The notes below the pieces were generated by a model that saw nothing but the letters and a program-made list of their open reading frames with translations, ran no database searches and was not told the origin of the DNA. Source: an uncultured Alphaproteobacteria bacterium (GTDB taxonomy: Bacteria > Pseudomonadota > Alphaproteobacteria > RF32 > CAG-239). From it: a stretch of 63,531 nucleotides of DNA. A program made the translations under genes and the position numbers. Location of the stretch: positions 1-63,531 of the forward strand of contig CAMOYJ010000001.1 in the NCBI GenBank assembly GCA_946629975.1. The letters run 5' to 3'. Positions 1 to 63,531 of this stretch are shown here, piece after piece (position 1 is the stretch's first letter; each line of letters starts with the position of its first letter).

Positions 1-2
1 TT

Positions 3-509
3 GCGGGGGAGGCGCCGGAAAAGTTTCAAAACCCGATATTTAACAACAAGCTTTATAGTGGCGGGAAGAAAGTTTTTTCACACGATATTTTGATAACACC
101 GACTTCAATCACGGATTATGACAATAGTAAAGAAAATGCCGAATGCGAATATATCGCTGAGAATGAAAAGGCGATATTGCTTAAATGCAATGAACCGCAT
201 GTTTTATCGCAAGGCAATTTTTGGAGTTATAGGCTGTTTTTTGTGAAATATAAAAATGAATGGTCTGATGGAACAAAAGAGTGTAATGTTTGGGTATGTG
301 AGATTATCTTAGATAATGAGGGGATGCCTAAAGAATACCAAGATAAATTTGCGCCGATTTATGTGAGCGAAATCTTTAACTGCGCGGATGAAAAAGATTA
401 TAATAAAGAACGTCCTAATTATGAAAAAATAGATTGTCAAAAAGAATATGAAGACAGGAATTGGGAAAAATATATTCCGGGCAGATGGGAAGATATGAAA
501 TGGTCTTAA
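3..509 (+). CDS. Hypothetical protein, 5' end outside the window
   Basis: The frame is open from base 3 to the stop at 507-509, so the TTG at 90 in the ORF track is probably internal. No family recognised. Confidence 0.4.
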   Translation, partial: AGEAPEKFQNPIFNNKLYSGGKKVFSHDILITPTSITDYDNSKENAECEYIAENEKAILLKCNEPHVLSQGNFWSYRLFFVKYKNEWSDGTKECNVWVCEIILDNEGMPKEYQDKFAPIYVSEIFNCADEKDYNKERPNYEKIDCQKEYEDRNWEKYIPGRWEDMKWS

Positions 510-595
510 AAAGTAAAGGATTGTTTTTATGAAAAAATTTGTTTTGATATTGAGTTTTAAGGCAATGATATAAAATTAAAAGTTTCGTTTTAAGC

Positions 596-627
596 AAAGA
601 GGGGCTTTCCCTCTTTTTTGTTTTTTG
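596..627 (+). terminator. Rho-independent terminator
   Basis: agaggg/ccctct hairpin followed by a T-run. Confidence 0.5.
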
Positions 628-639
628 AAAGGAAAAAAA

Positions 640-1182
640 ATGAGTATTGAATTTTTAAGTTTTCAGGATATGGCAAAAAACCAAAATGAAAATAGAGGTG
701 TTTTTGCGCGCTTTTACGACAAAAGCGTGAAGACCGGAAATATCAAAAAAAACGGAATGCCGGAGTTTGCAAACAAGCTTTATATCGAAATTCGCATCAA
801 AGATGAACGCGATGTGTTTGATCAACCGGCAACGGCAGAGCATATCAAAAGATTTGCGGTTGAATACAACAAATATTTGAGCGAAAAAAAGGAAATCGGA
901 AGCGGAACGCCGCTCAGCAGTTTTGCTTTTTTATCGGCTGAGCAAATCGAAAGTTGCAAGTTTAGAAATATTTTCAGCGTTGAGGCTCTGGCAGCTTTGG
1001 ACGATGAGAAGGCAAAAGAGCTTGATTTAAATATGGAAAAAAAGCTGGCCGCTGATTTTTTGAAAGCATCAAAAAACAACCAAGTGCTTTTTGAAAATAT
1101 GAAAAAAGAACGAAAATATTTGGAAGAAATCAGAGCCTTAAAAGAAGAAATTGAAAGGCTTAAAACAAATGGTGGAAAATAA
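640..1182 (+). CDS. Hypothetical phage protein
   Basis: ATG at 640 preceded by aaagga (the track start at 625 is a TTG). Lys/Glu-rich C-terminal coiled region. No family recognised. Confidence 0.55.
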   Translation: MSIEFLSFQDMAKNQNENRGVFARFYDKSVKTGNIKKNGMPEFANKLYIEIRIKDERDVFDQPATAEHIKRFAVEYNKYLSEKKEIGSGTPLSSFAFLSAEQIESCKFRNIFSVEALAALDDEKAKELDLNMEKKLAADFLKASKNNQVLFENMKKERKYLEEIRALKEEIERLKTNGGK

Positions 1183-1606
1183 AATAGAAATCTTTCTTGA
1201 TTTGACGGGAGATGTGAGAGATTGGGTCGGTTTAGGCTTAAATGAACCGAAAGATTGGGTCGGACAAAACATCACACTTGGGGTGAAAATGGGCAAACAG
1301 CTGATTGCAGGCATCGTTTTTCACGATATCAGACCAAGAACAGATGTTTGGCTGACAATTTTCAGCACTGACAAAAAATGGTGCAACAAAAGGGTTTTAA
1401 GGGCGATATTTGATATCGCTTTTAATTTTTTGGAATGCCGGCGGGCGAGTGTGCGCGTGGACGCGTTCAATAAAAAAAGCCGAAAACTCGTTGAGGGTTT
1501 GGGCTTTATAAAAGAAGGGGTTCTACGCCGCTTTGAAGACAACGGAAACGACGGTATAATTTATTCAATGTTAAAAAATGAATGTGTATGGAGGACAAAA
1601 AAATGA
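1169..1606 (+). CDS. GNAT-family N-acetyltransferase
   Basis: C-terminal half (RASVRVDAFNKKSRKLVEGLGFIKEGVLRRF...IIYSML) has the GNAT acetyl-CoA-binding pattern. ATG at 1169 overlaps the upstream stop. Confidence 0.6.
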   Translation: MVENKIEIFLDLTGDVRDWVGLGLNEPKDWVGQNITLGVKMGKQLIAGIVFHDIRPRTDVWLTIFSTDKKWCNKRVLRAIFDIAFNFLECRRASVRVDAFNKKSRKLVEGLGFIKEGVLRRFEDNGNDGIIYSMLKNECVWRTKK

Positions 1607-2298
1607 GTAAAAGCTTAAATGTTTTTAATAAGGTGAGCGACGGGTTGAAGGTCAATTTTGATCGTCGTCCGACAGATCAATATATCAACTATTTAAATAA
1701 TTATGACACAACAAATGCGGATAATGTTTATGCCAATTTGGGCAATTGGGCATCAAGAGCAAGCAACAATTTAAAAAATATGGGCGATTATACATTTCAT
1801 GTGGATGGCTCTGAGGCGGCAAAGAAACGCACGGAAGATGCAACTTTTGAAAATTATTTAGGCAAGATTTTGCCATCATATGAACTTGAAAAAGATGCTT
1901 TGCAAACAAGGCTCTTAAACCAAGGCATTGGTGTTGATTCGGCAGCTTATGCAAATGCAATGGGAAGCTTAAACAGTGCGCAAAATGGAGCATTAAATGA
2001 AGGAGCATATCAAGCCATAGCAGCCGGTCAAAATGCATTTACAAATGATTTGAACAACAACTTGGCAGTTGCAAATTTTGCTAACGCAGCCCAGCAAAAC
2101 TATATCAATCAACTTATCTCAGCTTTGGCGGGAAATTTAAGCGGATATGATGTGGCAAATGAAAAGTATAATGTCGGCAACACTCTTGCTCAAAATAAAG
2201 CGAGTGCACAAAACAACTCGTTAACTCAAAAACTAAAAGCATTGAAGATGGCCATTGATGGTGGAAAAAGTGCCGCTTCCATGTTTGCGCAAGGGTAA
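1603..2298 (+). CDS. Hypothetical phage structural protein (Ala/Asn/Gln-rich)
   Basis: ATG at 1603 follows ggagga and overlaps the upstream stop (ATGA). The low-complexity A/N/Q-rich sequence is typical of virion or tail-associated proteins. Confidence 0.5.
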   Translation: MSKSLNVFNKVSDGLKVNFDRRPTDQYINYLNNYDTTNADNVYANLGNWASRASNNLKNMGDYTFHVDGSEAAKKRTEDATFENYLGKILPSYELEKDALQTRLLNQGIGVDSAAYANAMGSLNSAQNGALNEGAYQAIAAGQNAFTNDLNNNLAVANFANAAQQNYINQLISALAGNLSGYDVANEKYNVGNTLAQNKASAQNNSLTQKLKALKMAIDGGKSAASMFAQG

Positions 2299-2309
2299 GG
2301 AGAAGAAAA

Positions 2310-3044
2310 ATGGCTTTTGACAGCGAAGGAAATTTTACACGTTTACATCATTGGGAAAATGATAGATTAAATGACATAGGTATTGTTTCTGACAGGCATG
2401 ATGAGGAAGATGATAATTTTGCAAATGCCTTGAATAATTGTTTCTTGCGAGATGGTCGTGTGCCTTTAAGCGGTGCGCTTAAAATGAACAGCAACCAAAT
2501 TAAAAACATGGCGCAGGGAACGGCGCTAAATGACGCCGTGACAAAAGGGCAGACCGAAAATTTAATTTCAATTTTGAAAGAAGAAATATTTGATTTGGTA
2601 TCGGCAAACTTGGATTTAGGGGATATTAAAGCATCCGTTCAAACAGAAAATCATGGCTGTTGGCTTTTATGTGACGGTCAGGCGGTTTCTCGCTCGACGT
2701 ATGCTGAGCTTTTTGATTTAATCGGAACGAACTTTGGTGCAGGCGATGGGGTGAGCACTTTTAATGTGCCGGACTATCGAGGAAAGTTTTTGCGCGGTTT
2801 GGGCGGCGATTCGGAAGAAGATATTTATACAACGCAAGCGGAAGGGTTGCCATCTGTGCCTTATACAAGGATTCCTCAAGCGCAAAATCAGTATGATAGA
2901 TATGGCTCATCAGGAACTTTTCCTGTTAATAATTGGAACTACCAAACAGTTTATGCAACAACTGATATTTACGGTGCAAGTGAACACGTGACACCGATTA
3001 ACCAAGCAGTTAACTTCTTTATTAAAGCAAAAAAGGAGGCTTAA
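2310..3044 (+). CDS. Phage tail-collar-domain protein (tail fibre / receptor-binding)
   Basis: CDGQAVSRSTYAELFDLIGTNFGAGDGVSTFNVPDYRGKFLRG matches the phage tail collar domain signature. Confidence 0.75.
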   Translation: MAFDSEGNFTRLHHWENDRLNDIGIVSDRHDEEDDNFANALNNCFLRDGRVPLSGALKMNSNQIKNMAQGTALNDAVTKGQTENLISILKEEIFDLVSANLDLGDIKASVQTENHGCWLLCDGQAVSRSTYAELFDLIGTNFGAGDGVSTFNVPDYRGKFLRGLGGDSEEDIYTTQAEGLPSVPYTRIPQAQNQYDRYGSSGTFPVNNWNYQTVYATTDIYGASEHVTPINQAVNFFIKAKKEA

Positions 3045-3045
3045 A

Positions 3046-3396
3046 ATGAGTGGAACGATTAGCGAAAATTTAATTACGGTCAGACAAGGCGACAGCTTTG
3101 CGATCAACTTTGAGCTCAAAGATAAATGCGAGCCGGTGGATTTGACAGGGGCAACAATGTTGATGCAGGTCAGAGACGACAGCGGAAACTTGATGTTTTC
3201 TGTGGGCGGAACGCTGGTCGATGCCGTAAACGGAAAAATTGCGATTTTATTAACGCCGTTACAGACAAACATTGCGGTTGGCGATTATAACACCGACATT
3301 CAGGTGACTTTATTGGACGGATCGGTCAACACCATATATCCAGCAAATCCGAACCAAATTGCGACATTTAGGGTCACCGAACAAATCACAAAATAG
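3046..3396 (+). CDS. Small beta-rich phage protein (hypothetical)
   Basis: Starts 2 nt after the previous stop. Good coding look. Position between two fibre genes. Confidence 0.5.
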   Translation: MSGTISENLITVRQGDSFAINFELKDKCEPVDLTGATMLMQVRDDSGNLMFSVGGTLVDAVNGKIAILLTPLQTNIAVGDYNTDIQVTLLDGSVNTIYPANPNQIATFRVTEQITK

Positions 3397-3405
3397 GGGT
3401 TTGAA

Positions 3406-4386
3406 ATGAAGATAAACGAAGATGAGGCACATTTAAGGGTTGAAATCAGCTCAGGCGGGCAGATGACAGCGCAAATTGAGCCGAAAAGAAAGATTGATGT
3501 TTTGATCGGCGATGCGGCAAAGATGGACTGCCAAAGGGCGATTAATTACATCAAATCAGGCACGGCGGAAATCGACAAAGCTGTTGAAGACGGCATTGAA
3601 AAGATAGAGCAAAAAGTTGAAGGCATGGCAGATGTTGACCTTTCAAATTTATCATTTTTAGGAAGAGCAAAGTTTGATGCAAAGCAAGATGCGATTTCAG
3701 ATTTAGCAACAATCAGAGAGGGCGCTGCTTTGGGGGCAACGGCTGTTCAGCCTACCGATTTAGCAATGGTTGCAACAACAGGTGATTATGATGACCTTTC
3801 TGGAACACCCACACTTGCAAGTGTGGCAACAAGCGGAAGTTATAACGATCTTTCAAACAAGCCAAGCATTCCTGCAGCGCAGGTCAATTCTGACTGGAAC
3901 GCTACATCGGGCGTGGCTCAGATTTTAAACAAACCTTCGCTTGCGGCAGTTGCAACAAGCGGTGCATATGCGGATTTGAGCGGCACGCCTGATTTAAGCG
4001 CAAAAGCAGATACCGACCTTTCAAACGTTTCGGCATCTGATATGACAACAGCAATGGAAGGCTCGAACACTCCCGTTATTGTTGAAACATATAAAAACGG
4101 TGATAACTGGTATCGGGTTTGGTCTGACGGATGGTGCGAGCAACGAATTTGGTGTAATGTGAACGGTGCAACAAATGCTTGGTCTTATAATATCGGTAAC
4201 TTTCAACTCTTAAAACAAATGAAAGATACAACATACACGGTTGTCCTTTGGTCTGATTTGCAACACACAAACAACGGACACGCAGTAACAATAGGAACAA
4301 AAACAACAACAGATTTTAAGCTGAACACATATAACTGTGCTGTTAATGGGCCGGCTATCATATACGGATATATTGCGGAGGAGTAA
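3406..4386 (+). CDS. Phage tail fibre protein with three VATxGxYxDLSxxPxL repeats
   Basis: Three copies of a ~15-aa motif (VATTGDYDDLSGTPTL, VATSGSYNDLSNKPSI, VATSGAYADLSGTPDL) of the kind common in tail fibre proteins. Trp/Asn-rich C-terminal domain. Confidence 0.7.
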   Translation: MKINEDEAHLRVEISSGGQMTAQIEPKRKIDVLIGDAAKMDCQRAINYIKSGTAEIDKAVEDGIEKIEQKVEGMADVDLSNLSFLGRAKFDAKQDAISDLATIREGAALGATAVQPTDLAMVATTGDYDDLSGTPTLASVATSGSYNDLSNKPSIPAAQVNSDWNATSGVAQILNKPSLAAVATSGAYADLSGTPDLSAKADTDLSNVSASDMTTAMEGSNTPVIVETYKNGDNWYRVWSDGWCEQRIWCNVNGATNAWSYNIGNFQLLKQMKDTTYTVVLWSDLQHTNNGHAVTIGTKTTTDFKLNTYNCAVNGPAIIYGYIAEE

Positions 4387-4390
4387 AAAG

Positions 4391-4717
4391 ATGAAACTGA
4401 ATAAACCATATACAAGTAAACAATACGCCGACTTGGCTGTTTATTGCAACGAAAATAATTGCCATATTGAAGATAAGGGCGATTATTTGGAAAGCGTTAA
4501 AAACCCGCCTTTGCCCGAGCCGACAGATGACGAGCAAAGACAAAATCGTGCGGCGGCGTATCAGGCAGAGGTTGACCCGATAACAGCGCATATCGAGCGT
4601 TTAAGAGATGAGGCAGAGCCTGACGAGGTAAAAATCGCCGAGCTCATTGCCGAGCGCACAAAAAAGGTTGAGGAAATTAAACAAAAGTTTCCGTATAAAA
4701 ACGGAGAGGAAAAATGA
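4391..4717 (+). CDS. Hypothetical phage protein (possible fibre chaperone)
   Basis: ATG at 4391 after ggaggag. Acidic, helical C-terminus. The function is inferred from position only. Confidence 0.45.
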   Translation: MKLNKPYTSKQYADLAVYCNENNCHIEDKGDYLESVKNPPLPEPTDDEQRQNRAAAYQAEVDPITAHIERLRDEAEPDEVKIAELIAERTKKVEEIKQKFPYKNGEEK

Positions 4718-4992
4718 TTAACGACATCAAAGTGGTTTTATTTTTGATAGCGGCGGCGATTGCTTCCGCTATCATTCGTTTTAAGAGCCTGACACAGCTT
4801 TTGATTGATGCGGTGTTGGGTTTTGTGATGGGGTATTCTTTTTATTTGCTCTTAGGCTTTTGGGTTGCAGACGGCGCAACAAGAAGCGGTTTTTGCGGCA
4901 TTATCATTTTATGCTCACGCCCCTTATACGACTGGGCAAATGCCTTTATTTTAAACAAACTGACAGATTTAATTGAAAAGAAAATCAAATGA
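4714..4992 (+). CDS. Holin-like small membrane protein
   Basis: 92 aa with three hydrophobic segments and a charged C-terminus. ATGA overlap with the upstream gene. Lies immediately upstream of the spanin-like pair. Confidence 0.5.
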   Translation: MINDIKVVLFLIAAAIASAIIRFKSLTQLLIDAVLGFVMGYSFYLLLGFWVADGATRSGFCGIIILCSRPLYDWANAFILNKLTDLIEKKIK

Positions 4993-5225
4993 CAACAGCT
5001 TATAAACTGTTTTTGGGCACATTGCTCGAAATTTTGCTTTGCGCCGGATTCTATTTTTTGGGTCGCGCGCATAGTGAGGTGAAAATTTTGCATGAAAGAG
5101 GTGAAGAAATCACCAAAGAAGTTGAGGTTATAAAATATGTGGAACAAAAGAAAGCTGAAATATGGACAGAGCCTAACGCTTCTAATGCTGAGCTTATCAA
5201 GTTGTTCATGCAAAATAAATTATGA
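4989..5225 (+). CDS. i-spanin-like protein (N-terminal TM helix plus charged helical domain)
   Basis: A single N-terminal TM helix (LFLGTLLEILLCAGFYFLG) followed by a charged region. Its 3' end overlaps a lipoprotein ORF in another frame. Confidence 0.4.
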   Translation: MTTAYKLFLGTLLEILLCAGFYFLGRAHSEVKILHERGEEITKEVEVIKYVEQKKAEIWTEPNASNAELIKLFMQNKL

Positions 5226-5376
5226 TGTTTGTCCGGTCTACCCCAAAGGCGGACAAAACGTTGGGCAAGAACTGAGTAAATTGAACACGGCGGAATATCC
5301 GGCGCTTTTTGAGTGGCTCGGACGGATTAACAAATTAAGGCAAGAATTAGAGCTTTGTGAGCAAAGCATAAAATAA
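5137..5376 (+). CDS. o-spanin-like small lipoprotein
   Basis: N-terminus MWNKRKLKYGQSLTLLMLSLSS|C has a positive n-region, an h-region and a lipobox. It overlaps the preceding ORF by 89 nt, matching the overlapped Rz/Rz1 architecture. Confidence 0.45.
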   Translation: MWNKRKLKYGQSLTLLMLSLSSCSCKINYDVCPVYPKGGQNVGQELSKLNTAEYPALFEWLGRINKLRQELELCEQSIK

Positions 5377-5377
5377 A

Positions 5378-5406
5378 CCCTCGCATTTGAGCGGGGGATT
5401 TTTTTT
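5378..5406 (+). terminator. Rho-independent terminator
   Basis: ccctcgc-atttga-gcggggg hairpin followed by a T8 run. Confidence 0.75.
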
Positions 5407-5418
5407 GTTTTAAATATA

Positions 5419-5447
5419 TTGACAAAAATCACAAAATTTGTTAAAAC
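5419..5447 (+). promoter_or_regulatory. Sigma70-type promoter candidate
   Basis: TTGACA, 17-nt spacer, TAAAAC, located 22 nt upstream of the 5470 start. Confidence 0.4.
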
Positions 5448-5469
5448 TTTTTTGAAAAGAGAACAATAA

Positions 5470-6723
5470 ATGTTATCAAAAGCAGAGCTTCAAGAAGATT
5501 TAAATGATATTTGCGCACAAACAAAGGGGCGCTGGCTTTGCTATGATGATATTCACACCAAAAATTTGAATGCAGACACGACGCGTTATCTCAAAGAGCT
5601 AAAAAGGCTTGGATATTCTAAAACGAATTTGCTTTCAATGGGGTATTTGGATTTGGCCTATGGCGGCGGATTGGAAATCAGGCACCAAGAAGAATCAAAA
5701 GGGGCCGGCTATACACTCGACGGAAAAAACAACAACAAAAATAAATTAGTCGTTTTATCAGGTTTTGCAAGGCAAAACGACAGACATACGGTTTATCATG
5801 AAGCGGCGCATCTCTACCAGTTTGAATACAACATTTTCAACATTCGTTATCGCGGAGAATATGAAACATATCTCTCAGAAACGCACGCAAATACCTTTGC
5901 GGCAGCAGTGCTGTTGCTCAAAGCAAAAAATGTGTTTGAATATAAAAAACAAAGGCTTGCTCTTTTTGCAAACAATGTGAACATGGTCAATGACAAACGC
6001 AAAAAACTGCTCTATTACCTCTCTTTGCCGATAGAGCTGGAGATGGTAAAAATTATCAGAAAAGAAGGACGTGCGAACGTGCGGGCAAAATTTGAGAAAA
6101 AAGGAAGGCTCGATTTTAAAAAAATCGCTTTTTGGACGGCTGATTTGGTGCGAGAGCATGCCTATACAAAAGAAGAATTTGAAAAAATTCAAAAAGGTGA
6201 TTTTACGCTAAGATATGAATTGCTCAAGAAAAAGGCCAAGTCATATCGTGTTTTGGGCAGAGCTTTTAGCTTGCAACAAAAACTTCAAAAAACAGCGCAA
6301 AACAAGCGACATTACAAAATTGAAAAGCAAAGAATTGAAACAATAAAAGAAAAACTGAAGCCGCTGCCTGAAAAAAATAAGCAGGCGCAAATGATAAATG
6401 CGGCGTGTGCCCTTGATAATTTTCAAGTAAGATTACTTCAAGAATATGGAATTTTTGATGCGCTTTCAGATGTTGTGGACGGCGAGGTTTGCAGCGTGCC
6501 AGATAAATATAAACAAAATGCAAAAGCACTTGATGAAATCAGCGCAACATTTGAAAAAATGAAAACCATTTATCAAAGGTGGCAAAATGAGGCATATTTT
6601 CAAGATTTGGTTGATAATCTGCTCTTTATTGAAACGCGCGATGAAGTCTGGGCCTCAAAAGAAGAAATGAAAAAAAATCTTCAAAGAAGAGATTTTGAAT
6701 TTGGTCTTCAAAACGAAAGATAA
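5470..6723 (+). CDS. ImmA/IrrE-like (M78, DUF955) zinc-metallopeptidase-domain protein with a long Lys/Glu-rich C-terminal region
   Basis: HEAAHLYQ (HExxH) is followed ~25 aa later by SETHANTFAAAVLL. This matches the ImmA/IrrE pattern HExxH...ExxANxFAxxLL. Confidence 0.55.
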   Translation: MLSKAELQEDLNDICAQTKGRWLCYDDIHTKNLNADTTRYLKELKRLGYSKTNLLSMGYLDLAYGGGLEIRHQEESKGAGYTLDGKNNNKNKLVVLSGFARQNDRHTVYHEAAHLYQFEYNIFNIRYRGEYETYLSETHANTFAAAVLLLKAKNVFEYKKQRLALFANNVNMVNDKRKKLLYYLSLPIELEMVKIIRKEGRANVRAKFEKKGRLDFKKIAFWTADLVREHAYTKEEFEKIQKGDFTLRYELLKKKAKSYRVLGRAFSLQQKLQKTAQNKRHYKIEKQRIETIKEKLKPLPEKNKQAQMINAACALDNFQVRLLQEYGIFDALSDVVDGEVCSVPDKYKQNAKALDEISATFEKMKTIYQRWQNEAYFQDLVDNLLFIETRDEVWASKEEMKKNLQRRDFEFGLQNER

Positions 6724-6732
6724 AAAACTTAT

Positions 6733-7008
6733 TTGACATTTGATGAAAAATCATCCATAATTAAAAACGGATATGAGATTTGCTTGTATCAAGTGCCTTT
6801 AAGGTGCGGAGCTTTAAAACGGCTTATACAGTATGCAGTGATGGATAACACTGTGATAAGTGTTGTTTTTTTATAACACGATTATCCCCGATAAGAGTCG
6901 GGGAGCTTATAACGGATGTTCAAGGTTTTTCCTAAAGGTTATAAGAGTCATTTCGTACTGTATGATTGTTTTACTCTCCGACCGCTCTTTGTAAGGTGCG
7001 GTTTTTTA
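6733..7008 (+). promoter_or_regulatory. Promoter + structured leader + intrinsic terminator (divergent member of a 3-copy leader family)
   Basis: TTGACA-17-CATAAT promoter (6733-6761). Nested helices 6807-6820/6968-6980 and 6826-6834/6955-6963. Hairpin tccccga/tcgggga (6885-6904). accgc/gcggt stem plus T-run at 6981-7007. SD and ATG follow at 7029. Confidence 0.45.
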
Positions 7009-7028
7009 TTTTGGAAGATGAGGGTAAC

Positions 7029-7649
7029 ATGATAAAAATAAAAGAAAACGGCAGAAGTATGGTTGAAATGTTAGGGGTGCTTGCAATTATCGGTGTTTTA
7101 AGCGCCGGTGCTTTGGCAGGTTTTAGTCATGCGATGAAAAAACATAAGATGAACCAATTGATTTCTGACTTAGAAACAATGGTAGAAGGATTATCAGAAT
7201 ATAAAGATGAGTTTGGGCAGCAAGGTAACGGAAATGAACAATTTGTGTTGTCGCAATATGTTAGACGATTTAATTTGCTGCCACAAAATTGGAAGACGGA
7301 TGGATATTATTTTTTTGATCTTTTTAATAACAAAATATTATTTTTTGCAAGAAGTTCGCGCTTAAGTATTGATTATTCCAATACGAGTGAAGTCAAAACA
7401 ATTTGTTCGGATTTAGTCATGGGTTTTGGCAAACCAAACAGCCATGCTTTATACCTTCTTCGCGTATGGCGACAGGCTGACGAAAACGGTGAAAATCAAG
7501 GTAATTCAGAAGTATATTATGGTGATAAAGTTTGCAATGACTCTAAAATCTGTATCAAAGATATGACAGCAACAGATGCGGCAGAAATGTGCCGGACATG
7601 TAATGAGGGCAGAACATGTGTTTTGGTTTTTGAGTTTTTGCCATACTAA
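7029..7649 (+). CDS. Prepilin-type N-terminal cleavage/methylation-domain protein (type IV pilin / pseudopilin-like)
   Basis: MIKIKENG|RSMVEMLGVLAIIGVLSAGALAGF is a class III signal, with Gly at -1, Glu at +5 and a hydrophobic helix. Six Cys in the C-terminal part. The start was moved from 6966 to the ATG at 7029, downstream of the terminator. Confidence 0.65.
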   Translation: MIKIKENGRSMVEMLGVLAIIGVLSAGALAGFSHAMKKHKMNQLISDLETMVEGLSEYKDEFGQQGNGNEQFVLSQYVRRFNLLPQNWKTDGYYFFDLFNNKILFFARSSRLSIDYSNTSEVKTICSDLVMGFGKPNSHALYLLRVWRQADENGENQGNSEVYYGDKVCNDSKICIKDMTATDAAEMCRTCNEGRTCVLVFEFLPY

Positions 7650-7657
7650 AAAAATTC

Positions 7658-7685
7658 TTGACTTAGAAAAAAAATCAGCTATAAA
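7658..7685 (+). promoter_or_regulatory. Sigma70-type promoter candidate for the ffh operon
   Basis: TTGACT, 16-nt spacer, TATAAA. It would give a ~130-nt leader. Confidence 0.4.
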
Positions 7686-7819
7686 TACCTCGAATTTAAC
7701 TTGAAAAAATTCGTTTGATATAACACGCCACGGCGTGCCGTCAGTCAGCGAGGGTTCGCACACTGGCGCGAAATTTTTATATAAAACGGGTTTTGAAAAA
7801 ATAAAAAGGAATTTGACTT

Positions 7820-9196
7820 TTGTTTGAAACATTGACCGATAAATTAGGTGCTGTTTTTAATAAAATCACCTCAAGGGGCGTGCTCTCTGAGGCAGATATT
7901 GACAGTGCTATGCGCGAAATCAGAGTCGCGCTTTTGGAGGCTGATGTTTCACTCTCCGTTGTCAAAGATTTTATTGCTCATGTTAAAGAACAGGCGCTTG
8001 GCGAAAAGGTTGTCAAATCTGTTCAGCCGGGGCAAATGGTTGTCAAAATTGTGCACGATGAGCTCGTCAAACTTTTGGGTGACGAAACCTCAGAGCTCAA
8101 TTTGAACGCACCTGCACCGGTGGTTGTGATGATGGTCGGTTTGCAAGGTTCGGGCAAAACAACGACGGCGGCAAAAATTGCAAACAAGCTTAAGAAAAAC
8201 AAAAAGGTTTTGCTTGCCTCACTCGATGTTTATCGTCCGGCCGCACAAGAACAACTCAAACAGTTATCTGAGCAAATCGGAGTCGATTCGCTTGAAATTG
8301 TTAAAGGTGAGTCCCCGCTTGAAATTACAAAGCGCGCCTTAACAGCTGCCAAAACGGGCGTATATGATGTGCTTGTTTTGGATACGGCTGGTCGCCTGCA
8401 GATTGATGAAACCCTGATGGATGAGGTAAGTGATGTTAAAAAGCTTGCAAATCCGACCGAAATTTTGCTCGTGGCTGATGCTTTAATCGGCCAAGAAGCA
8501 TGCAATGTTGCCAAAGCGTTTAATGAAAAACTCGGTATCACAGGCTTGGTTTTGACACGTGTTGACGGCTCGTCAAGGGCTGGTGCCGCGCTTTCAATGA
8601 AAATGATTTCAGGTGTGCCGATTAAATATTTGGGCACGGGTGAAAAGCTTGATGAAATTGAGGCTTTTCATGCTGACCGCATCGCCGGACGTATTTTGGG
8701 ACAGGGCGACGTTGTGAGCTTTGTTGAAAAAGCGATGGAAACGGTTGATCGCGCACAGGCTGAAAAAGATATGCTTGAAATGATGAAAGGAAAGTTTGAT
8801 TTGAACGACCTTTTATCTCAAATGAGACAGATGAAAAAACTCGGCTCAATGTCAAGCGTGCTCTCAATGATTCCTGGAATTGCAAAATATAAAACACAGT
8901 TGGAACAAATTAACGGCGACGAGATATTGAAAAAACAAGAGGCAATTATTCTTTCAATGACAAAGGCTGAAAGGTCTAACCCCGATATTATCAAGGCAAG
9001 CCGCAAAAAACGGATTGCAAACGGCTCGGGGGTTGAGGTAATGGATGTCAACAAGCTCTTAAAATCTTATGAGCAGATGGCTTCTATGGTCAAACAAATG
9101 GGAAAATTCGGCGGTATCAAAGGGTTTTCTCAAGTATTAAAACGCGGTTCAATGGGAGGCTTTCCATTTGGACCAATGAACAACAAACGGTTTTAA
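7820..9196 (+). CDS. ffh: Signal recognition particle protein Ffh
   Basis: MFETLTDKLGAVF N-terminus, GLQGSGKTTTAAK P-loop, DTAGR, and a Met-rich M domain. TTG start. Confidence 0.95.
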   Translation: MFETLTDKLGAVFNKITSRGVLSEADIDSAMREIRVALLEADVSLSVVKDFIAHVKEQALGEKVVKSVQPGQMVVKIVHDELVKLLGDETSELNLNAPAPVVVMMVGLQGSGKTTTAAKIANKLKKNKKVLLASLDVYRPAAQEQLKQLSEQIGVDSLEIVKGESPLEITKRALTAAKTGVYDVLVLDTAGRLQIDETLMDEVSDVKKLANPTEILLVADALIGQEACNVAKAFNEKLGITGLVLTRVDGSSRAGAALSMKMISGVPIKYLGTGEKLDEIEAFHADRIAGRILGQGDVVSFVEKAMETVDRAQAEKDMLEMMKGKFDLNDLLSQMRQMKKLGSMSSVLSMIPGIAKYKTQLEQINGDEILKKQEAIILSMTKAERSNPDIIKASRKKRIANGSGVEVMDVNKLLKSYEQMASMVKQMGKFGGIKGFSQVLKRGSMGGFPFGPMNNKRF

Positions 9197-9258
9197 GACT
9201 TTGCCATAAGGCTTGAAACTTTTAACAATTTAACTTTTTTAAGAAAGGAATTTATAAA

Positions 9259-9684
9259 ATGGCAGTTCGTATCAGATTATCAAGAGGCGGTTCTAAAAAA
9301 CGTCCGTTTTATCGCATTGTTGCAGCAGATCAACGCGCTCCTCGCGATGGCCGCTTTATTGAAAAATTAGGCACATATAACCCGCTTTTGCCGAAAGATC
9401 ATCAAGATCGTTTGATCGTTGACAGCGAAAAAGTGTCTGCATGGCTCAAAAAAGGTGCTCAGCCGACAGAAAGATTGCAAAAATTGTTTGCAGGTCTTGG
9501 ATTATGTGAAGCACCCGTTATTCATGAACAACCGAAAAAATCTGCGCCTCGTGCTAAAACATTAGAGCGCATTAAAGAAAAAGAAGAAAAAGCAAAAGCC
9601 GCTCAAGAGGCTGCCGCTGCCGCTAAAGCTGAGGCTGAAGCTGCCGCCGCATCTGAATCTGCTCCGGCTGAATCTGCTGAATAA
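9259..9684 (+). CDS. rpsP: 30S ribosomal protein S16 with an Ala/Glu/Lys-rich C-terminal extension
   Basis: [24 protein letters not shown] is the S16 signature. Position after ffh. Confidence 0.95.
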
Positions 9685-9713
9685 TTTTGATAAGTTATTT
9701 TTAAGGCAAAAAA

Positions 9714-10244
9714 ATGTCGGATTTGGTTTGTTTGGGCAAAATTGTTGCAGCGCACGGCATTAAGGGCGAAGTGAAAGTCAAGAGCTTTACCTCAAACCCT
9801 AAAGATATTTGTGCATACGGCAAGCTTTCAAACAAAGACAAAACGCATTTTTATCAAGGACAAGTCAAAGGTTTTGCAAAAGAACTTTTGCGTGTGAAAT
9901 TTGAAGGTGTTGACACAAGAAATGCCGCAGAAGAAATTGTCGGAACAGAGCTTTTTGTTTCGCGAGATGTTTTGCCGGAATTGAAAGAAAATACCTTTTA
10001 TTTGGCAGATCTTGTCGGGCTCAAGGTTTTGGAAGCAAAAACAAAAAAAGAGCTTGGCAAAATTGCAGGCGTTTATAATTTCGGCGCGGGAGATATTTTG
10101 GAAATCAGCTTTGAAGGGCAAAAACAAACCGAGATGTTGCCGTTTAATGACACATATGTGCCGACGGTTGATATCAAGGAGGGATTTGTTGAAGTGAGCC
10201 AAACCTCAATGAACTACCAGGAAGACGAAGAAAATGAAGGTTAA
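9714..10244 (+). CDS. rimM: 16S rRNA processing protein RimM
   Basis: [15 protein letters not shown] motif and conserved operon position. Confidence 0.9.
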
Positions 10245-10923
10245 AATCTTAACATTGTATCCTGAAATTTTCCCCGGTTTTTTAGGCTTTTCGTTGACGG
10301 GTAAGGCGCTTGCCGAAGGCAAATGGAGCTTTGAGGTGATCAACATCAGAGATTATGCCACCGACAAATACGGCTCTGTTGATGATACTCCGTGCGGCGG
10401 TGGTGCCGGAATGGTGATGCGCGCAGATATCTTGGGTTCGGCAATTGATGCAAACTTTAAGGCCGGCAAGCTCATTTATATGACCCCGAAAGGCAAACCT
10501 TTAACACAAGCTAAATTGCATGAGCTGGCAAAAGAGCCTGAGCTGACCATTGTTTGCAACCGTTTTGAAGGTATTGATGAGCGTGTTGTTGAAGTCTATC
10601 ACCCCGACGAAATCAGCATAGGAGACTATGTTTTGACAGGCGGTGAGCAAGCGGCGATGATTATGCTTGACGGTGTGATCAGACTGCTTGACGGTGTTTT
10701 GGGCAACAATGAATCTGCTCAAGACGAAAGTTTTGAAAACGGTTTGCTCGAGTATCCGCAATATACAAGGCCCATAGACTGGAAAGGTATGAAAGTGCCT
10801 GATGTGTTGCTCTCGGGGCATCATGCAAACATTGAAAAATGGCGCAAAGAGCAGTCCTTAAAAGTAACTCAAGAAAAACGACCCGACCTTTTTAAAAAAT
10901 ATCTTGATTTAAAAAAAGTTTAG
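10234..10923 (+). CDS. trmD: tRNA (guanine37-N1)-methyltransferase TrmD
   Basis: [11 protein letters not shown]...[13 protein letters not shown]...GGEQAAM motifs. Confidence 0.95.
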
Positions 10924-10964
10924 GGTTATAAGGTAACAAATTTTAAAAAGAAAAGGTTAAACTG

Positions 10965-11366
10965 ATGAATATTTTGAAAAACTTGGAAAAAGAGCAAATG
11001 GATAAGCTCACTCAAGGTAAAAACCTGCCTGATTTTAAAGCAGGTGATACTTTGAAAGTTCACACCAAAGTTAAAGAAGGTGATCGTGAACGTATCCAAA
11101 TTTATGAAGGCGTTTGCATCGCTCGCAAAAATGATGGTTTGAACTCTTCATTTACAGTTCGCAAAATTTCTTTCGGTGAAGGTGTGGAACGTGTGTTCCC
11201 GCTTTACTCTCCGAATGTGGCAAAAATTGAAGTGGCACGTATCGGTAAAGTTCGTCGTGCAAAACTTTATTTCTTGCGTGCACTCCGCGGTAGATCTGCT
11301 CGTATTGCTGACGATTTGACAGCAACATCAAAAGCAGCTGCCGAAAAAGCAAACGCAGAAAAATAA
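10965..11366 (+). CDS. rplS: 50S ribosomal protein L19
   Basis: [30 protein letters not shown]...SFTVRK signature. Confidence 0.95.
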
Positions 11367-11392
11367 TTATTTGCTTTTAAGTTAAAGAAAAT

Positions 11393-11418
11393 CCCTCGCA
11401 AATGCGGGGGATTTTTTT
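11393..11418. terminator. Bidirectional rho-independent terminator between convergent genes
   Basis: ccctcgc-aaat-gcggggg hairpin flanked by an A-run and a T-run. Confidence 0.7.
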
Positions 11419-11438
11419 GTTTTACAAAAAGTAAAAGA

Positions 11439-12218
11439 CTAGAATAATACTTTGAGTTGAGCACCGAGCGTCATATCATGCTGATAATCGCTGCCACCCA
11501 AGAAGTAGTCACCATGAACACCAACAGCAACGGAATCTGTTAAGAAGTAATCAGCTTCGCCTTGCAAATACCATTGGTTAGCATTGTCACCATGTGTTAC
11601 AAAATCATAACGAACACCGCCGTCAAGAGCCCATTTGTCAAGTGTTTTGTGAACACCGGCAAAAACAGAATAGTCAATCACGCGGTCAGCTTGATCAATC
11701 GGTGAATCAAGTGTAAACATGGTATAAGGAACTAAGCCGTTGCCCATATCATAGCCAACTTGTGCTTCAAATTGGAGCTCTTTATACCAGTCATTATCCA
11801 TTTTAACACCGCCGATGTGGTGACCAAACCAAGAACTCGGCTGGAATGTGAAATAGCCCAAACCGACTTGTGTCAAAATATTGTCATAGCTATAGTTATA
11901 TTTTGCGCCAACTTCATAAGCAAAGTTATGCTCGTTGTTGTATTGACGGCTTGTCAAACGATCAAAATTAAAAGCGTTCATAATACCGCCGTAAACAGAG
12001 AAGTTGTCTGTGATACCGTAGGTTAACTCTTCGCTCAACGCAAAATTTTTGATTTGTTTAACATGACGCGCTTTTGTGCGAGACCATTCAATTTGTGTGT
12101 CAGACAAAAATTCGCCTTGACCGGGCAAAAAGAGCGACCCAGTAAAATCTCTTGCATGTGCTGCGCTAACCATCAAAGTTGCGGCAGCTGTTGTGAGTAG
12201 CATATTTTTGATATTCAT
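11439..12218 (-). CDS. Outer-membrane beta-barrel protein (family not recognised)
   Basis: Signal peptide ending SAAHA, alternating Gly/Tyr/aromatic beta-strand pattern, and a C-terminal ...LKVLF. Confidence 0.65.
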   Translation of the reverse strand: MNIKNMLLTTAAATLMVSAAHARDFTGSLFLPGQGEFLSDTQIEWSRTKARHVKQIKNFALSEELTYGITDNFSVYGGIMNAFNFDRLTSRQYNNEHNFAYEVGAKYNYSYDNILTQVGLGYFTFQPSSWFGHHIGGVKMDNDWYKELQFEAQVGYDMGNGLVPYTMFTLDSPIDQADRVIDYSVFAGVHKTLDKWALDGGVRYDFVTHGDNANQWYLQGEADYFLTDSVAVGVHGDYFLGGSDYQHDMTLGAQLKVLF

Positions 12219-12379
12219 GAATATATCCTTTCTGTTGTTTCAACAATCCGATGTTTGTCGGATACACTAAGGATACTGCCATAAAGTTGACGAAATGTTA
12301 AGATAAATATGTTATATATTCCACAGAATTAAACAGAAATTAAGATTTGAAAATTATAGTAGCTCCAAAGGAGAATACA

Positions 12380-12811
12380 ATGGACGAAGAATACATCAAA
12401 ACATTATCTGAAGAAGAAAAGATTGTTTTCTTAAAACTTTTTTGTGTGTTAATTAAAAGCGATAATGAAATTGATCAAGATGAAATTTCATTTTTGAAAA
12501 TGATTAGTGCAAAATATGGTGTGCCTGAAACAACAATTGTCGAGATCATTAAATCGGCAAACTCAATAGACGCTGTTCGGGAAGCAGAAAAAATTAAAGA
12601 TCGTTTGCATGCGCTGGAGCTTGTGAAAGAGCTTTGTTTTTTAGCAAATGTGGATGATAGTCTTCATGAAAATGAATTGGGAACAATTATCAACATTTCT
12701 CGCGCAATGCATGTTGAAGATGAAAAACTTATTTTAATAAACAGATTTGTTTTGGACAGCCTTATTTTATACAAAGCAGGGCGAGTGATATTGGAAAAAG
12801 AAAATGGATGA
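12380..12811 (+). CDS. TerB-like (tellurite-resistance TerB / DjlA N-domain-like) protein
   Basis: Two helical repeats carrying acidic D-x-E-I motifs (SDNEIDQDEISFL and VDDSLHENELGTI). ATG at 12380 follows aaaggag. Confidence 0.5.
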   Translation: MDEEYIKTLSEEEKIVFLKLFCVLIKSDNEIDQDEISFLKMISAKYGVPETTIVEIIKSANSIDAVREAEKIKDRLHALELVKELCFLANVDDSLHENELGTIINISRAMHVEDEKLILINRFVLDSLILYKAGRVILEKENG

Positions 12812-13160
12812 GGTAAAGTTAAAAAAAATTCTAAGGGGACAAAGAGGTTCTCTTGCTGAAGCGGTTGGAAATAAGCTTGCTTACTTAAAGAGCAGCCATG
12901 TTTTTGAAAAAGATAGTTCGTATATGCAAAGTTTTACATTGGATTTTGAAATACCAACCGCAAAAACTTTAACACTTGAAGAAGCATTTCAAGAGATTTC
13001 AGGGCAACCGATACACAACGTTCCTTCTGTGTCTGCACAATCAAATCCGCAAAGCGACAAAGCAATACCATCTAAAGGTATGTCAATGGCGGAAAGAATT
13101 GCGGCTTTGAGAGGAGCTGTCAGCTCTCCCTCGACATGCATGGGCTATCAAAGAAAATAA
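12804..13160 (+). CDS. Hypothetical protein
   Basis: Overlaps the upstream stop by 8 nt. No family recognised. Confidence 0.4.
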   Translation: MDEVKLKKILRGQRGSLAEAVGNKLAYLKSSHVFEKDSSYMQSFTLDFEIPTAKTLTLEEAFQEISGQPIHNVPSVSAQSNPQSDKAIPSKGMSMAERIAALRGAVSSPSTCMGYQRK

Positions 13161-13280
13161 CTATAAATTAATTGACAAAATCAAAAAAAGTTGATACAAA
13201 ACAAAGTATTGCTTTTTAAGTCTATGTCCAATCATTAAATATAAATTATGTAAAAAAATAAACCTCTAAAACAAGAAAAT

Positions 13281-13622
13281 ATGAAAGAATTAAAACTGAC
13301 AACCGTCGAAAAGCGCAGCTTAGAACAAGGCATTGCGATAAGAAGTATCAGGTTAAAAGCCGGCAGAATCTTTTGGGATGAACTGGAAAAACAAGACCTT
13401 ATTTCATCCCCGATAAAAGAAGATAAGGCGGCAGCTTTCAAAAAAGAAGTTTTGAAAAGGCGTTGGTCTGAGATTGCAGCCTTAAAAGAGTGGCTGAACA
13501 CGCAGATTGAGTATTTAGAAGAAAGTCCGGCATTGGACTTGCTCGGCTCAAATGAAGAAACATGCAACAAAATGCTTGAAACCTACAAAAAGCACTTAGA
13601 GTTGCTTTGCAACCTTTTCTAA
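13281..13622 (+). CDS. Hypothetical helical protein
   Basis: Coding-like Lys/Glu-rich ORF followed by a strong terminator. Confidence 0.45.
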   Translation: MKELKLTTVEKRSLEQGIAIRSIRLKAGRIFWDELEKQDLISSPIKEDKAAAFKKEVLKRRWSEIAALKEWLNTQIEYLEESPALDLLGSNEETCNKMLETYKKHLELLCNLF

Positions 13623-13637
13623 CGATTCGCTTTAAAA

Positions 13638-13667
13638 CCGCCCCTTGCATAAAAGGGCGGTTTTTTT
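13638..13667 (+). terminator. Rho-independent terminator
   Basis: ccgcccctt/aagggcgg hairpin plus T7. Confidence 0.75.
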
Positions 13668-13757
13668 GGTTTTAAAAAAACATTAAAAATCAACATATTA
13701 AAAAATGGTATTAAAATACCGCAAATTAATGCATTGAAAATCAAAGAAAAATTGTTA

Positions 13758-13785
13758 TTGACAAGACGTTTTTTTTATGTATATT
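13758..13785 (+). promoter_or_regulatory. Sigma70-type promoter candidate for rplM-rpsI
   Basis: TTGACA, 16-nt spacer, TATATT. Confidence 0.45.
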
Positions 13786-13827
13786 AAAGCAGAATTTTTT
13801 GAAAAACTTTTTTATGGAAAGAAAAAT

Positions 13828-14295
13828 ATGACTACATATTCTACAAAACCCTCAGACATTGAGAGAAAATGGTATGTTGTTGACGCAGAAGGTGTTGTTT
13901 TGGGCCGTTTGGCTGCCGAAGTTGCAAAAATTTTGCGCGGTAAAAATAAACCTTACTTTGTTCCGAATTTGGACTGCGGCGACTACGTTGTTGTTATCAA
14001 TGCCGACAAGGTCAAATTAACCGGTAAGAAATTGACCGAGAAAAAATATTTCAAACACACAGGTTGGATCGGCGGTATCAAAGAAACCAATCCGACACGT
14101 ATTTTTGCAGGTTTTCACCCAGAGCAAGTTGTTGAAAAAGCTGTTGAACGCATGATCTCTCGTAACCCGATGGGACGTCAACAAATGGCAAAGCTCAAGG
14201 TTTATGCCGGACCTTCTCATCCGCATGCAGCTCAAAACCCTGAAGTTTTGGATATTGCAACACGTAACCCGAAGAATAAAAGGAGTGCTTTATAA
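13828..14295 (+). CDS. rplM: 50S ribosomal protein L13
   Basis: [22 protein letters not shown]...GRLA is the L13 N-terminus. The ATG at 13828 is preferred over the 13777 track start. Confidence 0.95.
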
Positions 14296-14912
14296 TGGCT
14301 ACAGCAAAAACAGAAACAGCTAAAAAGACAACAGCTGCCAAAAAGACAACTGCAACAAAGTCAACAGCAACAAAAACAGCCACAACAAAGAAAACAACGA
14401 CGACTGTTGTTAAGAAAACAGCAGCTAAAAAGATCGATTCTTTGAAAGACTTGAAAGCAGCGACAAAAGAAAAAGAAGCTCCGGTTGCAGAAGCAAAAGC
14501 CGCACCAAAAGCTAAAAAAGACAAACAAGGTCGTGCTTATGCAACAGGTCGCAGAAAAGATGCTGTTGCCAGAGTTTGGGTGATGCCGGGCAATGGTAAG
14601 GTGACCATCAACGATAAATCAATGGATGAATATTTTTCTCGTCCGGTTTTGAAAATGATTATCAATCAACCGTTTGAAGTGACAAACCGTATCAATGAAT
14701 TTGATGTTGTTTGCACTGTCAACGGCGGTGGTTTGTCGGGTCAGGCAGGCGCTATCAAACACGGTATTTCACGTGCTTTGAACGAATATGAGCCTGAATT
14801 GCACACAGCTTTGAAACAAGCCGGTTTCTTAACACGTGATGACAGAACTGTTGAACGTAAGAAATACGGTAAGGCAAAAGCTCGTCGTTCTTACCAATTC
14901 TCAAAACGTTAA
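14295..14912 (+). CDS. rpsI: 30S ribosomal protein S9 with a ~75-aa Lys/Thr/Ala-rich N-terminal extension
   Basis: The C-terminal 130 aa is canonical S9 ([12 protein letters not shown]...[19 protein letters not shown]...[10 protein letters not shown]). The N-terminus is a low-complexity KKTTA-type repeat. Confidence 0.9.
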
Positions 14913-14936
14913 TCTCGTTTTGCAAAAGAAGAAATC

Positions 14937-14965
14937 AAGGTGCCAATATTTGGCACCTTTTTTGT
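14937..14965 (+). terminator. Rho-independent terminator
   Basis: ggtgcca-atat-tggcacc hairpin plus a T-run. Confidence 0.75.
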
Positions 14966-15133
14966 TTGATCCTACTCTTTAGAAAGCGAGAAAACAGCGT
15001 TTTTAAGCAGCTGGATAATTATACACAAAACTTGCCGTCATATAGAAAATTTTTACTTGCTTTGAAAAAATGAAGGTGTATACTAGGCACAGACTGAAGA
15101 TTTTTACAATTTTTTAGAAAGGAAAATGAGACC

Positions 15134-17527
15134 ATGAACAAAAACTCAAGTTTGATTTTAGGTTTGATGCTCTCTACGGCAATTGTTGTGCCGGCAGGAG
15201 CAGCAGATCTTTGGCCTGATGATGGCACAACCATTTCAGGAACAATCGCTGATACATATAACATCGACCATGGATATAATGTCAGTTTTGAGAACGTAAA
15301 TGCCTCTAATATATCAATTGCGACATACGGAGGTTCTGTTATATACAGCAGTGGTAATGTAAGCATTAAAAACAGTACATTTGCATCAAACAGTGCGTTA
15401 GATGATGATGGTGGTGCTATTTTATCATATACGCCGGAAGGAAGCTTGAAGATTGAAAATTCTACTTTTACAAGTAATAAAGCATCTATTGGCGGTGCGA
15501 TTGCTGCTTATAGAAATTCAGGTAAAACGACAATTTCTAACAGTACGTTTAAGAATAATGAGGCAACAGAAATTGGTGCGCTTTATTTACTATCTGAGAC
15601 AAGCATTTCAGGTTCGACATTTGAGGGAAATAAATCAACAAATACGTCATCTTCCGCAACGTATGATGCCGGTGGCGCTCTATGGGTTGGCTCAGAGACA
15701 GTAACAGATATTTCTGACACGACATTTTCTTCAAATACGTCAGGAACAAATGGCGGCGCAATTGCCATGAGAAGATTTGACAGAGGTAATAACACAGCTG
15801 CTAAATTAGATATTTCGAATGCAACATTTTCAAGCAACGAAGCGCAAACAACAGGTGGCGCGATTGATAACTATTTGTATGGTTCAAAAGGTAAATCCGG
15901 CTCTGTTTATGTTTCAGATTCTACCTTCACTTCAAACAGTGCAAAAGACGGTGGTGCCATTTTCAACCATATCGGAAAAGATGGTGAAATTCTAAATGCT
16001 GGCGCAAAACAAGTTGGTAATATCTATTTGAACAATGCAACCTTTACAAGCAACACCGCGTCTTCCAAAGGCGGTGCAATCTACAACGAAGGCACATTGA
16101 CACTTGCCGGCACAAGCACCTTTACGGGCAACAAAGCAGGCGGCTCGGCAAACGATATTTATAACGAAGGCACCGTCAATATTGATGGCGAATACAAAAC
16201 AGACGGTGGTATCGTCAACAACGATGCCGGTTCGGTTGTATTTGCATCTTCTTCTAAATTCAATGCGGCCTTGGAAAACGGCACAGCTTATATTCAAGGC
16301 GGAACAGTCACAGGTTCGACAAACTTGGTGATTGATAACAGTGTGTCTGAATCATGGATCCAGATGTTTGATAAAGCACAAACATTTTCTTTGACAAACT
16401 CATTATATGACATCACAGAAGATGAGGGCACAGCTGGTAAATACAATATCGGTAAGAAATCTGCAGATGAAGTTGTCGAAAACTTGGAAGAACAAGGTGT
16501 TTCTGAAAGCGCTGCTCAAACCATTGCTGCTGTTGCACAGTCAACCTCTGATCATGAAGCTATCAAGGCGATTTCTGAGGCTGTCCAAACAGGTGATGTT
16601 AAAGCGGCCGAACAAGCTGCCGAAGAGTTGGCTCCTTCTAAAGCGAATGAAGTTTTGAGCATTGCAACTTCAATCAACAAGATGATTTATCAAGCTGTTG
16701 AAAACCGTTTGATGGCACTTGGCAGATCATCAGGTGATTTGCTCAAGGGCGGTGCTTTTTGGGTTCAAGGTTTGTATAACCAAGCCAAGCAAGATAAATC
16801 ATCACGCGTTGAAGGTTTTAGCGCTGATTCATCCGGCGTTTCATTCGGTTTTGATGCAGAGCTGACAGATGCTTTGACGATCGGCTTGGGTTATGGCCAC
16901 ACCAAAACAGATGCCAGCACAGACACACGTGATATTGATGTGGATGGCGATAATGTTTTCGTTTATGGCAAATATCAGCCTTCTCAGTGGTATGTGAACA
17001 CCATGCTTTCTTATGGCAATGCTCGCTATAGCGAAAAGAAAGCTCCTGCGGGCGTGAAAATGAAAGCTAACTACGATGTGAACACATATGCCGCAAACAT
17101 TATGGCCGGCTATGAATATGCAAACGGTTTCACCCCTGAGGCCGGCTTGCGTTATCTCTATGCACGCCAAAATGACTATAAAGATGGTGCACAAAGCGTT
17201 AAAACAGACAGCAATGATGTTTTGACAGCTGTGTTGGGCGCAAAATATGAACGTTCGCTCGAGACAAAACATATGCTCTTAAAGCCATCTGTTAAAGTTG
17301 CCGCAACATATGATGTGATGAGTGATAACTCAAAAGCACATGTTGCCATTTTAGGCGGCGGAAATTACCAAGTTCAAGGCAAACGTTTGCATCGCTTTGG
17401 CGTTGAAACAACTTTAGGCCTTGGTACATCTTGCAACAATTGGGACTTTGATGTTCAATATGTCGGCGCATTCCGCGAAGACTTCCACTCAAATACCATT
17501 TTGGGTAAGATCAAATACAATTTCTAA
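15134..17527 (+). CDS. Autotransporter outer-membrane protein with Pmp-type (GGAI / FxxN) passenger repeats
   Basis: Signal peptide. At least 8 repeats of the F(T/S)SN...GGAI type (FTSNKASIGGAIAA, FSSNTSGTNGGAIA, FTSNSAKDGGAIFN and others). C-terminal beta-domain (GGAFWVQGLYNQ...) ending KYNF. Confidence 0.85.
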   Translation: MNKNSSLILGLMLSTAIVVPAGAADLWPDDGTTISGTIADTYNIDHGYNVSFENVNASNISIATYGGSVIYSSGNVSIKNSTFASNSALDDDGGAILSYTPEGSLKIENSTFTSNKASIGGAIAAYRNSGKTTISNSTFKNNEATEIGALYLLSETSISGSTFEGNKSTNTSSSATYDAGGALWVGSETVTDISDTTFSSNTSGTNGGAIAMRRFDRGNNTAAKLDISNATFSSNEAQTTGGAIDNYLYGSKGKSGSVYVSDSTFTSNSAKDGGAIFNHIGKDGEILNAGAKQVGNIYLNNATFTSNTASSKGGAIYNEGTLTLAGTSTFTGNKAGGSANDIYNEGTVNIDGEYKTDGGIVNNDAGSVVFASSSKFNAALENGTAYIQGGTVTGSTNLVIDNSVSESWIQMFDKAQTFSLTNSLYDITEDEGTAGKYNIGKKSADEVVENLEEQGVSESAAQTIAAVAQSTSDHEAIKAISEAVQTGDVKAAEQAAEELAPSKANEVLSIATSINKMIYQAVENRLMALGRSSGDLLKGGAFWVQGLYNQAKQDKSSRVEGFSADSSGVSFGFDAELTDALTIGLGYGHTKTDASTDTRDIDVDGDNVFVYGKYQPSQWYVNTMLSYGNARYSEKKAPAGVKMKANYDVNTYAANIMAGYEYANGFTPEAGLRYLYARQNDYKDGAQSVKTDSNDVLTAVLGAKYERSLETKHMLLKPSVKVAATYDVMSDNSKAHVAILGGGNYQVQGKRLHRFGVETTLGLGTSCNNWDFDVQYVGAFREDFHSNTILGKIKYNF

Positions 17528-17550
17528 ATGTTAATGTATAAAAACAAAAG

Positions 17551-17577
17551 AGCGGGGCAAATGCCTCGCTTTTTTTA
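17551..17577 (+). terminator. Rho-independent terminator
   Basis: agcgggg/gcctcgct hairpin plus T7. Confidence 0.7.
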
Positions 17578-17645
17578 TCAAAAAAATCTTGAAATTAAAA
17601 AAAAACGCGCTATTGTAATGCGAATTTAAAAAGAGGAATAAAACC

Positions 17646-19463
17646 ATGAGTATGAGAAACATCGCCATTATTGCCCACGTTGACCACGGCAAAACAACCC
17701 TTGTTGACGGGCTTTTGAAACAAAGCGGCACCTTTCGCGACAACCAAAAAGTTGTTGATTGCGTTTTAGACAGCAACGATTTGGAACGTGAGCGCGGTAT
17801 TACGATTTTATCAAAATGCACATCGGTTGAGTGGCGCGGCAATCATATCAATATTGTTGACACCCCCGGACACGCAGACTTTGGCGGTGAAGTGGAGCGC
17901 ATTTTATCTATGGTTGATGGTGTGGTTTTGCTTGTGGATTCTTCAGAAGGACCGATGCCGCAAACAAAGTTCGTTTTGGGCAAGGCCTTAAAAATCGGCT
18001 TGAAACCGATTGTTGTTATCAACAAGGCAGATAAGCCGGATGCACGGCCGGATGCAGTTTTGGATGAAATTTTTGACCTTTTTGTGAGTTTGAATGCCAC
18101 TGATGAACAGCTTGATTTTCCGGTGCTTTATGCTTCAGGTCGAAACGGTTGGGCAGTCAAAGATTTAAAAGATGAGAAAAAAGATTTAACGCCGCTTTTT
18201 GAGCTGATTTTATCATATGTCAGCGAGCCGAAGTGTGAAAAAGACAAGCCGTTTTCAATGCTTGTGACAACATTGGAAGGCGACAAGTTTTTGGGCCGAA
18301 TTTTAACGGGCAAAATTTGGTCCGGCACATTGAAATTAAATGATCCGGTCAAAGTTATCAACGAACACGGCGAGGTTGAAAAAACGCGCATTTCAAAAAT
18401 TTTGGCTTATAAGGGTTTGGAACGTGTGGCGTTAAATGAGGCTCATGCAGGTGATATTGTGGCTGTGGCAGGTGTTGTCAAAGGCACGGTGGCAGACACA
18501 ATTTGTGCTTATGAGGTAGATACGCCAATCAAAGCGCAGCCGATTGATCCGCCGACCCTTGCTATGACCTTTTCAGTCAACGATTCGCCGCTCGCAGGAC
18601 GCGAGGGAGATAAGGTGACCTCACGTATGATTTGGGACCGCTTGGAAAAAGAAGCTGAAAGCAATATTGCACTCAAGATTTCAAAAACAGAGAGAACAGA
18701 TTCTTTTGAAGTGGCAGGCAGAGGCGAGTTGCAGCTCGGTGTGCTGATTGAAACCATGCGCCGCGAAGGTTTTGAACTTTCAATTTCACGTCCGCGTGTG
18801 CTGATGAGAAAAGATGAAAACGGCAACCTTTTAGAGCCTGTTGAAGAAGTTGTTGTTGATGTGGATGAAGAATTTTCAGGTACGGTTGTTGAAAAAATGG
18901 GTTTGCGTCGCGCTGAAATGACAGATATGATACCTTCACAATTGGGCGGCAAAGTTCGTTTGATTTTTCATGCACCGTCACGCGGTTTAATCGGCTATCA
19001 CAGCGAGTTTTTGACCGACACGCGCGGCACAGGTGTGATGAACCGCATTTTCTATGGCTATGAGCCTTATAAAGGCGAAATCGAAGGCAGACGCACGGGT
19101 GTTTTGATTTCATCTGAAAACGGAACGGCTGTGGCTTATGCGCTTTGGAAATTGCAAGACAGAGGGCCGATGTTTGTGGAACACAATTCGCCGGTTTATA
19201 TCGGTATGATTATCGGTGAACACACAAAATCAAACGATATTGAAGTCAATCCGACCAAAACAAAGCAATTGACAAACATTCGCGCTGCCGGCAAAGATGA
19301 AGCCATTGATCTTATTCCGCCGAGAAAGCTCAGCTTGGAACAAGCACTTTCTTATATTGCTGCCGATGAGCTTTTGGAGGTAACGCCGAAATCGCTTCGC
19401 TTGCGCAAAAAGATTTTAGACCCGCTTGCACGTAAACGTGCCAAACCTGAAGTTGAGGGTTAA
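17646..19463 (+). CDS. typA: Translational GTPase TypA/BipA
   Basis: [32 protein letters not shown] and NKADK motifs, at the length typical of BipA. Confidence 0.95.
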
Positions 19464-19559
19464 AAAAAATAAAAATCTGCTTGCTTTGATGAAAAAAAGC
19501 TTGATTTTGAAACGATATATGTGTATCAATAACAAAAAAATTGTTTTGCTTTGGAACAA

Positions 19560-19635
19560 AGGGGCATAGTTCAGTTGGTAGAACATCGGTCTCCAAAACC
19601 GAGTGTCGTGGGTTCAAGTCCTGCTGCCCCTGCCA
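19560..19635 (+). tRNA. trnW: tRNA-Trp (anticodon CCA), CCA end encoded
   Basis: 76-nt cloverleaf: acceptor aggggca/tgcccct, D arm gttc/gaac, anticodon arm tcggt-ctCCAaa-accga, T loop ttcaagt. Classic position upstream of secE-nusG. Confidence 0.9.
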
Positions 19636-19658
19636 TTTAAGCAAAGCTTGGTATTTTA

Positions 19659-19871
19659 ATGAAAAGGATTTTAGACGTGAAAATCAGTCCGATACAATTT
19701 TTTAGACAAGTTCGCCAAGAAGTTAAAAAAATTACTTGGCCGACAAGAAAAGAAGTGACACAAGTCACAACCGTTGTACTCATCATTGTAGCACTTGCGG
19801 CAGCTTTCTTCTTTATGGTAGATGTTGTCTTAGCTTGGGCTGTTAAACTTGTTTTAGGATTAGGAGCATAA
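19659..19871 (+). CDS. secE: Preprotein translocase subunit SecE
   Basis: FFRQVRQEVKKITWPTRKE followed by a single TM helix. Position between tRNA-Trp and nusG. Confidence 0.8.
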   Translation: MKRILDVKISPIQFFRQVRQEVKKITWPTRKEVTQVTTVVLIIVALAAAFFFMVDVVLAWAVKLVLGLGA

Positions 19872-19874
19872 GTC

Positions 19875-20420
19875 ATGGCTGCTCGTTGGTATGTTGTTAA
19901 TGTTTATTCCGGTTCGGAAAAGAAGGTTGCCGAGTCGCTCAAAGAACAAGCCGTTTTGAAAAAAATGGAAGACAAGATTTTAGATGTTTTGGTGCCGACA
20001 GAAGATGTGATCGAAATCAAAAAGGGCAAAAAAGTCAGCACTGAAAAGAAGTTTTTCCCCGGCTATATCTTAGTTAAAATGGATATGGATGACACAGTTT
20101 GGCACGTTGTGAAAAACACACCGCGTGTGAGCGGATTTTTGGGAACGCGTGACGGTTTGCGCTTAAAACCGCAACCGATCAGCGAAAAAGAAGTTGAACA
20201 AATTATGAAGCAAATGCAAGAAGGCGTTGAACGCCCGCAAACAATTGCAACTTTCGAAGTTGGCGAAAATGTTCGCGTGACCGATGGTCCGTTTGCATCT
20301 TTCGTTGGTGTTGTTGAAGAGGTAGACACAGAAAAAACACGTCTCAAGGTTTCTGTTTCTATTTTCGGTCGATACACACCGGTTGAGTTGGAATTTGCTC
20401 AAGTTGAAAAAGTAAAATAA
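19875..20420 (+). CDS. nusG: Transcription termination/antitermination factor NusG
   Basis: RWYVVNVYSGSEKKV...FPGYILVKM...KOW region (GENVRVTDGPFASFVGVVEEVD). Confidence 0.95.
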   Translation: MAARWYVVNVYSGSEKKVAESLKEQAVLKKMEDKILDVLVPTEDVIEIKKGKKVSTEKKFFPGYILVKMDMDDTVWHVVKNTPRVSGFLGTRDGLRLKPQPISEKEVEQIMKQMQEGVERPQTIATFEVGENVRVTDGPFASFVGVVEEVDTEKTRLKVSVSIFGRYTPVELEFAQVEKVK

Positions 20421-20730
20421 AAGCTTATAATGGTCAACTACTTGTGCGGCCGCTTTCTTATGTACCTTTTTTGTACACAGCGAAAGCGGCCGTACGTCGT
20501 ATTTGACTCATTCTAAGCTTTTATTGGCTAAAACAAATTGGTGAAAAGTATACGGGTTTTCTTATGTACCTTTTTTGTACACAGCGAAAGCGGCCGTACG
20601 TCGTATTTGACTCATTCTAAGCTTTTATTGGCTAAAACAAATTGGTGAAAAGTATACGGGTTTTCTTATGTACCTTTTTTGTACACAGCAAAACAGGCTT
20701 CCGTCGTAACTGACATATTCTGCATTTTGG
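20421..20730. repeat. Tandem array of a 104-bp unit (two identical central copies, degenerate outer copies)
   Basis: Units start at 20457, 20561 and 20665. Copies 1 and 2 look identical by eye. Copy 3 and the segment 20421-20456 are degenerate. Each unit contains the palindrome tgtac-ctttttt-gtaca and a GC-rich gaaagcggccg box. Confidence 0.85.
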
Positions 20731-20748
20731 TGTATAACAATTATTTTT

Positions 20749-21414
20749 TTACTGTGCCCAATGGATTTTAGAAGCGCAGGCTTGCTGTGTCATATCTTTC
20801 ACACGGCAACGATTGACAATCACATTAGGAGCTTTATCCATTTGGTAACAACCGTTTCCGAGCAATGCGTAATCTTGATAAAGAGCCACATTTGGTTCGA
20901 CATTGTCAAAACTTAAGGGCGTTTCCATATTCGGCCACTTCAAGCGAAAACTGACGTTTGAAATCGGGGTTCGAAGAGTTGACATCACAAAAAATCGCAT
21001 TGAGCAGTTGGTAAAACCTGAAAGGGTTTTGCCAACCTTAAAATTGCGCATATAGATAATAATATATTCATCATCATCATCATCGTCGTCTTTGCTTGTA
21101 TTTGTTGCCCCTGTAGCAACAGAAGATGCTGGCATCACTCGCTTAATTTGAACATTTCCTAAGCCGCCCTGCACCTGAACCTTTTGCTCAATGGGGGATT
21201 TAGGTTGTTCAGGTGTTCGAGCAGATGCCGGAGCCTCTTGAGGTGTTTCGGGCTGAATGGCAGGAGCCTGCTCAAAAATATTGTCACCGCTTGACGACGC
21301 GCCGCCAAAAACTTGTGCGGAAACCTCAAAAGGCATAAAAAACAAAAGAGCTAAGCTCCCTGAAAGAAGAGAGCCTGCTCTTTGTTTTATGAAAGCACTA
21401 ACCTTTGACATCAA
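20749..21414 (-). CDS. Secreted hypothetical protein with poly-Asp tract (paralogous domain with 21420-22214)
   Basis: Signal peptide (…FEVSAQ), Pro/Gln-rich linker, a D8 run, and a Cys-containing C-terminal domain. Confidence 0.55.
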   Translation of the reverse strand: MMSKVSAFIKQRAGSLLSGSLALLFFMPFEVSAQVFGGASSSGDNIFEQAPAIQPETPQEAPASARTPEQPKSPIEQKVQVQGGLGNVQIKRVMPASSVATGATNTSKDDDDDDDEYIIIYMRNFKVGKTLSGFTNCSMRFFVMSTLRTPISNVSFRLKWPNMETPLSFDNVEPNVALYQDYALLGNGCYQMDKAPNVIVNRCRVKDMTQQACASKIHWAQ

Positions 21415-21419
21415 TTTTT

Positions 21420-22214
21420 CTACTTAATGTTGCTTATAATAGTGTTTGTTTGATCTAAGTTTTTGGTGATTTTGTTATTGATTGATTGAATCATCTCTTT
21501 TTCTTTTTCTTCTTGTGTTTTTTCGCGTTCAACCTGTTCTTCATAAGAGATTTCTTTGAATTCACCATAATATTCGGGATGCTTTGAGTTGACATAAGCA
21601 AACATGCCGGCACAACTTGATAATTCTTTATCAGCATCCGCTCTGCCGCGGCGAGAATCAGTGTTTGTTTCTTGTCCTAAAATATTGCAAACCGAAACAT
21701 TGAATTTTAAGTTGTCAAACAAAGCAAAGCATTTGTCTGTTTCAGCGGTGCCATGGACACTGACTTGCTTTAACGAACCCAAAGCCGGAATATCGATGGT
21801 AGAACGAATAGCGCCCAAACCCTCTTCTTTAGGAGCGGGTTTGGCTTGACCAGGTTTTTCTTCATCCAAACTCGGATTGCCGTCAATCGGGAACAGTTCA
21901 GAAATACGATCTGTCCAGCCGAATTCTATTTTTGCCTGACGCAAGCTCACGGGTGTGCGGTTGTAAAAAGTTGCCGTATATTCACAAGCGGTGACAACCC
22001 CATCCGAATCAAGCACAGGTTTAATATCATGGACCTTAAACAAAATAACCTGAGGCTTGTTTGCAAAAACAGGATTAAGTTTTGGTGCAGCTTGTTCACG
22101 GGGGACTCTGTTGCCGAGTTTGTCGTTCGGGTCAACTTGTGCACTGGCAACGCCGGCTCCTAATACGCAACCGAATAAACTAACATAAAATAAAGCTTTC
22201 TTAAAATTTTTCAT
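21420..22214 (-). CDS. Secreted hypothetical protein
   Basis: Signal peptide (…GVASAQ). The central domain is alignable by eye with the C-terminal domain of 20749-21414. Lys/Glu-rich tail. Confidence 0.55.
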   Translation of the reverse strand: MKNFKKALFYVSLFGCVLGAGVASAQVDPNDKLGNRVPREQAAPKLNPVFANKPQVILFKVHDIKPVLDSDGVVTACEYTATFYNRTPVSLRQAKIEFGWTDRISELFPIDGNPSLDEEKPGQAKPAPKEEGLGAIRSTIDIPALGSLKQVSVHGTAETDKCFALFDNLKFNVSVCNILGQETNTDSRRGRADADKELSSCAGMFAYVNSKHPEYYGEFKEISYEEQVEREKTQEEKEKEMIQSINNKITKNLDQTNTIISNIK

Positions 22215-22267
22215 GGGTTTTTCCTTTTAAACAAAGTTCATGTGTTGTAACAATATAACGCTTTTAT

Positions 22268-23035
22268 TTAATTTTCCTTTAATTTTTTTAAAATACGTAA
22301 AAAATCTGACCAAACTTTTGCTTTTTGCGAACAATTGCGGAGCAAATATGCTGGGTGAAATGTTGCAAGCGCCGGAATGGAGGTATTAAGCGAAGTTTGA
22401 TATTCAAGCCATCTGCCGCGAAGTCTTGAAATAGAATCTGTGTTATCTAAAAGCGCATTAGCCGCACTGCCGCCTAAAAAAACAATCATTTTAGGGTTAA
22501 TCAGTTCAATTTGGCGCTTTAAAAACGGCAGACAAACAGCCACTTCGGCATCTGTCGGCGTTCTGTTGCCTGGCGGACGCCACATCACAACATTTGCAAT
22601 ATAAACATCTGCGCGCTTGAGACCGATAGCACTAAGCATTTTTTCAAGCAATCTGCCGCTGCGTCCGACAAACGGCAAGCCGATTCTGTCTTCATCCGCG
22701 CCCGGCGCTTCGCCGATGAACATGATTTTGGCATGTTCATTGCCATCGCCGAAAACGGTTGATTTTGCAGTGAGCTTCAAAGCGCATCCGTCAAAGCTAT
22801 CAACAATTTGTTTGAGCTCGGAAAGTGTTGTTGCTTTTGCGCACAAATCACGAGCATTTTGCTTTGACGCAATAACATTTTGTGAAAGGGAGGTTGTGGC
22901 TTGTCTTAAAAGCGAAGCTGGTTGTTGCAAAATGTTCTGAACACGGTAACACTCATCGCCGCAGGTTTGATCCACACCTGAAAGCACATACCACTCAAGC
23001 AAACTTTTTATTTCAGACAAGCTTTCCATAAGCAA
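22268..23035 (-). CDS. Uracil-DNA glycosylase, family 4
   Basis: [23 protein letters not shown] and HPAYLLR motifs. Confidence 0.85.
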
Positions 23036-23138
23036 AATTATAACATCAAAAAACTTTTTATTGCAACATAAAGCAATTATTTACACATAAGAATTATATT
23101 TAATTGAAAATCGTTTTATTTTAAGGCATAAATAAAAT

Positions 23139-24944
23139 ATGACAAACAAAATGAAAATAGCTTATGCGCTCGCGCTCATTATCAGTATCAGTGTGTTTAA
23201 TTCATGCACATTGAAGTTCTTTTTTAACCAAACATCTGACAAAGAATATAAAGTCACGGTGCAAGACAAAACTTTGCCGGACAATAAATACGGCACATAT
23301 TTGGCTGCGCGTGTGGCCCACATTAGGCAAAATTATGATGCCGCAGCCGATTATTATATGAAAAATTTGAAATTTGGTGCAGAAAATGAAGATGTTTTGG
23401 GAAGTACCTATCTTTTGCTTGCCTCTGAAGGACGCATTGATGAAGCGACAGAATATGCCTTAAAAGCAAGAGAAAGCGGAGATAAAACAAATTTGATTGC
23501 TTTTATTGCTATGACAAAGTATATGCATGAAAACAACTATAAAAATGCGTATGATAGTGTGCTATGGGTGGCTGATTCGCCTTTCAAGAATGTGGTTTTG
23601 CCGCTCTTTCAAAGTTGGATTTTAGCGGCATCAGGCAAAAATGAAAATGCTTTGGAAATATTAGATGCAATCAAAAAAGATGAGGGACTGATCCCGCTTT
23701 ATCATATGCAACGCGGTATGTTGAACGACTATTTCGGAAACGAAAAAGAAGCTTTTGAAGATTTTAATGTGATTGTTGATGACGAGGCAATGCCTTTATC
23801 TTTTCGTGCGCTCCAAATCATCGGTAATTTTTATTTGCGAAACGGGCAAAAAGACAAAATTGTTAAAGTGGCTCAAAAATATTATGAGCAAAACCGCGAA
23901 AATCCGATGCTTGGTTCTCTTGTTGAAAGTTTTAAAAATGCGGATACACAAAAACTTGAAAAAATTATCGATTCGCCGCAAAAAGGTTTAGCTGAAGCGG
24001 TGTTCAATGTGGGCACAATTTTCAGAGGATTTCAAAATGAAGTGGCGCAACTTTTCACATCGCTCGTGCTTTATTTGAACCCGGATTTTGAGGTAGCCCG
24101 TGTGTCAATGGCGGATATTTATGAGCAAACACACCGCTATCAAAAGGCAACGGATGAATATTTAAAAATCAAACCGTCATCGCCTGTTTATTATGTGGCG
24201 CAACTCAAAGCGGCCACCACATATATGACGCAAGACAAAAACAAAGAGGCTTTTGAAACACTTTCCAATTTGCTTAAGATGTATCCCAAAAGTGAACATA
24301 TCACTTTTCGTTTGGGCGAATTAAGCCGTGTGATGAAAAAATATGATAAGGCGATTGAGTTTTACCAAAAGGCACTTGATGAATTGGCAATGGCAGATAA
24401 AGAACGTTGGACGATTTATTATGCACTTGGCATATCTTATGAGCGCCAAAATAAGTGGCAAGAGGCAGAAGATGCATTTAAAAAAGCGCTTGAGTTGAGT
24501 AACAGGCATCCGTTTGTTTTAAACTATTTGGGATATTCGTGGATTGAACGGGGGATGAACTACAATGAGGCGCTCTATATGATTTTTGAGGCGCATCGCA
24601 AAAATTCGGAAGACGGACATATTATTGACAGTCTCGGTTGGGCGCTCTACAAAATGGGCAACTATGAAAATGCGGTCAAAGTTTTGGAAAGAGCTTCGGA
24701 ATATTTGCCTTCAAACGCTGTGGTGTTTGAACATTTAGGAGATGCATATTATCAAGTCGGGCGCAAAAACGAGGCGAAATATCAATGGCAACATGCTTTG
24801 CATGCAACAGAAGATAAAGAAGATTTGGATATTATAGCTGTTCAAGAAAAGCTCAAAAACGGTATGGAAAAACAAACGCCGATTCCGTTTAATGACGAAC
24901 TTTTGCAAGAACGTCTCAAAACACTTGATTCGCATTTGAACTGA
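23139..24944 (+). CDS. Tetratricopeptide-repeat lipoprotein
   Basis: Lipobox VFNS|C. Multiple TPR-like A/Y/L-patterned 34-aa repeats, e.g. WQEAEDAFKKALELS and YENAVKVLERASEY. Confidence 0.7.
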   Translation: MTNKMKIAYALALIISISVFNSCTLKFFFNQTSDKEYKVTVQDKTLPDNKYGTYLAARVAHIRQNYDAAADYYMKNLKFGAENEDVLGSTYLLLASEGRIDEATEYALKARESGDKTNLIAFIAMTKYMHENNYKNAYDSVLWVADSPFKNVVLPLFQSWILAASGKNENALEILDAIKKDEGLIPLYHMQRGMLNDYFGNEKEAFEDFNVIVDDEAMPLSFRALQIIGNFYLRNGQKDKIVKVAQKYYEQNRENPMLGSLVESFKNADTQKLEKIIDSPQKGLAEAVFNVGTIFRGFQNEVAQLFTSLVLYLNPDFEVARVSMADIYEQTHRYQKATDEYLKIKPSSPVYYVAQLKAATTYMTQDKNKEAFETLSNLLKMYPKSEHITFRLGELSRVMKKYDKAIEFYQKALDELAMADKERWTIYYALGISYERQNKWQEAEDAFKKALELSNRHPFVLNYLGYSWIERGMNYNEALYMIFEAHRKNSEDGHIIDSLGWALYKMGNYENAVKVLERASEYLPSNAVVFEHLGDAYYQVGRKNEAKYQWQHALHATEDKEDLDIIAVQEKLKNGMEKQTPIPFNDELLQERLKTLDSHLN

Positions 24945-25045
24945 AATCAGCCTGCTTTGTTTTGAAAAATTTATATTAGCATTATTGAATTAAAGCACAA
25001 CTTTATTATTTAAATCTCAAGTTTCATTGATGAGAGGTTTAAAAG

Positions 25046-26155
25046 ATGAAAAGAGCGCTTTATGTGTTGTTGATATGTGTTTTAATTGCGGCGGCTTTCG
25101 CTTTGGGTTTATTTTTTGCCGGCAAAAAAAATCAAAAGCCCGAAGATGTTCAAAAAAAGTCTTTGGAATTGAACGCTTTTAAAATTAAACCTCAAGACAT
25201 CACGGTTTCTCAAAAATATATTGGCTATGTCACACCCATTCATGAGGCTGTTGTTCAGCCGTTTATCAGCGGGTTTATCGAAAAAATATATGTCAAGGGC
25301 GGTCAGACTGTTCAAAAAGGCGATGTGCTGGTGGTTTTAAAGCAAGATGAATATGAGGCGGCGCTCAAAAGGGCTTATGCTGATGTTTTGAAAGCCGAGG
25401 CGGAATATCAAAACAAGCAATCTTATTTCAAACGTATACAAAAAGCGGATAAGGCTGTGTCTGCCGCCGAGCTCGAAAATGCCGAAGCGGCATATCTTTC
25501 CGCCGCGGCAGCTTTTGAACAAGCGAAAGCCGGTTATGAGCTTGCTAAAGTCAATTATGACTACACGCTTATTCGTGCGCCAATCACGGGTGTTGTGGGA
25601 GATGTTTCGCTAACCGAAGGTAACTATGTTTCGCCCGCAACGCCTGCGCTGTTGAGTATTGTGCAATATAGCCCGATCAGGGTCGTTTTTTCCGTTTCGG
25701 ACAATGAATATTTAAGCGAATTAAAAAAAGACACACCTTTTGCAGATGAAAAAATCAGGCTGGAACTGCCAAACGGGGAGATGTTCAAAAATACCGGCTC
25801 TTTTCAATACACCGGCAACACGCTTGATAAACAAACGAACTCCATGGCCATTTATGCCGATTTTAAGAACATCGGCAAAATCTTAACTCCGAACACTTAT
25901 GTGACGGTTTGGCTCGAAAAAAACATCAAAAATGCAATCTCGCTTTCAAAAGACAATGTGGTTTTGGAAAATAAAGGCAACTTTGTTTATCTCATAAGGG
26001 GGGATAAAGTGCGCAAAGTGCCGGTTGAGATTTTGTCGGCTTCGGGCAATCAGTTTATCTTAAAAAACACGTTTGAAAATAAAGATAAAATCATCACCGA
26101 TCAGGTTTTGCCCTCTTATTTGAACGAAAAAGTCAGTGCAAAAACGGGAGCTTAA
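25046..26155 (+). CDS. RND efflux periplasmic adaptor (membrane fusion protein)
   Basis: N-terminal TM helix, lipoyl/hairpin pattern (GDVLVVL...YDYTLIRAPITGVVG), and operon with an RND pump. Confidence 0.85.
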   Translation: MKRALYVLLICVLIAAAFALGLFFAGKKNQKPEDVQKKSLELNAFKIKPQDITVSQKYIGYVTPIHEAVVQPFISGFIEKIYVKGGQTVQKGDVLVVLKQDEYEAALKRAYADVLKAEAEYQNKQSYFKRIQKADKAVSAAELENAEAAYLSAAAAFEQAKAGYELAKVNYDYTLIRAPITGVVGDVSLTEGNYVSPATPALLSIVQYSPIRVVFSVSDNEYLSELKKDTPFADEKIRLELPNGEMFKNTGSFQYTGNTLDKQTNSMAIYADFKNIGKILTPNTYVTVWLEKNIKNAISLSKDNVVLENKGNFVYLIRGDKVRKVPVEILSASGNQFILKNTFENKDKIITDQVLPSYLNEKVSAKTGA

Positions 26156-26158
26156 CAA

Positions 26159-29100
26159 ATGTTTTCAAAGTTTTTTATAGATCGCCCGCGTTTTGCGATT
26201 GTTGTTTCACTTGTGCTTGTGTTGCTCGGGCTTTTAGCGCTTGCCGTTTTGCCGGTTTCACAATATCCCGAAATCACGCCGCCGCAAATTTCGCTCAAAA
26301 CAACTTATCCGGGTGCAAACTCAAAGGTGTTGGTGGATACGGTTGCCACCCCGATTGAAAATAAAATCAACGGTGTTGAAAATATGCTTTATATGGCCTC
26401 CACATCTGATGACGGCGGCAACTATAATTTGACAGTGACTTTTAATGTGGGTGCAAACCCTGATATTTCACAAGTGAAAGTGCAAAACAGGCTGCAACAG
26501 GTAATGTCTGAATTGCCGCCGATTGTGACCGAACAGGGCATAGATGTTGCAACGCGAAACCCGAATATTTTGGGCTTTTTGGTATTGCGCTCACCAAACA
26601 ACACCTATTCCGGATTATATTTGAGCAACTATGCTTATGAAAACATCAAAAACCCGATTGCACGCGTGAAGGGCATCGGCGATGTGCAGATTTTCGGGCC
26701 GCAATATGCCATGCGTATTTGGCTCGACACCGATAAAATTCATGCCTTGGGTTTAGATTCAAACAGCATTATCAATGCAGTCAAAACCCAAAATGTGCAG
26801 GCATCAGTGGGCAGTATTGGTGCCTCACCCGCAAGCAAAGACAACACCATGGTTTTAGCTCTAACGGCAAAGGGGTTGTTGCAAAGCGCTGAAGATTTTG
26901 AAAACATTGTGGTGGCAACCTCTCAAAACGGCGGATTGATACGTTTGAAAGATGTTGCAAAGGTTGAGCTCGGGGCAGATTCGTATGGCATTGAGTCGGC
27001 TTTTAAAAATGCACCCGGGGTGATTATTGCCTTAAACCAAACGCCGAATTCGAACTCACTTGACATTATGAAACGTATCAGAAAAGAGGTTGCTGAAATT
27101 TCAAAAAGCTTTCCGGATGATATGGTTTTAGAGGTAGCATACGATTCAACTGCTTATGTTTCAGCTTCAATTGCGGGTATTGTTGAAACGCTTGTTATCA
27201 CCTTTTTGCTTGTGGCGCTTGTAACATATGTGTTTTTGCAAAAGTTCAAAACAACACTTATTCCGCTTTTTACAATTCCTGTTTCATTGATTGCAACATT
27301 TATCATTGTTTATATGTTGGGGTTTGATATCAACATTTTGACATTGTTTGCGTTTATTTTAGCCATCGGTTTGGTGGTGGACGATGCCATTATTGTGGTT
27401 GAACGTGTGGAATATTTGATGGAGCATGAAAACTTAAATGCTTATGAAGCATCTGTTAAAGCAATGTCACAAATTTCAAGTGCGATTGTGGCAACAACAT
27501 TTGTGCTCTTGTCGATTTTTATTCCGGTCGGCTTGATGGCCGGTATCACAGGCAAAATCTATCAACAGTTTGCAGTGGCGATTGCAACTTCGGTTATTTT
27601 TTCGGCTGTCAATGCGCTCACCTTGTCGCCGGCATTGTGTGCCATCTTTTTGAAAAATGCAAATGAGAAAAAGACGGGCAAATTTTTTGAAAAATTTAAT
27701 CAGGCACTGAAATGGAGCGAAAAAAAATATATTTCAAGCGTCACATTTTTTGCCTCCAAATTGTGGGCAACGGTTGCCTCTGTTTTAGGGGCAATTTTGC
27801 TTATCTTTTTAGGCTTTAAGTTCACCCCCGCCTCTTTTTTGCCCGAAGAAGATCAGGGGATTATTTTTGCAAACATTCAATTGCCGAACACCGCACCGTT
27901 GAACCAAACCGAAGATGTCTTAAAAGATTTGTCGCAAAAAGCGATGGCAATGGAAGGGGTTGATTTTGTTGTAACCGTTGCAGGATACAGCTTGCTTGGC
28001 GGACAGGGCGAAAATGTTGCGCTCGGGGTGGTGGGTTTAAAAAACTGGAGCGAACGCAAACAAAAATCTCTTTCATCAGAGGCCATCACTTTAAGGCTTT
28101 CAAAAGAGTTTCAAGACAACTCAAAAGCAGAAATCAACTTTTTTGCGCCACCTGCCATTCCGGGTATCGGACAGGCCGGCGGGCTTTCATTTGAGCTCTT
28201 GGCATTAGATGGGAGCATTAGTCCGAAAGAGCTTTATGATAACTTGGCGCTTTTCTTGCAAAAACTCAATTCTTTGCCCGAAATTGCTTATGCCTTTTCA
28301 ACCTACACGGCAGATACACCGCATGTTTATCTTGATATTGACCGCACAAAACTTGAAAGTTTTGATGTGCCTGTTTCAGCATTATTTGAAACTTTGCAAA
28401 ATAATTTGGGCTCCAGATATGTCAACAACATGACATTAAACGGGCAGGTCAACAAGGTGATTATTCAGGCAGATTTTGATTATCGACAAAGTTTTGAAGA
28501 TATTGAAAACCTCTATGTGACCTCAAACAAAGGCGAGCAAATCAAGGTCAAAAGCTTTGCAAGGCTCAAAACAGAAGTGAGTCCGAAAATTATTTCGCGA
28601 TATAATTTATATAGCGCGGCGGCCATCACAGCCCAAAGCAAAACAAACATTTCAAGCGGCACGGCAATAGATAAGATTGTTCAAACGGCCGGCGAGATTT
28701 TGCCCAAAACATTTCGTATTTCGTGGACGGGTTTGTCGCTCCAAGAAGTTGAAGCCAGAGGGCTCGCCGGTATTTTGATCTCGATGGCGCTCGTGTTTTG
28801 CTATTTGTTTTTGGTGGCGCTTTATGAGAGCTGGATGCTTGCTTTTGCGGTGATGTTTTCAACGGTGTTTGCGATTTTGGGCGCCTTTGCCGGCCTGCAT
28901 ATTATGGGACACTCTTTGAGTATTTATGCGCAACTCGGTTTGATTATGCTCATCGGCTTGGCGGCTAAAAATGCGATTTTGATTGTGGAGTTCACCAAAA
29001 ATTATCGCGAGGCCGGCTATTCGATTTTAGAAGCTTCCGAAAAAGGAGCGGGCGAAAGGTTCAGAGCCGTTTTGATGACAGCCTTAACGTTTATTTTGGG

Positions 29101-29284
29101 CATTTTCCCAATGTTGATTGTTAAAGGGGCGGGCGCTGCTTCGCAGCACGCCATCGGCACATCTGTCTTTTTTGGGATGATTGCGGCAACCTTCATCGGC
29201 ATTATCTTTATTCCGGCTTTGTTTGCCCTTTTTGAAACCTTCAAAGAAAAGAAAGGCTATCATCAGGAGAAAAAAGATGCGTAA
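26159..29284 (+). CDS. RND multidrug efflux permease (AcrB/HAE1-like)
   Basis: [16 protein letters not shown]-terminus, 1041 aa, 12-TM pattern, [12 protein letters not shown] motif. Confidence 0.95.
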
Positions 29285-30677
29285 GATTATTGTTTTTTGT
29301 CTTGTGTTTATGGCTTCTTGCACGGTTGGGCCCGATTTTGAAAGAAGAGATGTTTATAAAGATCGGCAAATTGCCGAGAGCCTTCAACTCACGGGAAGAG
29401 ATTTGAAGATTGACCCGTGTTGGTATCAAGATTTCAAAGATGAGAGCCTAAATGCGCTGATAAACAAAAGCCTTTCAAACAACACCTCTGTTTTAAGCGG
29501 CATTGAGCGCTTAAAACAAGCGCGGACATCGGTCAAAATTGCAAGAGCCGAATATTTGCCGAAATTAAACACTTCGGCAGGGTATGATTATGCAAGGGCG
29601 AGCGAAAACATCGGACTTTCCGCCGACACAAACTATTTTTCTTTAGGCTTTGATGCTAATTGGGAGATAGATATTTGGGGCGCGGGCAGGCGCTTAAACG
29701 AAAAAACGACTGCACAATTTTGGCAAAGCTACTATAATTTGCAAAACATTAAGGCTTTGATTGCAGCCGAAACGGCAAGCACCTATTTTGCACTCAAAAC
29801 GGCTCAGGAAAAATGGCGCATTTCGAAAGCAAATCTTGCCTTGCAACAAGATATTTTTAAAACGGTTGAGGCAAAATATCAGGCAGGTTTGGCAGACCTT
29901 GCAAGCTATAATCAAAGCAAATATGTTGTCAACAAAACAAAGGCCTTAATTCCGGCCTTGGAGGCTCAAATCAAAGCTTATCAAACGGCACTTGCCGTGC
30001 TCACCGGAACGTTGCCCGACGAGTTGGGTGTTGATTTGAGCTTAAAAAAAGCAAATCCGATTAAAAAAGCTTATCAATACGATATGAAAAAACTTTTTGA
30101 TTTGCCGGCAAATATTATCCGCACGCGTGCCGATGTGAAAGCCGCCGAAAAGGCAATGGTGGCACAAAATGCGGCAATCGGGCAGGCTACTGCGGCCATT
30201 TATCCGAACATATCAATTTCGGGGCTCTTGGGGTTGCAATCAAGCGCCGGTTCAAAACTTTTCAAATCATCAAGCAAGGCATATGGCTACGAGCCCTCCC
30301 TTGTGCAGCCGATTTTTCATTTCGGACAGCTCAAAAACCAAATTGAACTGGAGCGCGAAAAAATGGAAGAAACATATCAAAACTATCGGCAAATTTTGCT
30401 CAATGCTGTCAAAGAACTTGCCGATTCGCTAACAAATTTGCAAAAAGAATATCAAACAAACCGCGCTTCTCAAAACGCGGCACATAGTATGAGAGAAGCG
30501 TTTCAATCTATGAAAGAAAAATATGAAAGCGGGCTGATTGAATATGCCGCGCTTTTGGAAGTTCAGCAGGATTTGCTTGAAGCCGAAACAGATTTGGCGC
30601 AGTCAAACGGCGCAATATATCAAAAAATCATCGCTTTTTATAAGGCAACCGGCGGCGGATATAATGATGAAAAATAA
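29277..30677 (+). CDS. RND efflux outer-membrane factor lipoprotein (NodT family)
   Basis: [14 protein letters not shown]|CTVGPDF lipobox and start motif. The ATG at 29277 overlaps the pump stop. The track start at 29181 lies inside the pump gene. Confidence 0.85.
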
Positions 30678-30680
30678 TGC

Positions 30681-30872
30681 TTGATTTTTTTATCTTAAGG
30701 CTTATGATAAAAAGTGCAGCGAGTTGCTGCGGTGTCTAGTAAACACGGTATATCCGAGAATACTCCTCAATGAAGGGGAGTTCTTGAAATAAGCGTATTT
30801 TATGGCGAATAAAAGAGTCTGTTCTCGGACAGTTTACTAGCTCCCCGTTTTGATTTTTCAAAGCGGTTTTTT
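30681..30872 (+). promoter_or_regulatory. Promoter + structured leader + intrinsic terminator (leader family member A)
   Basis: TTGATT-16-TATGAT promoter. Hairpin gcagc-gagtt-gctgc. Nested helices 30736-44/30832-40 and 30753-60/30822-29. Hairpin 30762-68/30775-81. Terminator 30845-30872 (9 bp plus T6) lies 30 nt before the OMP start. Confidence 0.55.
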
Positions 30873-30902
30873 AATTAATATTCTAAAGAAAGGACTCTTC
30901 TC

Positions 30903-31613
30903 ATGAAAAAAACATTACTACTTGCATCTGTGATTTCTTCTTTTGCATTTTGTGCACAGGCGCAATATTATCAACAACCTCGAACAAGAACTATTACAAG
31001 GACGGTATATCAGAACCCATATCAACCTCAACCGCAAAATATGGCACCATATCAACAAGCACAGTATTCAAGTCCATTTTATTTTCAACCCTATTTAGGC
31101 GTCGATTACAGTTATAATATTGTTGATTTTGGGAGCGATGAGGACGGCGATTCGCTTGACAGTTATTATAATGATAAGCTTCATACCGGTATTTTGTCTT
31201 TAGGTGCTAAAGTTCATGATAATTTTGCTTTAGAAGCCTATTATAAAAAATCAACCAAAGCCAAAAAAACTAATTCTACGCTTTTTACTGTGCCAGTGAC
31301 AACGGAACTTGAATTACAATCTTTCGGTGTTGATGCCATTTTTCACTCACCACGTTTAGGCTATGATAACAGGGTGGAATTAATTGGATCTGTTGGTGTC
31401 GCTTGGTATGAACTTAAAGTAAAAATGAATGCTTCAAGCCTTGGTTCTGCAAGTGGTAAAGATAATCATATCGGTTTTCGTGCTGGCGCAGGTTTTCAAT
31501 ATTACCTTAATGATAATGTCGCATTGCGATTGATGGGACACTATAATAATACAGGTATTGATGATGCCGAAAATTTGTACGATATAACAGCCGGTGTAAG
31601 ATTATATTTCTAA
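30903..31613 (+). CDS. Outer-membrane beta-barrel protein (OmpA-like/porin-family barrel) with a Gln/Pro/Tyr-rich N-terminal region
   Basis: Signal peptide (…CAQAQ), alternating beta-strand pattern, and a C-terminal GVRLYF. Confidence 0.7.
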   Translation: MKKTLLLASVISSFAFCAQAQYYQQPRTRTITRTVYQNPYQPQPQNMAPYQQAQYSSPFYFQPYLGVDYSYNIVDFGSDEDGDSLDSYYNDKLHTGILSLGAKVHDNFALEAYYKKSTKAKKTNSTLFTVPVTTELELQSFGVDAIFHSPRLGYDNRVELIGSVGVAWYELKVKMNASSLGSASGKDNHIGFRAGAGFQYYLNDNVALRLMGHYNNTGIDDAENLYDITAGVRLYF

Positions 31614-31625
31614 ATTCTCATATAA

Positions 31626-31652
31626 AAAAAGCCTCTCGATTGAGAGGCTTTT
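31626..31652 (+). terminator. Rho-independent terminator (copy 1 of a duplicated 27-nt hairpin)
   Basis: gcctctc-gatt-gagaggc hairpin plus TTTT. Confidence 0.65.
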
Positions 31653-31710
31653 GCTTGCAATTTAATTAAAACGAATATATTATTTTTATGTATTTATAAA
31701 AGAGGTATCT

Positions 31711-32529
31711 ATGGCAAAAAAAATTGTGTTATCTTTCTTCTTTCTTATTCTTATTTGTTTTGGTACATTTGTTTATGTAAAAACAAAACAACCCCCTTAT
31801 ATTCTTGGACAAGAGGATATCATAACACACAAAAAAGAAGACGCTATCAATAGATTTAAGAACGCTATAAAAACCAACAATCCGGAAATAGTTGCAGAAT
31901 ATGTTCAATATCCGTTTGTTCGTCGTAATCCTATCCCTGATATACAAAATAAACAGGAATTGATAGAAAGATATGATACATTGTTTGATAAAAATATCAG
32001 GCAGCTCATACTTGATTCAAAGACGGAAGATTGGGAAGAGGTTGGTTATGAAGGTATTATGTTATATAGCGGAGTTCTATGGATTAATTATGAGGGCAAA
32101 TTAATAGCAATAAATACATTAACAGAAAAAGAAGTTGATTTTGTAAATGATTGGTATGAAAAAGACAAAAAGAATCTTTATTCTGATATAAGAAATTTTT
32201 ATGAAAATGTATGTATTTTTGAAACGGAAACTTATCTTGGGCGCATTGATGAAATTAAGAAAACGAATGATGATCCTTACAGTAGCTATAGATTATCTCT
32301 TTGGAATAAAGGGCAATCAATGTTGGAAAAGCCTTTATTGATTGCTCCAAATGGAGAAATTAATTTTTATGGAAGCAGTGATAATCATATATATACTTTT
32401 GAAAATAACAATAAAACTTATATGTTTGAAGTCACTTATGTTGGACCGATAGATCTTATTCCTTACCAATTGACAATAAGTCAAGACGATAAAATCTTTT
32501 TATCACAAGAAGCAAAAATAATAAAATAA
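31711..32529 (+). CDS. Hypothetical membrane-anchored protein
   Basis: N-terminal TM helix. Asn/Lys/Glu/Tyr/Ile-rich and more AT-rich than neighbouring genes. No family recognised. Confidence 0.5.
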   Translation: MAKKIVLSFFFLILICFGTFVYVKTKQPPYILGQEDIITHKKEDAINRFKNAIKTNNPEIVAEYVQYPFVRRNPIPDIQNKQELIERYDTLFDKNIRQLILDSKTEDWEEVGYEGIMLYSGVLWINYEGKLIAINTLTEKEVDFVNDWYEKDKKNLYSDIRNFYENVCIFETETYLGRIDEIKKTNDDPYSSYRLSLWNKGQSMLEKPLLIAPNGEINFYGSSDNHIYTFENNNKTYMFEVTYVGPIDLIPYQLTISQDDKIFLSQEAKIIK

Positions 32530-32712
32530 AGTAAAGAGCTTTTTTTAAGCTCTTTACCACAAAACTACCAAAACAATCCAAGTTGGCGTATTAGCTCTTC
32601 AATCCAATCATTACGTTCTTTTCCAATATCTTTTCGATGAATGTTTTTTAAAATTCCATTTTCACCGAATACATCTTTATTACGTATTGCCTGATAAAGA
32701 TGAGGCAACATT

Positions 32713-32741
32713 TAAAAAAAAGCCTCTCGATTGAGAGGCTT
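32713..32741 (-). terminator. Rho-independent terminator (copy 2 of the duplicated 27-nt hairpin)
   Basis: Same gcctctc/gagaggc hairpin. On the minus strand it is followed by U8 and lies 18 nt after the stop of 32759-33397. Confidence 0.7.
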
Positions 32742-32758
32742 AGTTTTTTTTAATCAAT

Positions 32759-33397
32759 TTATTGTGCGTTAATCAAAAAGATTTCAACGCGGCGGTTTTG
32801 CTCGCGACCGGCTGCTGTGTCATTTGAGGCAATCGGTTGAGATGCGCCCATGCCGGCAACTGAAATACGCGCACCGTTCACACCACGCAGTTGCAAATAG
32901 TTTGCAACTGTTGCAGCTCTGCGTTGAGAGAGCGGAATGTTGATTTTGTCATTGCCTGTTGAATCGGTGTGTCCGATCACTTGCAAGTTTGTTTTGTTAT
33001 ATTCTTTGGCAACAATGGCAACAGAATCCAAAACCTTGTTGGCACTTGTTTTCATCACATCGTTGTTGGTGTCAAAGGTGATGGCGTTTGGCATGATGAG
33101 GCGAATATTTTGCCCGTCACGCGCAACCTGAACACCTGTGCCTTGCAAGCTTTCGCGGAGTTTTCGCGCTTGAATATCCATATAGCCGCCTGTGCCGGCT
33201 CCTGCTGCCGCACCGACACCTGCGCCGATTAAAGCACCTTTTTCACCGCCGATTAAGGCGCCGACACCGGCTCCGACTGCTGTGCCGATACCTGTGCCCC
33301 ATGCGGTTTTTGAAACCTTGCTTTCGCCTGTGTAAGGATCAGTTGCACAGGCTGAAAGAAAAGCAATAGCAATAAGAGATAAAATGGTTTTTTTCAT
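32759..33397 (-). CDS. OmpA-family lipoprotein with glycine-zipper N-domain
   Basis: Lipobox LSA|C. GxxxG glycine-zipper stretch. OmpA C-like domain (GHTDSTGNDKINIPLSQRRA...NRRVEI). Confidence 0.8.
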   Translation of the reverse strand: MKKTILSLIAIAFLSACATDPYTGESKVSKTAWGTGIGTAVGAGVGALIGGEKGALIGAGVGAAAGAGTGGYMDIQARKLRESLQGTGVQVARDGQNIRLIMPNAITFDTNNDVMKTSANKVLDSVAIVAKEYNKTNLQVIGHTDSTGNDKINIPLSQRRAATVANYLQLRGVNGARISVAGMGASQPIASNDTAAGREQNRRVEIFLINAQ

Positions 33398-33422
33398 AAA
33401 TTTGTTCCTTTCAAAAATAAAG

Positions 33423-36047
33423 TTATAAATCTTTTATGCGATCAAAAGCTTCTTGAAGCTTTTGTTTTTGTTCCAAAGCCTCGCTTTGGCGGCGTTTTTC
33501 TTCTTCAACAACCTTTTGGGGGGCTCTTGAAATGAAGCTCTCGTTTGTCAGTTTGGCCTCATAACCTTTAAGACGTCCCTCAAGCTCTGAAAGCTCTTTG
33601 TTCAAACGCGCTCTTTCAGCCTCGAAATCAACAACACCTTTCAGCGGAATGAAAAACACACCGCCCGAAAATGCGCCCTGAACCATATCTTTTGAAACTT
33701 CGGTTGCCAAAAGCTCAATGTTTTCAAGCCTTGCAAGCGACAAAACCATTTGCTTCGTTTCATCTAAATGATTTTGCTTTAAGTCATTTAAAAACACAGT
33801 CAATTTTGCGCCGGCAGGCAAGTTCAAATCTGCCCTCAAAGAACGGATAGAGGTAATCAAATCAATTGCCCAGTCAATAGCGGAAGCGTTTGCGTTCTGA
33901 GCTTTGACTTCCGGCCATGGGGCATGAATAAGTTTGATATCGCGCTCGGCTAAGTTGTTCCAAAGCTCTGTTGTGATAAACGGCATAAACGGGTGCAAAA
34001 TGATAAGGATCCGGTCAAGCACAAAGGCAGCCGTTTGTTGTGTTTCTTTCTTTTCAGCCTCATTTTGACCGTAAAACACTGATTTTGAAAGCTCAATATA
34101 CCAATCGCAGAATGTGCCCCAAACAAACTGATAAACAGCATTCGCCGCATCTGAAAAACGAAAATCGTTTAAGTTTTTGGTCACCTCCGATGTGGCTTCA
34201 TCGGCTTTGGCTAAAATCCATTTGTTCAAATCCATGTGAACTTTTTGAGGATCAAAATCTTTGGTATATTTACAACCATTCATTTCGCAGAACCTGGCTG
34301 CATTCCACAATTTCGTTGCAAAGTTTCGATAGCCTGCAATACGCGTATCAGAAATATTAATATCGCGACCTTGTGTTTCGGAAGCGGCCATAAAGAACCT
34401 CAAAGCATCGGCGCCGTATTTTTCAATAGTTTCCATCGGGTCAACCGTGTTGCCTTTGGATTTGCTCATTTTGCGACCTTGTTCATCGCGCACAAGCCCG
34501 TGGATGTAGCATTTTTTGAACGGTACTCTTTTCATTTGATACATGCTCATCATCATCATTCTGGCAACCCAGAAAAAGATGATGTCAAAACCGGTCACCA
34601 AAACAGAGGTTGGATAGAAGGTGTCTAAAAACTCTGTTTTGTCAGGCCAGCCTAATGTTGAAAATGCCCATAAACCTGATGAAAACCAAGTGTCTAACAC
34701 ATCTGTTTCGCGCGTGAGCTCAACTTTTTTACCAAAGTGTTTTTCGGCTTGTTTATAAGCTTCTTCTTCAGTTTCTTCACAAAAGATTGTGCCGTCTGAG
34801 GCATACCAAATCGGCATTTGATGCCCCCACCAAAGTTGGCGCGAAATACACCACGGCTGAATGTTGCGCATCCACTCAAAATACGTTTTTTCATAATTTT
34901 TCGGCACAAATTGCATATCACCATTCTCAACGGCTTTAATGGCATCAATGGCGAGCGTTGGGGCATCAACAAACCATTGGTCCGTCATCAAAGGTTCAAT
35001 CACGGCACCCGTTCTGTCGCCATAAGGAATAACCATCGGGTGGTCTTCAATTTTTTCCATCAAGCCTAATTTTTCCAAAGCCTCAATGGTCTTTTGGCGA
35101 GCCTCGGTTGTGCTCAATCCTTCAAACGGGGTGTTTCCATTTAAAGTGGCATCTTTGTTTAAGATGTTGATCATCTCTAAATTGTGACGTTTGCCAACTT
35201 CAAAGTCGTTGAAATCATGCGCCGGTGTGATCTTCACGGCACCTGTGCCCTTTTCGGGGTCGGCATGCTCGTCGGCAATAATCGGAATTTCACGATCCGT
35301 CAAAGGAAGCAGGCAGGTTTTGCCGATAAGGTGCTTTAATTTTTCATTGTCTTTCGAAACAGCAACAGCCGTATCGCCGAACATTGTTTCAGGACGTGTG
35401 GTTGCAATGTGGATAAACTCACCATCTTCGCCCTTAATCGGATATTTGTAATAATACATTTTGCCCACGGTTTCTTTTTGAACAACTTCCAAATCAGAAA
35501 CAGCGGTCATCAATTTCGGATCCCAGTTGACGAGTTTTTTGGCTTTATAAATCAAACCGTCTTTGTAAAGCGAAACAAAAATTTTCAAAACGGCGCGCGA
35601 CAAACCTTCGTCCATGGTAAAACGCTCGCGGCTCCAATCACACGAAGCACCCAAACGTCTTAGTTGTCTGCAAATTGTGCCGCCTGATTTTTCACGCCAC
35701 TTCCAAACAGTTTCAATAAACTTTTCACGGCCTAAATCATGGCGCGAAACGCCATCTTTTGCAAGCTCGCGCTCAACAACCATTTGAGTTGCAATGCCTG
35801 CATGGTCTGTGCCCGGCTGCCACAAAACTTTTTTGCCAAGCATTCTGTTGTAGCGCACCAAAATATCTTGAAGCGTATCGTCCAAAGCATGTCCCATGTG
35901 CAAAACGCCTGTCACATTCGGCGGGGGGATCACAATGGCAAAAGCATCTTTGTTCGAGCGCATATCAGGTTTAAAATCGCCCGATTGTTCCCAGTCTTGA
36001 TAAATACGTTGTTCCGCATCACTCGGATTATAATTTTTTTCTAACAT
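33423..36047 (-). CDS. valS: Valyl-tRNA synthetase
   Basis: PPPNVTGVLHMGHAL (HIGH) and KMSKSKGN motifs, plus a C-terminal coiled coil. Confidence 0.95.
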   Translation of the reverse strand: MLEKNYNPSDAEQRIYQDWEQSGDFKPDMRSNKDAFAIVIPPPNVTGVLHMGHALDDTLQDILVRYNRMLGKKVLWQPGTDHAGIATQMVVERELAKDGVSRHDLGREKFIETVWKWREKSGGTICRQLRRLGASCDWSRERFTMDEGLSRAVLKIFVSLYKDGLIYKAKKLVNWDPKLMTAVSDLEVVQKETVGKMYYYKYPIKGEDGEFIHIATTRPETMFGDTAVAVSKDNEKLKHLIGKTCLLPLTDREIPIIADEHADPEKGTGAVKITPAHDFNDFEVGKRHNLEMINILNKDATLNGNTPFEGLSTTEARQKTIEALEKLGLMEKIEDHPMVIPYGDRTGAVIEPLMTDQWFVDAPTLAIDAIKAVENGDMQFVPKNYEKTYFEWMRNIQPWCISRQLWWGHQMPIWYASDGTIFCEETEEEAYKQAEKHFGKKVELTRETDVLDTWFSSGLWAFSTLGWPDKTEFLDTFYPTSVLVTGFDIIFFWVARMMMMSMYQMKRVPFKKCYIHGLVRDEQGRKMSKSKGNTVDPMETIEKYGADALRFFMAASETQGRDINISDTRIAGYRNFATKLWNAARFCEMNGCKYTKDFDPQKVHMDLNKWILAKADEATSEVTKNLNDFRFSDAANAVYQFVWGTFCDWYIELSKSVFYGQNEAEKKETQQTAAFVLDRILIILHPFMPFITTELWNNLAERDIKLIHAPWPEVKAQNANASAIDWAIDLITSIRSLRADLNLPAGAKLTVFLNDLKQNHLDETKQMVLSLARLENIELLATEVSKDMVQGAFSGGVFFIPLKGVVDFEAERARLNKELSELEGRLKGYEAKLTNESFISRAPQKVVEEEKRRQSEALEQKQKLQEAFDRIKDL

Positions 36048-36115
36048 AACATTTCCTATTTTTTCTTGATGGTTAAAAACAAAAGTCGAAACGGAGACGG
36101 GTTAAGGCAAACGCT

Positions 36116-36370
36116 TTATAAATCCGTCTTTTCCGGCACTCGGACTTCTTGTTTTTTAGCCTCAGCTTCTTCCGCCTCAAAAATGGCGGCATATTCTTTT
36201 AAGACTTCATCAACAACCTTATTATAATCAAGCTCCAAGGAGGATTTGTGAATCATCTCTTTGGTGAGCTCAAAAACTTCTTCTTTTGAAGCAATTTCCT
36301 GCTTTTCAAGCAAGATGCTTCTGATGGAAGCTAAAATTTCTTCGGTTGATATGTCTTCTTGATTATCCAT
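36116..36370 (-). CDS. DUF2497-like small acidic protein
   Basis: EEILASIRSILLEK N-terminal motif. tolC-DUF2497-valS order as in many alphaproteobacteria. The ATG at 36370 is preferred because the longer track ORF would overlap tolC. Confidence 0.55.
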   Translation of the reverse strand: MDNQEDISTEEILASIRSILLEKQEIASKEEVFELTKEMIHKSSLELDYNKVVDEVLKEYAAIFEAEEAEAKKQEVRVPEKTDL

Positions 36371-36377
36371 TGTTGAC

Positions 36378-37742
36378 CTATTTATCAATAGAAAGTGAAA
36401 GCCATTTGTTTCGCGTTTCTTTTGAATGTTTTTCAGCATCGTAATATTCAACATTCAAATTCAAATCTTTGGCTGTGAGTTTGCCCATGGCAAGCATCAA
36501 AGCCATGCCCGAAACATAGTAGTCACGGCGGGCACGAACTTCTTGCACATTGGCATTTAAAAGCTCTTGATACGCATCCAACACATCTAAAACCGTGCGG
36601 TTGCCTAAAGCTTCTTCCTGCTGAACACCGTCAAGCGCAATGGCATAAGCTCTGATTTGGTCTTTCACCGATTTAATACGCGATTCGTTTGAAACCATAT
36701 ATTCATAGCTTGAAGTCACAATCGAAATCATCTCGCGTTCGGCAGCCTGAACTTGTTCTTGCGCCTGCCATTTTTGATATTTGCTTTGGCGAATTTTGGC
36801 ACGTGTTTGACCCGCGCTATATAAAGGCACATTTAAGTTGACGCCCCATTCAAAACTGTTTGTTTCAGGGTCTTTTGTTTGTTTAGATTCTGACTTTGAG
36901 CGAGCAGCCGTTGCATCAAAAGAAACTTGAGGCAAAAGAGCGCCGTTGTTTGCGGCAACGGTATATGTCTTGGAATCTAAGTTGCTTTTGGCGGCTTTTA
37001 AGTTGTAGTTGTGATCATAAGCATATTTTAAAGCTTCATCTTGATTTTTCGGGAACAGATCAGCCAAAGTTTTCGGTTCTTCTAAGCCGTCAGGCGATGT
37101 GCCGATAATTTCAACATAAGTTGCTTTTGAAGCGGCTAAGTTGCCTTCGGCGGCAATGCGATCCGAGATGGCTGCACTGTGGCGCGCTTCGGCTTGAGAA
37201 ACATCGGTCCTTGTGACCTCACCAACATTGAAACGTTCGCGTGTTTCATCCAAACGTTTTTTCAAAAGCTCTTCATTGTTTTTTTGGAGTTTGACAATCG
37301 ATTCGTCGCGCAAAACATCAAGATATGCCGTTGATGCAGCAAGCAAAATTTCTTGTTCGATGTTGTATAAATCGCTTTGTGCGGCCTCAACGCCTTTGTC
37401 TGCGGCTCTCACAGAATTAAAAGTTGAAAAACCGTTGAAAATAGGCTGGCTCAAAACGGCAGCAACAGATTTGCGGTAGCCTTCATTGACGGGCACAACA
37501 TCATTGTGAGCGTGTGTGTCCGTATAATTGCCGTTAAGATAAATGTTTGGGCGGTAGCCTGATTTGGCAATGGCAACATTTTCATCTGTTGCGCGAAGCC
37601 CGGCGCGGCCGGCTTGCAAAGTCGGGTTGTGCTGATAAGCATCCCCCATAGCTTCAAAAATAGAAGCGGCATTAGCATTAAATGATAAGATCGAACCGAG
37701 CAAAAGCGCGGCGGTCAAAGATTTTTTCATTTGGTTCACCAT
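36378..37742 (-). CDS. tolC: TolC-family outer-membrane channel
   Basis: Signal peptide plus two repeats of the TolC helical/barrel pattern (…YRPNIYLNGNY…, …LLPQVSFDA…). Confidence 0.85.
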   Translation of the reverse strand: MVNQMKKSLTAALLLGSILSFNANAASIFEAMGDAYQHNPTLQAGRAGLRATDENVAIAKSGYRPNIYLNGNYTDTHAHNDVVPVNEGYRKSVAAVLSQPIFNGFSTFNSVRAADKGVEAAQSDLYNIEQEILLAASTAYLDVLRDESIVKLQKNNEELLKKRLDETRERFNVGEVTRTDVSQAEARHSAAISDRIAAEGNLAASKATYVEIIGTSPDGLEEPKTLADLFPKNQDEALKYAYDHNYNLKAAKSNLDSKTYTVAANNGALLPQVSFDATAARSKSESKQTKDPETNSFEWGVNLNVPLYSAGQTRAKIRQSKYQKWQAQEQVQAAEREMISIVTSSYEYMVSNESRIKSVKDQIRAYAIALDGVQQEEALGNRTVLDVLDAYQELLNANVQEVRARRDYYVSGMALMLAMGKLTAKDLNLNVEYYDAEKHSKETRNKWLSLSIDK

Positions 37743-37912
37743 ACATATTTCTTCTAAAAACTGATGGCATACTATACAATTTATAACTCAAAAGCAAGTT
37801 TTTTTTATGAGTTTTGTATATGTGCAAGAAAGATTAATGAGATATTTTTCTGTTGAAATTTGAAATGAAGTTTATATAATGGCATCAATTTTGATTAAAG
37901 GACACAAGATAA

Positions 37913-39235
37913 ATGACAAATATAAAAGTTCGTTTTGCACCCTCCCCGACGGGGCATATGCATATCGGAAACACCAGAACAGCCTTGTTTAACTGGCTTT
38001 GGGCAAAAAAAATGGGCGGCGAATTTATGCTCCGCATTGATGACACGGATTTTGCGCGTTCTAAAAAAGAATATGAAGATTCAATGCGCGAAAGCCTCAA
38101 ATGGCTCGGGCTCACATGGAGCTCGGAAGCGCGTCAATCCGCGCGTTTTGAACGCTACAAAGAAATAACCGAAAAGCTCATCAAAGAAGGCCGTATTTAT
38201 GCTTGCTACGAAACGCCGGAAGAACTGGAGTTCAAAAGAAAACGCGCGCTTTCAAAAGGTTTGCCTCCGATTTATGACAGGCAGGCTTTGAGCTACACAA
38301 AAGAAGATATTGCTGCCTTTGAAAAAGAAGGGCGCAAACCGCACTATCGCTTCAAATTAAATGCCGGCGAAATCAAGTGGAATGATGCCGTCAGAGGTGA
38401 GGTCAAATATGATGCGGCTAATTTGAGCGACCCGATTATCATTCGTGAAGACGGTTCATATTTATATCATCTGCCGTCTGTGATTGATGATTCGGATTTT
38501 GGAATCACACATATTTTGCGTGGTGAAGACCATGTAACAAACACAGCCTCACAAATCCAGATGTTTGAAGCTATCGGCGGGTTTGTGCCAACTTTTGCGC
38601 ATTTGCCGCTCTTGACCGGCAAAGAGGGCAAGCTTTCAAAACGTTTAGGCAGTTTAGGGGTGCGCGAATTAAGAGCCGAAGGTGTGGAGAATATGGCGAT
38701 TTGCTCGTATCTTGCCAAACTCGGCACATCAGAAGACATTCGCTCGTTTTACAGTTTGGATGAGCTTGCCGAAACGCTCGATTTTTCAAAAATCGGACAC
38801 GCTCAGCCGAAGTTTGATGTGGAAGATTTGAAGCACTTTAATATCAAACATATCCACACAATGCCTTATACAAGCGTTAAAGACCGTGTGAGTGTTGATG
38901 AAGCTTTTTGGAACAAGGTAAAAGCCAACTTGGAAAAAGTTGAAGATATCAACGTTTGGGCGCGTATTTGTAACGACGAAATCACCCCGAGCATTGAAAA
39001 CAAAGCTTTAACGGATATGGCAGCAGATTTGCTTGAAAACAAAGCTTTTGATGAAGAAACATTCTCAGCTTGGATGAATGCCGTGAAAGAAAAATCAGGT
39101 TTAAAAGGCAAAGACCTTTTCCACCCGATTCGCATGGCTTTAACAGGCGAAGCATCGGGGCCTGAGCTCAAAACATTGCTCCCGTTGATCGGATATGAAA
39201 AAGCCTATAGGCGCCTCAAAGGACAAAAGGCCTAA
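37913..39235 (+). CDS. gltX: Glutamyl-tRNA synthetase
   Basis: VRFAPSPTGHMHIGNTRTALFNW (HIGH) and KLSKR motifs. Confidence 0.95.
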   Translation: MTNIKVRFAPSPTGHMHIGNTRTALFNWLWAKKMGGEFMLRIDDTDFARSKKEYEDSMRESLKWLGLTWSSEARQSARFERYKEITEKLIKEGRIYACYETPEELEFKRKRALSKGLPPIYDRQALSYTKEDIAAFEKEGRKPHYRFKLNAGEIKWNDAVRGEVKYDAANLSDPIIIREDGSYLYHLPSVIDDSDFGITHILRGEDHVTNTASQIQMFEAIGGFVPTFAHLPLLTGKEGKLSKRLGSLGVRELRAEGVENMAICSYLAKLGTSEDIRSFYSLDELAETLDFSKIGHAQPKFDVEDLKHFNIKHIHTMPYTSVKDRVSVDEAFWNKVKANLEKVEDINVWARICNDEITPSIENKALTDMAADLLENKAFDEETFSAWMNAVKEKSGLKGKDLFHPIRMALTGEASGPELKTLLPLIGYEKAYRRLKGQKA

Positions 39236-40104
39236 TGCAAAATTTTTCGCTTCATACGCATACCATCGGCTTTGATGGCAAGCACACCGAAGAGCAAATG
39301 CTAAAACAAGCAAAAGATTTAGGTTGGTCGAAAATCGGCTTTTCAAATCACTTTATTGTTTGTCCGTATATCAAAGAAACAAAAATGTATGAAGCAGCGC
39401 TTCAAAGAGGATATCAAAATATTTATTCGTCTTCTTTTGAAGAGGCAATTGAAAAGTTCAAACCGCATTATGAGCGCATTGATGAGCTGAAAGAAAAAAC
39501 AGGTTTCCCGATTTATAAAGGTATGGAAGTTGATTTTTTCAGAGACAATGAGTGGCGCGAAGGTTTTGAAAAAGCGTGTGCAGTTTTAAAGCCGGATTAT
39601 CTGATTGGTTCGGCGCATTTTGTGGCGGCAAACAAAACGCTTTATAATACACATGATTTGAAAAACGCTCCAAAAGAAGAACAAAATCTGTTGCTTCATA
39701 AATATTTTCAAAATGTTCGTGCGGCGGCAAAAAGCGGTTTGTTCAACTTTTTGGCACATCTGGATTTGATGAAAAAAGTTGGGCTTGGGCGCGAAGATAT
39801 GTGGCTTGAAGATGAGCTCAAAACGGTTGAAACAATTGCAAAAGCGGGTGCAAGGGCCGAAATCAACACAAGCGGTTTTAAGCTTGCCTACGGCGAGCCG
39901 TATCCGAGCAAACGGATAATGGGGTTGCTTGCAAAACACAAGGTGCCGGTGATTATCAGTGATGATGCACATAATTTTGAGCGTTTAGGCGACCATTTCG
40001 CGGAAGCGGAGCAAATGGCGCGAGATGCAGGAATCAAAAAGTTTTATGACCCGTTTCAACACTCAAATGAGATTACTTTTAAATCGGAGATTTCTTATGA
40101 TTAA
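39235..40104 (+). CDS. PHP-domain phosphoesterase (HisJ-type histidinol-phosphatase-like)
   Basis: N-terminal LHTHT..FDG motif and further His/Asp metal-ligand positions (SNH, GSAH, LAHLD, DDAH). Confidence 0.65.
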   Translation: MQNFSLHTHTIGFDGKHTEEQMLKQAKDLGWSKIGFSNHFIVCPYIKETKMYEAALQRGYQNIYSSSFEEAIEKFKPHYERIDELKEKTGFPIYKGMEVDFFRDNEWREGFEKACAVLKPDYLIGSAHFVAANKTLYNTHDLKNAPKEEQNLLLHKYFQNVRAAAKSGLFNFLAHLDLMKKVGLGREDMWLEDELKTVETIAKAGARAEINTSGFKLAYGEPYPSKRIMGLLAKHKVPVIISDDAHNFERLGDHFAEAEQMARDAGIKKFYDPFQHSNEITFKSEISYD

Positions 40105-40834
40105 AAAAATCTTGCCCACAATCATTTTTGTTTTTTTATTGCTTATCGGATTTACGGCATACAATTATTGGCGCGCATCAAAGCCCTTTGTTTATGCCGG
40201 TACACTTGAAACAACAAAGGTGATTGTTTCTTCAAAGGTTGCTTCTGACATCATCAATTTTCCGGTTGAAGAAGGAGATACCGTTGAAAAAGGTGATTTG
40301 CTTTTGGAAATGAGTTGCGATTCATATAAGGTTTTGTCACATCAAATAGATAATGATTATCAAAGAGCTGTAGCCTTGCTCCAAAAAGGACATATATCAC
40401 AAGCTCAATTTGATGTTTTGGAGAGAAACAAACAAGACAATGATTTGAAGCTTGAATGGTGCAAGGTCAACGCACCAATCAATGGTGTGATTATCACAAA
40501 GTTTAGAGAGGAAGGTGAAATTGTCGGACAAGGATCTTCTCTTGTTTCCATTGCCAATCCGTATGATATTTGGGCTTATTTTTATGTGCCACATGATGAA
40601 CTTTACCGTTTAAGAGTTGGTCAAAAAATTATCGGATATTTACCGGAAGCTCAAGGCAAAACCTTTGTCGGTAAAATTTTGAAAATTAATGAAGAAGCCG
40701 AGTTTACACCCAAAAATGTGCAAACAAGAGAGGAAAGGACACGCCTTGTATATGGTGTTAAGGTCAAATTTAACAATGAGGATTTGATGCTTAAGGCCGG
40801 AATGACAATTGAAAGTACCCTTTTTGATGAATAA
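40097..40834 (+). CDS. HlyD-family membrane fusion protein (YbhG-like)
   Basis: N-terminal TM helix, lipoyl motifs (GDLLLEM ... APINGVII), and a position ahead of ABC/ABC-2 genes. The ATG at 40097 overlaps the upstream stop. Confidence 0.75.
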   Translation: MIKKILPTIIFVFLLLIGFTAYNYWRASKPFVYAGTLETTKVIVSSKVASDIINFPVEEGDTVEKGDLLLEMSCDSYKVLSHQIDNDYQRAVALLQKGHISQAQFDVLERNKQDNDLKLEWCKVNAPINGVIITKFREEGEIVGQGSSLVSIANPYDIWAYFYVPHDELYRLRVGQKIIGYLPEAQGKTFVGKILKINEEAEFTPKNVQTREERTRLVYGVKVKFNNEDLMLKAGMTIESTLFDE

Positions 40835-41555
40835 AATCGGAATCAATATTTCAAACATCAAAAAAAAATTTAAGGACATTGAAGCATTAAAAGGTGTTTC
40901 AATGAATTTTCAAAACGGCAAGTTATATGGCATTATCGGGCCTGCCGGCGCAGGAAAAACAACTCTTTTTCGTTTGATGTTGAACTTAATGTCGAAGACA
41001 GACGGAAAAATAACATATCAAATTGATAACCGTGAAGTTTCTTTTCAAAATATCAAAGACAGCATTGCTTATATGCCTCAAACACAAAGCTTGTATGCTG
41101 ATTTATCCATCAAAGAACATTTGGAATTTTTTCGTGATTTATACGGCATCGAAAAAGAAATCTATGAAACAAAAAAGCGAGAACTGTTGGCGCTCACTCG
41201 TTTGGACGCATTTTTAGACAGACCGGCAGGAAAACTTTCAGGCGGGATGTATAAAAAATTGGGGTTAATGTGTGCCCTTTTGCGCTCGCCTAAAATTATA
41301 TTTTTGGACGAACCTACAAACGGTGTCGATCCGATTAGTCGTCGTGAATTTTGGGATATGTTGCACAGTGCTGTGGAAAGCGGCATTTTGGTTTTGATGA
41401 CCACGGCATACATGGACGAAGCTGAGCGTTGCGGTGAAGTCGTTTTAATGGAAAATGGTGTTGTTCTGGCTCAGGGAGAACCCACACAACTTTTGCATCA
41501 GCAAAATGTCAGCAACTTTGACGAATACTTTCTCAAAAGAGGAGGCATCAAATGA
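40827..41555 (+). CDS. ABC transporter ATP-binding protein
   Basis: Walker A GPAGAGKTT, signature LSGGMYKK, Walker B IIFLDEPT. Confidence 0.85.
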   Translation: MNKIGINISNIKKKFKDIEALKGVSMNFQNGKLYGIIGPAGAGKTTLFRLMLNLMSKTDGKITYQIDNREVSFQNIKDSIAYMPQTQSLYADLSIKEHLEFFRDLYGIEKEIYETKKRELLALTRLDAFLDRPAGKLSGGMYKKLGLMCALLRSPKIIFLDEPTNGVDPISRREFWDMLHSAVESGILVLMTTAYMDEAERCGEVVLMENGVVLAQGEPTQLLHQQNVSNFDEYFLKRGGIK

Positions 41556-42454
41556 GCAATGTTGTTGAAGTTAAAAATCTTTGCGTCAAGTTTGGTGATT
41601 TTTATGCCGTTAAAAATGTTTCATTTGATGTAGATAAAGGGGAAATATTCGGTTTTTTAGGGGCAAACGGCGCAGGCAAAACAACGACCATCCGTGTTTT
41701 GTGCGGACTTCTCAGACCAACTGATGGAGATGTTGTGGTTGACGGCATACCCTTGCAAAAAGGAAAAGAAAATTTAATTAAACAAAAAGTCGGTTATATG
41801 TCGCAACGCTTTACCCTTTATGACGGCATCACAATCAAAGAAAATATGGATTTTGCAGCATCTTTGCACCACCTTGAAAAACAAACTTATGAAGCACAAC
41901 GCGAAAAACTGCTTCATTTTATAGATTTTAAAGAAGATTTATCAACCATCGTCAAAGACTTACCGGGGGGAGTCAAACAAGAAATTGCGCTTTGTGTTTC
42001 GCTTTTGCACAATCCCACAGTTGTGTTTTTGGACGAGCCGACAGCCGGCGTTGCTCCCAGTGCCAGATTTCGTTTTTGGCAGCTGATTAGAGAATTGGCA
42101 GCACAAGGGAAAACCGTGTTCGTAACAACACACTATATGGACGAAGCTGAAAATTGCGGACGAATCGCATTGATGCGTGCGGGAGAATTGATTGCTCTCG
42201 ATTCACCCAAAAATTTAAAATCAAAGAGTTTCAAAAAAACAATTTATCTTTTGACTCCAAAAACACATACACCGAATTTACCGGATCCTTCTTTGTTCGA
42301 AATTTTTGAACCTTATGGCCAACACTATCATGCCGTCATTAAATCGGATGAAAAAAATGTTTTAAAACAACTGCAGAAAGATTTTGATATTTCACCGATA
42401 GAACCGTCACTTGAAGATGTGTTTATGCGCATTGTGGAGGGGAAAAACAGATGA
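41552..42454 (+). CDS. ABC transporter ATP-binding protein
   Basis: Walker A GANGAGKTT, signature-like LPGGVKQE, Walker B VVFLDEPT. Confidence 0.85.
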   Translation: MSNVVEVKNLCVKFGDFYAVKNVSFDVDKGEIFGFLGANGAGKTTTIRVLCGLLRPTDGDVVVDGIPLQKGKENLIKQKVGYMSQRFTLYDGITIKENMDFAASLHHLEKQTYEAQREKLLHFIDFKEDLSTIVKDLPGGVKQEIALCVSLLHNPTVVFLDEPTAGVAPSARFRFWQLIRELAAQGKTVFVTTHYMDEAENCGRIALMRAGELIALDSPKNLKSKSFKKTIYLLTPKTHTPNLPDPSLFEIFEPYGQHYHAVIKSDEKNVLKQLQKDFDISPIEPSLEDVFMRIVEGKNR

Positions 42455-43572
42455 ACCATTTTTCAATATTGAGAGCAAGAGCCGTTTGTCAAAAAGAATT
42501 TATGCATATCTTTCGTGACCCTTTCACATTGATGGTTGCCCTGTTGCTGCCGCTTATGATTGTGCTGATTTTAGGTTATTGTATCGAATTTAATGTCAAG
42601 CATATCAATTTGGCATACATGGATCATGACAAAACGCAAAGTTCTCGTAAATTGATTGAAACCTTTGGTTCTTCCAACTATTTCAAGCCTTACGAAATTA
42701 ACACACCCACACAGGGAATGAACGATTTGACGGCTGAAAAGGCCAAAATGGTGCTTATCATTTTACCAAATTTTGAAAAAGAAATTATGGCTGACCGCAC
42801 GGGACGCGTCCAAATTATCTTAGATGGGGCGGACAATTCTTCTGTTGCCTCAATTATGAACTATTTAAACACAATCAATGTTAATGCCATATATAAAATT
42901 CGAGACGTTGATGTTTCGCAAGACCAGCTTTTAAAATTTAAGACACGTTACTTATTTAATCCGGAACTAAGTTCCCAATGGTTTTCTGTTCCGGGTATTA
43001 CTGCCATTATTATTGCCTTGGTATCAATCATGCTGACAACATTAACAGTCTGTCGTGAGTGGGAACAGGGTTCAATGGAGATGCTGCTTGTCACACCGAT
43101 AAGGTCATCTGAAATTATTGCCGGGAAACTGCTGCCTTATGCATTGTTGAGTTTGATCGGATTTTTAATTGTATTTGTGATTGCAAGGGTTGTTTTCAAA
43201 GTCCCGTTTGTCGGAAACTTTTTTGTTTTATCTCTTGGTACAATGTTGTTTATTTTGGGATATTTGGCCTTAGGGCTTCTTATTTCAATTATTTCGCATG
43301 AGCAACAAGTTGCCGTTCAATATGCTGCCCTTATCGGTCTGATGCCGACATCACTTTTTTCGGGAGTGTTTTTCCCTGTGCAATATATGGCACCTGTTTT
43401 TCAATATATTGCCTCCATCTTTCCCGCACGGTTTTATGTGGAAATTGTGCGTGATCAATTCTTAAAAGGCAGCTCATTTATCAACTTATGGCCCTTGTTT
43501 GCCATATTGTTTTTGCAATTTTTCGTTCTGTCTTGTTTATGTGTTATTAAATTTAAGAGGACTTTAGAATGA
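42451..43572 (+). CDS. ABC-2 type transporter permease (YbhS-like)
   Basis: N-terminal TM helix, large periplasmic loop and five C-terminal TM helices. Translationally coupled to neighbours. Confidence 0.8.
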   Translation: MNHFSILRARAVCQKEFMHIFRDPFTLMVALLLPLMIVLILGYCIEFNVKHINLAYMDHDKTQSSRKLIETFGSSNYFKPYEINTPTQGMNDLTAEKAKMVLIILPNFEKEIMADRTGRVQIILDGADNSSVASIMNYLNTINVNAIYKIRDVDVSQDQLLKFKTRYLFNPELSSQWFSVPGITAIIIALVSIMLTTLTVCREWEQGSMEMLLVTPIRSSEIIAGKLLPYALLSLIGFLIVFVIARVVFKVPFVGNFFVLSLGTMLFILGYLALGLLISIISHEQQVAVQYAALIGLMPTSLFSGVFFPVQYMAPVFQYIASIFPARFYVEIVRDQFLKGSSFINLWPLFAILFLQFFVLSCLCVIKFKRTLE

Positions 43573-44666
43573 ACACCTTGAAAGGTTTTGTAAAAAAAGA
43601 ATTGCTTGCTTTGCTGAGAGATCCGACTCTTTTGGTTGCAATTTTGATTTTACCGATTATTCAAATATTGATTATCGGTGAAGCAATCACCATGGAGGCA
43701 AAAAACATTAAATTGATTGTTGACAGCGAGCCAAACGATTTTGTTATGGAAAGAATTTATGATCATGCTCTGGCATCCGGTTGGTTTATCAAAACAAAAC
43801 CTGTCCAAAAAAGTGCTATAGAAGCCGTATCACAAGGTTTGGCTGATGTTGCTATTGTCGCCCCCGAAGGTGGGCTTTTGCGCTCAATGGCACGAAATGA
43901 GGGAAGCATTCAAATATTGATTAACGCAACAAATGTTATTCAGGCTCAAAGTGTTGACGCTTATTTAAGGGGCATTATTACATCGGTTTTACAAGACGAA
44001 AAATTCGGTGCCAAAACCAATTTACCCATTGAATTTACAACGCGCTTAATGTTTAATCCGGAACTGAGCACACAATGGTTTTTTGTGCCGGCCATGATTG
44101 TTATACAAGTTTTTATGACCATCTTGTTGCTCACAACAGTTTCCATGACAAGAGAAAAAGAAAACGGCACAATAGAAACGCTGATTTCTGCGCCGATTTC
44201 AAAATATGACATTATTTTTGGAAAGACAATTCCTGCGGTTATTATGGCTTTTTTTAACATGATATTGGTTTTAATGGCCGGTATGATGTTGTTTGAATTG
44301 CCCTTTGTGGGTTCTTTCTTTATGTTTGTTATGGCGTTCTTGATGTTTTGTGTGCCTGCCTGCGCCATCGGTATTTGGCTTTCAACATACACAAACACTC
44401 AACAACAAGCCATGCTTGGTATGATGATGGTGGCCTTTTTGGCTATGATGCTTTCGGGAACAATTTTTCCGAGTGAAAATATGCCGGATGTGTTGCAATG
44501 GGTAAGCTATATTAACCCTCTGACACACTACACATACATGATTCGAAACATCATATTGAAAGGGGCCGGCTGGGGATATTTTGCGGAACATTCTTGTGTT
44601 TTGCTTTTAACCGGTATTGTTATGGCTTTTTTTGCCGTCAGAAAATTTAAGACAAATCTGATTTAG
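43569..44666 (+). CDS. ABC-2 type transporter permease (YbhR-like)
   Basis: Same architecture as the previous gene, and paralogous to it. Confidence 0.8.
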   Translation: MNTLKGFVKKELLALLRDPTLLVAILILPIIQILIIGEAITMEAKNIKLIVDSEPNDFVMERIYDHALASGWFIKTKPVQKSAIEAVSQGLADVAIVAPEGGLLRSMARNEGSIQILINATNVIQAQSVDAYLRGIITSVLQDEKFGAKTNLPIEFTTRLMFNPELSTQWFFVPAMIVIQVFMTILLLTTVSMTREKENGTIETLISAPISKYDIIFGKTIPAVIMAFFNMILVLMAGMMLFELPFVGSFFMFVMAFLMFCVPACAIGIWLSTYTNTQQQAMLGMMMVAFLAMMLSGTIFPSENMPDVLQWVSYINPLTHYTYMIRNIILKGAGWGYFAEHSCVLLLTGIVMAFFAVRKFKTNLI

Positions 44667-44721
44667 ATATAAACAAACAACTTTTGATAAAAAATCTCTC
44701 CAAAGCCTTGATAATGCTTGC

Positions 44722-45351
44722 TTGAACTCGACTTATCCGATACATGAAAAATCAAAAGAAAGGGATTTATTCAAAGCAGATAATGACAATAATTTGGAAG
44801 ATGAAGAAGATGGTAAAGAGGCAAATCAAAATCCATATATTTTTTCTGAAGAAATGCGTAATCTTTTAGGAGAAATAGAATCCGGAAACAACTATTCAAA
44901 GGTAAATTCTGAAGGCGGTGGATTTGGAGCTTTGGGAAAATATCAGATTCGTCGAGATGGATTTAAGGATATGGGTTATATTGATCGAAATAATCAGTGG
45001 ATTGGAAAAAATAATATTTATTCCAGTCAAGATTATTTGAACAATGAGCAAGCACAGGAAAAAGCTTTAGATGATTTTATGCAAGTCAAATATAATCAGC
45101 TCAAAAATAACGGCTCGCATCAATACAAAAATTATCCTATTAAAGGAATAGCTGATAATTTTGATATCACGGACACGGGTTTGCTTGCAGCCAGCCATCG
45201 TGAAGGGGCAGGTGCTGTTCATAATTATTTATCGCATCTTGAAAAAGATCAAAGTGGTCGTTACTATATCGACTATGATAAAATACAAGATCCGAGAATA
45301 CGTGAAATGTTTAAGCGAATTGAAACAAGGTTGCGTCGGTTTGCTAAATAA
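44722..45351 (+). CDS. Lysozyme-like / lytic-transglycosylase-like domain protein (tentative)
   Basis: GEIESGNNYSKVNSEGGGFGALGKYQI resembles the catalytic E-S ... G-x-x-Q motif of goose-type/SLT-fold muramidases. TTG start, and no signal peptide visible. Confidence 0.35.
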   Translation: MNSTYPIHEKSKERDLFKADNDNNLEDEEDGKEANQNPYIFSEEMRNLLGEIESGNNYSKVNSEGGGFGALGKYQIRRDGFKDMGYIDRNNQWIGKNNIYSSQDYLNNEQAQEKALDDFMQVKYNQLKNNGSHQYKNYPIKGIADNFDITDTGLLAASHREGAGAVHNYLSHLEKDQSGRYYIDYDKIQDPRIREMFKRIETRLRRFAK

Positions 45352-45958
45352 ATTTTCTATATTATTTGTATTTCTATCTTGCGGTAAAGTGTATGCCTTG
45401 CCGCAAGATTGGTCATGTAATACCTTTACCTTGCATGAAAAAGATGTTTTAAGCAGAAGCGCCAATGAATTGCATAATTTATATCAAGGTGAATATGGTG
45501 AGTATATTGTTGAAGTAGAGGCTTATTGGCAACTTAACTCTTTAAGCGACGACGCAGATTGTGGCACTTCAGGTTGCACTGGTCGTATGATAGATATGAA
45601 AAATAATCAGGCAGAAGATTTGCGCTTTTTTTGCACAAAAGTTAACTCTGAAAATTTTAATCAAGCACAATGTTTTATCCATAATAGTGAAGAATACCTT
45701 TTAACCGCTGAACAGAATCATGAATATCGTGTTAAGTTATGCGGAACATATGACAAGTATGTCGATTTAAAAAAGTGCGATAAATGTTTTTGCTTGATAC
45801 AAGATTCTCGGGGTGAGCAATATGTTGATAAGATGGGGTGCACACTTCAATCTGATGGACGTTTGCATTGTATGACTGGAAATATTTATTTTGAAAAATA
45901 TCGCCCGAATGCAACAGCAACAGATTATGAAAAGTGCATTGGCTTAGAAATAAAATGA
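45341..45958 (+). CDS. Cys-rich secreted (lipo)protein, hypothetical
   Basis: A TTG at 45341 gives MLNKFSILFVFLS|CGK (signal plus lipobox). About 14 Cys in the mature part. The start is uncertain (alternative ATG at 45275). Confidence 0.4.
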   Translation: MLNKFSILFVFLSCGKVYALPQDWSCNTFTLHEKDVLSRSANELHNLYQGEYGEYIVEVEAYWQLNSLSDDADCGTSGCTGRMIDMKNNQAEDLRFFCTKVNSENFNQAQCFIHNSEEYLLTAEQNHEYRVKLCGTYDKYVDLKKCDKCFCLIQDSRGEQYVDKMGCTLQSDGRLHCMTGNIYFEKYRPNATATDYEKCIGLEIK

Positions 45959-46008
45959 TATAAAAAAAGAGCCGCATCAAAGCGGCCCCTTTGGGGAGAA
46001 AAGAAAGG

Positions 46009-47127
46009 TTATTTCTTTTTTTGATAAATCGGGAAAACCTCAACACCGTTGTATTCCGTTCCTTTCACATCTTGTGAAACGGAAGGATTGTAGACCGACA
46101 TATTTGTTGTTTCTGTCTTTGTCGGTTTGATGTTTTTGGTGTTGACGGCTTTTTGATTTTTAATATTTTTAATCGCCTTTGGCATAATCACACCCTTTGA
46201 ACGTTCAATCTGTTCGCCGGTTTCAGTGATGATGGTGAAGTTTTCGGCTTGCGGTTCCGGACAAATGATTTTGCCGACAGCTTCTTCTTCATAGCAGGGC
46301 CATTCTTCATAGCAAGGCATCGGTTCAAGCGCTGTTGAATAGCATTCATAACCCTCAAAAGGCGTTGTTTCATATTGTTGTTGAACTTGCACTTGAGGTT
46401 CGGGCTCTGCAGGTTTTTCTTTCAAAATCAAATCAGCGCTCAAGGGATAAGCATCATTTTTGAGCTTAAACATCATATAGCCTGATCTGCCGCCATAAGC
46501 GGGGCCTGACAAACCGATGGAGTAATATCCGCCGATAAATCCATAATCCAAATCAATGTAGTCTATGGCAAAAAGCGTTTTGATGGTGGTGTTGCCGATG
46601 GTTGTCATTTTGCACATATAACCGTTGTCTTCTAAAACAATGTTTTGTGTGTTTTTCACATAAACCAAAGACTTAGCCGGCTTGCAAGTCGGGGTTTGAC
46701 CGTTGTAAGAAACGCCGTAATTTAAGAGCAAATCAATTGATCTGCGGTTTAAGGCAACGGAAACATCTGTGAGCTCAACATCATTCAAATACATATTTGC
46801 AGGGGTCACCCCAACGGTAATCGGCAATGTTAAATAGTCTTCCGTGCAAACGTGTGTGAACGGATCTGCCTGACAGATGAGCGCTTTTTCGTGAGCATTT
46901 TGCTCTAAAAGGTGCATCAAAGAATTATAAATATATTCTTTCGACATCGAAAGTTTTGCCGGTGCGCATTGTTTTGCGCGGCAAACAACCACCGAAACAG
47001 GCATGTTGATTTGTGGTTGCCACTCTTGCGCACGAATAGATGTATCTGCCTTTTGAGGTGTGTGGCATCCGCTCAAAGCAAGCACGGTGCCAAACATGGC
47101 AAATGTTTTCAAAGCATATTTAATCAC
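46009..47127 (-). CDS. Lipoprotein, hypothetical
   Basis: Lipobox LALSG|C. 372 aa. No family recognised. Confidence 0.6.
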   Translation of the reverse strand: MIKYALKTFAMFGTVLALSGCHTPQKADTSIRAQEWQPQINMPVSVVVCRAKQCAPAKLSMSKEYIYNSLMHLLEQNAHEKALICQADPFTHVCTEDYLTLPITVGVTPANMYLNDVELTDVSVALNRRSIDLLLNYGVSYNGQTPTCKPAKSLVYVKNTQNIVLEDNGYMCKMTTIGNTTIKTLFAIDYIDLDYGFIGGYYSIGLSGPAYGGRSGYMMFKLKNDAYPLSADLILKEKPAEPEPQVQVQQQYETTPFEGYECYSTALEPMPCYEEWPCYEEEAVGKIICPEPQAENFTIITETGEQIERSKGVIMPKAIKNIKNQKAVNTKNIKPTKTETTNMSVYNPSVSQDVKGTEYNGVEVFPIYQKKK

Positions 47128-47240
47128 GGTTTTTCCCCATAAATTATATCAAATATAGCATAATATAAATCAATAATATGAACGAATCGTAAATAAATTA
47201 AAGCTTGCATAAAAAAAGTTTTTTTATATAATCAACCTTT

Positions 47241-47741
47241 ATGAAGAAGTTGATTTGTTTGATTATTGCCCTTATTTTGCTTGAGCTGACTCATGAAACG
47301 ATTGCCGGCTCAAATGTTAAGGTTGTTGATGGTGACAGCTTAGAAATCGGAGCCAAAAGAATCCGCCTTATCGGCATTGATGCGCCGGAATATTTTCAAG
47401 AATGTTTTGATGAAAACGGAAAGTCGTATCAGTGTGGACAGCTCGCCAAAACCTATTTGGAAGAAATGATTGAAAAGCAATCTGCAATGGGTAAAAAGGT
47501 GAAATGTGTTGCCGAAGATGTTGATCGCTACAAGCGCGATTTGAGTGTGTGCTATGCAGGTGATGTGAACTTAAATCTTGAAATGGTGAAAAAAGGGCTT
47601 GCCGTTGCCTACAAACACGAGCGTTATGAACTTGCGCAAAAACGCGCCAAAGAGCGAAAAATCGGCATCTGGCAGGGAAAATTTATGCGTCCGGAGCTAT
47701 ATCGCGCCTTGCATCGCAGGGATGAAAAGCAAAAAAATTAA
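47241..47741 (+). CDS. Thermonuclease (staphylococcal nuclease, SNase) family protein
   Basis: Signal peptide, then VVDGDSLEIG...IRLIGIDAPE ... VDRYKRDL ... MVKKGLAVAY motifs. Confidence 0.8.
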   Translation: MKKLICLIIALILLELTHETIAGSNVKVVDGDSLEIGAKRIRLIGIDAPEYFQECFDENGKSYQCGQLAKTYLEEMIEKQSAMGKKVKCVAEDVDRYKRDLSVCYAGDVNLNLEMVKKGLAVAYKHERYELAQKRAKERKIGIWQGKFMRPELYRALHRRDEKQKN

Positions 47742-47759
47742 TAAAATATATATTTTCTC

Positions 47760-47787
47760 TTGACAGATAAAAAAACTTGGGTATATT
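47760..47787 (+). promoter_or_regulatory. Sigma70-type promoter candidate for rplU-rpmA
   Basis: TTGACA, 16-nt spacer, TATATT. Confidence 0.45.
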
Positions 47788-47832
47788 GCAACACACGATT
47801 TAATTTAAATTTTTTAATTTAGGTGAAAGAAA

Positions 47833-48147
47833 ATGTTCGCAGTTATTAAAACGGGCGGAAAACAATATAAGGTCACAACAGGTGATGTTGTTAAGGTTGA
47901 AAAGCTTGCAGCGGCCGAAGGCGCTGAAGTTGTTTTCGACCAAGTTTTAGCCCTTGATGAAAAAATCGGCAAACCTTTTGTAAAAGGTGCCAGCGTTAAG
48001 GCAACTGTTTTGAAACAAGCCAAAGACGCAAAAGTGATTATCTTCAAAAAGAAGAGAAGACAAAACTATCGTCGTAAAAACGGCCACAGACAACAAATCA
48101 CACTCGTGAAGATTTTGGATGTTTGTGCAAAAGAAAAAGAAGCATAA
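47833..48147 (+). CDS. rplU: 50S ribosomal protein L21
   Basis: [14 protein letters not shown] signature. Confidence 0.95.
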
Positions 48148-48159
48148 AGGAGAAACACG

Positions 48160-48411
48160 ATGGCACATAAGAAATCAGGTGGTAGCTCTAACAACGGGCG
48201 CGATTCTATCGGGCGTCGTTTGGGTGTGAAAAAATTCGGCGGTGAAGCCGTTATTCCCGGCAACATCATTATCCGCCAACGCGGAACAAAGTATCATCCG
48301 GGTGCAAATGTTGATATGGGCAAAGACCATACAATTTTTGCTGTGGCTGAAGGTAAAGTCGAGTTCAAAGAGCAAGGCGATAAAATGTTCGTCTCTGTTG
48401 TGACAGAGTAG
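48160..48411 (+). CDS. rpmA: 50S ribosomal protein L27
   Basis: [16 protein letters not shown]...GVKKFGGE...IIRQRGTK signature. Confidence 0.95.
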
Positions 48412-48440
48412 TTATGCCTTTGTAGAAAAACAATAAATGT

Positions 48441-48469
48441 GGGGTAAAATCTTTACCCCCTTTATTTTT
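48441..48469 (+). terminator. Rho-independent terminator
   Basis: ggggtaaa-atc-tttacccc hairpin plus a T-rich tail. Confidence 0.7.
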
Positions 48470-48486
48470 CTGATGTTTTGAATTAA

Positions 48487-49554
<1,068 letters not shown>

Positions 49555-49569
49555 AAAAAGGAAAGATAA

Positions 49570-49905
49570 ATGGAAAAAAATGAAATTTTAGAAATTGTTC
49601 AAAAAGTTTTGGATGACAACAAGGCAGAAGATGTTGTTGTGATTGATTTGGAAGGAAAAACATCTATCGCAAACCAAATGGTTGTGGCTTCAGGCACATC
49701 AAATCGCCATGTGGCCTCTATGGCAGATAAATTGATGGAAGCTCTGAAAAAGGCAGGTTTTAAGGCAACGATTGAAGGTGAAGACAAAGCTGATTGGGTT
49801 TTGATAGATGCTTTCGATGTGATTGTGCACATCTTCCGCCCGGAAGTCCGCGAGTTTTATAATTTGGAAAAAATGTGGCAAGCCATCGCCGAAAAAAGAA
49901 AATAA
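49570..49905 (+). CDS. rsfS: Ribosome silencing factor RsfS (Iojap family)
   Basis: ...DLEGKTSIANQMVVASGTSNRHV...DWVLIDAFDVIVHIF..E.REFYNLEKMW signature. Confidence 0.9.
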   Translation: MEKNEILEIVQKVLDDNKAEDVVVIDLEGKTSIANQMVVASGTSNRHVASMADKLMEALKKAGFKATIEGEDKADWVLIDAFDVIVHIFRPEVREFYNLEKMWQAIAEKRK

Positions 49906-49926
49906 ATAAGTTTTTACTTGATTGTC

Positions 49927-49964
49927 TCAGGTTTTCTTTTCAAAAAGAGAACCTGATTTTTTTT
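49927..49964 (+). terminator. Rho-independent terminator
   Basis: tcaggttttc/gagaacctga hairpin plus T8. Confidence 0.75.
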
Positions 49965-49966
49965 GC

Positions 49967-50157
49967 TTTACAAAATCGAAAATATTATGCATAATTAAAA
50001 ATGTAGCCGAGTTGGCTATGGTGTTCCTAAAACATCTTTTAGCACATCACTCCTTAAAAGGGAGTTGTTGAAATAAGGCATTTGCACGAATAAGACAAAC
50101 TGTGTGCTAACAGTTTTTAGGGCTCCCACTTTGGATTTCTTTCAAGGTGGTTTTTTT
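49967..50157 (+). promoter_or_regulatory. Promoter + structured leader + intrinsic terminator (leader family member B)
   Basis: TTTACA-17-CATAAT promoter. Hairpin tagcc-gagtt-ggcta. Nested helices 50026-33/50113-21 and 50039-46/50103-10. Hairpin 50049-53/50061-65. Terminator 50126-50157 (8 bp plus T7) lies 30 nt before the LRR gene start. Confidence 0.55.
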
Positions 50158-50186
50158 GTTGAATAATATAAAATAGGAGAACAAAT

Positions 50187-50993
50187 ATGAAGAGGTTTTT
50201 TTTAAGTTTAATAATAATGGTGAGCCCATTTATTGCAAATGCTGAAATAGCAAGCGGAAATGATTGTGGCAAAGAATGTTCATGGAGCATATCAGATGAT
50301 GGCACTTTAACAATATTAGGCAAAGGAGATATGAAAAACTGGAGTGCCTCTCAAACACCGTGGGCTGCATATGCGTCAAAGGTAAACAGCATTAAGGTTG
50401 GTGAAGGTATTACATCGATTGGCAACTGGGCATTTTTTGTTTTTCATGCATCAGAAATCAGTTTGCCGAATACATTAACTTCTATTGGGGCAAGCGCAAT
50501 TACATGGATGGATAATCTTAAAGAGCTTCACCTTCCAGATTCGCTGCTCTATGTTGGTAATGGTGCATTTTATGGACTTACAGAACTTGAAAATATTGTT
50601 ATCCCAGATTCTGTTATTTCAATCGGTGCTGATGCATTTGGCAGAGATTATAAATTAAAAAGTATTACCATTGGCGATAAAACAATTTTAGAAGGAGATC
50701 CATTTAAAGATCCAACTGACGATAGAGTATATACCGGTGGACAAGCTCAAGGGGGAACGGTTGTTTTTTGCACAGGGCAAATCAGTCAATGTAAAGATAA
50801 TTTTGGAGATTATAGAGATAAAGTTCAAGAGGCAAATAAAAAAACGATTAATGGTGTGACATATGTTTATGATAAAAACGGTAATTTGGTTGTTAAAGAT
50901 GGAAAAAGGTTTGAAAAACGCATTTATACCGTTGAAGAAGCGGCAGCGGTGAGTAAACCGACAGGAAATACTTTCAAACTACGTTACAAATAA
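50187..50993 (+). CDS. Secreted leucine-rich-repeat protein (BspA-type LRR)
   Basis: Signal peptide (…FIANAE). Repeats of the type (I/L)P(D/N)(S/T)(L/V)xxIGxxAF. Confidence 0.7.
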   Translation: MKRFFLSLIIMVSPFIANAEIASGNDCGKECSWSISDDGTLTILGKGDMKNWSASQTPWAAYASKVNSIKVGEGITSIGNWAFFVFHASEISLPNTLTSIGASAITWMDNLKELHLPDSLLYVGNGAFYGLTELENIVIPDSVISIGADAFGRDYKLKSITIGDKTILEGDPFKDPTDDRVYTGGQAQGGTVVFCTGQISQCKDNFGDYRDKVQEANKKTINGVTYVYDKNGNLVVKDGKRFEKRIYTVEEAAAVSKPTGNTFKLRYK

Positions 50994-51064
50994 AATTTTG
51001 CGCCTTGATAAATGTCATTTTGCGATTAAATCTCCTTATCATGTTTTTTTAAGGAGATTTTTTG

Positions 51065-51364
51065 ATGCGATATTTTGTTTTGAATTTGCTTTTTGTTTTA
51101 AGCGCCTGTGCACACACGGTCGAAATTGACGAAGCAAAAGAATATAAATGCGGTGACAAGATTGTGAAAGCCGAATTTTTAGATGATGATTCGGTTATCA
51201 TCAAAATCAACGGCAACAGCACGGTTTTGCATCAAACAGCCTCAGAAAGCGGCACGCGTTATGACAATTCGGATTCTAAAATGACATTGATGCGGCAGGG
51301 CAGAGATACATACCTTTCTGTTGACGGCACAAACTACCCGCTTTGTTACGAAATCGAGAGATAA
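51065..51364 (+). CDS. MliC-family lipoprotein (inhibitor of C-type lysozyme)
   Basis: Lipobox VLSA|C, SESGTRY (the SxSGxxY MliC motif), and conserved Cys positions. The start could be the TTG at 51062. Confidence 0.65.
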   Translation: MRYFVLNLLFVLSACAHTVEIDEAKEYKCGDKIVKAEFLDDDSVIIKINGNSTVLHQTASESGTRYDNSDSKMTLMRQGRDTYLSVDGTNYPLCYEIER

Positions 51365-51391
51365 AAAAGCGCTCATTTGAGCGCTCTTTTC
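51364..51391. terminator. Bidirectional rho-independent terminator
   Basis: agcgctc-attt-gagcgct hairpin flanked by an A-run and a T-run, between convergent genes. Confidence 0.7.
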
Positions 51392-54300
51392 TATTTTGCT
51401 TTGCCGTATTTTTCCGTGATGGTTTGGAAGAGAACATACAAAAGCGGAATGATGAGCAAACCGCCCATTGTGCCGATGAGCATACCCCAGAAAACAGGCA
51501 CGCCGATGGCAACACGGCTTCCTGCGCCGGCGCCTGTGGCCACAATCAAGGGGAGCATACCCAAAATAAAGGTAAATGCGGTCATCAACACGGCTCTGAA
51601 ACGCTCTTTGGTGGCAGTTGTTGCCGCTTTGTCAATCGAGGCGCCTTTGGCGCGTTCATCGCGCGCAAATTCCACAATCAAAATAGCGTTTTTCGCCGCC
51701 AAGCCAACAAGCAAAATCAGACCGAGCTGGGCATAAATGCTGAGCGGTAAGCCTGTGATGAAGATGCCGACAAATGCACCGAGCATAGCAACCAAAACAG
51801 ACATCAAAACCGAAACAGGCAACATCCAGCTTTCGTATTGCGCCACCAAAAACAGATAAGCAAACAACACGGCAAGTGCAATCAAATAGCCCACCTGTCC
51901 GCTGTTTTTCTTTTCTTGCAAACTCATGGTTGACCACTCATAGTTATAGCCATCGGGCAGAACTGAAGCTGCCAAATCTTCCATCGCTTTCATAGCCTGT
52001 CCGCTTGAAACGCCGGGCGCGGTCATAGCTGTGATGGTTGCGGCCGGAAACTGATTGTATCGGTCTAGACTACGTGGCGCTTGAATCATTTCAATTTTAA
52101 TCAAACTTCCTAAAGGCACCATATTGCCGTTGTTTGAGGGAACATGGATTTTGCGGATGCTGTCAATATCTTTACGATATGGCCAATCTGCCTGAACCAT
52201 GACCTTGTTGACCTGTGTGCCGATGTTGATGTCGTTCACATAGCCCGAGCCGAGATAGTTTTGCAAAACCGAATAAATGGAAGAGACGGAAACATTCATC
52301 ACTTCGGCTTTTTCTTTGTCTATCTCAATATGAGCGTGCGGGGTGGCAGCCGTAAAAGTTGAAAAGGCATACATAATTTCAGGCAAAGCGTTCACCTTTG
52401 CAACAAAACTTTTGGTCACGGTCTCGAGCAGCTTTGGATCTGTTGAATCAATAGACTGCAGCCTAAAGTCCATACCGCCGGTGTTGCCCAAACCGGGAAT
52501 AGCCGGAAATTCAAAAAGGTTGATGTCGGCCTCAGGGATGTTTGCAACCCGTGCCTTAATGCGGTTTAAAATGTTGGTTGAATATTCGGATTTTCCTTTT
52601 CTTTGATCCCACGGTTTTAAGTGAACAACGGCAATACCCACGTTTTCGCCTTGTCCGGAGAGCATCGAAAAGCCGATAATATCCATCACCGATTCAACAC
52701 TTTTTTCGGCCTTTGCAAGCGGGATAAACTCTTTGATGACTTCATCTGTTCGAGGCTGTGTTGCGCCTTCCGGAAGCTGAATATTAGTCACAATCACACC
52801 TTGGTCTTCAGCCGGAATAAAGCTCGTGTGGCTCACTTTGAAGAACAACGCATTAAAGACAAACAAAAGCCCTAAAATGAGCGCAATAACGCTCACTTTG
52901 CGCGCAATATATCCGACAACGGCCAAATATTTGTTGCGACTCTTATCCACAATCTTGTTAAACCACAAAAGCGGTCCATGTGTTGCCGGTTTTAAAGGCC
53001 TTAAAATAGTTGCACACAAAGCAGGCGATAATGTCAAAGCATTAAGCGATGAAAACGACACGGCAAATGAAATGGAAATCGCAAATTGCTGATAAATTTT
53101 GCCGGTAATGCCGCCGATAAAAGCAATCGGCACAAAAATGGCAAGCAACACCAACGTTGTGGCAATAATGGCAGATGAAACCTGTTCCATAGCTTTAACG
53201 GCAGCATCATGCGGCGAAAGTTTTTCTTGTTCCATCAAGGTCAAAACGCGCTCCACCACCACAATGGCATCATCAACCACCAAACCGATTGCAAGCACCA
53301 AACCGAACAATGTCAAAATATTTAAGCTGTATCCAAATGCAAGCATCACCGCAAAGGTTGCTAAAAGCGAAACAGGAATGGTGATAGACGGCACAAGCGT
53401 TGAACGCCAGTCTTGCAAAAAGATATAACAAACGGCAACCACCAAAACAAAGGTCATCAAAAGCGTTTCAACAACTTCTTTGATGGAGGCTTTAATATAG
53501 TCCGTTGCATCAAAGAAAACTTCAATTGTGAAATCTTCAGGATAAAATTGTTCCAACCGTTTGAGCTCGGCCCTGACGGCTTTCATGGCCTGAATGGCAT
53601 TTGCGCCTGAGAGCGTATTAAGCCCGATTGAAACAGAGGTTGCACCATCAATCTCAGATTTGAAAACATAGTTTTCAGAGCCGATTTCAACGCGTGCAAT
53701 GTCTTTTAAGCGCACAAGCCCGCCGTCTTCTTCGGTGCGGACGATAATGTTTTCAAAATCTTTGGCTTCATTCAAACGGCCTTGCGTTTCCAAAGTATAA
53801 ACCATTTGCTGACCGTCATCACCGGGCATTGACCCGACCGAACCCAAAGAAGGCTGGAAGTTTTGGCTTGAAATGGCGGCTCTAACGCTTGAAACAGGAA
53901 TGTTCAACGCTGCAATTTTATCAGCATCGAGCCAAACACGCATTGAAAGCGGTGCGGCGTAAACGCTTACTTCACCCACACCGTAAAGACGCGCCAAGTT
54001 GTTTTTGACGTTGTTTTCAATATAGTTACTCATAAAGCTGCGGTCGTGTGTGCCATTTGGCGAACGGGCAACCAAAAAGCCCAAAATATCAGACGAGCGG
54101 CGTTTGACCGAAACACCATATTGCTGAACTTCAGTCGGCAACTTGTTCATGGCCTGTTGAACGCGGTTTTGAACTTTCACTTGCGCCATATCCGGATCCG
54201 TGCCAACCTCAAAGCTGACCGCTAAGCGATAAGAACCGGTGTTTGATGAGGTAGATGACATATAAAGCATATCTTCCACACCGTTGACTTCTTGCTCAAT

Positions 54301-54495
54301 CGGAATACCGATTGTGTTGGCAACAACCTCGGCCGATGCACCGGTGTAGTTTGCTGTCACATTCACTTCAGGCGGGGTAATTTGCGGATAAAGCGAAATC
54401 GGAAGTGAAAAAACGGAGATGATGCCTGCAAGAAGCATCACAACTGCAATCACAATTGCAAAACGCGGACGTTCAATAAAAAACTTTGAAAACAT
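51391..54495 (-). CDS. RND multidrug efflux permease (AcrB/HAE1-like), paralogue of 26159-29284
   Basis: [16 protein letters not shown]-terminus, 1034 aa, [12 protein letters not shown] motif. Confidence 0.95.
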
Positions 54496-54516
54496 AATAT
54501 AAGGTCCTTATCTTTT

Positions 54517-55668
54517 TTATAGTTCTGTGGCGGGAGTAACGAGCGCAGCCTTAACTTTTGCGCCGTTTGAAAGCTTTTGAATACCTTTGATGACAACTTT
54601 TTCGCCTTCTTTTAAGCCGCTTTTGACAATTTGCTTATCACCAATCACATCGCCCATCACCAAACGACGTTCTTCAGCAACATCATCATCTGTGATCACA
54701 TAAGTGTAAAAACCGTTTTCATCTTGAGCAAGCGAGGCTTGTGGAACAACAATATTGAGCTCGGGCTTTAAGATAAGCGCAATTTGAACATAACTGCCCG
54801 GAATGAGGTTTTCGGCATCATTTTCAAAATCGCCGTAAATAGAAACCGTTGCTGTGCTTGTGCTTACTTCGTTGTCAACAAATCCGGCCTTAAAATCTTT
54901 AACCAAAACCGTGCCGTCGGGAAGTGTGATACGTGCTTTCATCTCAGGTTGTTTTTCTGAGCTGCTTTTGAAAGCAATAAATTCCTTATCGGTTAATGTG
55001 AAAGCCACACGAACCGGGTTGAGCTGAACAATACGTGCAAGTGTGTTTGTTGAGGCAACAACGCTGTTTCCTTTTGTTGCCAAAGCTTTGCCGATATATC
55101 CGTTAATAGGTGCTTTCACAAAGGTGTAATCATAATTGATTTGAGCGAGCGCCAAGTTTGCTTCAGCCTGAGCAACATTTGCTTTGGACTGCAAATAATT
55201 GCTTTCGGCATTGTCAAATGTGGCCTTTGAAGCAATGTTTTGCTTTGAGAGCTTGATTTGGCGGTTGTAGTTGCGTTCTGCTTCGGTCAGGCTTGCTTTG
55301 GCGCGCTCTAATTCTGCTTTGCGCAAATTAAGTGTTGCTTCATAAATTTCAGGTTCGATCGTAAAAAGAACATCACCTTCTTTGACAAAGCTGCCTTCTT
55401 CAAAATGAACTGCTTCTAATGTGCCGCCAACTTTCGGTTGAATGTTGACGCTGTTGATGGCTTCAACATGGCCGATATGCGTGTCTGCTTTAGCAGTGTC
55501 TTCAAGAGCAACTGTTTGCATCAAAACATAAGGTGTGCCGGCGCCAAAGCCGCCCATGCCCATTGAAGGAGTCATTTTGCCTTTTAAATACCAGCCGATG
55601 GCCATGCAAAAAATCACAAAAGCCAAACGTTTTAAGATCACAGTTTTATGCGGTTTTGTCAGTAACAT
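54517..55668 (-). CDS. RND efflux periplasmic adaptor (membrane fusion protein)
   Basis: N-terminal TM helix plus GDVLFTIEP...YDYTFVKAPINGYIG pattern. Confidence 0.85.
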   Translation of the reverse strand: MLLTKPHKTVILKRLAFVIFCMAIGWYLKGKMTPSMGMGGFGAGTPYVLMQTVALEDTAKADTHIGHVEAINSVNIQPKVGGTLEAVHFEEGSFVKEGDVLFTIEPEIYEATLNLRKAELERAKASLTEAERNYNRQIKLSKQNIASKATFDNAESNYLQSKANVAQAEANLALAQINYDYTFVKAPINGYIGKALATKGNSVVASTNTLARIVQLNPVRVAFTLTDKEFIAFKSSSEKQPEMKARITLPDGTVLVKDFKAGFVDNEVSTSTATVSIYGDFENDAENLIPGSYVQIALILKPELNIVVPQASLAQDENGFYTYVITDDDVAEERRLVMGDVIGDKQIVKSGLKEGEKVVIKGIQKLSNGAKVKAALVTPATEL

Positions 55669-55670
55669 AT

Positions 55671-56285
55671 TTAATCCTTTCTCATCAAACCATTAAAAAA
55701 CAAATCAAAACTTTTCTGTACCATAATTTTTAAATCAATCGGACATTTTTTGCTCAAATAAGCCTCTAAATGCCCGCACCATGTGTTAAATAAAATAGAG
55801 GTAAGCATTTGAACATCTATATCGGCGCGAATATCGCCTTTTTTTTGCATTTCAGACAAGGCTTTGCGAACGTGTTCAAAAGAATTTGCAGTGTTTTGGC
55901 TTATTTCTTCAAGAACCTTTGTTATAATTGTTTCGGACCATTCCATCTGAAGCGAAAGAAAAAATGCGAGCTTTAAGGCATTTTCATCGCTCAAAATAAA
56001 ATCCGTCGTTGCAAGAAAATACGCTTCAATATCTTTAAAATGCTTTAAAAAAGGCACTTTTTGTTCAAGATATTTCTTTTTTTTCTCAACATATTCGTTT
56101 ATAAGCGCAACAACTAAATCAGGCTTGTTCTTAAAATACCAATAAACAGCACCCTTGGTGAGGCCAATGCGCAAGGCAATCTGCTCAAAAGTTGTTTTGG
56201 AATACCCCTTTTGATAAAACAAATCTAAAGCCGATTGTAAAATAGCTTGCCTTGTTTCTAAAGCTTCCTCTTTTGTGCGTTTCAA
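55671..56285 (-). CDS. TetR/AcrR-family transcriptional regulator
   Basis: N-terminal HTH (GYSKTTFEQIALRIGLTKGAVYWYFKNKPDL). It is the first gene of the efflux operon. Confidence 0.85.
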   Translation of the reverse strand: MKRTKEEALETRQAILQSALDLFYQKGYSKTTFEQIALRIGLTKGAVYWYFKNKPDLVVALINEYVEKKKKYLEQKVPFLKHFKDIEAYFLATTDFILSDENALKLAFFLSLQMEWSETIITKVLEEISQNTANSFEHVRKALSEMQKKGDIRADIDVQMLTSILFNTWCGHLEAYLSKKCPIDLKIMVQKSFDLFFNGLMRKD

Positions 56286-56380
56286 AGCGATTAACCTAAA
56301 ATTTGTTTACATACCTTCGGGTAGGTATAAAACTTTTTTGATGAAATGCAAGGATTTTTTTCTTATGCACAGAAGTTTTT

Positions 56381-56944
56381 TTAAGCAAAATCAATCTCGT
56401 CCAAAACGGCTTCGAAGGATTCGTTTTGAGGGGAGGCAAGATATGCCCCGATTTTAATTTCGCTTTCAACGCCACGCAAATAAAATTGGCGCAATCTGAT
56501 GTATGTTTGCCCGTCAAGAGAGTAATAACAAACAAAGTCGTCGCCTCGGCGCTCGAGCTTATAAAAAATTTCGTTTGGCATATCAGAAAGCATTGCCCCC
56601 GCCCAGTCTGAATAGCCTTGAACGGTCAAACAGGTGCCGATTTCGGGCGAATTTTCATCTTTTGAAAGAAGGGAGGCCTTAAACCAATTGCGTTCATCAA
56701 TGCGCGCCATAATGCCGCATTGTTTGAAAGGTGTTGTGTTTTCAAAACGCCATTTCACGACAAAAGAAAAATTACCTTCCGTTTTTTTATAGAAAAAATG
56801 AGCATTATCTTTTTTGATTTGATGATGAAGAGCCTGCCAAAAATCGGTGTTTGCATTGGCAACAAGCCTGATTTCCTTGTCCGCAAAATTGACATTTTCG
56901 GGCTCATTTAACCATTCAAAATCAATCAGGTTTTCAAGCTTCAT
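56381..56944 (-). CDS. DUF1349-family protein (concanavalin-like fold)
   Basis: FEWLNEPENV...ANANTDFWQ N-terminal motif typical of DUF1349. Confidence 0.55.
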   Translation of the reverse strand: MKLENLIDFEWLNEPENVNFADKEIRLVANANTDFWQALHHQIKKDNAHFFYKKTEGNFSFVVKWRFENTTPFKQCGIMARIDERNWFKASLLSKDENSPEIGTCLTVQGYSDWAGAMLSDMPNEIFYKLERRGDDFVCYYSLDGQTYIRLRQFYLRGVESEIKIGAYLASPQNESFEAVLDEIDFA

Positions 56945-57873
56945 TAAAAGTTCCTTTGCGGCACATCGCCCATTTCAGAGAGCACTTGTTCCAAAATTTT
57001 GTTGTGTTCTTGAGGCGCCATGATTTTCAAGGTAATGATTTCGTCGCCAACGCCCGTTTTGCTGCTAATCCCTTTGCCTTTCAATCTCAACTTTTCGCCG
57101 CTTGAAGAATAGGGGGGCACGCTGATTTTCACCTTGCCGTTTAAGGTCGGCACAGTGATTTTGGCGCCCAAAACAGCCTCTTTGATTGAAATCGGCAGTT
57201 CAAGCAACAAATTTTTTCCATCCAGCTTAAAATAAGGATGAGGCAAAACATGAACAGTGATTAAAACATCGCCGTTTTCGCCGCCGTTCATAGAAACTCC
57301 ACCCAAGCCTTTGAGACGCAAAGTTTGTCCGTCTTCAAAGCCGGCAGGGATTTTAACATTGACATTTTTGCCGTTGATATTGACTTTCTTTTCCGCACCT
57401 TTGGCAACATCTAAAAAGTCAACATCAAGCGAATAAGAAATATCTTGTCCTTTTGATTGTGCGGAAGAAAAAGGGTTTGAACGCGATCTTGAACGTGTAG
57501 CGCCTGAAAAGGCACTCATGATATCTTCTCCGAAAATGGAAGAAAAATCAAATCCGCCGTCACCGAACGGGTTTTGAGAGCTATATGTTCGATAAGAACC
57601 GCTGCCAAACGGATTTTCGCCGCCGCCGAATCCGGCGCCGAAACCTGTCGGTTTGCCGTCAGCATCTATTTCGCCCGCATCATATTTTTTGCGCTTTTCT
57701 TTATCGCCTAAAACTTCATAAGCAGATGACACTTCTTTAAATTTGTCGGCCGCGCTTTTATCGTCTTTGTTCAAATCCGGATGATATTTACGCGCCAATT
57801 TGCGGTAAGCGGATTTTACTTCAGCATCGCTTGCCGATTTTGAAACACCTAAAACATCATATAAATTTTTCAT
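56944..57873 (-). CDS. DnaJ-class co-chaperone lacking the zinc-finger domain (CbpA-like)
   Basis: J domain (YDVLGV...[15 protein letters not shown]), Gly/Phe-rich linker, two C-terminal beta domains, and no CxxCxGxG repeats. Confidence 0.8.
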
Positions 57874-57932
57874 TGCTCTTTTAGCCTTTAAAAATACATA
57901 TTCCTAAAGGTTTATATAGGAAGCTCTTTTTC

Positions 57933-58250
57933 TTATTGCAAGTTTGCGCAATCAAAAGTTGCCAAGCGCGAATGATTCTCACGCATGATAATTTCGCGCA
58001 AATGTGCGGTTGTGTTTGCATTTTTTTCTTGGCAATAGTGCACAGCAAGCGGCGTTAACTCGTCAATACGAACATCGCGATATTCATAAGAAACATACGA
58101 AGGACCACGACGTTTTTCAATAATATTATCGCGATAACGCGCAGCATCGGCTTCGGAAATATAATTTTCCTGACTGACATTGATTTGTTTCGGTTCATTT
58201 GCACAAGCTACAATCAAGAATATCGGTAAAATAAATAAAAACTTTTTCAT
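57933..58250 (-). CDS. Small lipoprotein, hypothetical
   Basis: Lipobox LIVA|C. 105 aa. Confidence 0.5.
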   Translation of the reverse strand: MKKFLFILPIFLIVACANEPKQINVSQENYISEADAARYRDNIIEKRRGPSYVSYEYRDVRIDELTPLAVHYCQEKNANTTAHLREIIMRENHSRLATFDCANLQ

Positions 58251-58254
58251 CTTT

Positions 58255-58428
58255 TTAATCTTTCACATTAACTTTTGAAATGGCAATCACCTTGTTTGTT
58301 TTAGAGACGGGAGCTTTTCTGTTTTTCTTCACATTTGAAACACCTTCAACAGCGCCTTTTATTTGAACAACAAACTCTCGCGTATGTTCAATGCTTTTTT
58401 GAAATTTTTTATATTCGTTGTTTTCCAT
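58255..58428 (-). CDS. Small basic protein (57 aa), hypothetical; below the ORF-track cutoff
   Basis: ATG preceded by agaggtg at ideal spacing. Translates to MENNEYKKFQKSIEHTREFVVQIKGAVEGVSNVKKNRKAPVSKTNKVIAISKVNVKD. Its stop lies 4 nt before the next gene's start. Confidence 0.35.
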   Translation of the reverse strand: MENNEYKKFQKSIEHTREFVVQIKGAVEGVSNVKKNRKAPVSKTNKVIAISKVNVKD

Positions 58429-58477
58429 GTTGCACCTCTCTTTTTCTGCCTTATATCATAAGATACTAAAAAAAGTG

Positions 58478-58783
58478 TTAATTCAGTTCTTGATATATTT
58501 TTTGCCCATATTTTTTGAGCATATCATAAACGCGTCTGTTTGTTCCGATTTTAGACTTTTTATTATCCAATTTGCCAAGCATTTTTTGAAGTTTTTGATT
58601 AAAATTTTTATCTTCGCGGAGCTTTTGAAGATTTTTGAGTGTTTCTTCATCATTCATTTTGTAGTCAAGAACAACTTTAAGCGTTGCCAAATAAACAGCA
58701 TCCATTTCGGCGGGCGAATAAGACTGTCCGCTTGCTGAACCGATATATAAAAAAGCACATAAAAACAAAATGTATTTCATCAA
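58478..58783 (-). CDS. Small secreted protein, hypothetical
   Basis: Signal peptide MMKYILFLCAFLYIGSASG, then a Lys-rich helical mature part. Confidence 0.5.
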   Translation of the reverse strand: MMKYILFLCAFLYIGSASGQSYSPAEMDAVYLATLKVVLDYKMNDEETLKNLQKLREDKNFNQKLQKMLGKLDNKKSKIGTNRRVYDMLKKYGQKIYQELN

Positions 58784-58811
58784 AAAATCTCTCCGTTCTT
58801 AAAGCTTTAAT

Positions 58812-60197
58812 TTAACATTTCAAAGCGTTTTTTGCAATGCCGCCAAGCGAAGTTTCTTTGTATTTTTCATTAAGGCTTAAGCCTGTTTCATACATTGTTT
58901 TGATAATTGAATCTAAACTCACCAAATGTGTTGAAGAACGTTGCAAAGCAAGCCGTGCGGCATTAACGGCTTTCATCGCGCCCATAGCGTTGCGCTCAAT
59001 GCATGGCACTTGCACAAGCCCTTTGATCGGATCACATGTGAGCCCCAAATTGTGTTCCATTGCAATTTCTGCCGCATTTTCAATTTGTTTGTTTGTGCCC
59101 GAAAGCGCTGCAACCAAACCGCCGGCAGCCATAGAACAGGCAACGCCGATTTCGCCCTGACAGCCGACTTCTGCCCCTGAAATGGAAGCATTTGTGCGAT
59201 ACAAACTGCAAATGGCGGAAGCCGTTGCCAAAAAGGTGATAACAGCCTTTTTCTTATCATTTTCAGACCCGAACCGGCCATAACGCACCATATAGCGCAA
59301 AACGGACGGAATAACCCCGGCCGAACCCATTGTCGGGGCTGTGACCATACGCCCGCCGGCCGCATTTTCTTCTGCCACGGCAATTGCCCAAATATTGATC
59401 CAGTCAATTGCAGTAAGGGAATCCGTTTCATTTTTTTTGAACTTATCTTTTAAGCGATTATACATTTCTCTTGCGTGGCGTTTAAGTTTTAAGCCCCCCG
59501 GTAAAATGCCTTCTGTCCTAAGGCCTAAACCGATATTTTCTTCCATAATGCTCCAGAGTTTAAGCAATTTTTTGTTTACAAAGGAGCGGTTGCCCCAAAT
59601 GGCTTTTTCGTTTTGCAAAACAAGTTCGGCGATGCTCATTTTGTTTTGTTCGCATAATTGCATAAGCTCATTGCATGTATTGAACTGATAGGGCACGTCA
59701 TAAGGCTTGCGATCAATGCGTCTGCCTATTTCGTCTGCGCGCGCAATTGTCCCGCCGCCGACCGAAAAATATGTTTCTTCCAAAAGGATTTTTCCTTTTC
59801 TGTCAAAAGCAGTGAACTTCATGCCGTTTGAATGTTCTTTTAAATAAACGTTTTTTTCCAAAATAATATCATCTTTGAAACAAAAAGAAATTTTATGTTC
59901 GCCGAGAAGCGAGATCTTTCCGTCGTTTTCAATTTGGGCAATATAGTCGGTGTGCACATCCATTTCTTCCGGATTAAGCCCGAGAAATCCATAAGCAATG
60001 GCTTTTAAGGTGCCATGCCCGACACCTGTTAAGGCAAGTGAGCCATAGAGATGCGTTTCGATATGTGCAATTTTTTTTAAATTGCCGCTGTTTTTGATGT
60101 TTTGAGTAAAGCGGTGCGCAGCTTTCATCGGCCCCACGGTGTGAGAACTTGAAGGCCCGATTCCAACCGAAAAAATTTCAAATAAACTGTAATACAT
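58812..60197 (-). CDS. sdaA: L-serine ammonia-lyase (iron-sulfur-dependent, single chain)
   Basis: SLFEIFSVGIGPSSSHTVGPMKAA N-terminus and conserved Cys motifs (CDP..GLVQVPCIERN). Confidence 0.9.
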   Translation of the reverse strand: MYYSLFEIFSVGIGPSSSHTVGPMKAAHRFTQNIKNSGNLKKIAHIETHLYGSLALTGVGHGTLKAIAYGFLGLNPEEMDVHTDYIAQIENDGKISLLGEHKISFCFKDDIILEKNVYLKEHSNGMKFTAFDRKGKILLEETYFSVGGGTIARADEIGRRIDRKPYDVPYQFNTCNELMQLCEQNKMSIAELVLQNEKAIWGNRSFVNKKLLKLWSIMEENIGLGLRTEGILPGGLKLKRHAREMYNRLKDKFKKNETDSLTAIDWINIWAIAVAEENAAGGRMVTAPTMGSAGVIPSVLRYMVRYGRFGSENDKKKAVITFLATASAICSLYRTNASISGAEVGCQGEIGVACSMAAGGLVAALSGTNKQIENAAEIAMEHNLGLTCDPIKGLVQVPCIERNAMGAMKAVNAARLALQRSSTHLVSLDSIIKTMYETGLSLNEKYKETSLGGIAKNALKC

Positions 60198-60207
60198 TTC
60201 TTTGCCT

Positions 60208-60699
60208 TTATGAAAGTTTAAAAACGCAAGATACCTGTTTGAAACCTTGCTTTTTGTAAAAATTATGCGCGGAATGGTTGTTTTTGCCGGATTCTAAATA
60301 TATATCCTCAATGCCTAAATCGGCAAACCAGTCGAGCCCTTTTTGCAAAAGTTGTTCTCCCAAACCATGACGACGAAACTTTTTTCGCACAACCATATCA
60401 CAAACAACTCCGAATTTGCGCCAATCATCATCTGTGACCATAAAAACCCCGAAAGCGATGATTTTGCCGGCGCGCTGATATTTTAAAACAAGCGACGGAT
60501 ATTTACGGCTTTTGTTTTCAATTTTCTTTTTAATGTAATATCTCCAACGTTCCTCAGCCCCTTGGAGAATATTTCCTTTGAAACCCGCAATACCCATTTG
60601 CATTTCGCCATGTGAAATATAGGAATGTTTTTCTTCCAAAACCTGAAAGAACATTTGAGACAAAACAGGAATGTCTTTAAGATGTGCTTTTTGCCACAT
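60208..60699 (-). CDS. GNAT-family N-acetyltransferase
   Basis: VVRKKFRRHGLGEQLL...AHNFYKKQGF motifs A and B. Confidence 0.7.
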   Translation of the reverse strand: MWQKAHLKDIPVLSQMFFQVLEEKHSYISHGEMQMGIAGFKGNILQGAEERWRYYIKKKIENKSRKYPSLVLKYQRAGKIIAFGVFMVTDDDWRKFGVVCDMVVRKKFRRHGLGEQLLQKGLDWFADLGIEDIYLESGKNNHSAHNFYKKQGFKQVSCVFKLS

Positions 60700-60855
60700 T
60701 TGATCCTCAAATAAAAAAAAACAGATATTTTGAAAATATGCTAAAGCAAGAATGTTAAAATATCATTAGCTTCAAAGAGTTTATTTTTTTATCAAAAATT
60801 CTTTCTTGCATCAAAAATAAAATATGCTAACATCATGTGAGCAAAAGGAGTTCAT

Positions 60856-61386
60856 ATGAAAATCACTTTGAAAAACGGACAAGAAGCCGCATTACGACGC
60901 ATCCGAGCAAAAGACTATGAAGATGTGATGACTTTTTTAGATAAATTTTCTCGCGGAAAGGGTGCTGTTTGGACACATCAATACCCGAACCAACCTAAAA
61001 AAGATAAACAAAAATCTGTTGAACATTATGAATCGGATGATGAATTGTTTGTTGGTGTTTTTGTGGGGAAAAATATTGTTGCGGAAGGATCCGTTCATCT
61101 CAAAAAGGTGGCAGATCCGTGGAGTGTGAAACAAGCAAGTTTCGGATTATGCGTGTTGGAAGAATACACGAGTATGGGCATCGGAACGCGTATGCTCAAA
61201 GAGCTTGAAAAGTGGGCGCTCAAAAGAAAGGTTCATCGTATTTTTGCAACCGTTCGCCACAACAATAAAAGAGCTTTGGGGCTGTATTTGAAAATGGGCT
61301 ATCAAATTGAGGGAACAGCTCGAGAAACAGCGTTTTTTGACAACGAATGGCAGCATGAATACCACATTGCAAAAATCATAAAATAA
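60856..61386 (+). CDS. GNAT-family N-acetyltransferase
   Basis: VLEEYTSMGIGTRMLKELEKWA...NNKRALGLYLKMGYQIEG motifs. Confidence 0.75.
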   Translation: MKITLKNGQEAALRRIRAKDYEDVMTFLDKFSRGKGAVWTHQYPNQPKKDKQKSVEHYESDDELFVGVFVGKNIVAEGSVHLKKVADPWSVKQASFGLCVLEEYTSMGIGTRMLKELEKWALKRKVHRIFATVRHNNKRALGLYLKMGYQIEGTARETAFFDNEWQHEYHIAKIIK

Positions 61387-61392
61387 ACAATC

Positions 61393-61419
61393 AAAAAAAA
61401 CAGCCCCATGAAGGGGCTC
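61393..61419. terminator. Hairpin terminator (strong on the minus strand)
   Basis: agcccc-atgaa-ggggct. The minus-strand transcript is followed by U8, whereas the plus strand lacks a U-run. Confidence 0.55.
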
Positions 61420-61425
61420 GTTAGT

Positions 61426-61536
61426 GGCTGCGCGGAGTGTACAATCTTCGAACTTTTAGAGCACCACCGTGCAGAAATAATTGCAGTTAAGGAGCAGATG
61501 CGGTATGTGGAAGAAAGACTCATAAAAAATGCCTCA
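61426..61536 (+). repeat. Conserved module M, copy 1 (GGCTGC box plus codon-like conserved segment)
   Basis: Its first 33 nt match 62469-62501 with one mismatch. The remainder is ~70 % identical to 62502-62579 in one reading frame. Confidence 0.7.
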
Positions 61537-61549
61537 CCGAAAAGATGAG
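61523..61549 (-). terminator. Rho-independent terminator of 61580-62143
   Basis: Minus-strand hairpin ctcatc-ttttc-ggtgag (one G-U pair) followed by a U-run. Confidence 0.55.
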
Positions 61550-61579
61550 ACATTAAATTATTCTCAACTACCTTTCATT

Positions 61580-62143
61580 TTACATCTCTCGACCATTGGT
61601 ACGAGTTTGATGGCCATTTTCTTGTGGCATATATGTATCTTTGACAGCGGTTTTAATTGTTAATATTTGTTCGTCATTTAAGCCAATTGCATGCCCAAGC
61701 TCCTCACCATGTTTCCATGTTGCTATCAGATATTTACAAATTGCTCTGTCTCCTGCATGACAGTATGTATCAGGCACATAATCTACGTATTCGTGACCAT
61801 CTTTAATATATTTAGTTTCATAACCAAAGCGAAAGAAATTTCGTTTCACTTTACTGTATACACCAGCTGTTAATCTGCCACCGTTTTTTTTCATTTCTAC
61901 CTGAATGGCTCTTCCTATAATTTCGGAATCTCTCGCAATAATGTCACACATATCAAAAGTTTTTATGTTATTTGCCAACTCTTGATCAGTACATTTATAA
62001 GTTTCAGAATCAATACTTGAAATAAATTTTTTTTGTTCTTCTAAAAATTTTTTCTTGTTAATTTTATCATATGCGAAACTGAAAGACTGCTCAATTTTTT
62101 CCTTCAGCGTATAATTAGGAGTTGGCATATATATTCCCATCAT
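61580..62143 (-). CDS. Hypothetical protein (cassette gene B)
   Basis: 187 aa. SD gaaagga before ATGATG, with its own TTGACA-17-TAAAAT promoter. No family recognised. Confidence 0.55.
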   Translation of the reverse strand: MMGIYMPTPNYTLKEKIEQSFSFAYDKINKKKFLEEQKKFISSIDSETYKCTDQELANNIKTFDMCDIIARDSEIIGRAIQVEMKKNGGRLTAGVYSKVKRNFFRFGYETKYIKDGHEYVDYVPDTYCHAGDRAICKYLIATWKHGEELGHAIGLNDEQILTIKTAVKDTYMPQENGHQTRTNGREM

Positions 62144-62193
62144 TTTATCCTTTCAAAATTTATCTAATACAAAGAATCACTTCTTATGTTCTC

Positions 62194-62222
62194 ATTTTAC
62201 CACCCTCCCGATATTTTGTCAA
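62194..62222 (-). promoter_or_regulatory. Sigma70-type promoter of cassette gene B
   Basis: The minus strand reads TTGACA, 17-nt spacer, TAAAAT. Confidence 0.55.
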
Positions 62223-62304
62223 TTTTTTTATGCAAAAAAACGATTTTTTTATTCAAAATAAAAATAAAGGGCTCTCGACGTGTTGTGAGAACCCTGTTCA
62301 ACTT

Positions 62305-62474
62305 GGCTGCTTTACCTGGACTGGGCTACGGCTTTTATCAAAAAAGCCTCGCCCGATCTTGTCGCGTGCCGACATTGCCGTCACGCACCGCGATTTCGAA
62401 CCGCTTGGTTCTTCACCATAGGATAAAATAGCCAACAAAAAAAGCACCGCAAGGGTGCTGTTTTCGTTGGCTGC
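62305..62474. repeat. Structured repeat E, copy 1 (four hairpins, bounded by GGCTGC boxes)
   Basis: About 93 % identical by eye to 63363-63531. Hairpins at 62323-62354, 62364-62386, 62398-62411 and 62430-62472. Confidence 0.85.
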
Positions 62475-62579
62475 ACGGAGTGTACAATCTTCGAACTTTT
62501 AAAAGCCCATCGCCTGGAAGTTGTTGCCATAAGAGAACAACTCAGTTTTGTTAGAAAAAGACTTATAAAAAATACCTCA
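62469..62579 (+). repeat. Conserved module M, copy 2
   Basis: See 61426-61536. It follows repeat E directly and has no in-frame start codon. Confidence 0.7.
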
Positions 62580-62596
62580 ATTATTAAAATTGAGGC
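62565..62596 (-). terminator. Rho-independent terminator of 62623-63273
   Basis: cctcaat/attgagg hairpin. The minus-strand transcript is followed by a U-rich run. Confidence 0.55.
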
Positions 62597-62622
62597 GCGA
62601 AATGTCCATAATAAAGAAAAAA

Positions 62623-63273
62623 TCACTTACCTTGAGATTTTTTGAATTTTGTTTTTGCAACAGATACGGCGATATTATTAAATGCTTTTGAATCGGCAAT
62701 TTTAGCGGCTGCTTTTTGAAGTTTTGGCTTATCTTCAAGTTTTTTAAGTTGCTCTTCTTTTTTCTTTTCAACATGTTGCTTAGCAAAATAAATTTTTGTG
62801 TCTTCAACACCATCTTTATCAAAATGTTTAATTCCGCCCTTTTCAGTCCATTCAAACTCTTTTTGTTTTGAATTAGGATAATATACACGTTTGGTTGAAT
62901 TACATTCGATACAATTTTCTAATTCATCAAAACGACAGAAAATCTCTCCTCCATCTGAGTTAGAATAATGAGATGATGACATTTTTCCGTTTTCATATCT
63001 GTATACGGATTTACTTTCCGAATAATCAGAACAAGAAAATGAGTCATATTCATCTTTTGCTTCATGAGTTAACAATTTTGAGAGTCTATCTTCCTGTTTT
63101 TTCCATGCTTCTTCGAATTTTTCTTTCAAAAGTGCTGGTGGTTCTTTTCTTTTTTGTTCTTTTGAAGATTTTTGATAACCATTGCCTGATGTGCCACGTC
63201 TTCTCATTCGAGATAAATTTGCAACCGTTGCAGCATTAGCCGCTGCAGTTGCTGCAGATATAATCACAACCAT
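62623..63273 (-). CDS. Hypothetical protein (cassette gene A)
   Basis: 216 aa with an Ala-rich N-terminus and Lys/Glu-rich regions. Has its own promoter. No family recognised. Confidence 0.55.
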   Translation of the reverse strand: MVVIISAATAAANAATVANLSRMRRRGTSGNGYQKSSKEQKRKEPPALLKEKFEEAWKKQEDRLSKLLTHEAKDEYDSFSCSDYSESKSVYRYENGKMSSSHYSNSDGGEIFCRFDELENCIECNSTKRVYYPNSKQKEFEWTEKGGIKHFDKDGVEDTKIYFAKQHVEKKKEEQLKKLEDKPKLQKAAAKIADSKAFNNIAVSVAKTKFKKSQGK

Positions 63274-63308
63274 ACTTTATTCCTTTCGAGATTCCAATTT
63301 ATGGTAAT

Positions 63309-63338
63309 AGTATAGCAGAAAACAAGCATTAAAGTCAA
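63309..63338 (-). promoter_or_regulatory. Sigma70-type promoter of cassette gene A
   Basis: The minus strand reads TTGACT, 18-nt spacer, TATACT. Confidence 0.5.
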
Positions 63339-63362
63339 TCTTTTTTGATATTTTTGATTAGT

Positions 63363-63531
63363 GGCTGCTTGAACTGGACTGGGCTGCGGCTTTTATAAAA
63401 AAGCCTCGCCCGATCTTGTCGTGTGTCGACGTTGCCGACACACACTGCGATTTCGAACCCCTTGGTTCTTCACCATAGGATAAAATAGCCAACAAAAAAA
63501 GCACCGCAAGGGTGCTGTTTTCGTTGGCTGC
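63363..63531. repeat. Structured repeat E, copy 2 (ends exactly at the window edge)
   Basis: Colinear with 62305-62474. The last ~75 nt look identical by eye. The window ends at the second GGCTGC box. Confidence 0.85.

What the first reader, a model, noticed from the sequence alone, without database searches (positions are those of the whole stretch)
30681..30902. Leader family member A: promoter, multi-helix fold and intrinsic terminator upstream of an OMP gene
Read directly from the sequence. The promoter is TTGATT(30681)-16 nt-TATGAT(30703). An apical hairpin gcagc-GAGTT-gctgc (30716-30730) and unpaired GGTG follow. Next are long-range helix P1 ctagtaaac (30736-44) / gtttactag (30832-40) and nested helix P2 tccgagaa (30753-60) / ttctcgga (30822-29). 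Hairpin P3 is actcctc (30762-68) / ggggagt (30775-81). An A-rich unpaired stretch carries TTGAAATAAG (30784-93) and CGAATAA (30806-12). After CTCC comes a 9-bp terminator ccgttttga/tcaaagcgg plus T6 (30845-30872), only 30 nt before the start of a beta-barrel OMP gene. The same architecture recurs with different helix sequences at 49967-50157 and, more diverged, at 6733-7008. A promoter, a conserved junction fold and a terminator expression platform together are the layout of a transcription-attenuating riboswitch or a protein- or sRNA-controlled leader. I cannot match it by eye to any riboswitch class I know. All three downstream genes encode unrelated exported envelope or surface proteins (OMP, LRR protein, pilin-like), which suggests a common envelope or surface regulon signal.
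Basis: partly seen in the sequence, partly recalled or inferred. Interest (0 to 1): 0.72.

Follow-up and report, generated by a model that had tools for sequence, protein, structure and literature searches.

The report
Surface-gene leader RNA with terminator switch
This is a real, apparently undescribed family of folded leader RNAs with a built-in stop/go transcription switch, sitting in many copies in front of surface-protein genes in uncultured gut and rumen Alphaproteobacteria; the signal that sets the switch is unknown.

Summary
Copy A (30681-30872) and copy B (49967-50157) belong to a ~160-nt "short type". I found 15 distinct copies of it. Their helices covary strongly: 96.8% of cells are paired and 28 of 42 pairs change on both sides. 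Copy C (6733-7007) belongs to a ~245-nt "long type". An exact-pattern scan found 60 loci of it in 22 gut and rumen alphaproteobacterial MAGs, up to 18 in one MAG. The long type has two covarying pseudoknots. Rfam 15 matches neither type, and four literature searches found no description.

The main new result is a three-strand switch shared by both types. A purine strand (GGGGAG) pairs either with an upstream CUCC strand, forming hairpin H6, or with a CUCC strand that overlaps the 5' base of the intrinsic terminator. Both pairings covary.

All copies lie just upstream of genes on the same strand. The genes mostly encode BspA-type LRR proteins, pilin-like proteins, outer-membrane proteins and envelope-modifying enzymes.

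Best reading: a cis-acting transcription attenuator, either a riboswitch or a protein-controlled leader, governing the surface proteome. The effector and the direction of switching are inferred, not shown.

The parts
30681..30708 (+). Copy A promoter: -35 TTGATT (30681-86), 16-nt spacer, -10 TATGAT (30703-08)
   Evidence: Sequence and consensus scan. A sigma-70-like promoter at about the same distance (about 6-10 nt) upstream of the first hairpin can be read in the other short-type copies listed.
30716..30730 (+). 5' hairpin Ha (GCAGC / GCTGC). The stem covaries; the loop is not conserved.
   Evidence: helix 1: 100% paired, 4 of 5 pairs change on both sides.
30731..30735 (+). Invariant GGUGU (S0), SD-like. 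It may pair weakly with GCUCC at 30840-44.
   Evidence: Invariant in alignments A2 and A5. Because it never varies, the pairing cannot be tested.
30736..30744 (+). P1 5' strand; pairs with 30832-30840
   Evidence: helix 2: 100% paired, 7 of 9 pairs change on both sides.
30753..30760 (+). P2 5' strand; pairs with 30822-30829
   Evidence: helix 3: 7 of 8 pairs change on both sides. The close orthologue L076 has the compensatory change G>A with C>U.
30762..30768 (+). S1 = 5' strand of hairpin H6 (ACUCCUC); proposed anti-antiterminator strand
   Evidence: helix 4: 91.4% paired; the core never varies.
30775..30781 (+). S2 = switch strand GGGGAGU. It pairs with S1 (H6) or with S3 (antiterminator).
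30782..30816 (+). P4 domain: helix 30782-85 with 30813-16 closes the conserved internal loop GAAAUAAG (30786-93) / CGAAUAA (30806-12) and a small variable hairpin. Candidate sensor core.
   Evidence: helix 5: 3 of 4 pairs change on both sides. Loop residues are invariant.
30822..30829 (+). P2 3' strand
30832..30840 (+). P1 3' strand
30840..30846 (+). S3 = GCUCCCC. It pairs with S2 to form a 7-bp antiterminator. Its last two C (30845-46) are also the first two nucleotides of the terminator stem.
   Evidence: 96.2% paired, with GC to UA/AU changes at two pairs. The same S3 positions covary with the terminator 3' strand (pairs 160:209 and 161:208).
30845..30872 (+). Intrinsic terminator: 9-bp stem, 4-nt loop, T6
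   Evidence: helix 6: 7 of 9 pairs change on both sides.
30903..31613 (+). Downstream gene: beta-barrel outer-membrane protein with a signal peptide
   Evidence: Pfam OMP_b-brl, E = 5.9e-12.
49967..50157 (+). Copy B (short type). Promoter TTTACA-17 nt-TGCATAAT. S1 50049-55, S2 50059-65, S3 50122-27. Terminator 50126-50150 plus T7.
   Evidence: Model R1 scores it 85.4 bits, E = 1e-20.
50187..50993 (+). Gene downstream of copy B: BspA-type LRR protein with a signal peptide and the C-terminal KRIYTVEEA...NTFKLRYK motif
   Evidence: Pfam LRR_5, E = 5.5e-20; motif.
6733..7007 (+). Copy C (long type). Promoter TTGACA (6733-38), 17-nt spacer, CATAAT (6756-61). Pseudoknot PK2: 6815-20 with 6968-73. 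Pseudoknot PK1: 6843-48 with 6882-87. S1 6886-91, S2 6897-6905, S3 6974-82. Terminator 6980-7001 plus T6.
7029..7649 (+). Gene downstream of copy C: pilin-like protein (N-terminal GRSMVEMLGVLAIIGVLS)
   Evidence: Weak Pfam N_methyl hit. The same N-terminus occurs downstream of four other copies.

Best explanation
The element is the 5' leader of an mRNA and acts in cis as a transcription attenuator. Its own sigma-70-type promoter starts an RNA that folds into a multi-helix core. In the short type the core is Ha, P1, P2, H6 and P4. The long type adds hairpins and two pseudoknots.

The switch is a competition among three strands:
- S2 is a purine strand (GGGGAG).
- S1 is an upstream CUCC strand. 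S1:S2 forms hairpin H6, which acts as the anti-antiterminator.
- S3 is a downstream CUCC strand that overlaps the 5' base of the intrinsic terminator. S2:S3 is the antiterminator.

When S1:S2 forms, S3 is free, the terminator hairpin forms and transcription stops 30 nt before the start codon. When S2:S3 forms, the base of the terminator is taken (2 nt in the short type, 4 nt in the long type) and RNA polymerase reads into the gene.

The conserved unpaired nucleotides of the core are the presumed sensor. In the short type these are GAAAUAAG/CGAAUAA, GGUGU, ACAC, CUGU and ACAG. In the long type they are AUGUYCAAG, CUAAAG, GAGUCAU and AUGAUU.

I infer that a bound effector locks the fully folded state. 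That state contains H6, so a bound effector would favour termination. I think a small molecule or ion is the most likely effector (a riboswitch), with a dedicated RNA-binding protein the next most likely.

The many copies would place the surface proteome (LRR adhesin-like proteins, pilins, OMPs, envelope glycosyl- and acyl-transferases) under one signal.

Shown: the fold, the alternative pairings, the position and the gene set. Inferred: transcription, termination, the direction of switching and the effector.
For: 1. Real structured RNA.
- Short type: 96.8% of cells paired, 28 of 42 pairs with double changes, covariation score 0.689 against 0.23 for shuffles.
- Long type: 94.3% paired, 27 of 39 pairs with double changes.
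- PK2 is a perfect Watson-Crick run of at least 6 nt in 43 of 45 distinct copies, using 24 different linker sequences. Mismatched partners give a mean run of 3.3.

2. Alternative pairing.
- RNAalifold predicted S2:S3 unprompted.
- Short type: 96.2% paired, with GC to UA/AU changes that also track the terminator 3' strand.
- Long type: a 10-bp helix, 92.6% paired, 5 of 10 pairs with double changes. Pair 127:199 (AU 36, UG 6, UA 5, GC 2) lies outside H6, so it supports S2:S3 specifically.

3. Terminator: a canonical stem plus U-tract, and the stem covaries.

4. Own promoter: 22 of 56 long-type copies score at least 10 of 12 at a fixed distance, against 1 of 44 control windows. Promoters can also be read in the short-type copies.

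5. Always cis.
- Nearly all copies with enough downstream sequence are followed by a same-strand ORF of at least 50 aa. In most it starts about 20-45 nt after the terminator's T-run.
- The same orthologous OMP gene carries a short-type leader in one lineage and a long-type leader in another.

6. Coherent gene set: LRR_5 in 26 of 47 downstream proteins, plus OMP, pilin-like, GT2, Acyl_transf_3 and Sulfatase. 47 of 64 have signal-peptide-like N-termini.

7. Not a known family: no Rfam match.
Against: - There are no expression data, so transcription start, termination and read-through are all inferred.
- In nested-structure energy models the terminator fold is favoured by 9-17 kcal/mol.
- In the short type the antiterminator is topologically incompatible with P1. 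Read-through there needs kinetic trapping or an active effector.
- The short-type antiterminator overlaps the terminator by only 2 nt.
- Part of the S2:S3 complementarity could follow simply from S0/S2 both being GGRG-like and S1/S3 both being CYCC-like. Only a few positions give pairing-specific covariation.
- The short-type H6 core never varies, so H6 itself is not proven by covariation there.
- Some long-type copies have weak U-tracts.
- No ligand can be proposed from the gene set.
Confidence: 0.62

Rival explanations
1. Same cis-acting three-strand attenuator, but the effector is a dedicated RNA-binding protein rather than a small molecule. Candidates are a PyrR-, HutP- or ANTAR-like antiterminator, or a specialised NusG paralogue.
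For: The switch has the anti-antiterminator / antiterminator / terminator logic of protein-controlled leaders. The regulon is surface structures, which in other bacteria are typically controlled by protein antiterminators (established knowledge). Two structurally different leader types control the same kind of genes. The energetics favour termination so strongly that an active factor is attractive.
Against: A fold of about 245 nt with two pseudoknots and many invariant junction nucleotides is more elaborate than known protein-binding attenuator sites. No candidate protein gene was seen consistently next to the copies; this was not searched systematically.
Confidence: 0.25
2. The terminated RNAs of about 160-250 nt are the functional products. 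They would be a multi-copy family of trans-acting small RNAs whose exposed CU-rich (anti-SD-like) strands pair with ribosome-binding sites of other mRNAs. Their position upstream of genes would be secondary.
For: Each copy has its own promoter and terminator. The CUCC/CUCUCC motifs are conserved. Alphaproteobacteria are known to have multi-copy sRNA families with CCUCC motifs (established knowledge). The terminator fold is the thermodynamic ground state.
Against: Nearly every copy is followed, on the same strand, by a Shine-Dalgarno sequence and an ORF, usually 20-45 nt away. The CU-rich strands have conserved, covarying intramolecular partners. An sRNA gene would not need a covarying antiterminator. 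The two roles are not mutually exclusive.
Confidence: 0.08
3. Constitutive structured 5' UTR. The fold would only stabilise the mRNA or set a fixed, leaky termination level, with no sensing.
For: No effector is known. The terminator fold dominates energetically.
Against: This does not explain why a second, mutually exclusive pairing is maintained by compensatory change in two structural types. It also does not explain the roughly 30 invariant unpaired nucleotides.
Confidence: 0.05

Closest known systems
OFF-type transcriptional riboswitches and PyrR-type attenuators (anti-antiterminator / antiterminator / terminator)
   Same: A structured leader whose folded core holds one strand of the antiterminator, so that an intrinsic terminator forms just upstream of the coding region. 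The alternative pairings are mutually exclusive and both are conserved.
   Different: The fold and sequence match no Rfam family. The effector is unknown. The switch strands are SD-like and anti-SD-like (GGGGAG / CUCC). The regulated genes encode surface proteins, not a metabolic pathway.
c-di-GMP-I (GEMM-I) riboswitch
   Same: Many copies per genome, upstream of pilus, outer-membrane and other surface genes. It often carries a terminator expression platform.
   Different: No match to the Rfam model, and the architecture differs: a three-way junction or pseudoknots rather than two parallel hairpins with a tetraloop-receptor. No GGDEF, EAL, PilZ or HD-GYP signature was found in 522 kb of these genomes (a crude regex test).
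T-box leaders
   Same: Large leaders (160-250 nt) present in tens of copies per genome, each with its own variable helices around a conserved core and a terminator/antiterminator choice.
   Different: No T-box sequence or specifier loop and no Rfam hit. The downstream genes are not aminoacyl-tRNA synthetase or amino-acid genes. The host clade is Alphaproteobacteria.
Alphaproteobacterial multi-copy sRNAs with CCUCC motifs (alpha-r14 / 'cuckoo' type)
   Same: Multi-copy, in Alphaproteobacteria, with CU-rich anti-SD-like motifs and their own promoter and terminator.
   Different: Those act in trans and are not fixed upstream of genes. Here the CU-rich strands pair within the molecule and every copy is a 5' leader. 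No Rfam hit.
Processive-antitermination leaders of surface-structure operons (RfaH/ops, LoaP leaders, EAR RNA, Bacteroides UpxY)
   Same: Leader-encoded control of read-through for surface and envelope genes.
   Different: Those act on long operons through NusG paralogues or by modifying RNA polymerase, and they lack a local covarying antiterminator. Here most targets are single genes, with one terminator directly upstream of each.

Membership tests
Any Rfam 15 family | Score at or above the family's gathering threshold | tested here: not met
   Whole window: only one tRNA. Region A at E up to 10: best hit 22 bits against a threshold of 57. Region C: nothing. Twenty related loci holding about 27 copies: only tRNAs.
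Riboswitch (generic) | Conserved aptamer-like fold supported by covariation | tested here: met
Riboswitch (generic) | Expression platform with mutually exclusive structures overlapping a terminator or RBS | tested here: met
   S1:S2 versus S2:S3 versus terminator. Both pairings are conserved and covary.
Riboswitch (generic) | 5' UTR position upstream of a functionally coherent gene set | tested here: met
Riboswitch (generic) | Direct, specific binding of a small-molecule ligand without protein | not testable with these tools
   Needs in-line probing, ITC or in vitro transcription.
c-di-GMP-I riboswitch | Match to the GEMM-I model and architecture | tested here: not met
   No Rfam hit.
c-di-GMP-I riboswitch | Host encodes c-di-GMP synthesis and degradation domains | tested here: inconclusive
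   A regex scan of 522 kb found no credible GGDEF, EAL, PilZ or HD-GYP motif. The genomes were only partly sampled.
T-box leader | T-box sequence, specifier loop, and amino-acid-related downstream genes | tested here: not met
   No Rfam hit. The downstream genes encode surface proteins.
Protein-dependent attenuator (PyrR/ANTAR type) | Anti-antiterminator / antiterminator / terminator arrangement | tested here: met
Protein-dependent attenuator (PyrR/ANTAR type) | A cognate RNA-binding regulator | not tested
   No systematic search for a co-occurring protein was made.
Trans-acting sRNA | Position independent of the neighbouring gene | tested here: not met
   Copies are followed by a same-strand ORF with a Shine-Dalgarno sequence, in most cases about 20-45 nt away.
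Intrinsic terminator | G+C-rich stem followed directly by a U-tract | tested here: met
   A 9-bp stem with 4 GC pairs plus T6 at 30845-72.
Invertible promoter (phase-variation inverton) | Inverted repeats of about 15 bp or more flanking the promoter | tested here: not met
   Only short A/T-rich chance pairs, or the RNA helices themselves.

The most novel reading that the evidence does not exclude
A new riboswitch class with two structural subtypes. It would sense a single small molecule or second messenger, possibly host- or gut-derived, and through at least 18 copies per genome switch the whole surface proteome (adhesin-like LRR proteins, pilins, OMPs, envelope-modifying enzymes) of an uncultured gut and rumen alphaproteobacterial clade.
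Probability: 0.35. Interest if true: 0.9.

Novelty: new variant of a known kind. Interest (0 to 1): 0.76.

Why it matters
If this is right, one RNA device present in tens of copies decides which surface proteins are made by a widespread but uncultured group of gut and rumen Alphaproteobacteria. That would give three things:
- A new orphan riboswitch or attenuator class with an unusually clear, testable switch.
- A handle on how these host-associated bacteria regulate adhesins, pili and envelope modification.
- A marker for annotating their surface regulon directly from sequence.

Two subtypes share one expression platform but have different cores. That also makes the family a natural system for studying how sensor domains are exchanged on a fixed switch.

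Tried and rejected
- **Rfam:** gathering thresholds and permissive E-values on the window, regions A and C, and 20 loci gave nothing.
- **Literature:** four full-text searches found no description.
- **Pseudoknot from the Ha loop GAGUU to ACUC:** rejected. The loop is not conserved across the 15 short-type copies.
- **Mini-ORF UUG-AAA-UAA inside the P4 loop:** rejected. The 'start' position varies through UCG and ACG because it is part of covarying helix P4.
- **c-di-GMP as effector:** no GGDEF, EAL or PilZ motifs in 522 kb, so I down-weighted it. It is not excluded.
- **Invertible promoter:** no flanking inverted repeats.
- **Mobile or viral repeat:** no hits in IMG/VR for either type. Copies differ by compensatory changes rather than being near-identical.
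- **Types A/B and C as one family by sequence:** the short-type model does not hit long-type copies significantly (best 13 bits, E = 0.5). The shared architecture is argued from topology only: Ha~H2, GGUG~GGAG, short P1~long PK2, short P2~long P1, H6 the same, P4~P7.
- **S0:S3 closing helix (CGGAG:CUCCG):** 91.8% paired but with 10 A-C mismatches. I keep it as possible, not established.
- **Metagenome pattern scan:** 10 of the 16 hits were chance matches in unrelated sequence.

Full report
**1. Observation.**
- Promoter: TTGATT, 16 nt, TATGAT. The consensus scan also lists it.
- Hairpin at 30716-30, followed by GGUGU.
- Long-range helices P1 (30736-44 with 30832-40) and P2 (30753-60 with 30822-29).
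- Hairpin 30762-68 with 30775-81, which I call H6.
- Conserved A-rich strings.
- A 9-bp terminator plus T6 at 30845-72.
- The ATG of a 236-aa beta-barrel OMP, 30 nt further on (Pfam OMP_b-brl, E = 5.9e-12).

The RNA folds much better than shuffles (z = -4.65). So do copies B and C.

**2. Copies in the window.**
A and B align over their whole length with different helix sequences. Pattern, nhmmer and covariance-model searches find exactly three copies in the window. C is longer and differs in its core.

**3. Relatives of the OMP gene.**
Homologues of the OMP and their contigs gave two kinds of result. Close relatives carry the same short leader, including a compensatory G>A / C>U change in P2. 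More distant orthologues of the same gene, in the same neighbourhood, carry a leader of the copy-C kind. The two kinds are therefore functionally interchangeable.

**4. Distribution.**
- An exact-pattern scan for the copy-C core in 185,579 species genomes returned 60 loci. All are in 22 uncultured gut, rumen or faecal MAGs labelled Alphaproteobacteria, proteobacterium or Rhodospirillales.
- One MAG (RGIG5118) has 18 loci and another (RUG11221) has 10. These are lower bounds.
- The short type occurs in the same genomes.
- The short type also occurs in six JGI metagenome contigs. The other ten pattern hits there were chance.
- Neither type occurs in IMG/VR.

**5. Short-type structure.**
It finds 17 copies at E of 2e-17 or better, and nothing else below E = 0.1.
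- On the model-based alignment of 15 distinct copies, 96.8% of cells pair and 28 of 42 pairs change on both sides.
- The covariation score is 0.689, against 0.23 for shuffles (0 of 500 reach it) and at most 0.118 for slid controls.
- Ha, P1, P2, P4 and the terminator all covary. The H6 core is invariant.
- The 'unpaired A-rich stretch' is an internal loop (GAAAUAAG / CGAAUAA) closed by P4.

**6. Long-type structure.**
- On 53 distinct copies, the nested helices plus pseudoknot PK1 are 94.3% paired, and 27 of 39 pairs change on both sides. PK1 joins the loop GGAUAA to UUAUCC.
- A second pseudoknot, PK2, joins the loop of hairpin H3 to the linker just before the terminator region.
- PK2 is a perfect Watson-Crick run of at least 6 nt in 43 of 45 distinct copies, using 24 different linker sequences.
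- Loops paired with linkers from other copies give a mean run of 3.3.

**7. The switch.**
RNAalifold on the short type proposed, unprompted, that GGGGAGU (S2, the 3' strand of H6) pairs with GCUCCCC (S3) just before the terminator.

Short type:
- S2:S3 is 96.2% paired, with GC to UA/AU changes at two pairs.
- The same S3 positions are the first two pairs of the terminator and covary with its 3' strand. This three-way covariation is the signature of alternative pairing.

Long type:
- S2 (GGUCGGGGAG) and S3 (CUCUCCGACC) form a 10-bp helix, 92.6% paired, with 5 pairs changing on both sides.
- Pair 127:199 (AU 36, UG 6, UA 5, GC 2) lies outside H6, so it supports S2:S3 specifically.
- S3 overlaps four nucleotides of the terminator stem (GACC of GACCGC).

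The layout is therefore anti-antiterminator (S1:S2), antiterminator (S2:S3) and terminator.

**8. Energetics and direction.**
- Nested-model energies favour the H6-plus-terminator fold by 9-17 kcal/mol.
- Short type: S2:S3 is incompatible with P1, so read-through needs kinetic trapping or an effector.
- Long type: a 13-nt linker would let S2:S3 form as a pseudoknot with the rest of the fold intact. By my nearest-neighbour estimate the two states are then roughly isoenergetic; this is inference, and the tools cannot score pseudoknots.
- Because the fully folded, covariation-supported state contains H6, I infer that effector binding favours termination. This direction is not shown.

**9. Cis position and gene set.**
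- Each copy has a sigma-70-like promoter at a fixed distance. Among long-type copies, 22 of 56 score at least 10 of 12, against 1 of 44 control windows. Promoters can also be read in the short-type copies.
- Nearly all copies with enough downstream sequence are followed by a same-strand ORF, which in most starts about 20-45 nt after the terminator's T-run.
- Of 47 downstream proteins, 26 carry BspA-type LRR_5 repeats.
- The rest include OMPs, pilin-like proteins, GT2 glycosyltransferases, an acyltransferase-3, a sulfatase-family enzyme, YpsA/SLOG proteins and HTH regulators.
- 47 of 64 have signal-peptide-like N-termini.

**10. Comparison with known systems.**
- No Rfam 15 family matches, and four literature searches found no description.
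- In logic the element resembles OFF-type transcriptional riboswitches and PyrR-type attenuators.
- In copy number and gene set it resembles c-di-GMP-I riboswitches. It fails that membership test, and no c-di-GMP enzyme motifs were seen in 522 kb.
- It is not an inverton.

**11. Verdict.**
This is a genuine, apparently undescribed family of cis-regulatory leader RNAs with a comparative-genomics-supported terminator switch, controlling surface-protein genes. It uses a known kind of mechanism in a new fold. Whether the effector is a small molecule or a protein, and which way the switch goes, remain open.

Noticed in passing
window 50187-50993 (C-terminus) and downstream genes in L009-L058: 23 of 64 leader-controlled proteins end with a shared motif of about 25 aa, KRIYT(V/I)(E/D)EA...(S)K(P)(T)GNTF(K/R)(L/I)RY(K/R). 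This includes the LRR protein after copy B and an RHS-repeat-like 773-aa protein in L033. No Pfam family covering it appeared among the top hits. It may be a new C-terminal sorting or anchoring signal.
   Followed up: partly
L019, L033, L036, L052 (RGIG5118) and L056 (UBA3773), between the terminator and the start codon: An extra conserved module of about 70 nt follows the leader terminator: UUAUCACCCUCUCC...CCUCUCC-UUUUCU-GGGAGAGG...GGGGG. It is a CU-rich hairpin with anti-SD-like strands just before the Shine-Dalgarno sequence. It may be a second, translational control layer.
   Followed up: partly
L003 7213-7328 (orthologue of copy A): A natural variant of the copy-A leader has lost the segment equivalent to about 30722-30774 (P1 5', P2 5' and S1). 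The junction reads GCAGCG|GGGGAGTT. S2 has no S1 partner there, so the model predicts constitutive read-through. An assembly artefact is not excluded.
   Followed up: no
window 49929-49966: A separate intrinsic terminator (caggttttc...gagaacctg plus T8) ends the upstream Obg-containing unit just before the copy-B promoter. The leader's own terminator is therefore a second, dedicated one. Copy A has no such upstream terminator after the efflux OEP gene that ends at 30677.
   Followed up: partly
L028, L044, L050, L061: Long-type copies upstream of YpsA/SLOG-family genes have an atypical middle part: the H4/H5 region is replaced and PK1 is altered. They keep the P7 core, PK2 and the switch. This may be a third subtype.
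   Followed up: no
window 7029-7649; L013, L025, L068, L079: Pilin-like proteins with a nearly identical N-terminus (GRSMVEMLGVLAIIGVLS) but unrelated C-terminal parts recur downstream of both leader types.
   Followed up: no
window 19560-19632: One tRNA gene, the only Rfam hit in the window.
   Followed up: no
window 30637-30665: A second promoter-like match (TTTATA-17 nt-TATAAT, 10 of 12) lies inside the 3' end of the upstream OEP gene. The family-wide spacing between the -10 box and the first hairpin favours the 30681/30703 promoter instead.
   Followed up: partly

What the first reader, a model, noticed from the sequence alone, without database searches (positions are those of the whole stretch)
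49967..50186. Leader family member B: same fold as member A with compensatory helix changes, upstream of a secreted LRR protein
The promoter is TTTACA(49967)-17 nt-CATAAT(49990). Every helix of member A is present, but with different sequence. The apical hairpin is tagcc-GAGTT-ggcta (50004-18), against gcagc-GAGTT-gctgc in A, so the loop is identical and the stem differs. P1 is cctaaaac (50026-33) / gtttttagg (50113-21), against ctagtaaac/gtttactag. P2 is ttagcaca (50039-46) / tgtgctaa (50103-10), against tccgagaa/ttctcgga. P3 is actcc (50049-53) / ggagt (50061-65). The terminator is ccactttg/caaggtgg plus T7 (50126-50157), against a different stem sequence in A. The unpaired elements are conserved in sequence and order: GGTG (50020-23), TTGAAATAAG (50068-77), CGAATAA (50087-93) and CTCC (50123-26). 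Stems that covary while loops and junctions stay conserved are the hallmark of a functional structured RNA rather than a duplicated DNA segment. In all three members the 5' GGTG-containing segment resembles the 3' arm of the terminator (gcggt in A, ggtgg in B, aaggtgcgg in C). A switch between alternative pairings is therefore conceivable, but this is my inference only.
Basis: partly seen in the sequence, partly recalled or inferred. Interest (0 to 1): 0.72.

Follow-up and report, generated by a model that had tools for sequence, protein, structure and literature searches.

The report
New structured leader RNA before surface-protein genes
A roughly 155-base folded RNA with its own promoter and a built-in transcription stop signal sits in front of a secreted leucine-rich-repeat protein gene; it belongs to a previously undescribed, multi-copy RNA family that precedes surface-protein genes in uncultured gut and rumen Alphaproteobacteria and probably decides whether those genes are transcribed.

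Summary
With 22 more copies found in other gut and rumen Alphaproteobacteria genomes, the fold is supported by heavy covariation: 98% of cells are paired and 22 of 31 core pairs show compensatory changes.

The anatomy is promoter, 5' hairpin, GGUGU, P1, P2, a three-way junction (P3 hairpin and a P5/P4 arm with invariant GA..UAAG / CGAAUAA strands), CUCC, intrinsic terminator, ribosome-binding site, gene.

No Rfam 15 family matches. All copies lie directly upstream of, and co-oriented with, genes. These are almost all for BspA-type LRR proteins, pilin-like proteins or outer-membrane barrels.

Best reading: a cis-acting transcription attenuator, a riboswitch-like or protein-controlled leader, that terminates by default. 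The sensed signal is unknown.

Two claims fail:
- "Member C" is not detectably a member. It founds a second, longer leader family.
- The proposed GGUG/terminator switch is no better than shuffled sequence in this family, although it fits C.

A better switch candidate is pairing between the P3 3' arm and the CUCC tail that overlaps the terminator base.

The parts
49927..49964 (+). Intrinsic terminator of the upstream rsfS gene (13-bp stem plus T8). It insulates the leader unit from read-through.
   Evidence: RsfS is assigned by Pfam. Other family members also have an upstream U-tract abutting their -35 box.
49967..49995 (+). Sigma-70-type promoter of member B: TTTACA (49967-72), 17 nt, CATAAT (49990-95). 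The transcription start is inferred near 50000-50003.
   Evidence: 10/12 match, the only + strand site in 2 kb. An equivalent promoter lies at the same distance in all members. The start site is inferred, not shown.
50003..50019 (+). H0, the 5'-terminal hairpin: stem GUAGCC / GGCUAU, loop GAGUU. The sequence varies across the family; only the hairpin is conserved.
   Evidence: helix 1: 7 of 9 pairs show changes on both sides and 100% of cells are paired.
50020..50024 (+). Invariant GGUGU. It may close the domain by pairing with the 3' CUCC (G-C, G-C, U.U, G-C), a helix called P0 here.
   Evidence: Invariant in 22 of 22 distinct members. RNAfold predicts the P0 pairing. No covariation is possible. 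The analogous GGRG:CUCC helix is predicted in the type II family.
50025..50033 (+). P1 5' arm (UCCUAAAAC)
   Evidence: It pairs with 50113-50122. helix 1: 7 of 9 pairs compensatory, 100% paired.
50039..50046 (+). P2 5' arm (UUAGCACA)
   Evidence: It pairs with 50103-50110. helix 2: 7 of 8 pairs compensatory. More than 10 different arm sequences occur.
50049..50065 (+). P3 hairpin: ACUCCUU / AAA / AGGGAGU, with an invariant CUCC/GGAG(U) base.
   Evidence: helix 3: 96% paired, 4 invariant pairs, 1 compensatory pair.
50066..50069 (+).
   Evidence: It pairs with GACA 50094-97. C-G/G-C swap. helix 4: 4 of 4 pairs compensatory. Arm pairs seen include UCUU/AAGA, AAGA/UCUU and GAAC/GUUC.
50070..50077 (+). 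Conserved internal-loop strand GAAAUAAG (family consensus GA.aUAAG).
   Evidence: Members found without the sequence pattern show GAGAUAAG, GAUAUAAG and GAACUAAG.
50078..50086 (+).
   Evidence: helix 5: 3 of 3 pairs compensatory. Only 2 bp form in B.
50087..50093 (+). Conserved internal-loop strand CGAAUAA.
   Evidence: Invariant in 22 of 22 distinct members, including 6 found by the covariance model without any sequence pattern.
50094..50097 (+). P5 3' arm (GACA)
   Evidence: helix 4.
50100..50113 (+). Invariant CUG (50100-02), P2 3' arm (50103-10) and invariant CAG (50111-13). The G of CAG closes P1.
50113..50122 (+). P1 3' arm (GUUUUUAGGG, with one bulged U).
50123..50128 (+). Invariant CUCC plus the two following bases (the 'tail'). 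It overlaps the first bases of the terminator stem. It is complementary to the P3 3' arm (50060-66 with 50121-27) and is the candidate switching segment.
   Evidence: 95.8% of cells paired.: -12.9 versus -5.5 kcal/mol for shuffled sequence; the pair just outside GGAG/CUCC is G-C in 13 members and A-U in 9. The function is inferred.
50126..50157 (+). Intrinsic terminator: CCACUUUGGA / UUCAAGGUGG, 5-nt loop, U7.
   Evidence: A terminator is present in every member with enough sequence. helix 7: 8 of 14 pairs compensatory.
50175..50993 (+). Ribosome-binding site AGGAG (50175-79) and ORF 50187-50993: a 268-aa BspA-type LRR protein with an N-terminal signal-peptide-like sequence.
   Evidence: and Pfam LRR_5, E = 5.5e-20. 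There is no promoter-like site between the terminator and the ATG.
30681..30872 (+). Member A of the same family. Promoter TTGATT 30681-86 / TATGAT 30703-08, H0 30716-30, core 30731-30844, terminator 30845-66 plus U6. It lies upstream of an outer-membrane beta-barrel gene (30903).
   Evidence: 108 bits.
6733..7007 (+). 'Member C'. It is not a detectable member. It is the founder of a second, about 245-nt leader family (type II) upstream of a pilin-like gene (ATG 7029).
   Evidence: 13 bits, E = 0.66; z = -6.3; three homologues, E 1e-22 to 1e-33.

Best explanation
Member B is the 5' leader of the LRR-protein mRNA. It works in cis as a transcription attenuator.

Transcription starts at its own promoter, near position 50002. 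The first 125 or so nucleotides fold into a conserved multi-helix domain:
- a 5' hairpin;
- GGUGU, possibly paired with CUCC;
- P1 and P2;
- a three-way junction carrying the P3 hairpin and a P5/P4 arm.

The two invariant A-rich strands of the P5/P4 arm look like a tertiary-contact or binding module. Immediately after the domain lies a strong intrinsic terminator, and the gene's ribosome-binding site and start codon follow within 30 nt.

By default the domain and the terminator both form, and transcription stops at about 50157. The gene is expressed only when a trans-acting signal lets RNA polymerase read through. That signal may be a small-molecule ligand, as in a riboswitch, or an RNA-binding protein. 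Its identity is unknown.

The most likely switching element is the CUCC tail. It can leave the terminator base and pair with the 3' arm of P3 (GGAGUU), displacing the P3 5' arm. This removes the G-C pairs next to the U-tract that termination needs.

The same leader precedes dozens of surface-protein genes per genome, so it would set the expression of a surface-protein regulon.

Shown: the fold, the family, the terminator and the gene association. Inferred: cis action, default termination, the P3/tail swap and the existence of a ligand.
For: **Fold.** On a hand alignment, 99.2% of cells are paired, 33 of 54 pairs are compensatory, and the covariation score is 0.586 versus 0.206 shuffled and 0.05-0.09 slid. 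On the model-based alignment of 22 distinct sequences, 98.2% are paired, 22 of 31 pairs are compensatory, and the score is 0.762 versus 0.233 shuffled. Six members were found by the model without any sequence pattern.

**Cis role.** All 23 members with readable flanks lie directly upstream of, and co-oriented with, an ORF. The start codon is about 20-35 nt after the U-tract (93 nt in one case), preceded by a ribosome-binding site. No promoter-like site lies between terminator and gene in B. The unit is insulated by an upstream terminator.

**Terminator.** One is present in every member with enough sequence.

**Default termination.** When transcripts are folded up to the terminator loop, the domain folds and the terminator 5' arm stays unpaired in 15 of 17.

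**Switch candidate.** The duplex between the P3 3' arm and the tail averages -12.9 kcal/mol, versus -5.5 for shuffled sequence, in 23 of 23 members. The flanking pair is G-C in 13 and A-U in 9. The same complementarity exists in the unrelated-sequence type II leaders (CGGGGAG: CUCUCCG; read).

**Regulon.** Downstream genes are LRR_5 in 13 cases, pilin-like in 5, outer-membrane barrel in 4 and hexapeptide transferase in 1.
Against: - No transcript data and no ligand or protein candidate.
- The aptamer-like domain is very stable on its own. In nested-structure energy models the P3/tail state is 4-15 kcal/mol worse, because it crosses P1 and P2. It needs either a pseudoknotted geometry or a factor that opens P3.
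- The P3/tail covariation rests on one strongly and one weakly covarying pair, and on perhaps 3-4 independent evolutionary changes.
- In the type II leaders the tail segment abuts the terminator stem rather than overlapping it.
- The invariance of GGUGU, CUCC, CUG and CAG gives no covariation evidence for any of their proposed pairings.
- The terminator could be constitutive, in which case the RNA would be a stand-alone product.
Confidence: 0.68

Rival explanations
1. It is a stand-alone, multi-copy trans-acting small RNA of about 155 nt. It is made from its own promoter and ended by its own terminator. Its single-stranded CU-rich stretch (GCUCC[C/U]C) just before the terminator pairs with ribosome-binding sites of target mRNAs. 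Its position upstream of surface-protein genes would be incidental, or would reflect dual use of a prematurely terminated leader.
For: - It has its own promoter and a strong terminator.
- The terminated product is the predicted default.
- The invariant CUCC(UCC) resembles an anti-Shine-Dalgarno seed and sits where CU-rich seeds sit in some Gram-positive multi-copy sRNAs. That comparison is from my own knowledge of LhrC and RsaE, not tested here.
- Several copies occur per genome.
Against: - All 23 copies with readable flanks are co-oriented with, and within about 20-95 nt of, a downstream start codon. In B no promoter-like site lies in between. That is not expected for independent sRNA genes.
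- No Hfq or CsrA homologue was seen in 343 kb of sampled sequence (weak, because the sample is small).
- The CUCC is predicted to be paired with GGUG in the folded domain.
Confidence: 0.12
2. It is a constitutive 5' UTR module with no sensing. The structured domain stabilises or processes the mRNA, for example through 5' hairpin protection. A leaky terminator simply sets a low, fixed expression level and insulates each surface-protein gene.
For: - The 5'-terminal hairpin is conserved as a structure only (helix 1).
- The units are insulated by terminators on both sides.
- No convincing thermodynamic alternative fold was found.
Against: - A 110-nt domain with five covarying helices and about 35 invariant unpaired nucleotides is far more than stabilisation or insulation needs.
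- Terminator stems of 6-14 bp with U5-U8 tracts are not obviously leaky.
- The conserved P3/tail complementarity is left unexplained.
Confidence: 0.1
3. It is a self-cleaving or otherwise catalytic RNA located in the 5' UTR.
For: It has a complex junction with many invariant unpaired nucleotides and occurs in many copies per genome. Those properties are shared with small ribozyme classes. This is my own knowledge, not tested.
Against: No match to any ribozyme family in Rfam 15, even at E up to 10. The invariant terminator and gene linkage point to transcription control.
Confidence: 0.03
4. It is a DNA-level repeat, such as a duplicated promoter cassette, a recombination site or a mobile element remnant, and not a functional RNA.
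For: It is multi-copy and associated with variable surface-protein gene families. One truncated copy exists (L011).
Against: Compensatory double changes occur in 22 of 31 core pairs, with 98% pairing retained across copies whose helices share no sequence. Controls with the pairing partner slid along the alignment collapse to about 45% pairing. No terminal repeats or transposase association were seen.
Confidence: 0.02

Closest known systems
Transcription-terminating riboswitches, in particular the c-di-GMP-I (GEMM-I, RF01051) and c-di-GMP-II (RF01786) classes
   Same: - A conserved multi-helix aptamer-like domain is followed at once by an intrinsic terminator and then the gene.
- Many copies occur per genome.
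- The associated genes are pilins, adhesins and outer-membrane proteins. This is the gene set that gave GEMM its name and that c-di-GMP-II controls in Clostridioides difficile (my own knowledge).
   Different: - No sequence or structure match to these or any other Rfam 15 model.
- The helix layout and invariant nucleotides differ.
- No antiterminator of the usual P1-3'-strand type.
- No GGDEF, EAL or PilZ gene was seen in 343 kb sampled (weak).
- The ligand is unknown.
Protein-dependent antitermination leaders (BglG/SacY RAT, ANTAR, PyrR binding site RF00515, LoaP-type leaders)
   Same: A leader RNA element is placed just before an intrinsic terminator, and read-through requires a trans factor. 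The default state is termination.
   Different: - Those elements are single or paired small hairpins of about 30 nt that overlap the terminator. This element is a 110-nt junctioned domain.
- PyrR scores only 21-24 bits against a cut-off of 54, and mostly on the terminators.
- No linked regulator gene lies next to any copy.
Type II leader of the same genomes (window 6766-7012, 'member C')
   Same: - Same genomes and the same downstream gene classes (pilin-like, LRR, secreted).
- Same layout: promoter, 5' hairpin, GG(U/C)G, long closing helices, a C-rich/G-rich P3 hairpin followed by a covarying helix, a CUCC tail and a terminator.
- The same complementarity between the P3 3' arm and the tail.
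   Different: - About 90 nt longer, with two extra hairpins.
- Different conserved loop sequences (GGAUGUUCA..CCUAAAGG instead of GA.AUAAG / CGAAUAA).
- Not detected by the type I covariance model or HMM.
- It has a clear 5' copy of the terminator 3' arm that can act as an antiterminator.
UAA/GAN internal-loop motif (a recurrent RNA tertiary module)
   Same: The invariant internal loop has GA(N) and UAA on both strands (GA.A-UAA-G opposite C-GAA-UAA), arranged so that each GAN faces a UAA. This is a tandem, pseudo-symmetric version of that motif.
   Different: This is a resemblance recalled from memory only.
Multi-copy CU-rich sRNAs (LhrC1-5 of Listeria, RsaE, alpha-proteobacterial alpha-r14/cuckoo RNAs)
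   Same: Several copies occur per genome, and a C/U-rich anti-Shine-Dalgarno-like stretch lies next to the terminator. LhrC targets are surface proteins (my own knowledge).
   Different: Those are independent genes acting in trans. This element is always directly upstream of, and co-oriented with, a gene. There is no Rfam match.

Membership tests
Any Rfam 15 family (4227 models) | Covariance-model score at or above the family's gathering threshold | tested here: not met
   The whole window gives only a tRNA. Nine other members give no hit. At E up to 10, only scattered sub-threshold hits appear, mostly on terminators, and none recurs over the element.
Riboswitch (generic definition) | Conserved structured domain in a 5' UTR, supported by covariation, with conserved unpaired nucleotides | tested here: met
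Riboswitch (generic definition) | Expression platform adjacent to the aptamer (an intrinsic terminator or sequestration of the ribosome-binding site) | tested here: met
   An intrinsic terminator starts at or within 1-2 nt of the domain's 3' CUCC in all members with enough sequence.
Riboswitch (generic definition) | Mutually exclusive alternative pairing that links the aptamer state to the terminator | tested here: inconclusive
- The P3-3'arm/tail pairing is conserved and partly covaries. It is energetically unfavourable in nested models and overlaps only the terminator's first 1-3 bases.
Riboswitch (generic definition) | Direct, selective binding of a small-molecule ligand without protein | not testable with these tools
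   This needs in-line probing, ITC or transcription assays. The gene context (surface proteins) does not name a metabolite.
Intrinsic (Rho-independent) terminator | G+C-containing stem-loop followed directly by a U-tract | tested here: met
   In B: a 10-bp stem at 50126-50150 plus U7. It is a family-wide feature with 8 of 14 stem pairs compensatory.
Trans-acting sRNA gene | Independent transcription unit whose position and orientation are not tied to the downstream gene | tested here: not met
   All 23 copies with readable flanks are co-oriented with, and immediately upstream of, an ORF.
PyrR binding site (RF00515) and T-box (RF00230) | Model score. For T-box, also a specifier loop and the T-box sequence. 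| tested here: not met
   PyrR scores 21-24 bits against a cut-off of 54. T-box is not reported even at E up to 10.
Type I leader family defined here (model R2) | Score with model R2, and presence of GGUGU, P1, P2, P3 (CUCC/GGAG), P5, GA.AUAAG, P4, CGAAUAA, CUG, CAG, CUCC and a terminator | tested here: met
   B scores 99.2 bits, E about 2e-22, with full-length model coverage. All listed elements are present. C scores 13 bits, so it does not meet this test.

The most novel reading that the evidence does not exclude
This is a new riboswitch class, or another ligand-sensing RNA. It may occur at several dozen copies per genome, extrapolating from 2 copies in this 63.5-kb window. It would gate transcription of most BspA-type LRR adhesins, pilin-like proteins and outer-membrane barrels in an uncultured order of gut and rumen Alphaproteobacteria, in response to a single unknown signal such as a second messenger or a host- or diet-derived molecule. 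A sister class, type II, would do the same for further genes. If so, the whole surface-protein repertoire of these bacteria is under direct RNA-level control.
Probability: 0.3. Interest if true: 0.85.

Novelty: new variant of a known kind. Interest (0 to 1): 0.68.

Why it matters
These Alphaproteobacteria are common in human gut and ruminant samples, but I know of no cultured representative. Nothing was found here about how they control the adhesin-like, pilin-like and porin-like proteins that face the host.

A single leader RNA repeated in front of these genes gives a direct handle on that regulon:
- The covariance model can list the regulon in any genome.
- The RNA can be made in vitro and screened for ligands or binding proteins without culturing the organism.

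For RNA biology it adds a well-supported orphan motif, with five covarying helices and about 35 invariant nucleotides. It has an unusual expression platform, and a sister family (type II) serves the same gene classes. That makes a natural comparison for how attenuators evolve.

Tried and rejected
**1. Known RNA family.** Rfam at gathering threshold on the window and on nine other members, and at E up to 10, gave nothing.

**2. C as a third member.** nhmmer with A, B, A+B and the 11-sequence HMM did not find it. Model R2 with filters off gave 13 bits. Rejected as a member. C was then shown to be a separate family.

**3. A candidate 'C' at 18726 from the pattern GAGTT..GGTG.** It lies inside a long ORF. 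Rejected.

Rejected for this family. In B itself, CUAUGGUG (50016-23) can pair with CACUUUGG (50127-34) at 7 of 8 positions, but this is not conserved.

**5. Antiterminator by thermodynamics.** Transcripts truncated before the terminator 3' arm leave the 5' arm unpaired. Forcing the P3/tail helix costs 4-15 kcal/mol in nested models.

**6. MAFFT plus RNAalifold on unpadded sequences.** P1, P3 and P5 were recovered. P2, H0 and P4 were lost to misalignment. Fixed with a hand alignment padded with N and then with Infernal re-alignment.

**7. c-di-GMP hypothesis.** tblastn with consensus GGDEF, EAL, PilZ, CdaA, RelA/SpoT, Hfq and CsrA queries against 343 kb of family loci found only the housekeeping NusG. 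This is weak negative evidence.

**8. Literature.**
- Four full-text searches and term look-ups in three large motif-discovery papers (PMC5737381, PMC11109978, PMC8040213) found no matching motif.
- The PMC8040213 supplementary tables listed only LRR_5-linked candidates from Prevotella and Bacteroidales.
- Those tables were truncated, so absence there is not proof.

**9. Metagenome pattern scan.** Only 6 of 16 hits were real. The rest were chance matches.
Full report
**Observation**

Every coordinate in the finding matches the sequence. The promoter TTTACA(49967)-17-CATAAT(49990) is the only + strand sigma-70-like site in 49500-51500. The terminator at 50126-50150 plus T7 is found by the scan.

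RNAfold on 49998-50160 alone reproduces the 5' hairpin, P1, P2, P3 and the terminator. Member A (30712-30875) folds the same way (z = -4.98). A and B find each other with nhmmer at E = 7e-9 and 6.5e-8, and find nothing else in the window.

**Origin and relatives**

The LRR protein is encoded on contigs of an uncultured Alphaproteobacteria MAG (GCA_003542415.1) and on two metagenome-derived assemblies (ENA, Logan).
- A pattern scan of one genome per species (GGAGTNNTTGAAATAAG..CGAATAA) gave 11 hits, all in rumen or gut Alphaproteobacteria MAGs, plus one chance hit.
- A relaxed pattern on metagenomes gave 6 more real members.
- These were selected by sequence pattern. I therefore also fetched contigs of LRR-protein homologues and searched them with a covariance model. 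This gave 6 further members found without a pattern.

In total there are 24 matches, 22 of them distinct.

**Structure**

All pattern-derived sequences parse into the same order of elements:
1. Promoter.
2. 5' hairpin H0, variable in sequence.
3. Invariant GGUGU.
4. P1 (9 bp), then CA(C/U) and a variable linker.
5. P2 (7-8 bp).
6. P3 hairpin with an invariant CUCC/GGAGU base.
7. P5 (4 bp), then GA.aUAAG, the P4 mini-hairpin, CGAAUAA, and the P5 3' arm.
8. Two variable bases, then CUG, the P2 3' arm, CAG, the P1 3' arm, and (G)CUCC.
9. Intrinsic terminator with U5-8, then a ribosome-binding site and the start codon.

MAFFT misaligned the variable arms. I therefore made a hand alignment padded with N, which MAFFT left gapless.
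- On it, 99.2% of 839 cells are standard pairs and 33 of 54 pairs have changes on both sides.
- The covariation score is 0.586, against 0.206 for shuffles (0 of 500 reach it) and 0.05-0.09 when partners are slid by 1-3 columns.
- That alignment was fitted by eye and by a helix finder, so it leans towards the structure.

An independent Infernal alignment from models R1 and R2 gives 98.2% paired, 22 of 31 pairs compensatory, and a score of 0.762 versus 0.233.
Its arm pairs include UCUU/AAGA, UGUU/AACA, UUCU/AGAA, UGUC/GGCA, AGAU/GUCU, AAGA/UCUU and GAAC/GUUC.
- The truly invariant nucleotides in 22 distinct sequences are GGUGU, CA, CUCCU, GGAGU, GA..UAAG, CGAAUAA, CUG, CAGU and CUCC.
- CGAAUAA stays invariant in the pattern-free members, while GAAAUAAG varies at positions 3-4.

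**Known or new**

Rfam 15 has nothing.
- At gathering score the window gives only a tRNA, and nine other members give no hit.
- At E up to 10 there are only scattered sub-threshold hits, mostly on terminators, and none recurs over the element.
- Full-text searches and three large motif-discovery papers gave no match. The supplementary tables of PMC8040213 were only partly readable, so an unnamed entry there cannot be excluded.

**Member C**

The 247-nt RNA at 6766-7012 folds very stably (z = -6.3) and has a similar layout. It is not detected by the HMMs or by model R2 with filters off (13 bits, E = 0.66).

It has its own homologues at L034:9729-9972, L036:9673-9925 and L032:4853-5098 (E 1e-22 to 1e-33). 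These lie upstream of two LRR genes and a secreted protein. Twenty of 68 predicted pairs are compensatory in only four sequences.

It is therefore a second leader family (type II) serving the same gene classes. In type II, the 5' segment GUGCCUU..AAGGYGCGG is a copy of the terminator 3' arm, and RNAalifold pairs it with the terminator arms.

**Mechanism**

*Cis action.* All 23 copies with readable flanks are co-oriented with an ORF. Its start codon lies about 20-35 nt after the U-tract (93 nt in one case), preceded by a ribosome-binding site. In B no promoter-like site lies between the terminator and the ATG. An upstream terminator abuts the -35 box in B and in the other copies examined. Expression of the gene therefore requires read-through of the leader's terminator. 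This last step is inference.

*Default state.* Folding each transcript up to the terminator loop leaves the terminator 5' arm unpaired and the domain folded in 15 of 17. Termination is therefore the predicted default.

Shuffled controls give -5.4. This is not supported for this family.

*An alternative switch.* The P3 3' arm (two variable bases, then GGAGUU) is complementary to the last two bases of P1 plus CUCC plus the next two bases in all members.
- The mean duplex energy is -12.9 kcal/mol versus -5.5 shuffled, and 95.8% of cells are paired.
- The pair just outside GGAG/CUCC is G-C in 13 members and A-U in 9, with one exception explained by a bulge. The partner of that base inside P3 is always U.
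- Those tail bases are also the first bases of the terminator stem. When the first is U, the terminator 3' arm ends in A in most lineages.
- The tail thus has two covarying partners, as expected for a switching segment. Losing the stem pairs next to the U-tract should weaken termination (established knowledge of intrinsic terminators).

*Caveats.*
- This helix crosses P1 and P2, and in nested energy models it costs 4-15 kcal/mol.
- It overlaps only 1-3 terminator bases.
- The covariation probably reflects few independent events.

It is the best candidate, not a demonstrated mechanism.

*Other notes on the fold.* The four invariant segments GGUGU, ACUCC, GGAGU and GCUCC are mutually compatible in two pairing schemes. 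That would explain their invariance. The invariant internal loop (GA.A-UAA-G opposite C-GAA-UAA) looks like a tandem UAA/GAN motif. This is from memory and untested.

**What is regulated**

| Downstream gene | Copies |
|---|---|
| BspA-type LRR_5 secreted protein | 13 |
| Pilin-like protein with the invariant GRSMVEMLGVLAIIG segment | 5 |
| Outer-membrane beta-barrel | 4 |
| Hexapeptide transferase | 1 |
| Contig end, gene unknown | 1 |

Sources. The window has two type I and one type II leader in 63.5 kb. One 21-kb locus has three type I and one type II. This suggests dozens per genome.

**The signal**

The signal is unknown. The gene set recalls c-di-GMP riboswitch regulons. However, no GGDEF, EAL or PilZ gene appears in 343 kb of sampled loci (weak evidence), and the RNA does not resemble those classes.

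**Verdict**

The core interpretation, a functional structured leader RNA, is strongly supported and extended. The third member and the proposed switch are not supported.

The element is a new family of a known kind: a riboswitch-like or protein-dependent transcription attenuator. Interest is moderately high because the structure is unusually well supported, the family is multi-copy, it controls the surface-protein repertoire of an uncultured host-associated lineage, and a sister family exists.

Noticed in passing
window 6733-7007 (+); L034:9729-9972; L036:9673-9925; L032:4853-5098: A second structured leader family (type II, about 245 nt) with its own promoter and terminator lies upstream of a pilin-like gene, two LRR genes and a secreted protein. 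Its 5' segment AAGG(U/C)GCGG repeats the terminator 3' arm, and RNAalifold pairs it with the terminator arms, an antiterminator design. Twenty of 68 pairs are compensatory in four sequences. There is no Rfam hit at gathering score in the window.
   Followed up: partly
window 50913-50990 (C-terminus of the LRR protein); also L008, L012, L029 and L032:5152-5985: The secreted proteins downstream of both leader types share an extreme C-terminal motif of about 25 residues, KRIYT[VI][ED]EA..V....N....[RK]Y[RK]. One of them is a non-LRR protein. It may be a common sorting or anchoring signal. It was not recognised by Pfam.
   Followed up: no
window 7029-7649; L006, L007, L009, L026, L034:15447-16286: There is a family of pilin-like proteins with a nearly invariant N-terminal segment, GRSMVEMLGVLAIIG(V/L)LS, and otherwise divergent, cysteine-containing bodies. 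Several paralogues occur per genome, each behind a leader. Pfam N_methyl is only sub-threshold (16.6 bits versus 21.2).
   Followed up: no
L011:133-247 (-); L018:1183-1233 (-): Degenerate copies of the type I leader. L011 keeps GGUGU through CAG but has lost the P1 3' arm, the CUCC and the terminator (38-54 bits). L018 has a second fragment with GGUGU, a P1-like arm and ACUCCCC only. Leaders seem to decay as well as duplicate.
   Followed up: partly
window 49927-49972 and the equivalent position in L032, L034 and L036 copies: The U-tract of the preceding gene's terminator runs directly into the leader's -35 box (TTTTTTGTTTGAC and the like). Each surface-protein gene is therefore a tightly insulated module: terminator, promoter, leader, terminator, gene.
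   Followed up: partly
all fetched Alphaproteobacteria loci (343 kb in all): tblastn with consensus GGDEF, EAL, PilZ, CdaA, RelA/SpoT, Hfq and CsrA sequences found none of them. Only the housekeeping NusG (window 19875-20420) was found. The sample is small, but it hints at a reduced signalling repertoire.
   Followed up: partly
L038:1020-1210 and 3570-3665: Two LRR_5 genes on this contig carry neither leader type. Instead they share a short upstream sequence (GATAAAAAAATRTGGTAYAATAAAAAGGTTRTTTGGGTG), apparently a plain promoter region. Not all LRR genes in these genomes are under leader control.
   Followed up: no

Follow-up and report, generated by a model that had tools for sequence, protein, structure and literature searches.

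How did two unrelated genes, each with its own promoter and terminator, come to stand between conserved structured spacers at the very end of a bacterial contig? This question is raised by the right end of the window, as we call the whole stretch of 63,531 nucleotides that was analysed, where two minus-strand single-gene units are spaced by repeats of two kinds, E and M. An earlier note on this DNA had described both cassettes together with their genes, terminators and repeats, and its map, including the private promoter and terminator of each cassette, held to within a few bases. Very probably we see here the distal portion of an integration hotspot, which in relatives starts at tRNA-Gln(CTG), and the repeats are scars of the att sites of a phage-type serine integrase whose target is the end of a tRNA-Gln gene. 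On this reading, remnants of mobile elements that have no integrase are stacked in the array, a hotspot of a known kind that is unusually compact and cassette-like.

Layout of the array and its cargo

All features of the array lie on the minus strand and are described here from the right edge leftwards. The contig edge is occupied by a copy of the core GCAGCCA (63525..63531), the end of an upstream unit cut by the assembly break. It is followed by the right copy of E (63362..63524, 180 bits in nhmmer), a B-type (attB-like) half-site. It opens with a terminator-type hairpin (63516-63500), continues as a body containing two more hairpins and closes with the 3' end CAGTCCAGTTCAAGCAGCCA, which agrees with the last 19 nt of tRNA-Gln(CTG) at 17 positions. 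The first cassette contains a promoter-like site (63309..63338, TTGACT-18-TATACT with TG preceding the -10 hexamer), the ORF of gene A (62623..63273, cargo of 216 aa), an intrinsic terminator registered by the terminator scan (62574..62596) and the middle copy of M (62468..62584). The middle copy of E comes next (62304..62467, hairpin/terminator at 62459-62443), and its 3' end CAGTCCAGGTAAAGCAGCCA agrees with the last 19 nt of tRNA-Gln at 18 positions. The second cassette begins with 14 recombinase codons (62262..62303), the P' relic, whose peptide matches the C-termini of recombinases in the related contigs L024 and L025. It continues with a module of promoter, 5' UTR and Shine-Dalgarno sequence (62144..62261, TTGACA-17-TAAAAT at 62222-62194), the ORF of gene B (61580..62143, cargo of 187 aa), a terminator found by the same scan (61528..61554) and the left copy of M (61425..61536). 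Directly past the last core, a terminal hairpin with a T run (61393..61418) provides a B'-type flank; it is of the same kind as the hairpin opening E and ends the array against a convergent GNAT gene (60856-61386, plus strand).

Hairpins were located at 62596-62574, 61554-61528, 61418-61402, 62459-62443 and 63516-63500, and the region contains seven terminator-like sites against 1.6 expected. Promoter-like sites are in total no more frequent than by chance (6 against 6.0 expected); the two cassette promoters are the best of them. The copies of E are identical at 159 of 170 positions (93.5%), in line with the earlier estimate of about 93%. For M the identity is 80/111 (72%) overall and 33/34 in the 34 nt beside the boundary, where a single difference had already been noticed. 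Neither repeat recurs elsewhere in the 63.5 kb of the window, where 0 matches would be expected by chance.

The right edge of the window, inside E, is where the contig ends, and the matching ENA scaffold stops at the identical base. On the sister contig L001 the array gains an E of divergent sequence as well as a Phage_30_3 cassette, to which a further M and E belong, and upstream there is a larger unit; in L001 the core of the window's edge ends the divergent copy E2' (4660-4807), placed after the M of the Phage_30_3 cassette. The array does continue, as was claimed, although the edge itself is only an end of the contig. L001 terminates at a dinB-like gene, and neither tRNA-Gln nor a large serine recombinase (LSR) gene is present in the window or on this sister contig.

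The opinion that both cargo genes are orphans failed for gene A, whose family numbers 37 clusters at 50% identity. Neither protein gave a family match in Pfam, PHROG, NCBIfam or PADLOC; no toxin, immunity or PADLOC defence family was recognized in the cargo, and GenBank phage records returned no matches to proteins A and B or to E/M DNA. The AlphaFold2 model of protein A (pLDDT 77.7) starts with a disordered segment and a helix, goes on with beta-hairpin repeats that form a single-layer sheet, and closes with three helices at the C-terminus; Foldseek gave no match with E ≤ 0.001, the nearest shapes being MORN, OspA and Rhs repeats. The single-sequence model of protein B is unusable (pLDDT 43). 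The promoter module of gene B recurs in other genomes, in five cassettes whose ORFs are unrelated, which makes six cassettes in total.

The tRNA-Gln anchor and the detached end of a recombinase gene

Each unit boundary coincides with a 7-nt core, [G/C]CAGCCA; these are the bases in which tRNA-Gln ends, CCA included. Core copies lie at the window's edge (63531-63525), at the ends of the right and middle E (63368-63362 and 62310-62304) and at the ends of the middle and left M (62474-62468 and 61431-61425). The core is found at the ends of tRNA, E and M alike, with 17-19 nt of the tRNA end carried by E and 6-7 nt by M, and direct repeats of the target gene's 3' terminus flank the units, as is typical of tandem serine-recombinase elements. 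In related rumen and gut Alphaproteobacteria (L005, L006, L007, L013, L014, L015, L018 and L019) the arrays begin at tRNA-Gln(CTG). A comparison of genomes, foreseen in the earlier note, revealed unit borders exactly at the core in each of them and variation of array content by whole units. A block of E, Phage_30_3 and M, 97.6% identical in L006 and L001, stands directly after the tRNA in the former and after a large M-ending unit in the latter. The catalogue of junctions contains all expected combinations, namely attB-, attL-, attR- and attP-like. This evidence from core and junctions bears out the proposal that the array was built by site-specific recombination and that its spacers are related to recombination sites. 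Generic dispersed repeats, considered earlier as the contrary outcome, do not fit, since E is linked to tRNA-Gln, a copy of whose 3' end it contains.

E is 150-165 nt long and normally follows tRNA-Gln; in five distinct loci of different MAGs it was found directly 3' of this gene. Compensatory changes were registered in 14 of 45 predicted pairs, a level reached by 0 of 500 shuffles and much above that of slid controls, and the conserved 5' segment UGGCU..UUUA.CCU pairs with the tRNA-like 3' end. The opening hairpin is bracketed in some copies by AGCCAAC/GTTGGCT and in others by AGCCACTAA/TTAGTGGCT, while still others have no inverted repeat. Rfam searches at gathering and permissive thresholds returned nothing for E or M, and pattern scans for E gave 0 matches both in viral contigs and in GTDB genomes. 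The metagenome match L008 was rejected as due to chance, in a high-GC phage. The idea that E is itself a tRNA-like gene was also rejected, since ARAGORN finds no tRNA in it and no convincing acceptor/T arm is visible by eye.

M is an antisense-strand coding relic of the last 32-45 codons of an LSR. On the plus strand its middle copy is a start-less relic of ~35 C-terminal LSR codons (GCTECTIFELLKAHRLEVVAIREQLSFVRKRL...), and its left copy lies within a 46-aa ORF (61408-61548) ending in ...GCAECTIFELLEHHRAEIIAVKEQMRYVEERLIKNASPKR. Entropies of the three codon positions on the antisense strand (0.57, 0.35, 0.94) follow the coding pattern. Single-site codon differences in the coding frame comprise 671 synonymous and 589 non-synonymous ones; synonymous counts are 70-305 in the other two frames of the coding strand and 229-602 in the three reverse frames. 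The middle M is the P arm of attP and makes an attR-like junction with the next E. A scan of viral contigs with the M DNA pattern gave 0 matches, and a profile of the 46-aa ORF returned in place of a full-length parent just nine short spurious ORFs; the parent emerged via recombinase homologues. An origin of M from the 3' end of some chromosomal target gene was dismissed, since upstream of the M copies, on their strand, the ORF is continued by recombinase relics only. The analogy with toxin/immunity arrays, drawn earlier, falls once M is recognized as a 3' end severed from its serine recombinase gene.

The second arm is represented by the P' relic. Its plus strand reads ...NKGLSTCCENPVQL/GC, forms the left end of the gene B cassette and matches the LSR C-terminus ENKGLSACCENPVQF/GC; the array strand has a hairpin and then a T run. 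Together with the end of E it makes an attL-like junction. Thus the gene B cassette, a recombinase-less element, has both arms at its ends, the 14-codon P' and M. At the left junction of the gene A cassette, where E is followed by CTAATCAAAAAT..., no LSR relic and no recognisable P' were found; M is present. Since M corresponds to the LSR tail and the P' relic stands at the left end of gene B, the cassettes can be regarded as LSR-less units between attL- and attR-like scars.

In related contigs one or two LSR genes, encoding Resolvase and Recombinase domains, abut tRNA-Gln at the head of the arrays. The remark that no recombinase is in view therefore stands for the window only, as such genes occur next to tRNA-Gln in related contigs and in one from the same sample. 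In L025 a 563-aa LSR ORF (11532-13223) reads through TGGCTGC into antisense tRNA-Gln (13154-13227), and its frame (...NPVQIGC) is that of M (GC[TA]EC...); L024 is arranged likewise. An LSR at the attL end that reads into antisense tRNA-Gln was found in L024, L025, L031 and L032, and the window contig ends before the array head. In L024, which shares its metagenome sample with the window, tRNA-Gln is followed by two LSR genes and defence genes; no contig joining a head of this type to the window array was found.

LSR homologues (541-636 aa) have two endings, either the M-type tail (...CTIFELQTLRNLREHRAEVLAIKEVLAYVREKLAA; P0035, P0036, P0039, P0040, P0028, P0029 and others) or the tRNA-antisense tail (...CGCFTWTRTKIDGVRIRCPTIRR; P0033 and P0034). 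The M-tailed form was found within phage contigs, flanked by RecT/SSB/Dam genes and by lysis and tail genes, and IMG/VR contigs carry both forms, including read-through into tRNA-Gln(TTG). The attP form, in which both arms are joined, is represented by the intact M-tailed LSRs of L026, L027, L028, L029, L033 and L034, and the M-core-P' junction was read in the DNA of L026. Against the NCBIfam families CcrA, CcrB and CcrC the LSRs score well under the cut-offs, so they are not Ccr orthologues.

A model of integration and its rivals

Starting from the established identities of core, M and P' relic, from the tRNA anchor, from the two C-terminal forms of LSR and from whole-unit differences among genomes, one can assume the following course of events. 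Incoming elements would be temperate phages and phage-derived defence islands of uncultured rumen/gut Alphaproteobacteria, with an LSR that carries attP within the 3' end of its own gene. Crossover would take place inside the shared core. After integration attL would consist of the tRNA end or its copy, followed by the last LSR codons, and attR of M (the detached final 32-45 LSR codons), followed by the old downstream flank. In the window cassettes the recombinase and nearly everything else would have been lost, leaving the P' relic (for gene B only), promoter, gene, terminator and M. Each E would supply a further attB-like site, and units would therefore alternate with E, whose copies may serve as landing pads. 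LSR-less cassettes may still be movable in trans by a resident or incoming LSR, removal of the M tail may alter the enzyme, and LSR-catalysed excision and integration at these sites are predicted. Several points count against this scheme. Plain integration cannot multiply E, so that several copies require an extra assumption, be it tandem native E, capture of E on excision or homologous recombination. Covariation-supported hairpins are needless in a passive scar, and the window array and the LSR island of this genome lie on separate contigs.

How much of the array still functions is a matter of two opposite readings. The cassettes may be inert debris of successive integrations, with conserved ends that are mere leftovers and with arrays diversified by deletion, duplication and homologous recombination between copies of E or M instead of ongoing site-specific exchange; this has an appreciable chance of being right, yet falls short of probable. 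It is favoured by one M copy with an in-frame stop, which fits a decaying relic better than a maintained site, by the lack of a start codon in the middle M of the window and of a P' relic in the gene A cassette, and by the unit of L005 flanked by two Ea copies, which is also expected from Campbell-type homologous recombination. No circular junctions were seen, and neither a circular form nor an empty site was observed for the window's own cassettes. Debris agrees poorly, however, with boundaries kept exactly at the core in all genomes compared, with a block that recurs in more than one array setting at 97.6% identity, and with the contrast between the approximately 34 core-proximal nt of M (33/34) and its overall similarity (72%), which fits a recombinase half-site still under selection. 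At the other extreme, rather unlikely in our estimation, the locus would be a working cassette platform, analogous to integrons and based on a phage-type serine integrase, with tandem structured E kept in several copies past tRNA-Gln as attB pads, cassettes of ~1 kb maintained by selection, shuffling in trans by phages or islands, and a switch between integrase forms. A cassette may then be a standard assembly of P' stub, shared promoter/5' UTR module, one variable ORF, terminator and M rather than random debris, and replacement of the Cys-containing M tail by the antisense-tRNA peptide on integration could set the direction of the reaction.

Other rivals assign different roles to the repeats. 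That E is primarily a gene of small structured RNA tied to tRNA-Gln, such as a trailer RNA that is processed and ends like a tRNA, and only secondarily takes part in recombination, is rather doubtful. Its covariation, its position directly after tRNA-Gln and the pairing of its 5' segment with the tRNA-like end speak for such an RNA; absence of Rfam family matches and of a convincing promoter in the interval from the terminator hairpin of the tRNA to the body of E speak against it. Moreover, M, the P' relic and the cassettes would stay unexplained, and an RNA role of E is compatible with the LSR model. An integron-like or other tyrosine-recombinase cassette system with E/M as folded attC-type sites, the analogy offered by the earlier note, is already contradicted and highly improbable. 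The attC sites are imperfect palindromes with the consensus R''/R' = RYYYAAC/GTTRRRY, and the hairpin opening E is framed by AGCCA...TGGCT inverted repeats, sometimes by AGCCAAC...GTTGGCT, which is one mismatch from it; unrelated cargo between conserved structured spacers adds to the resemblance. Yet integron integrase was found neither in the window nor in related loci, the sole tyrosine-recombinase domain encountered belongs to a 190-aa protein within a defence island, the cassettes have their own promoters, the boundaries are a tRNA-derived core instead of GTTRRRY, and M is recombinase coding sequence. Finally, the 357-aa protein beside M1 in L001 might be an HUH-type rolling-circle enzyme moving cassettes as single-stranded DNA via E hairpins. 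Rep-like motifs discernible by eye (FYCLTT, LHIHGVI, NYITKY), covariation of these hairpins and the position of its homologues next to M or the small gene beside M in 6 of 6 contigs that encode one, as far as the contigs reach, lend this idea some appeal. We give it very little credence, since the protein has no sequence match in Pfam, NCBIfam, PHROG or PDB and only eight homologues, is missing from most arrays, and all junctions are covered by the LSR model.

The LSR model thus accounts for a puzzling pattern of repeats and cassettes by a concrete, testable mechanism. If recombinase-less single-gene units are mobilised in trans, tRNA-Gln would be an integron-like platform in these rumen bacteria, exchanging accessory and possibly anti-phage genes. 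The reconstructed attP/attB pairs are candidate new tools for genome engineering with large serine integrases.

Relation to known systems

Integron arrays likewise line up unrelated single genes head-to-tail between structured recombination-associated spacers. The head of an integron array is formed by the gene of IntI, a tyrosine recombinase, with an adjacent attI site and the promoter Pc, from which mostly promoterless cassettes are expressed. Here, however, IntI, attI and attC are absent, the cassettes have their own promoters, and the recombinase gene, carried by incoming elements, codes for a serine enzyme. In orphan toxin/immunity (Rhs/CDI) arrays the conserved piece between cassettes comes from the toxin gene and is followed by a variable toxin tip and an immunity gene, whereas M is not a fragment of a toxin gene and each cassette has a single gene. 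Tycheposons of Prochlorococcus form tRNA-anchored islands in which successive integrations push older elements outward, with partial tRNA copies and degenerate remnants scattered and with cargo and defence functions (bioRxiv 10.1101/2020.12.28.424599). The anchor, outward stacking, remnants and cargo/defence are shared, but tycheposons mostly have a specific clade of tyrosine recombinases and replication modules, and no equivalent of M, E or standardised single-gene cassettes is described for them (bioRxiv 10.1101/2020.12.28.424599). With SCCmec, pseudo-SCC (ccrAB) and CIMEs the array shares serine recombinase pairs (two tandem LSR genes in L024 and L025) and integration at the 3' end of a conserved gene; in SCC/CIME tandem composites, which arise by accretion, recombinase-less units keep flanking att repeats and can be mobilised in trans or cis (PMC3146451). 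It differs from SCC in LSRs that are not of the Ccr type, in a tRNA gene as the target instead of rlmH or fda, and in attP lying inside the recombinase gene.

The closest precedent is provided by the ssrA islands of Dehalococcoides, which are arranged in tandem downstream of a small stable-RNA gene, with direct repeats of its 3' end and serine recombinases dsiA/dsiB at the attL end (PMC3146451, McMurdie et al. 2011). The authors suggested that full recombinase function may exist only on the circular element, and read recombinase-less islands as cis-mobilisable (PMC3146451). Tandem units at a stable-RNA gene, 3'-end repeats and a serine recombinase at attL are common to both systems. The target there is tmRNA and here tRNA-Gln, and the hosts are rumen/gut Alphaproteobacteria with phages as at least some of the carriers. 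The detached tail M is conserved here, under purifying selection and with intact tailed proteins, whereas the C-terminal portion is reported to be divergent there. In addition, units are reduced down to single-gene cassettes of ~1 kb with a shared promoter module, and the structured repeat E provides extra attB-like copies.

A split of the integrase gene is known for "suicidal" SSV-type integrases, in which attP with its tRNA-derived sequence lies in the integrase gene; integration leaves gene fragments at both element ends and favours trapping and accumulation of elements (PMC8371274). These enzymes are tyrosine recombinases, and their self-splitting arrangement is described as exclusive to Archaea (PMC8371274); in bacteria attP within a recombinase gene has so far only been suspected, in Dehalococcoides (PMC3146451). 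In the elements studied here attP is also within the integrase gene, so that integration splits it. In SSV-type integrases the catalytic part is severed, whereas the bacterial serine enzyme, which is not of the archaeal Phage_integr_3 type, sheds just its last 32-45 residues and gains an antisense-tRNA tail. An attP embedded in the 3' end of a serine recombinase's own gene is now documented in Bacteria, and the protein sequence of the detached tail is conserved.

Layout of the array and its continuation

The array of minus-strand units separated by the conserved repeats E and M, which the earlier note had described for this end of the window, is borne out by the features found between 63531 and 61393. 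Reading from the right edge, the core GCAGCCA (63531–63525) is followed by E (63524–63362), a promoter TTGACT-18-TATACT, gene A (63273–62623) with its terminator, and M with a core (62584–62468). Then come the next E (62467–62304), a hairpin with a T run, a promoter TTGACA-17-TAAAAT, gene B (62143–61580) with its terminator, again M with a core (61536–61425), and a final hairpin with a T run (61418–61393), all on the minus strand, after which the convergent GNAT gene is met. The E copies are identical at 159 of 170 positions, the M copies at 80 of 111 overall and at 33 of 34 adjoining the core. No further copies of either repeat were found in the rest of the window, and Rfam search with E and M gave no match.

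The right edge coincides with the end point of an ENA rumen-metagenome scaffold, so that assembly broke inside E. The expected rightward extension does exist: a sister contig (L001, GCA_003542415.1) has the same gene set plus a further 5 kb, in the order dinB-like gene, 357-aa gene, 70-aa gene, M1, E1, Phage_30_3-family gene, M2, E2′, E2, gene A, M3, E3, gene B, M4 and GNAT gene. All units on it are terminated by [G/C]CAGCCA, and E2′ is a divergent E whose hairpin changes are compensatory. An N run in this public contig (L001 5883–5960) falls exactly at the hairpin region of E3, the middle E of the window; other contigs stop within E or within tRNA-Gln, and taken together these breaks show that the repeats disrupt short-read assemblies.

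Repeat M and the large serine recombinase

On the opposite strand 16 distinct M copies align without frameshifts; the peptide they encode, which ends at a stop codon, fits the pattern G[CW]xxCT[IV]xxLLxxHRxE[VI][IV]A[IV]KEQLxYVxERL. Entropy of the alignment columns at codon positions 1, 2 and 3 is 0.57, 0.35 and 0.94, and single-site codon differences in this frame are synonymous in 671 cases versus 589 non-synonymous, synonymous counts being 70–305 in the other two frames of the M strand and 229–602 in the three reverse frames. An in-frame stop interrupts one copy, and no conserved start was found upstream of the core in the M open reading frames. This coding pattern and the absent conserved start make M the remnant of a gene's 3′ end.

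Homologues of the 357-aa protein served to trace the large unit next to M1 and so to reach the parent gene; the trail led first to a recombinase of 486 aa in which Resolvase and Recombinase domains are present. In two related contigs, L024 and L025, a second recombinase (558 or 563 aa) lies directly behind it. In L025 its reading frame (11532–13223) reads ...ENPVQIGC, crosses TGGCTGC and enters antisense tRNA-Gln (13154–13227); the same read-through is present in L024, the source of which is the ENA sample that also yielded the window-like scaffold. Across the core the recombinase frame is the frame of M. Some database homologues of this large serine recombinase (LSR, 541–636 aa) have an M-type tail, for instance ...LTSVQSGCPRCTIFELQTLRNLREHRAEVLAIKEVLAYVREKLAA, and others end in translation of antisense tRNA (...CGCFTWTRTKIDGVRIRCPTIRR and further tRNA-like tails). 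The M-tailed form sits within phage contigs, with early genes (RecT, YqaJ, SSB, Dam) on one side and lysis and tail genes on the other, and its DNA runs uninterrupted as M-GGGCAGCCA-P′, where P′ denotes the LSR codons preceding the core, that is, as attP. Among IMG/VR contigs three have the M-type tail and two run into tRNA-Gln(TTG). The two tail forms and their locations imply an attP situated within the recombinase gene itself, from which integration detaches M.

Cysteines of the LSR C-terminus flank the crossover (..ACCENPVQFGC|AEC..; L024 13110–13150, L025 13100–13160, window 62262–62303), so that integration would swap part of a possible CC-x7-C-x2-C motif for residues encoded by antisense tRNA. 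Such an exchange of tails may have a regulatory meaning, for instance as a switch of directionality. In two phages with intact recombinase a reverse transcriptase (RVT_1) adjoins the tail genes (L026 5628–6719; L027 11066–12157, minus strand), which suggests a diversity-generating retroelement.

Junctions, the tRNA-Gln anchor and repeat E

Related loci were found by pattern scan of metagenome contigs and by scanning GTDB genomes with an M-peptide profile, and those recovered belong to uncultured rumen and gut Alphaproteobacteria. Their arrays contain one to several units each, with cargo mostly unannotated and mutually unrelated, and start at tRNA-Gln(CTG) in L005, L006, L007, L013, L014, L015, L018 and L019. 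The last 17–19 nt of this tRNA (3′ end ...TTCGAGTCCAGGTGAAGCAGCCA) are repeated at the end of E, the window copies matching at 17/19 and 18/19 positions.

The other arm is preserved as well. Directly past the E3 core (window 62303–62262) the plus strand encodes NKGLSTCCENPVQL|GC, the LSR residues preceding the core, with ENKGLSACCENPVQF|GC as the L024 counterpart. This P′ stub recurs in the Phage_30_3, L014 and L019 cassettes and on the array strand forms a terminator-like hairpin. The junction catalogue holds all expected types: tRNA to hairpin-E and E to E (attB-like), tRNA to P′ and E to P′ (attL-like), M to hairpin-E (attR-like) and M to P′ (attP-like). The reconstructed attP, with ...TGTACAnnnnnnn[G/C]CAGCCAnnnTGnACAGG... 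at its centre, is about 50 bp long, and in our own reading of the sequences TGTACA-type motifs are placed symmetrically about the core, which fits a serine-integrase site with crossover within the shared CAGCC. In origin the locus probably represents att scars of a serine integrase that flank cassettes lacking a recombinase, at a hotspot of the tRNA-Gln type; the cassettes may still be mobilised or may be inert. In the source organism (sheep rumen sample SAMN02144231, ENA ERZ28612951) the array up to the GNAT gene would then be preceded by tRNA-Gln(CTG), one or more LSR genes and an island with M1 at its end.

E folds into a terminator-type hairpin, two more hairpins and a closing helix formed by the conserved 5′ segment and the tRNA-like 3′ end, with compensatory changes in 14 of 45 predicted pairs; none of 500 shuffles reached 14, and slid controls were far lower. 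In five distinct loci of different MAGs E directly follows tRNA-Gln. We infer that it is a conserved trailer of tRNA-Gln, or an old scar, supplying extra attB-like sites that may act as landing pads, in which case tandem E copies would be the reason why units and E alternate strictly. Integration alone does not explain multiplication of E, and a function at the RNA level is conceivable. In L005 a different short repeat (TTACCGTCATTCTGAGGCGATAGCCGAAGAATCC) occurs in two copies (reverse complement, ~1545 and ~2545), each directly past a hairpin and GGCTG motif, the usual place of the E body.

Cargo, turnover and relation to known systems

The gene B cassette begins with a ~110-nt module of promoter, 5′ UTR and Shine-Dalgarno sequence (62144–62261, minus strand; TTGACAAAAAA..GGGGG.GGTAAAATG..ATAAGAAGCGATTCTTTG..AAGGAGA), shared with five cassettes elsewhere. 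Found in the window, L005, L013 (two), L014 and L019, it precedes six unrelated cargo frames in at least four genomes and looks like a mobile regulatory cassette. The promoter-stem-loop modules known from T4-type phages offer a parallel, and phage morons are similar in being self-contained promoter-gene-terminator units, here placed beside att sites. Thirty-seven clusters make up the family of gene A; the gene A model (pLDDT 77.7) shows a single-layer sheet of β-hairpin repeats flanked by helices, for which structure search gave no significant match, and neither gene A nor gene B matched defence families or phage records. Cargo is modular at the protein level: the final ~80 residues encoded by gene A (C-terminal third, window 62623–62880, minus strand) recur at C-termini of 427–585-aa proteins, and in L013 two cargo proteins (290 and 443 aa) have the last 69 residues in common (64% identity). 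A bacterial protein encoded by one L015 cassette (1873–2397 of the reverse-complemented locus) has a hit to serum amyloid A (PF00277, E = 4e-19).

The block of E, Phage_30_3 cassette and M is shared by L006 and L001 with 97.6% identity over 1.5 kb; it forms the sole unit of L006, directly behind the tRNA, and in L001 it stands after a large unit and before two more cassettes. Large-unit cargo varies as well (MmeI-type and type I restriction-modification systems, helicases, AbiTii, DinB). Since block context and cargo differ in this way, the locus is neither static nor syntenic; a static, syntenic locus is what the earlier note had named as contrary to its proposal. Large units with the same att arms occupy L024 as a whole, L025 1–9600 and L012 668–9926; their cargo is of the defence kind (MmeI-family and type I restriction-modification systems, ResIII helicases, T5orf172, AbiTii, WYL, RhuM), and they also encode small (184–190 aa) serine or tyrosine recombinases. 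The 357-aa protein (L001 1341–2414, minus strand), neighbour of the ~70-aa gene on the M side of the large unit, has homologues in L009/L021/L022, L020 and L023, in total only 8 among 5.8 billion proteins. It gave no sequence match in Pfam, NCBIfam, PHROG or PDB; by eye it has a coiled coil at the C-terminus, and the motifs FYCLTT, LHIHGVI and NYITKY resemble those of rolling-circle Rep proteins.

Likeness to integrons and to toxin/immunity arrays, suggested in the same note, does not hold, as the defining features of both fail here. Tycheposons are already known as tRNA-anchored islands with partial tRNA copies. A parallel self-splitting arrangement is that of the archaeal “suicidal” tyrosine integrases, stated in a review to be exclusive to Archaea; here the enzyme is a serine recombinase. 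The nearest precedent is provided by the ssrA islands of Dehalococcoides, which combine tandem islands with serine recombinases; there dsiB overlaps attL and a circular form is suspected to be needed. In contrast to them, the tRNA-Gln arrays have a different target, different hosts and different carriers, conservation of their detached tail is demonstrable and phages have it in intact form, and their units are miniaturised.
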